Shown here: positions 1 through 22,649 of the stretch, one piece after another
Numbering within the stretch: position 1 is the first letter of the stretch
Layout: the number at the start of each line of letters is the position of its first letter
Source of the DNA: Macrostomum lignano
Taxonomy: Eukaryota
Direction: 5' to 3'
Assembly: GCA_002269645.1 (NCBI GenBank)
Contig: NIVC01005189.1
Span: 1 to 22,649 of the forward strand
DNA length: 22,649 nucleotides
Program-made: the position numbers and the translations under genes
Notes under the pieces: generated by a model
What the model was told of the DNA's origin: nothing
Database searches by the model: none
The model's input: the letters and a program-made list of their open reading frames with translations, nothing else

Positions 1-44
1 TAGAACCCTCTGCAAACAATAACTTGTGCACTCCATATTCGCAG

Positions 45-3000
45 GAAGTCAACAAAGGAGTGTACAGCGGCGGCGCCTGGAGCGGCAGCGGCAATCGGAT
101 TGACTCCATCTGTCCGGCTAAGGTAGAAAAATTGCCTCAGTAGTTGAAGGCACCCCGGAAGATTATAACAAACTGATTGAGGCGGCCCGGGCCGCTTGGC
201 CAGCCTGGGCGAGAGACCACGCCACCGGCTAGGGGAGAGATTGTTCGCCAGATTGGCGACAATCTGCGCAAAAATCTGCAACTACTTGGCAAGCTGGTGT
301 CGCTTGAAATGGGAAAAATCTGCCCGAAGGGGTGGGCGAAGTGCAGGAAGTTGTTGACATTTGCGATTACGGTGTTGGATTGTCCAGGACGTTGAGCGGC
401 CAGGTGAGGACCATCTGAAGCGAACCTGGCGGTTCTAAGGACCTGTTGGCGTTGGCGTTTTGAGGACCTAGTGGGGATCTGAGGACCTAGTGGGGTCCTG
501 AGGATCTAGTAGGGTCCTGTCCGGAGGACGTAGTGGGTCCTGACCTGAGGACGTAGTGGAGTCCTGACCTGAGGACGTAGTGGGGTCCTGACCTGAGGAC
601 GTAGTGGGTCCTGAGAACCTATTGGGGTCCTGACCTGAGGACCTAGTGAAGTCCTGACCTGAGGACGTAGTGGGGTCCTGGGAACCTATTGGGGTCCTGA
701 CCTGAGGACCTATTGGGGTCCTGACCTGAGGACCTATTGGGGTCCTGACCTGAGGACCTAGTGAAGTCCTGACCTGAGGACCTAGTGGGGTCCTGTCCTG
801 AGGACGTAGTGGGGTCCTGACCTGAGGACGTAGTGGGGTCCTTACCTGAGGACCTATTGGGGTCCTGACCTGAGGACGTAGTGGGGTCCTGGGGACCTAG
901 TGGGTCCTGACCTGAGGACGTAGTGGGTTCCTGGGGACCTAGTGGGTCCTGACCTGAGGACGTAGTGGGTCCTGACCTGAGGACCTATTGGGGTCCTGAC
1001 CTGAGGATCTAGTGGGGTCCTGAGGACCTAGTGGGGTCCTGACCTGAGGACGTAGTGGGGTCCTGACCTGAGGACCTATTGGGGTCTGACCTGAGGATCT
1101 AGTGGGGTCCTGAGGACCTAGTGGGGTCCTGACCTGAAGACCTAGTGGGATTCTGAGGACCTGGCGGGTTCTAAAACCAACTGACCACCTGGGGATGTTT
1201 CGGGTTCAGTAGAGTGCTAAATGAATGATCAGATAGGAACTGTAATTAATTAGTTATTATTATACAGTAATGTCTCAGATAGAGTAGGAGTAATATGAAT
1301 CAGTTAAAACTTTAATGCATCACATCGTTCTTGCAGGCAGCTTAATACTAGATGGTCAGTTGGTTTCGTTGAATTTTAAAACATACCACAAAGCGAAATA
1401 AAATTTCAAGGTGGTTACCTAGCAAATCTGTGGGGGTTAGATGGGTGAATATCTTAGAAGCAGACTGCTGTACAGTGGGTGTGGTCTATTACCCGAGTTT
1501 GTGTATAGCAGCAAGCGTTGGAAAGAAACTCGCTTTTCTTTCCGGTCGAAAATTTCTCTTACCCCACAGTGCTAGCGGTTGTGTCCAGGGCGGTTGAAAT
1601 ACCGAGCGTACACTGCAGGCCTGGGGTTTTCAGTGACGAATGCCGAAAGAAGGTTGATAAGCCATCTGAAAACGAATTAAAGTACTCGTTGGTAGTCAAA
1701 ACAGTTTACGCAACAAACTACTTTCTTATCATTTATCAGTAGTATGCTGTGATTAAAATTTGAGTTTTTGTGCGAACTAATTAGGTGACGAGGCGTTAAA
1801 GCATTTACTCCCGAATTAAACGACTAGTAATCAGTGTACTAATTAGATGACGAGGCGGTGCCATAGTCATGTTTACTCCCGCCTTTTACCCAGTAAAAGA
1901 GCACAATAAATGCATTGAATTTTACCAGGTGCTACCATCCGAGCGCCCAATCACTCTCTAATGGAAGTGTGGAATCCACTGGGCGTCATCGGAGTCATCA
2001 CCGCTTTCAACTTTCCCTGTGCCGTGTTTGGCTGGAACTTCAGCCTGTCAGCCGTGTGCGGCAATTGCACAGTGTGGAAGGGCGCCCCCAGCACGCCGCT
2101 GACTACCCTGGCTGTCACCAGAGTTGTAGCTGAAGTGTTCGAACGGAATGGCGTCCCGCCCGGCGTCCTGTCAGCCATCTGCGCCGGGGCCGACGTTGGA
2201 GCCGCGATGGCGGCTGACGAGCGACTGCCACTGGTGTCCTTTACCGGCAGCTGCGCCGTAGGGCGCGAGGTCAGGCTGCGCGGGGTTAAGGATGCCAAAC
2301 TGGGGGGGGGGAGGTCAAGGGTCTCAAACTTGGGTGGGGAGGTCAAGGGTGCCAAACTTGGGTGGGGAGGTCAAGGGTGCCAAACTTGGGTAAGGAGGTC
2401 AATGGTGCCAAACTGGGGATGGGGGTCAGAGGTGCCAAATTCAGGGGGCTCAGGGTGCCAAAAGGGGGGGTTAAGGGTGTTAAGCTTGGAAGGGAGGTCA
2501 AAGGTGCCTAACTTGAGTGGAGGTCAATGGTGCCTATCTTGGGAGGAGGTCAAGGGTGCCAAACTGGGGGGGGGGTCAGGGTGCCAAACTCGGAAGGTCA
2601 AGAGTACCAAACTTAGAGGGGGGGGTCAAAAATGCCAAACTCGATGGAGTCAACGGTGTCAAACGTAAGGGGAGGTCAAGGGTGCCAAACTTGAGGGGGA
2701 GATCAAGAGTGCCAAATTCAGGGAGGGTCAGGCAAGCTTTAGAGGGGTGCAATGCAAAACTTTAAGGGGGTCAGGGTGCCAAACTTCAGGGGAGGTCAAG
2801 GGTGCCAAACTTCAGGGGAGGTCAAGGGTGCCAAACTGTAGCTAAACTGGTTCAGCTGTGCCAATTTTTTCTCATTAAATATGGCCAGATTGCTAATAAT
2901 GCGCCCCTCAGGTTGCGGTGACTGTGGCTGGCAGATTCGGCCGCAGTCTGCTCGAACTGGCGGCAACAATGCCATCCTGGTGAACGCCGATGCGGATCTG

Positions 3001-3218
3001 GACATGGTTGTGCAGTCAGCCGTCTTCGCCTGCGCCGGCACCGCCGGTCAGCGCTGCACCTCAACCAGGCGGCTGGTGTTGCACAGCTCCTTGCACGATC
3101 AGGTCGTATCCCGGCTGGGCAAGGCGCTGGAGTCGCTCATGGCCAAGGCTGGCGATCCTGTTGAACAGGGCGTGCTGTACGGCCCGCTACACTCGCCTGC
3201 CTCCGTGGAAAAGTGAGT

Positions 3219-3267
<49 letters not shown>

Positions 3268-3388
3268 TCTGTCTGACTGTCTGTCTGTCTGTCTGTCTTT
3301 CTGTCTTTCTGCAGTCTGTCTGTCTGTCTGTCTTTCTGTCTCAGTGTCTGTCTGTCTTTCTGTCTGTCTGTCTGTCTGTCTGTCTCAG

Positions 3389-3440
<52 letters not shown>

Positions 3441-3572
3441 AGGTGTCTGTCTGTCTGTCTTTCTGTCTTTCTGTCTGTCTGCAGTCTGTCTGTCTGTCTG
3501 TCTGTCTGTCTCAGTGTCTGTCTGTCTTTCTGTCTGTCTGTCTGTCTGTCTGTCTCAGTGTCTGTCTGTCTT

Positions 3573-3611
<39 letters not shown>

Positions 3612-3614
3612 CAG

Positions 3615-3647
<33 letters not shown>

Positions 3648-3684
3648 CAGTGTCTGTCTGTCTGTCTCAGTGTCTGTCTGTCTT

Positions 3685-3734
<50 letters not shown>

Positions 3735-5207
3735 AGGGTGTCTGTCTGTCAATTTGTCAGTCTGTCCATCAGTCCATATCTACCACGCGCACCAGATACG
3801 AGTCGGCACTCGGCAGTGGCCCGGGCCCAGGCGGAGGGCGGCCAGATCGTGTTCGGCGGCAAGCGAATCGCTCGGCTGTCCAGCAGCGGCGGCTACTTCG
3901 TCGAGCCGACCCTGATCACCGGGCTGAAGCCGGACTCGCCGCTGGTGCAAGAGAAGACTTTCGCTCCGATTGTGTACGCGCTCAAGTGCGACTCGCTTGA
4001 CGAGGCTATTCGGATTAATAATTCGGTAAATTTTTTGTTTACTATCTGCGCTTATTTACTATGGACTACTGATTTCACTGGTAGAATTTGATAGACTCAA
4101 ATCTCAAGTGGAAATAGTTAGAGATTAATTGGGATGCAGTGAGGTGAATGCACATTAGAAAGTGAGAATATTAGAACAGGAAGTTTAATTTGGTCGAGTG
4201 AGATTGGAAGAGAATGAGATTGGTAGGGAGTGAGATTGGTAGTGTGAGATGGGTAGAGTGAGAATATACGAGGTAGAGTGTGAGATTGGTGGAGAGTGTG
4301 ATTTTGGTAGAGAGTGTGATTTTGGTAGAGAGTGTGATTTTGGTAGACTGAGATTGGTAGAGTATGAGATTATAGTAGAGTGTGAGATTAGTATAGTGTG
4401 AGATTAGTGGAGTGTGAGATTGGTACAGTGAGATTAGTGGAGTGTGAGATTGGTAGAGAGTGAGATTGGTACAGTGAGATTGGTAGAGAGTGAGATTGGT
4501 AAGGAGGAGATTGGTTGAGTGAGATTGGTAGAGTGAGATTGGTTGAGTGAGATTGGTAGAGAGTGAGATTGGTTGTGTGAGATTGGTAGAGTGAGATTGG
4601 TTGAGTGAGATTGGTTGAGTGAGATTGGTTGAGTGAGATTGGTTGAGAGAGATTGGTTGAGTGAGATTGGTTGAGTGAGATTAGTAGAGTGAGATTGGTT
4701 GAGTGAGATTGGTAGAGAGTGAGATTGGTTGAGTGAGATTAGTAGAGTGAGATTGGTTGAGTGAGATTGGTTGAGTGAGATTGGTTGAGTGAGATTAGTA
4801 GAGTGAGATTGGTTGAGTGAGATTGGTAGAGAGTGAGATTGGTTGAGTGAGATTGGTTGAGTAAGATTGTTTGAGTGAGATTGGTAGAGTGAGATTACCA
4901 GTAGCAGATCTCCAGCCTCAGCCGCTAAACTCCCTCAGGTGAAGCAGGGCCTGTCATCCAGTTTATTCACCGGGACCTCAGCAACCTGTTCCGCTGGATC
5001 GGGCCTCGCGGCTCCGACTGCGGCCTCGTCAACGTCAATATACCGACGTCTGGCGCCGAGATTGGCGGCGCTTTCGGCGGCGAGAAGCACACTGGCGGAG
5101 GCCGGGAGTCTGGCAGCGACGCGTGGAAGCAGTACATGCGACGGAGCACCTGCACTATCAACTATGGCAAGGACCTGCCGCTGGCTCAGGGCATCAAGTT
5201 TGAGTAG
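45..5207 (+). CDS. ALDH7A1: Aldehyde dehydrogenase family 7 member A1 (antiquitin / alpha-aminoadipic semialdehyde dehydrogenase), 5'-partial, 5 exons in window, interrupted by 7 frameshifts (sequencing error or pseudogene)
   Basis: Exons 45-403, 1929-2269, 2912-3212, 3796-4025, 4939-5207, all bounded by AG/GT. Translation gives ALDH7 signatures: [66 protein letters not shown] (catalytic Glu), GTAGQRCT (catalytic Cys), [66 protein letters not shown]. Frame changes are needed near 121, 212, 320, 1947, 2959, 3810 and 4970. Confidence 0.93.
435..1172 (+). repeat. Intronic minisatellite, 19/24-bp unit (ctgac)ctgaggac[c/g]ta[g/t]tggggtc, ALDH7A1 intron 1
   Basis: Visible tandem array of about 30 variant units starting about 30 nt after the donor at 404. 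Confidence 0.92.
2283..2837 (+). repeat. Intronic G-rich minisatellite, ~24-28-bp unit gggaggtcaagggtgccaaactt(g)n, ALDH7A1 intron 2
   Basis: About 20 degenerate units fill nearly all of the 642-bp intron 2270-2911. Confidence 0.9.
3219..3767 (+). repeat. (TCTG)n microsatellite with recurrent variant units, ALDH7A1 intron 3
   Basis: Starts 6 nt after donor gtgagt at 3213; recurring interruptions tctcagtg, tctttctg, tctgcag. Confidence 0.97.
4190..4896 (+). repeat. Intronic minisatellite, 14-16-bp unit gagtgagattggtt / gagtgagattggta(ga), ALDH7A1 intron 4
   Basis: Array is degenerate at its 5' side and homogeneous at its 3' side. Confidence 0.93.
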
Positions 5208-5450
5208 GCTGGCTTCTAGCTCGTAGTTTTGCTGCGCGGTTCAATATCGTCAAGTTGTTTGATGGATTGAATTCAATTTTTTGACTGGCTTCGATTTTTT
5301 GTGTAAGGAAATCTTTGTTTACATTTTTTACAATACGATCGTATTCTGCCTATACTACTATCGAATTCAGGGTTGCTTCATCTTAATCAATGTAAGTGTT
5401 AAAACATTTCCTCATATAAATCAGCTTTTCTCCCATCCCAAACTTTTCAT

Positions 5451-5690
5451 ATCTAATCGCCCCTGTTCCCGTATCTAATCTCCCCTGTTCCCGTATCTAA
5501 TCTCCCCTATTCCCGTATCTAATCTCCCCTGTTCCCGTATCTAATCTCCCCTATTCCCGTATCTAATCTCCCCTGTTCCCGTATCTAATCTCCCCTGTTC
5601 CCGTATCTAATCTCCCCTGTTCCCGTATCTAATCTCCCCTGTTCCCGTATCTAATCTCCCCTGTTCCCGTATCTAATCTCCCCTGTTCCC
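5451..5690 (+). repeat. 22-bp tandem repeat ccctgttcccgtatctaatctc (~11 copies) downstream of the ALDH7A1 stop
   Basis: Units start at 5461, 5483, 5505 and so on, nearly identical (g/a variant at one site). Confidence 0.95.
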
Positions 5691-6212
5691 AATAATCTAA
5701 TCCAATCTGATATATCCAATATGAACAAAAATAGTTCTTCCCATTATTTCGTGTATTAATTATGAACAATTGTCCGGTCAATCATAATGCCATGTTTATC
5801 ACACCATTGTCATTCGCTTCCCTGCATCGGTGATCGAAATCAATTATTTATTATTTTCTCCATAAAACTAATTTTTCAATTTCATTTTTTCTACAAGCAT
5901 CGCATGTTATGCATTATCTAACCTTTAGCTTACTACTTTGAATTTAGCTAATTAGTAGTATGTAGACTAACCCGATAGCTAATTCACAATATTTTCATAA
6001 GCACGAGCGGTTGTTATTTTCGCAAATTATTTTATATGGTTCTGTATGCCAATAAGAAACGTATATCATTTTGAGTAATATATTTCTACCAATACTGATA
6101 ATAAAGTTGAACTCATTCTTGCATGCTTTTCTGCTCAGTTAAAAAGCAAACTGCAATTCCGCGTTGTCTTCATTTCTATCGGTTCGCTTCGTTTAGTTGT
6201 CACGAAAGATTT

Positions 6213-7191
6213 GTGAGGCCCGCTTGCCCTCTTCCCTTCCCCTCTTCCCTTCCTCTCTTCCCTTCCCCTCTTCTCTTCCCCTCTTCCCTTCCCCTCTTCT
6301 CTTGCCCTCTTCTCTTCCTCTCTTCTCTTCCCCTCTTCCCTTCCCCTCTTCTCTTGCCACCTCTTCCCCTCTTCTCTTCCCCTCTTCTCTTCCCCTCTTC
6401 TCTTGCCCTCTTCTCTTCCCCTCTTCCCTTCCCCTCTTCCCTTCCCCTCTTCCCTTCCCCTCTTCTCTTCCCCTCTTCCCTTCCCCTCTTCTCTTGCCCT
6501 CTTCTCTTCCTCTCTTCTCTTCCCCTCTTCCCTTCCCCTCTTCTCTTGCCACCTCTTCCCCTCTTCCCTTCCCCTCTTCTCTTGCCCTCTTCTCTTGCCC
6601 TCTTCTCTTCCCCTCTTCTCTTCCCCTCTTCTCTTGCCCTCTTCTCTTCCCCTCTTCTCTTCCCCTCTTCTCTTGCCCTCTTCTCTTCCCCTCTTCTCTT
6701 GCCCTCTTCTCTTCCTCTCTTCTCTTCCCCTCTTCCCTTCCCCTCTTCTCTTGCCCTCTTCCCTTCCCCTCTTCTCTTGCCCTCTTCTCTTCCTCTCTTC
6801 TCTTCCCCTCTTCTCTTGCCCTCTACTCTTGCCCTCTTCTCTTCCCCTCTTTCTTCTCTTCCCCTCTTTCTTCTCTTCCCCTCTTTCTTCTCTTCCCCTC
6901 TTTCTTCTCTTCCCCTCTTCTCTTCCCCCTCTCTTCCCCTCTTCTCTTGCCCCCTTCTCTTGCCATCTTCTATTCCCCTCTTCTCTTGCCCTCTACTCTT
7001 GCCCTCTTCTCTTGCCCTCTTCTTCCCCAAGTATTCATCAAATGCGCAACTTAACCGAAATATCTGGGGTCCGTTTTCAATCTGTCTTCCCCCTTACCTA
7101 CTGCAGACTAATTTTACTGAAAATAGGCAGTTCTTGAAGACCCAGTTTTTCTGTAGTTAAAATGCAACACTTCTTTAATTTCTCTTTCAAG
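6213..7191 (+). other. Putative 5'-UTR intron of the Aurora kinase gene
   Basis: Donor-like tt|gtgagg at 6213 (same gtgagg donor as at 404 and 9055). Pyrimidine-rich acceptor ttctttaatttctctttcaag| at 7191, 9 nt before ATG 7201. No transcript evidence. Confidence 0.45.
6223..7027 (+). repeat. ~800-bp polypyrimidine/polypurine array, ~13-bp unit [c/g]ccctcttctctt
   Basis: Almost exclusively C/T on the + strand. It is the source of the spurious PSSLPLF and REEGKR ORFs. Confidence 0.95.
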
Positions 7192-7200
7192 ACTTTGGAA

Positions 7201-9865
7201 ATGTCGTCTTCGTCAGCGCTGTCATCGGTGGAGAACCAGCTGAACAATCAGCAGCCTCTGTCGCCACAAGTCTCCGGCGTCCAAACTCGAATGTCGAAAA
7301 TCTCCGACTTCGACATCGGCTGCCCGCTCGGCAAGGGCAAGTTCGGCAATGTGTATTTAGCCAAGGAGAAGAAGCACGATTTCCTGGTTGCTCTGAAGAT
7401 TCTGTTTAAAAGTCAGTTGGTCAAAGGTCGGATGGAGCACCAGCTTCATCGCGAGATTGAGATTATGAGTCATCTGAGGCATCCGCATATTCTGCAGCTC
7501 TATACAATGTTTTACGATCAGAAGCGCATCTACTTGGTGCTTGAGTACGCCTTTCGAGGCCAGATGTACTCCCTGCTCACCAGGATGGGCCGCTTCAGCG
7601 AGCGGAGGTCCGCCACCTACATGTACCAGCTAGCTGATGCCCTGGCCTTCTGTCATAGCAAGCAGGTCATTCACAGGGGTGAGTGAGAATCTCATGTAGC
7701 CAGATCTATTCTCATGGGTGAGAATCTCATGTAGTCAAATCTATTCTCATGTGTGAGAATCTCGTGTAGCCAGATCTATTCTCACGGGTGAGAATCTCGT
7801 GTAGCCAGATCTATTCTCATGAGTGAGAATCCCATGTAGCCAGATCTATTCTCATGGGTGAGAATCCCATGTAGTCAAATCTATTCTCATGTGTGAGAAT
7901 CTCGTGTAGCCAGATCTATTCTCACGGGTGAGAATCTCGTGTAGCCAGATCTGTTCTCATGAGTGAGAATCCCATGTAGCCAGATCTATTCTCATGGGTG
8001 AGAATCTCATGTAGTCAAATCTATTCTCATGTGTGAGAATCTCGTGTAGCCAGATCTATTCTCATGAGTGAGAATCCCATGTAGCCAGACCTATTCTCAT
8101 GAGTGAGAATCGCATGTAGCCAGACCTATTCTCATGGGTGAGAATCCCATGTATCCAAATATATTATTATGGGTGAGAATCTCATGTAGTCAAATCTATT
8201 CTCATGGGTGAGAATCTCGTGTAGCCAGATCTATTCTCATGGGTGAGAATCTCGTGTAGCCAGATCTATTCTCATGGGTGAGAATCTCATGTAGTCAAAT
8301 CTATTCTCATGTGTGAGAATCTCGTGTAGCCAGATCTATTCTCACGGGTGAGAATCTCGTGTAGCCAGATCTATTCTCATGAGTGAGAATCCCATGTAGC
8401 CAGATCTATTCTCATGGGTGAGAATCCCATGTAGTCAAATCTATTCTCATGTGTGAGAATCTCGTGTAGCCAGATCTATTCTCACGGGTGAGAATCTCGT
8501 GTAGCCAGATCTGTTCTCATGAGTGAGAATCCCATGTAGCCAGATCTATTCTCATGGGTGAGAATCTCATGTAGTCAAATCTATTCTCATGTGTGAGAAT
8601 CTCGTGTAGCCAGATCTATTCTCACGGGTGAGAATCTCGTGTAGCCAGATCTATTCTCATGAGTGAGAATCCCATGTAGCCAGATCTATTCTCATGGGTG
8701 AGAATCCAGTGCAGTTAGAACAGAGTCGAACCCCCGCTGCCCCATCGCAGACATCAAGCCGGAGAACCTGCTGCTGGGATTCTATTACGAGCTGAAGCTC
8801 GCCGACTTCGGCTGGTCAGTGCACGCGCCATCGCAGCGGAGGCGAACCCTGTGCGGCACCCTGGACTACCTGCCGCCAGAGATGGTCACAGGGGTCACCC
8901 ACGATGAAGGCGTCGACGTCTGGACGATGGGCGTCCTCTGCTACGAGATGCTGCACGGCTCGCCACCGTTCGAGGACGAAGATGAGCATGGGACCCAAAA
9001 ACGAATCGCTATGGTGGACTTCACCTTCCCCGAGCACATCTCTCCTCTGGCCAGGTGAGGCGGTTAGGAGGGGACAGTTTTGTCGTTTTCCGTTGCTTAC
9101 CGGTTTTTTTTTATGATTATTATTCTAATGTCAAATCTCATGAACCCACTTGCCGCCTCAAATGCCACTCCAATCTCATAAATCCCACTCCCCATCTCAT
9201 AAATCCCACTCCCCATCTCATAAATCCCACTCCCCATCTCATAAACCCCACTTCTAATCTCATGAATTAGTTTAGTTGGATAAATATTGTTTAAAGCGTG
9301 GATAAAGTTGGATATATCCTACTTTCCATCTCATAAATCTCAATTCCCATCTCGTAAATCTTACTTCCCATCTCAAAATCTCACCCACCACCTCATAAAT
9401 CTCACTTCCCGTCATAAATCTCACTTCCTATCTCATAAATCTCTCACTTCCCATTTCATAAATCTCACCCACCATCTCTAAATCTCACTTCCTATCACAT
9501 AGATCCCACTATCATCTCATAAATGTCACTTCTCATCTCAACTCTGAATTAACTCCCAAGCTTGCACTTTTGACATTAGAAAATTCCAATTATTTACGCC
9601 CCCTATATCTTTTATATATTGATTCCCATAAAAAACTGTTGCCATCAGAGACCTGATCAGCCGCATTCTGCGCAAGCGCTCCAAGGACCGCATCAGCCTC
9701 CAGGACATCCAGTGCCACCCGTGGATTGAACAGCACGCTACAAAATCTGTAGACACGAACCCCAGCCATCTGGAGTCTTACCTGCGCGAGGATTTCAATC
9801 GGACGATGAATGAAGAGTCCAAGGCTCTGCTGACCGACTGCACTGCTGAGAGTCACGGAGAGTGA
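7201..9865 (+). CDS. Aurora family Ser/Thr kinase (Aurora B-like), 3 coding exons, 332 aa
   Basis: Exons 7201-7678, 8751-9054, 9649-9865 join in frame (999 nt). Motifs: [24 protein letters not shown]|DIKPEN (split by a phase-1 intron), [34 protein letters not shown] (RxxL D-box), HPWI. The A/B/C orthology is not settled, so no symbol is given. Confidence 0.95.
7683..8707 (+). repeat. 35-bp tandem repeat (29 full copies + partial) gtgagaatc[t/c]c[a/g]tgtagccagatctattctcatgg, Aurora intron 1, with 4-unit higher-order structure
   Basis: gtgagaat recurs at 7683, 7718, 7753 and onward at an exact 35-nt period, with no spacers. Confidence 0.97.
9150..9541 (+). repeat. Degenerate ~21-bp tandem repeat aaatc[c/t]cact(t)cccatctcat, Aurora intron 2
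   Basis: Clean copies at ~9170-9260, degenerate copies at ~9320-9541. Confidence 0.8.
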
Positions 9866-11768
9866 TTGCCGGTATTTTCAAGGTGCAAATTTTAACTGAC
9901 CTACAATATACTGCAGCTCTAGCTCTGATGTGTGCATAAATGTTTGTATTAGTTATTTGCTATTAGTGTGACTAACTAACCTTTCCATCAATTACTACCT
10001 GTTGAGAACGTTGCCCTGACCAGAATTGCTAAGGAGTCATTGCACACAATATATTTAAGTCTCTAGCGATTCTAGAGCGATCTTTTTGTGACATTTTAAC
10101 GACACAAACGACTAACTCAAGTACTCTGGTACGCCTCAGATCCGACTGTACGGTCTCAGTCGCAGACAATTGAGACAGAAAACGTTTCAAATTGTTTTAG
10201 AGTCGTCTAGAGTCACTTCTTTCCTAGTTTACCTGTGTTACCTGCAACGACTCTATGCTGCTTCTTGGCCTTCTCGTTTTCATCGGGGTGGGGGCAATTT
10301 AGTTTGCAAAATACATGCAATTTTCTTTTTTATTTACATGTATGACCATCTTCATTACATTTGCATAATTCATATGCTATTACTAATGTAATAAACAATG
10401 AATTAGTAATGATATTAGCTTGAATTTCTGGTGCTGATTTATTTTTTCTACTTATTGCTCAAAGCTACAAGTCTTAATTAACACTCGTTGATTTAGCCGA
10501 TACCGATATATATTTACAATATTTTGTAAGTTTTTTCTGTCTTAATCAGCATTTTGTAAGAAACAGCTGGTAACTAAAATAGTATATTTTGTCCTGCGTA
10601 ATAAATTTTTTAATAAATGCTACTAATTAAATTGCCTGCTCGCAATATTTTATTTATTTTATTGTCAAAACATAAACACGTTTCTTAAGGGGCTTGTTGT
10701 TATTTGTATCAATACGCATCTTTAGTTAAGCATATATTAGGAACAAAGTATAGTTAATCAGCCAGTCTCAGGGGTTTATCTCAATTTTGCATAATGCCGG
10801 AGCAGTCGCAGACCAAACAGACATTTTTTGCCTGAAAATCTAAATAAAATTGATTAATATATCGATGAGTTTCTAGCTACTTAAATCTGTATGAGTAACT
10901 TCCCCTTGGGTTAGACAAAATGGGGAGACAACATTTTTATTTCAATTTTAAATTTGCATTTTTATGCAAATGCGAACAGGGTTAGAATTTGATTTATATT
11001 AAAATACGATCGATACGACAAATATGATTAATTGGTTGCTGGTCAATTGTTATATTCTATTTCGTCATATAGGATAACGAAGTGACCAGGAGCTAAGTAG
11101 CATTCTAAAGTAATATGAGATGAAGTTAGCAAATATTTTAATAATACCTGGAACCTAGGTTAATCAATACTTTGTTATCAATTTAAATCGGCTAAGTGGT
11201 GGATGACAATCCATTGCAACACACTCGTGTGTAACAATGCACATATAACTAAACCGTAAATTTGGACCCTTCGAGAGAGTAATCACCAGTAGAGATGGAC
11301 ACCAAGTCTTAATTATAAAAATGCAAACAGTTAATACTTTAAGCACACGTATTTGCATACAATAAATACTTTATACTCGTAAATGATCCACATTAATTCA
11401 CTTGGAATTGAAATGCTTGTGGATGACAAAATGACTCCCTTCAGTTAGTGTATGTTGATTAAGATGACGAAGTGACCAGAACCGGGAGGGGGGTCATACA
11501 TATAGACACCCTAGATGACGAAATGACTAGGGACGCTTTCATAACCGACCTCCTGCTAAACTGATATTAAAGCTAGATGTGCATACTGTACAAAAGGTAC
11601 TTGAATGTTATGCCTATGTTATACTTACTATGTACAACAATGACATTCCTTGATATCACCTTACCAAGTTAGAAGCAACTCAAATTTAATTAAATCTGAT
11701 GTGGACACTACTTGTACTGTAGTTTTCTGATCATCAAGCTTCTAGTGTGGGCTCAGAGAAGATAGTTG

Positions 11769-11860
11769 AGCTCGGGGTAGGTACTCGTAAAATTCACCAT
11801 GGCGATCTGTTTCTGAGTCCCGCGCTTCATCCTCGAGGAGTTGGACGAGGCCGCATGCAA
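11769..11860 (-). pseudogene. Decayed inverted fragment homologous to the 3' part of Aurora coding exon 2
   Basis: Minus strand reads ...ctc gag gat gaa g cgc ggg act cag aaa cag atc gcc atg gtg aat ttt acg agt acc tac ccc gag (GTQKQIAMVNF..TYPE). The gene reads ttc gag gac gaa gat gag cat ggg acc caa aaa cga atc gct atg gtg gac ttc acc ttc ccc gag ([15 protein letters not shown], ~8969-9034). Indels break the frame upstream. Confidence 0.75.
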
Positions 11861-13409
11861 CAACAACCCTCCTGTCCTGCAACGAAACTGCTGGGGCTGA
11901 ACGAACCGACTGAAGAAGTTGCGTTCAATCCTTCTCTGCACACGGGAAGAATATAGCCAGCATCAGACAAAATAACGCAGAGTTTCTGATTCCTGGAATG
12001 AGTTCGATAATCACCCAGCTGGTTCGGAATTCCACAAGAGCTGTTAACTGCCATTCTCGTTAGCAGAGCTTCCTGGCGCTGTCTCATTTCGTATTTACAA
12101 TTGGAAATAGCGGAATACCCTTTGTCGGCATCTATAATAGAGCTCTATGCGTTCTCGAGAGACTACTTAATGCAGTAGCAATAAGACAAATATGCGTTTT
12201 CTGCCGCGGCCTCCAGCTCATTTCTAAGAAAAGCGAGTTTTAGCGTCCCTATGAATTCGATGACTGGATATGAATGTATCAACTACAGGTAATCTTTGGA
12301 CTTGTCTACTTATAATACTATATGAGTAGTATATAAAACATCTGGACTTAAAACGTCTCGCTAACGTACGCGACTTTATAGAAACAATTCTATACTCATT
12401 TAGGTTTCTATACAGTAACCCATTTTTTTACATGGATTAAAGTCATGACTTACACTGCCTGAGCAAAAGTGTTTGACAGCATAAAAAATAAAGAATATTT
12501 TATTTAAGAGTTTCACCACAGTGTTAGTCGTTAAGCGGGGTATTACAGGAGGGTTTGGCTCTGAAAAATAACCACTTTCGGTACTGTAAGGAAAGAAAAC
12601 ACAAATCGGGATTACCGTTTGATTTATTAAGGGTTCTAGTTAATCATGATTAAGGGATAAGTCGTGTAGCTAAGTAGCTATAAGGAGTTCGGGACTGAAA
12701 TGCTTCTGAGAAATAAAAGTTACGTAGTAGGGGTACAGTACAGCTACACACGTTATATACACGTAGATATATGTATACTAGAATGTCATGCCTTAGTTGC
12801 TTTTCGGTTAATTAAAGGTCTTGCTTTGGCCTTTACAATCATGTCTGATTAATAACAGACAATCGGTAGACATAATTATCCGCTCTTGCACTTTCCACAC
12901 CATGCTTTATCCTACAGAGGCGTTTCATTCGCTAACACGTGAAAGTTTTCTTAATTTTTTTTTCTTAATGTGTTTTCTAAACTATAATTGAAGTTGGTCT
13001 TACGCTATTTTAACTCCTGCAAATATCGCGATTTAACTAATGGCATGGGCGGATAAGCGGATAATTTAGCGAAAATAGTGCATTTAGACTAGTTGCGCAA
13101 CCCCCAGTCGGTAGCTTCCACATATTGAAGCTTTTGATAAATCTTACCTGCAAGTGTAAAGATACTTTGATACTTCAAATCTGTTGTCACTCAACTCCTT
13201 AACAATGTAACAGACGTGCAGAACAGGTAATAGTAATCACAGTAAGCAAATATATATATACGTACAGAACTAAATGAAAATAGGTTCCTATTAAATGATT
13301 CAGCCGTAGCTTTAAATATATCGATATGAAGAATTAGTAGCGGGCATGCAGAAACAATTAGTAAACAACAAAGCGAATACAATTCGAACGACAGCATAGA
13401 TGAGAAATA

Positions 13410-15761
13410 TCACAGCAGATTGAGCTGCGCCATGTAAACTCTGCGCAAGATTGTCTGACAGTCCGCGAACACTCGCCTAATGTTCTCCGTGTCCACGGCT
13501 GTTGTGTAGTGCGGATAGCATCTGCGCTGCCCGTCGCCTTGGGCGATGGCCTGGAACTTGTCCCGCACGAAGCTCTTGGCCCTGGTCAGCTCCGGCTCCT
13601 CCTTGGGATTCTCTGAGTCCGGCCCCGGCTGAGGGTAGTTTTTGTACTCTTCGAAGAAGTCTTCCAGTTTCGTCTTTCCTTTAAGAATTTTTTCCTGCAA
13701 AGCAAAACCAAAATAAAAATTAGGGAAACAGCTTTTTTGGCCAAAATGTGTGCTCGTCTGGTGTGTTTTACTACACTATTACCTCCTATTTTGAACGAAC
13801 TCCCTTTGTACTCAAACAAGCGGACATCATTTCAGAGACTGGTACATAGGTTCTTTTCAATTCCTGAACGCGTTTAACTCGAAAATCAACTCCTATGCAA
13901 AAGGAAGATAATCGAAAGAGACAGATCGTTTTCAAATCAAACGTGATGGCTGAGTCCGTGAGCGGAGACATATAGAGGAAGAAGTGCGAGACGAACTGCT
14001 TGATGAGGAAGGCAAAGACTGGACAGAGGAATATAAGTCAATTGTTTGCCGTTTGATTTGATATGTTCTTCTTGTGTTAGCTGATACTGCGAGCGTACCA
14101 GTTTGTCTATGGTCCCACTTAGTAATATATAATAGCTAGCACCTGCTGAACTCATCCATTGCCCTTGCCTTTCGTGTCAACCGTCCAGCAAGGTGACCTA
14201 CATTTAGTAGCTTACTACAAGCCAAATGCCGACACCCCGTGCTCCCAGGCGAAGTTCCTAATGACCGACCGACACTTACAGAGACATAACAAAGTTATTG
14301 TTTGTTAATGATAGTTATGATAATACGCGCATACTTAAGAGATCATAGACTTTAGACTTGCCCATAGACACTCTGCTCTGGCTGAATTAAAAAGGTTATG
14401 TTCATGGATAAAGGAATATCATGGAATGCTCATCTGATATAATCTAGGGTCAATTTGCCTGATGAAAGTTAATAATAATTTTGGGCTGGTGAGAAGTCCA
14501 TAGGCGACAGCTCGGTGCATTATTTGGCTTTTGCACTTGCAAGCATGACTAGCGGCTGGGATGCATCTGACAGACTGACTCAGCAGCAAATTAATCCTAC
14601 GGGGGGTATTTTTAACTTTCATCAGCCAGCAGTTTCCAACGGGGTGTAAATTTCAAGTAGAAAATCAACCTAAACAACATCCTTACGTCTGCATCAGTGT
14701 CTGAATGGATGTTCCGTTTCTTTGAATAAATATGAAGCTTGTTCAAAAAAGTAGGTAAAAAAGGTTTTAGTAACCAGTAATTAATTACCTGGAAGGTGTC
14801 CTGTTTATTTAGAAACAGGATAACCGAATTCTGCTTCAGATAACGATTGTTCCAAATAGTACGAAAGAGCTCAATTGACTCTTTTAGCCGATTCTGAGTC
14901 GGGTCCTCGCGCAATCTCGAATCGTAGCCAGAGCAAGCGCAGACGAAAATTACCGCGGTGATGTCGTGAAACACCTGCAAGTCGAATGCCAAAAAAATTC
15001 TGTCACTCTCTAAATACAGAAATCACTCTATGGCTCCCAATTTGTCTCACCTGAATCCACTTGCGTCGCTCCTCTCTCTGTCCACCCACGTCAAACATGT
15101 GAAACATCACCTTTTCGACTGTGAACTTGGTCTCGAAGATGCCCGACGTGAGGACTCGACAGCGCAGGATGTCCTGCTCGTCCGGGAGGTACTCCGGCTT
15201 GGCCACCTCTGCGCACTTGTCCAGAAACCATTTTGCTGAGTCGATCAGCTGGTATTCGTTGGATCGACTAAATGCCTCTTGAACGCCTTTGTCCTTCCAC
15301 AATGTGCAGCAGTATTCAAAGAATTTTTCCGGATAGTCGAAGTCCTTTGCGGTAGACTCGTTTTGCACGTAGTCAACGTACTCCTGGTACTCGGGGTGCT
15401 CCAGCTGCACTGGCGGATTCAGGTTGGGCATGGCACCGGTGATTGATAGCATACCGTCGCGAATGTTTCGCCGAATGTCTGGCACCTTCTCCCGTCGAGC
15501 CGAGTCATCGTAGCCCGTCAAATAGAGGATCTGCATCTGCTTGATCAGCGTGGACTTGCCGGACTCTCCGGCGCCCACCACGGGTATTTTATGCGTCATG
15601 GCGTGCTGCTTCTTCTCCTGCTTCAGCTTCTTCTCAATATCGTCCTTTCGCTCCTTCGCCTTGTCTTTGCCGGCCGACTTTGCCATCTTTCCCGAGCCGG
15701 GTACCTTGCCGTTGGCAACCTCGCCATCGCCGTCTTTGGTTTTGGGCCGGAAGCAGCTCAT
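13410..15761 (-). CDS. Heterotrimeric G protein alpha subunit, Gs family, divergent paralog; 3 coding exons, 393 aa
   Basis: Exons 15761-15051, 14974-14789, 13694-13410, all phase 0 and GT-AG. Motifs: [33 protein letters not shown] (Gs Arg201 equivalent), [67 protein letters not shown] and [11 protein letters not shown] are Gs-class signatures. Start taken as MSCF at 15761; the track's 15851 start is a TTG. Confidence 0.93.
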
Positions 15762-17158
15762 CGTGACGGCCAGTTGCTGGCAGTAAAACTTCCGGGCCTT
15801 AAGGGTCTCGGGGGAAGCCGCAGAAGGGGACCTACAGTAATTCGATGACAATTCGTTCTGTGCAGAGAAATTCTGTTCGGTTATGTATAGCTGCTGTCAC
15901 TTTTTCCTTTTCTGCGCTACTGATAAACTGTCTTCTCAGCCTACCTATTTTGGATGGAATGGCACAGTTAGCAGTCTTGGTTAAAAAAATTGAGCTTTTT
16001 TTTCCTAGCAGAATGTTGGAATTTGCCACTCTGTATCTTTGCTTCGCTATTTTCTTTCTTTTTCTTCTCTTTATTTTTCTCTCTCCTCACCCAGTCGAAC
16101 CCAACCTGCTCACAGTTGCAGTACTGGCAGAGTTTGTGCGTGCTCTGGTGCCACACTCCATCCCAGACTCCCCATGCGCTTCATCGTCCTTTCTAGCTCT
16201 TTCTTTCGCTCAAGTCTGGGCGGGAGTAGTAGAATGCCACTTCGTGCTGTGAGACTCACGATCGCGCATCATGACCATCGTTGACCGCACGTCGTTGTTG
16301 CGCCAACCTTCCCTGGTCTCTGTGTGCCAGAAGGCAACAATCCCTGCCGTACGTGTTTCAGTTTATTTTTAAGACAGATAGAGAGACGGAGGGGCAGAGG
16401 TGAGGGTTTAGCGTCTTGTTTACTCTGCAAATTTTGCTTTCTGCAACAATGCCAGCCGCAGCCTCACTCCACTCAAATATAGCCACCTCAACGCCGAAGC
16501 CCTCAGTTACTGTTACACTACTTATAATCACTCGCTCCGTCAGTGCGACTTGCGCTCAGTTGCAGCGGCTGCTCGACTCCAAGCATAGGTGCAAACAGTT
16601 ATTAAAGAAGTAGACCTAATTCCATCTCTCCCCAGTCTCCACACTGTTCATTGGTCCACAATTGACAACAAGGTACGATATTGCAAGTTCTATAGTCTCA
16701 GGCGGAGTCAGGCCCGCAACTCTTCAACTCTTCAGCAATGATGGAAAGTGGAAATAGGGCTAAAAACAACAATGAGAAATACTGGCTCGTATTATTTAAC
16801 TCTATTTTCGGGCATCCGAGCTTTTATAGAGAGGAAGAAATAACTTAAAATTCTGCATAGAGACGGCTTTTTATCGCGAAAAAATTGTGCAGTCATTTGC
16901 AGTCAGTTCATTGCCTGGGTCTCTGCATCTGCTCTAGACTCCAGCCTCAAACCGCATCTCTGTAGCACCCGTCACAGACTATTTTTGTCACTAAGACGGG
17001 ACGGGCAGATATTCACTAGTACGCAACTTTCTAAGGTTAATTAAACTGGCTCTGAAAAAACTGCAGTTGGCAGTCAACATTGGGTTTGAAGTGCAATGTG
17101 AAGTTTGTTATGCTTTTTTATCCTGGCTCCAGTTACCTAGGACCGATTCTAGGTGTCC

Positions 17159-17534
<376 letters not shown>

Positions 17535-17956
17535 AATTCGTGTCTTTAATTCATCACGAAAAAAGGGTGCTTGCTTTTAAATTATTTTGCAATACATTTC
17601 AGTTTCCATATATTTCAGCTTAAATGGATAAGCGTATAAATACTTTGATTTACTGTATAGTTTTTGAAAATTAGTCAATATATGTTTTTTGATTCGGAAT
17701 TTCACAAACAGAACAGTAAAACATTCCGAAAAAATTTTGTTTGTTAAAATGATTCAGTTTAGTTTTGATGAATTCATGACGTTTAGCATTGAGTGACTGA
17801 ATTTAGGTATGAAACTCCACCAGATTGGACAAATGAAGAGCAGGCAAACGCTGAAAATATCGCTCATAATTTTAATGAATTTCTAGTAGTAACCTAGTGC
17901 TTCATGAAATTCAATTGAATTCAGTTGCAAGCACTAAAAAGCATTCCAGGCTGCAA

Positions 17957-20900
17957 CTAAGTGACGTAAACTCCAGTCGCATCGAAAGCCTGAAAATTTG
18001 AGCACAATTATAACTCAGCCGATAAATATTTGTTATGTTGTACAGTAGTGCAAGTTACCTGCTCTGCAGAATCCCCTGTGTACTGATTTCCCATCCGCTG
18101 CATCTTCAACACCTCCTGGCCTGCCTTCGGAGGCTGCGGTCGGCAGGTTTTGTTGAACAACTTGCAGGCGAGGCCCAGCAAAGCAGTGCTTGCGACAGCG
18201 GCTAATGAAGATGCAGCACATAGAAGAGGCCGCTCCCAGACTCTTGCCAGCCTGCTGCCTGGTGATGGTTAGGAAATTTTATTGAGATTGAGCAGATTTT
18301 TCTGCGCATCAAATTGCTGTCACCGAACTCACCAGTATCAGGTTCGGGCAGCCGGAGCAGTGCGAATGTACCGTTGAACAAACGGCACCTAATAACCGAG
18401 CCTGCGATGGCAGACGGCTGTCGAAACACCGCCACGAACTGTGACGTCACTGAGCTGAGACAGCGCGAACCGCGAGGCCTCGATGCTTCCTATAAAGTTT
18501 CGAATATTTCGATCAGAAACTACATAAACAATCTGCTGAACAAACAATAAACAAACAAACAAACCATAAACACAGAGTTTAGGTTAGGATTTAGGCTAGG
18601 TATTAGGCCAGGTATCAGGTTAGGGTTTAAGTTAGGGTTGGAGCTTGGCTTTGTAGGGGTAGGTCGGCAGTCAATTGACGCACACTTCCTGCTCAATCAA
18701 ATCTTCAATTTTAACAACGCATTCTATGAGGCAACAAAACAACTTTGAAATCATCTGAAGTTGTCTATAGTATTAACTTCTAGACACAGACACCCACATG
18801 GAATTTAATCAGCACGAACCCGCTTCATCAGTGTCACTACTAGCGAGCTGTCATTGCTGGCCGTCCTCAGCTCGCACCTGTGTGTCGCACTGGGACAGGC
18901 TGACTCGGACACTGCACGGAACTGAATGACTCCGGTGAGGTGCCACAGCTCAGCTTGGATCACGTCAATCAATATGTGCTCTGGATCAGCTGTTAAATTC
19001 AAATAGTCGCCAAAAGTTTGTTTAAATTTGACAATTCAATTTACAATTACAACAGAACGTAAAATTTATACCTTTTGGAACGGAGACTGATTGAGCCAGA
19101 TTAGCCATGTCGTATCCATCAAATTTACAGGTGATAGTTCTGTAGCAGCTTTGGGCTCGGGGTATCGCTCCAAGAAACTTGTATGTAGTTGATGAAGATC
19201 TTGAGAGACTGCTGCCTATCAACTGCATGCGAATTTTCTCAGACCCGCCTCCACAGTCGCGATGCAGTCGACAATTTGCTGATGGAGTATTGTCGACGGA
19301 AGTTACCGACACAGCGAAGGAAGGACCAGCTGCACTGCTAGTCGTCCATTTCGAGAGATCCCACCGGATATCCGGAGCGTCTGAGTGGGAAAATATTGAA
19401 GCCTTATCGCCTCCTTTTCTTACCATTGATAATAATAATAACAATAATAATTGATTATATCTGCCCCAATCGGGCCAGATGTGCAACCGACAGCTCAGCC
19501 GCAGCTATTGCGCGGCGCTTCTGAAGGCTGCGTACGGCTGTTCAGTCCAAGGACTGTGGGGGGGGGGGTCGCCACACAATTTTCTCAGCTAATGCTGGCA
19601 CCCATTTTACAGCTGAGTGAACTGAAGCAATGCAGAGTTAAGTGTCTTGCTCAACGACACAAATTGTTCCGATTGGGTCGAGAGTCGAACCTCCGACCTT
19701 CAAATCACGAGTCAGACGCTCTAATCACTAGGCTACAACCCGCTTCTATATATTGATAAAGTAACCAGGGCATCAATATAAGGGCAATATGTTCTCTTTA
19801 CAGGAATGATTATTAAAATTTGTCACAGTTTGTGCTTGATTAGTTAAAACAAATTGTTATATAGACTAGGCAGTTGGCACTCACGGTTTTTAGTTAAGCG
19901 AAAGTCAAGTCGGTAGACTGAATTTACGAAAGCTAAGATGACACTGTGGTTGAACTGAAGCTGATAGCTAGGACTCTGGCCATGAACGATGTACCGGTAT
20001 AATTCAGGAAAACTGCTGTTTGGAACAGTGCCGTTAAAAATTCTGACACTGCCATACCGGTAACTGTTGCGATTTTCATCAATACGAGTTATTCTGATTT
20101 TTAACAAGAAGTTCTGGGGAACAACAAGGCTATAATATGTTCTGTAGCGGCGCTGTAACCGACGCAAAAACACCGCGGACTGAAACTGTGGATGAGTGGT
20201 CCGACTGCCGCTCTTCTGCCTGATGACTTCCGTAGCACCTGAGAAATGCAAGCGAGTATTCTTTGTTTGTTACCACCGAAATTGATGAGCATGCTATAGG
20301 AAAGCATTGAATGTGCCCTTACCTGGTATTGTTTGATTGCTTGTCTCATAGGTAAGCCGGAATCCCTGATCAGTGATGGAGCGGTCAATGACAAATCGAA
20401 TAACTACGGGACCGGTGAGCCAGAACTCTGATTGCAGCGAGTCGGGGCTGTTTACCCTAAAACTTTCTTCGTCACTGTTTAAATATGTCGTTATTCTCTC
20501 ATAGATTCGAACACTGTCGCAGCAGCGTCGAAGTTGCAGTCGACTGAATTTGATAATCACAGACAGATTCGAGTCGATGGTCCACATGATTCCAAAGTTG
20601 CTGTCGTAAACTTTACCAATCGTGTCCAAACCGCCCGGTAGATAGGAAACGACTCCAGACTTTGAGCTCAGAATAGAACGGCTCTCTTTTGCAGCTGTTA
20701 AAAATAATAAAATGATCAAGCACTCAACCCTTCTCAAGCAGTAGCCATTCCCTTTAAAACACCACAGCTCACTTACTTATACTGAATTTAAACTCAAATC
20801 CAGGTCTGACTACTCCAGAATCAGTCGAAAAAATGAAGGTGACACTGTGCTGAAACTTATAGAAAGGTAAGCTGAGGCTTCGATTGCCGGATAACTCCAG

Positions 20901-21770
20901 CATTGCATAACGGTTTTGATGCGGTATCAGACCACGATAAGTATTTAGTTTGTCACTCCATTGTTGTGTAATAAATTTAGTAAATTGAACCAAAACTTCA
21001 TAGTTAGAAGGCACGAATATGCTCCAGCATTTTCGGTAGTTATTGGCATAGTCTTCATCCCCAGGGTGGCTCTTTCTGACGCCAATATTTTGTCTGATGA
21101 TCTCAGCGGCGGCTGCAAATCGTTTGGAAGCAAACCAATACGTTATTCGTCTCTTAGAGCAAATATTTACAGCTCAGCAAGTTCAGCAAGGTAAAGTGTG
21201 GATTCAACAGTTAAAAGCTAAAATACAAAATTTTGTCTTTTCAAATGAGTAGTTAAATTTGTAATCAGCTAGTATCTTACCCGGAATCGATTCACTCCGA
21301 GTCTGGTAATTAAGCTCGAATCCAGTTCCCGTACGAGAGCCACCAGTCCTCTGAAACCTCACAACGAACGGTGCAGTCAGCCATAACTCGGAGTCAATGA
21401 CGTCAGAGTACCTTAGCCTGAACCTCTCCGTGCTCTCTAAGGCTGAGCTGGTATTTTCATAAATTGAAACTCTGTCACAGCAACTATTCACATCGAGCTT
21501 GGTGAACTTGATCATCTTCACTCCGCTTGATTGCACAGTCCAGGACACACTCATGTAGCTTGAGCTGGACTGGCATGAAATCGTTCCGCTAGGTGAGTAG
21601 ACAGTGCCTCCTGAGCAGGAAGCTGCAATACCAAAGTGAAATACTAATTATTTCTTTAATATTCGATCGGAAATGTGTAAAGTTTGACCAGCAAGATTTT
21701 AATTACCAGCAGCTAGTTGTAGCCTGAATATTAAAGTAAGAATGGCAATGTAGCAGGTGGCTGCTTGCAT
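17957..21770 (-). CDS. Predicted type I membrane glycoprotein: signal peptide + 4 degenerate CUB domains + 2 degenerate Ig-like domains + TM + short cytoplasmic tail; 10 exons, 778 aa
   Basis: Exons (minus): 21770-21707, 21622-21281, 21112-20777, 20694-20323, 20238-19885, 19380-19072, 18989-18820, 18489-18333, 18258-18059, 17989-17957. They sum to 2337 nt with no stop and compatible phases (domain exons are phase 1-1); six of the nine introns are 69-84 nt. Signal peptide MQAATCYIAILTLIFRLQLAAA. CUB-like patterns: CSGG..GTI..W...IKF...CCD.V.IY...VRF...GF.L.Y and SHP...YANNY.CWSI.VP...V.F..F...TDSG...GF. TM LLCAASSLAAVASTALLGLAC followed by KLFNK. The donor at 18819 (gttcgt) and the last exon are the least certain. 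Confidence 0.75.
18579..18640 (+). repeat. Short degenerate TTAGG(G)-like tract in a CUB-Ig gene intron
   Basis: ttaggttaggatttaggctaggtattaggccaggtatcaggttagggtttaagttagggttgg; only two perfect TTAGGG. Confidence 0.45.
19428..19748 (-). mobile_element. tRNA-derived CORE-domain (MIR-like) SINE with (TTA)n tail, in intron 5 of the CUB-Ig gene
   Basis: On the minus strand: A-box-like tagcctagtgattag (19735-19721) and B-box ggttcgactc (19691-19682). On the + strand, cccattttacagctgagtgaactgaagcaatgcagagttaagtgtcttgctcaa (19601-19654) closely resembles the MIR CORE pattern cccattttacagatgaggaaactgagg...gaggttaagtgacttgcccaa (recalled, not searched). Simple-repeat tail at 19428-19452. Confidence 0.8.
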
Positions 21771-22318
21771 TTTTCCAAGAAATTAGAAATTTTGATTACT
21801 AAAATTCAACTCTTTAAGTTTTCCATTGAAATGCAGCTAAATATGTTTTAATATGCGGAGCTGCGATATAACAAGGTATGTATTATTATAATATAACTAT
21901 TGTATACATTTCAAGGCCAGAACGTTAATGGTAAAAGTGGCATTTTGTATCAAATTAAGCAGCTTTTGTCTTGTTTTCAAACTGATTAGCCTTAAATATG
22001 GTTATACTGAGGCAATTTTTAGACTTCAAATAAACAAATTTGACAAACATATGAACAGAAAATTTCTATATATATATAACGTAGCTCGATAATATCAGGT
22101 TTGAACTCGTAGTTTCTGTTTATCCAGGCAAACTCTAATTCTGCAGATAGCAGAATTTAACAAACTTTATTGGTCAACTTAAACCAACTGAGTTAAATTT
22201 AACCATCTCAATGGCAATTAATAAGGTTTTGTAAATTTTGACTCTTGCTCTTAAAGACGATCTCTAACTGCGAAGACCCAAGTCTAGATAATTTTAAACC
22301 GACAAATTATTGCATATT

Positions 22319-22470
22319 TAGTGTTGGGCACAATTCCGATTCTCCGATACTCCGATCGACGATACCTTTTGGGTATGGGAGTATCGGAACTCGATACTTT
22401 TTTAATCTGACTTCGGTAACTTCCGATAATATTTTCAAAGTTTTCTCCGATAGTCGATACTTTTAAAATT
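22319..22470. mobile_element. Possible fragment of a non-autonomous DNA element with repeated (c)cgata(c) submotifs
   Basis: Starts tagtgttgggc (resembles some DNA-transposon ends), then many ccgat/cgatac words. No matching opposite terminus was found in the window. Confidence 0.25.
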
Positions 22471-22649
22471 TTGAGCCTGCAAACAATCAAAACTTCGTTA
22501 AAATTAATGAAATAGTTGCGTAATTTCAGAGAAATTAAAATTATTACTTTTTTTTAGGTCAATGAAGCTAAAATTTAATTAATATTTCGTCCCTAAAATT
22601 GTTTTTTAGAACTTTTTAAAATTGCCTGCGCCATATATACTTTATCAAT

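Follow-up and report, generated by a model that had tools for sequence, protein, structure and literature searches.

Architecture of a ten-exon gene on the minus strand

Within the window, the whole 22,649-nucleotide stretch of DNA analysed here, we identified a spliced gene of ten minus-strand exons (21770..17957). Independent rebuilding of the gene model gave a coding sequence of 2337 nt, translating into 778 aa and terminating at a TAG stop at 17959-17957, and thereby reproduced exactly the end points and length claimed in an earlier note on this DNA, which had described ten exons splicing in frame. All nine introns of the gene are bounded by GT..AG with correct phases, and every extracellular module corresponds to one exon or exon pair flanked by phase-1 introns. 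The features, in the order of transcription, are:

21707..21770, minus strand: exon 1, ATG (21770) and hydrophobic leader MQAATCYIAILTLIFRLQLAA, donor in phase 1 (hydropathy 1.73 for residues 6-24)
21281..21622, minus strand: exon 2, CUB1, CUBa subtype with a vicinal CC-D motif, phase 1-1 (assigned by paralogy to CUB3)
20777..21112, minus strand: exon 3, CUB2, CUBb subtype, phase 1-1 (Pfam CUB E 3.9e-7, 30.8 bits, cutoff 21.4)
20323..20694, minus strand: exon 4, CUB3, CUBa subtype, phase 1-1 (homologous to CUB1; sub-cutoff Pfam CUB match, E 0.0034)
19885..20238, minus strand: exon 5, CUB4, CUBb subtype, phase 1-1, more degenerate than the other three (assigned by paralogy to CUB2)
19476..19742, minus strand: tRNA-derived SINE within intron 5, outside the protein but marking the source lineage (Rfam tRNA, 31.5 bits at 19673-19742)
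19072..19380, minus strand: exon 6, module X, predicted Ig-like domain 1, about 102 aa, C-x5-C ... C-x5-C, phase 1-1 (AlphaFold2 and Foldseek)
18820..18989, minus strand: exon 7, first half of module Y, predicted Ig-like domain 2, phase 1 in and 0 out (family alignment)
18333..18489, minus strand: exon 8, second half of module Y, phase 0 in and 1 out (family alignment)
18059..18258, minus strand: exon 9, juxtamembrane RLARVWERPLL, predicted TM helix near residues 713-733 and the bulk of the tail (hydropathy maximum 1.94 at residue 713)
17957..17989, minus strand: exon 10, last ten residues AFDATGVYVT and TAG stop (gene model)
17871..17876, minus strand: candidate polyadenylation signal ATTAAA, 81 nt past the stop (pattern only)

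With stop trinucleotides taken at the frequency seen in the introns of this gene (0.066), the probability of 779 open codons arising by chance is about 1e-23, and that of an open frame in a single CUB exon about 3e-4. The exons are also richer in GC than the introns (48.7% versus 38.0%). Since both the open frame and the match of the spliced product to a predicted Macrostomum lignano protein, described below, are far beyond chance, we conclude that this macrostomid flatworm locus is a real gene, intact and coding for a protein. For the neighbouring G-alpha gene the best match reaches only 54% identity and none comes from M. lignano, so that the window probably stems from a different macrostomid or an assembly that lacks annotation. 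An exact look-up in a collection of 15 billion proteins returned no entry for the 778-aa protein, and exon 4, used as a query, identified no protein in the searched collection that contained it. The gene had been called hidden, but its absence from the prokaryote-style ORF track means only that a track of that kind cannot display spliced eukaryotic genes.

The signal peptide and TM calls were made by hydropathy alone, and strongly hydrophobic 19-residue windows were confined to residues 3-26 (the leader) and 712-736 (the TM helix). The leader lacks a basic n-region, and its h-region contains an Arg; in the M. lignano paralogue the leader likewise occupies its own exon with a phase-1 end. Beyond about residue 733 lies a tail of approximately 45 aa. 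Nine N-glycosylation sequons are found in the ectodomain (NTS, NRS, NLS, NQT, NGT, NSS, NHS, NDS and NGT), while a tenth, NKT, is located in the cytoplasmic tail. We favour the view, on balance, that the encoded product is a single-pass type I membrane glycoprotein, with its topology in vivo deduced from these features. Its modules would follow one another as leader, two CUBa-CUBb pairs, Ig-like X and Y, a single TM helix and, on the cytoplasmic side, a tail of 45 aa with TGVYVT at its end. A Pfam search with the whole protein returned CUB only, with no LDLa, EGF, protease, catalytic or other domain. The architecture originally proposed, a signal peptide, four CUB and two Ig-like domains, a TM helix and a short tail of 45 aa, is therefore borne out, the Ig-like part at the level of predicted fold only, as are the nine ectodomain sequons, all of which we located in the rebuilt protein, and the lack of LDLa, EGF and protease modules.

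Two alternating CUB subtypes with incomplete Ca2+ sites

The whole protein matches the Pfam CUB family (PF00431) with an E-value of 4.4e-12. CUB2 passes the cutoff by itself and CUB3 is a weak match, while CUB1 and CUB4, neither of which gave a Pfam match when exon 2 or exon 5 was searched alone, are tied to the superfamily via paralogy only: CUB1 shares 40% identity with CUB3 (tblastn E 4e-21) and CUB4 shares 27% with CUB2 (tblastn E 6e-6). The earlier description of the domains as highly degenerate is upheld. CUB1 is additionally 58% identical to the CUBa domain of the M. lignano paralogue P0003. Judged by sequence, the four CUB domains are a duplicated CUBa-CUBb pair in which two subtypes alternate. 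A CUBa profile that took in exon 4 (CUB3) matched cubilin, PCPE-1, MASP and neuropilin CUB domains in the PDB over their full length, with E-values down to 1.2e-10, and a CUBb profile with CUB4 as its first row matched cubilin among the solved CUB structures at E 2e-15.

We then mapped the columns of the Ca2+ site onto MASP-1 and PCPE, taking this site to be the Glu/Asp/Asp triad of the C1s, MASP and cubilin structures. The acidic positions read N-D-G in CUB1, Q-D-D in CUB2, R-D-D in CUB3 and N-G-gap in CUB4, compared to E-D-D in both CUB domains of the M. lignano paralogues P0003 and P0010. The canonical Ca2+/ligand site (Tyr, Glu, Asp, Asp) is thus incomplete in all four CUB domains of the window protein, and the canonical cysteines are mostly gone from CUB2, CUB3 and CUB4. 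Because each of the four lacks at least one residue of the Glu/Asp/Asp site, they probably do not bind ligands in the classical Ca2+-dependent CUB mode. Instead of an altered binding mode, the lost cysteines and Ca2+-site residues could also reflect relaxed constraint.

A more far-reaching reading of these losses is that the gene is a decaying or non-functional paralogue, which has lost its expression or its need and whose frame is still open by happenstance. Such a history would fit the absence of a complete triad from all four CUB domains when the M. lignano paralogues retain it, the missing cysteines of CUB2, CUB3 and CUB4, the failure of CUB4 to match Pfam and the absence of the protein from the searched collection. 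However, it would have to accommodate 778 stop-free codons (P ~1e-23), nine GT-AG introns in correct phase, the strong conservation of the tail, the TM helix and the Y motif, and dN/dS values that are far smaller than 1 in CUB1, in Y and across the TM helix and tail. We therefore regard decay as quite improbable and continue to treat the gene as intact.

Modules X and Y are predicted to adopt Ig-like folds

Searched against Pfam, exon 6 and exons 7 and 8 combined returned nothing at E<=10, Ig families included, and an X-Y profile found nothing among PDB sequences at E<=1. We also obtained no BLASTP alignment between X and Y, which have no detectable sequence kinship to each other. At the level of predicted structure, the AlphaFold2 model of exon 6 (pLDDT 75, pTM 0.68) contains eight strands, and its best Foldseek matches were beta-2-microglobulin and the Ig domains of MHC class II (probability 1.00 at TM 0.5-0.6). 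For the X2-Y2 model of paralogue P0003 (pLDDT 78.6), Foldseek aligned about 230 columns with the two-domain chains of TCR, Fab and IgA Fc (probability 1.00, E 4e-5). These X and Y models were built from very shallow alignments of 4-7 sequences and have pLDDT values of 75-79 and modest Foldseek E-values of 1e-3 to 4e-5. X and Y thus resemble the immunoglobulin superfamily in the beta-sandwich fold of the predicted models and not in sequence, and we consider their assignment as Ig-like folds moderately secure.

Within module Y, exon 7 carries the family motif FRAVSExxCPxxxHRCELR and, with the family aligned, shares 56% identity with Y2 of P0003, and the intron separating exons 7 and 8 has the same position and phase in the M. 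lignano gene.

The predicted X module, and the predicted X-Y pair, share a seven- to eight-strand beta-sandwich with C1-set Ig domains, as found in beta-2-microglobulin, the membrane-proximal domains of MHC class II and the constant domains of TCRs and antibodies. Sequence similarity is absent, with 9-16% identity in structural alignments, and where C1-set domains have a single B-F Cys pair, X and Y have four cysteines each (C-x5-C ... C-x5-C in X; C-x6-C ... C ... C in Y). The resemblance would be one of fold, and common ancestry is not implied.

A short match between DVIQAELW and DVIDSELW had given rise to the idea that exons 6-8 encode a fifth and sixth degenerate CUB domain. We ruled this out, as the predicted folds match Ig domains and not CUB. 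Comparison of a CUB profile with hhalign gave probabilities of 0.1% for X and 2.8% for Y, and tblastn between the CUB and X/Y regions recovered an 8-residue match only (E about 2).

The gene belongs to a modular Macrostomum family

The best relative of the window protein is a 759-aa M. lignano protein, PAA76314.1 / A0A267FST9 (BOX15_Mlig014562g1; phmmer E 9e-169), which is annotated as a hypothetical or CUB domain-containing protein and has the variants A0A1I8GSH8, A0A1I8GTH3 and A0A1I8GA39. The term orphan, as used in the earlier note, is consequently no longer tenable, since clear M. lignano relatives are already public under such names. The lack of a full-length match to any characterised family is borne out; PAA76314.1 is itself uncharacterised.

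The two proteins share 38% identity overall and are colinear through CUBa-CUBb, X, Y, the TM helix and the tail. This colinearity spans every exon junction that has a counterpart, the exceptions being the CUB2-CUB3 and CUB3-CUB4 junctions, which have none in PAA76314.1 with its two CUB domains. Both genes encode a leader, a CUBa-CUBb pair, X, Y, a juxtamembrane VWERPLL, a TM helix and a terminal TGVYVT, and have introns at the same module boundaries in the same phases. In contrast to the window gene, with four CUB domains and one X-Y pair, PAA76314.1 has two CUB domains and two X-Y pairs; an extra intron splits its X, which in the window gene is a single exon, and it retains the full Tyr/Glu/Asp/Asp CUB site that the window copy has lost. 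Given that modules are exons bounded by phase-1 introns, these paralogues differ by duplication or loss of whole modules. The synteny check placed the M. lignano homologue in a different genomic neighbourhood, with a UQ_con gene upstream, so that it represents either a paralogue or a rearranged orthologue of the window gene.

The C-terminus is a further hallmark of the family, with TGVYVT being identical in the M. lignano paralogues. Together with KMQ and NQYxGxSA, both carried by exon 9, TGVYVT-COOH makes up the conserved motifs of a tail with 50% overall identity, and exon 9 aligns with the TM helix and tail of P0003 at 50% identity. A search of 1.84e9 representative proteins with the CUBa profile gave 169 matches at E<=1e-3, the top ones all from M. 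lignano. Outside Macrostomum, the matches that we looked up showed generic CUB similarity only (cubilin-like, DMBT1-like and unnamed CUB arrays). The family relatives include Mlig033186, a secreted array of approximately 16 CUBa domains. The window protein has every feature of the unnamed CUBa-CUBb-X-Y-TM family typified by PAA76314.1, copy number of modules aside, and by this sequence evidence it is a member of a modular family so far found only in Macrostomum.

The relatives also bear on whether the model falsely fuses a secreted 4-CUB gene (exons 1-5) to a separate Ig-like/TM gene (exons 6-10) across intron 5. This intron is the longest of the gene (504 nt) and contains the SINE, which is 78% identical over 273 nt to M. 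lignano L001 19989-20244; secreted CUB-only relatives exist, and polycistronic, trans-spliced units have been reported for M. lignano (PMC5730564). Yet exon 5 ends and exon 6 begins in phase 1, their junction contains neither a stop nor a start codon, and exon 6 does not encode a separate leader peptide. Moreover, the M. lignano protein joins CUBb directly to X over a homologous phase-1 intron, and since the M. lignano annotation is an RNA-seq-based, genome-guided transcriptome assembly (PMC5730564), assembled transcripts support the joining of CUB to X-Y-TM exons in the paralogue. A fusion artefact is barely credible, and we retain the single ten-exon gene.

Where dN/dS against the paralogue could be estimated it was 0.26-0.47, with synonymous sites saturated in five of 11 comparisons. 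Selection is purifying on average, with synonymous sites near saturation. Divergence between paralogues is marked in internal modules (X 26-31% and CUB4 24-36% identity).

Proposed role at the cell surface

Taken together, we consider it somewhat probable that the window protein is an intact modular type I glycoprotein acting as a non-enzymatic cell-surface binding protein. It would serve as a co-receptor, auxiliary subunit or adhesion molecule devoid of enzymatic activity. The distal CUB array may bind a protein or glycan partner, and the two Ig-like modules could act as a stalk close to the membrane or offer a further surface for interaction. The tail, which is short and conserved, might recruit a cytosolic sorting or scaffolding partner and would not signal catalytically. 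Searches of the literature and supplements for Macrostomum CUB-family members provided nothing usable on expression or function.

A more specific proposal is that of a fast-evolving recognition receptor, either reproductive (sperm, female tract or seminal fluid) or for allorecognition, whose modules diversify under sexual or immune conflict and possibly pair with the secreted giant CUBa arrays. The restriction of the family to Macrostomum among the representative proteins searched, the variable module copy number and low X and CUB4 identity between paralogues, the loss of canonical CUB residues from the window copy and the existence of secreted relatives with ~16 CUBa domains are all consistent with it, and fast evolution of reproduction-related genes is reported in one published study (PMC7336406). 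However, the literature and supplements searched tie no family member to gonad, prostate or antrum, dN/dS is not above 1, and relative rates measured against P0010 exceed those of P0003 in CUB1 only. We therefore judge this role unlikely and prefer the broader reading as a non-enzymatic binding protein. It is distinctly unlikely that the window gene acts jointly with paralogues anchored by a TM helix and with the giant secreted CUBa arrays as a lineage-specific, exon-modular receptor-ligand recognition system (for instance for sperm-partner or self/non-self recognition), built on a hitherto undescribed pair of doubly disulfide-stapled Ig-like modules, X and Y, and on CUB domains binding in a non-Ca2+ mode.

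What is new here is a Macrostomum-restricted family with the module grammar (CUBa-CUBb)n-(X-Y)n-TM-TGVYVT, whose public database entries say no more than 'hypothetical' or 'CUB domain-containing', and two sequence-orphan modules, X and Y, that are predicted to be Ig-like. The main value lies in annotation and flatworm biology. Macrostomum flatworms are hermaphroditic, and regeneration, bioadhesion and sexual conflict are studied with the genus as a model. Should the family act in mating or tissue recognition, it would offer a tractable case of receptor diversification by phase-1 exon shuffling; otherwise it is another lineage-specific CUB/Ig surface protein of the kind common in invertebrate genomes.

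Comparison with known CUB systems

The CUB domains of cubilin, PCPE-1 and MASP/C1r/C1s are the best solved-structure matches to both CUB subtypes over their full length and share with them the common fold and core motifs. They bind ligands via a Ca2+ site (Glu, Asp and Asp, with Tyr), whereas this site is incomplete in the window CUBs. Neither Ig-like modules nor a TM helix occur in these proteins, which are secreted or have EGF or protease modules in addition.

Neuropilin is a type I co-receptor with tandem N-terminal CUB domains, a non-catalytic ectodomain, one TM helix and a tail of ~40 aa, in which the functional motif is the conserved extreme C-terminus, SEA, a PDZ ligand. In contrast to this SEA terminus, TGVYVT of the window protein departs from the class I PDZ consensus. 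Neuropilin-1 and -2 combine two CUB domains with two FA58C domains and a MAM domain, whereas the window protein has neither FA58C nor MAM in Pfam, and the similarity between neuropilin and window CUBs is generic (E 0.04 with a single sequence, 1e-5 with a profile).

NETO, LEV-10 and SOL-2 combine CUB with LDLa, for which the Pfam search of the window protein gave no match. The SOL-1 family resembles the window protein in layout, with four CUB domains and one TM helix and no LDLa, EGF or protease module (PMC9546428). SOL-1, an auxiliary subunit of AMPA-type glutamate receptors in C. elegans, Drosophila and Apis, is single-pass with four extracellular CUBs like the window protein, and like the Macrostomum family it is very divergent between lineages, with orthologues of different phyla sharing only 25-28% identity (PMC9546428). 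This layout would suit a SOL-1/NETO/LEV-10-type auxiliary subunit that tunes the gating or clustering of a ligand-gated channel, such as an AMPA-type glutamate receptor, and, given the divergence of the SOL-1 orthologues, weak similarity is not exclusionary. However, the named non-Macrostomum relatives that we looked up are cubilin-like and DMBT1-like and not SOL-1, so that these comparisons revealed no specific kinship in sequence with SOL-1, and the closest paralogue has two CUB domains only; unlike in SOL-1, the four-CUB count is not constant within the Macrostomum family. No Ig-like modules are described for SOL-1, compared to two (~210 aa) between CUB4 and the TM helix in the window protein, which, judged by SOL-1's published description, does not conform to an architecture of signal peptide, exactly four CUBs, TM helix and short tail. 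An identity as such a channel subunit is accordingly very improbable. The remark in the earlier note that no named family with four CUB plus two Ig-like domains was recognised is overstated as far as the four-CUB architecture goes, which SOL-1 represents under a name, although SOL-1 lacks the Ig-like modules. As a non-enzymatic auxiliary protein, SOL-1 is a possible functional analogue of the window protein.

Gene structure and predicted topology

We rebuilt the CUB gene independently from the ATG at 21770 on the minus strand, obtaining ten exons that stay in frame and a coding sequence of 2337 nt, with the stop at 17959-17957, which encodes 778 aa. The nine introns are all canonical GT..AG and range from 69 to 504 nt. 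The coordinates and length proposed in the earlier note were identical to ours, and its nine ectodomain sequons were all present as listed.

Exons of the CUB gene
21770-21707, minus, exon 1
21622-21281, minus, exon 2 (CUB1)
21112-20777, minus, exon 3 (CUB2)
20694-20323, minus, exon 4 (CUB3)
20238-19885, minus, exon 5 (CUB4)
19380-19072, minus, exon 6 (module X)
18989-18820, minus, exon 7 (module Y)
18489-18333, minus, exon 8 (module Y)
18258-18059, minus, exon 9
17989-17957, minus, exon 10

If stops occurred as often as in this gene's introns, 779 open codons would have a probability of about 1e-23, and each CUB exon one of about 3e-4; exon GC content lies 10.7 points above that of the introns, and an open frame arising by chance is excluded. 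Exons 2-6 are each phase 1-1, as are exons 7 and 8 jointly, an arrangement typical of extracellular modules spread by exon shuffling. Hydropathy windows revealed only two strongly hydrophobic stretches, an N-terminal leader (the predicted signal peptide) and residues about 713-733 (the predicted transmembrane helix), after which a cytoplasmic tail of 45 aa is predicted.

Two CUB subtypes alternate in the ectodomain

Pfam recognized only CUB in the 778-aa protein (E 4.4e-12 for the whole protein). Exon by exon, CUB2 passed alone and CUB3 was weak, while CUB1 and CUB4 searched singly gave no Pfam match. CUB1 resembles CUB3 (40% identity, E 4e-21; subtype CUBa) and CUB2 resembles CUB4 (27% identity, E 6e-6; subtype CUBb), so that two subtypes alternate and the array reflects a CUBa-CUBb pair duplicated in tandem. 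Profiles of each subtype, with the window exons included, matched solved CUB domains over their full length (E 1.2e-10 and 2e-15), among them those of cubilin, PCPE-1, MASPs, C1r/C1s and neuropilins, and all four modules of exons 2-5 are CUB domains.

The gene belongs to an unnamed Macrostomum family

An HMMER search of 1.84 billion representative proteins with a CUB1+CUB3 profile returned 169 matches at E<=1e-3, the top ones all from Macrostomum lignano, a free-living flatworm.

M. lignano proteins matched by the CUB1+CUB3 profile
A0A1I8JLF6 / Mlig033186, 2681 aa, giant secreted CUBa protein
A0A1I8GGR3, 1932 aa, giant secreted CUBa protein
PAA76314.1 (BOX15_Mlig014562g1), 759 aa, transmembrane-anchored paralogue

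The two giant proteins carry about 13-16 CUBa-type domains and a leader, without a transmembrane helix; only the membrane-anchored subfamily is closer to CUB1 and CUB3 of the window. Several shorter or partial proteins made up the other top M. lignano matches. Next came generic CUB arrays, namely cubilin-like proteins (hemichordate, cnidarian), DMBT1-like proteins (rays) and a hypothetical CUB-array protein (piranha), along with one protist protein, one bacterial protein and unnamed metagenome proteins.

The 778-aa model is colinear with PAA76314.1 (phmmer E 9e-169), with identities of 58% for CUBa, 53% for CUBb, 56% for Y and 50% for the transmembrane helix and tail, and both proteins have a juxtamembrane VWERPLL and a C-terminal TGVYVT. 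The module order is leader-(CUBa-CUBb)x2-X-Y-TM-tail in the window protein and leader-CUBa-CUBb-X-Y-X-Y-TM-tail in PAA76314.1. At the paralogue's locus (L001) these module boundaries are likewise marked by introns, every one of them in phase 1, and both genes have a phase-0 intron within Y and an intron before the last exon; the neighbourhoods of the two genes differ. The exact 778-aa protein was absent from the protein collection, where exon 4 also found no match. What the earlier note called an orphan thus belongs to a Macrostomum family that carries no name and has its proteins already public as hypothetical or CUB domain-containing.

Since M. lignano was annotated from a genome-guided transcriptome assembly based on RNA-seq (PMC5730564), the paralogue's assembled transcripts support the joining of CUB exons to the X-Y-TM exons; the concern raised in the earlier note, that these might not be spliced together, was not borne out in this indirect test. 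The homologous junction in the paralogue, together with the phase-1 continuity across intron 5, contradicts the view that two genes were wrongly fused at this SINE-bearing intron.

In addition, CUBb of PAA76314.1 (residues 159-247) matched Pfam PF23062, the M02D8_5-like third CUB domain (35.9 against a cutoff of 32 bits), with a weak match for window exon 3 (E 0.0046); a literature search on M02D8.5 found nothing. A0A1I8GSH8 (384 aa) and A0A1I8GTH3 (388 aa) resemble predictions in which exons of a close copy of Mlig014562 (L001 10001-14322) were skipped: CUBa passes straight into Y1, X2 and Y2 are each reduced to a half and joined, and the tail is shortened. They are probably annotation or splice-variant artefacts.

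Modules X and Y have a predicted Ig-like fold

Neither X nor Y matched Pfam at E<=10 or PDB sequences, even as a family profile, and neither could be linked to the CUB profile or to the other module. Within the set of proteins that the CUBa search had brought in, X and Y HMMs matched only the window model and four M. lignano proteins. A model of exon 6 was all-beta (pLDDT 75, pTM 0.68), and its best Foldseek matches were beta-2-microglobulin and MHC class II Ig domains (TM 0.5-0.6, probability 1.00). The X2-Y2 segment of PAA76314.1, whose identity to the window modules is 28% for X and 56-57% for Y, gave a model (pLDDT 78.6) matching two-domain Ig chains (TCR, Fab, IgA Fc) over about 230 columns (E 4e-5). 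For X-Y, a double disulfide linking strands B and F is also predicted. Because the underlying alignments are shallow (4-7 rows), the resemblance to the C1 set is tentative. The two Ig-like domains suggested earlier are therefore upheld as a predicted fold, but not as a sequence family.

Repeats and neighbouring genes

The window holds four genes in 22 kb, consistent with the mean gene length of roughly 5 kb in Macrostomum genomes (PMC10468722); this and the SINE that recurs at the M. lignano locus mark the window as macrostomid. The absence of the exact 778-aa protein, the unmatched exon 4 and the G-alpha search result suggest that it probably lies outside the annotated M. lignano proteome.

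Other features of the window
19476-19742, minus, tRNA-derived SINE within intron 5 of the CUB gene
18578-18636, degenerate telomere-like repeat (TTTAGGTTAGGT x 4.9, TTAGGG-like units) within intron 7
17154-17534, (TGTC)n microsatellite, about 96 units
14615-15896, minus, G-alpha (Gs-like) gene
9160-9540, 21-mer minisatellite arrays
7680-8707, 35/140-mer array
6223-7023, 13-mer array
5450-5690, 22-mer array
4190-4896, 14-mer array
3219-3766, (TCTG)n array
2284-2837, 26/28-mer array
479-1156, 24-mer array

The tRNA-like head of the SINE (19673-19742) attains the gathering score for tRNA in Rfam, ARAGORN called no tRNA on the element, and it is 78% identical to a copy near the paralogue (L001 19989-20244). 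The microsatellite sits between the CUB gene and the G-alpha gene, about 420 nt past the stop of the former. The first coding exon of the G-alpha gene is unusually long (297 aa). The best match of this gene is 54% identical, no database match of its helical domain exceeds 56% identity, and the search gave no M. lignano match, which would be odd for a window from that species. By eye, the aldehyde-dehydrogenase gene resembles ALDH7A1 and the protein-kinase gene resembles Aurora; Pfam gives Aldedh and Pkinase only. Their introns (479-9540) are crowded with the minisatellite arrays, which account for the extreme GC/AT skews in the composition profile.

Ligand sites and constraint

The canonical Ca2+/ligand site of CUB domains, as seen in structures of C1s, MASP and cubilin, comprises Glu, Asp, Asp and Tyr. 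Both CUBs of PAA76314.1 and of a further M. lignano paralogue (P0010) have the whole site, and each of the four window CUBs lacks part of it (N-D-G, Q-D-D, R-D-D and N-G-gap, CUB1 to CUB4 in order); most canonical cysteines are also missing from CUB2-4. This would reflect either a non-canonical, Ca2+-independent binding mode or relaxed constraint. Such degenerate sites might be expected of a decaying paralogue, but 778 open codons, the intactness of all nine introns and the conservation of the tail make that reading a poor fit. The gene is intact, and encodes a leader, a glycosylatable ectodomain of four CUB and two predicted Ig-like modules, a single transmembrane helix and a short tail.

Likely function and comparison with known systems

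The tail contains no catalytic domain, its motifs KMQ, NQYxGxSA and TGVYVT-COOH are kept across roughly 50% divergence, and dN/dS against the paralogue is 0.26-0.47 where estimable, with synonymous sites near saturation. From these observations we infer a non-enzymatic surface binding protein, which could act as an adhesion molecule, a co-receptor or an auxiliary subunit; a partner would be bound by the CUB array, and the tail may recruit a cytosolic sorting or scaffold factor. A fast-evolving recognition protein, as first proposed, is possible: lineage restriction, varying module number and very divergent internal modules all fit, and the secreted CUBa arrays are candidate partners. Neither expression nor selection gave evidence for it, and text and supplement searches on the M. 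lignano gene identifiers turned up nothing.

Surface proteins with CUB and Ig domains that are confined to one lineage are common among invertebrates, and this one is mechanistically unsurprising. As far as our searches show, the combination of CUBa-CUBb pairs, two sequence-novel predicted Ig-like modules, a transmembrane helix and a TGVYVT tail is undescribed, within the known kind of non-catalytic, single-pass CUB-domain receptors. SOL-1 has four CUB domains and a transmembrane helix (PMC9546428), and a SOL-1-type auxiliary subunit fits in outline; the extra Ig-like modules, the two-CUB paralogue and the list of matches do not fit. By its modules, the gene falls outside the neuropilin, NETO/LEV-10 and SOL-1 families, whose defining modules are absent or to which it adds extra ones. 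For the surface-binder reading, neuropilin and SOL-1/NETO serve as functional analogies rather than evident relatives.
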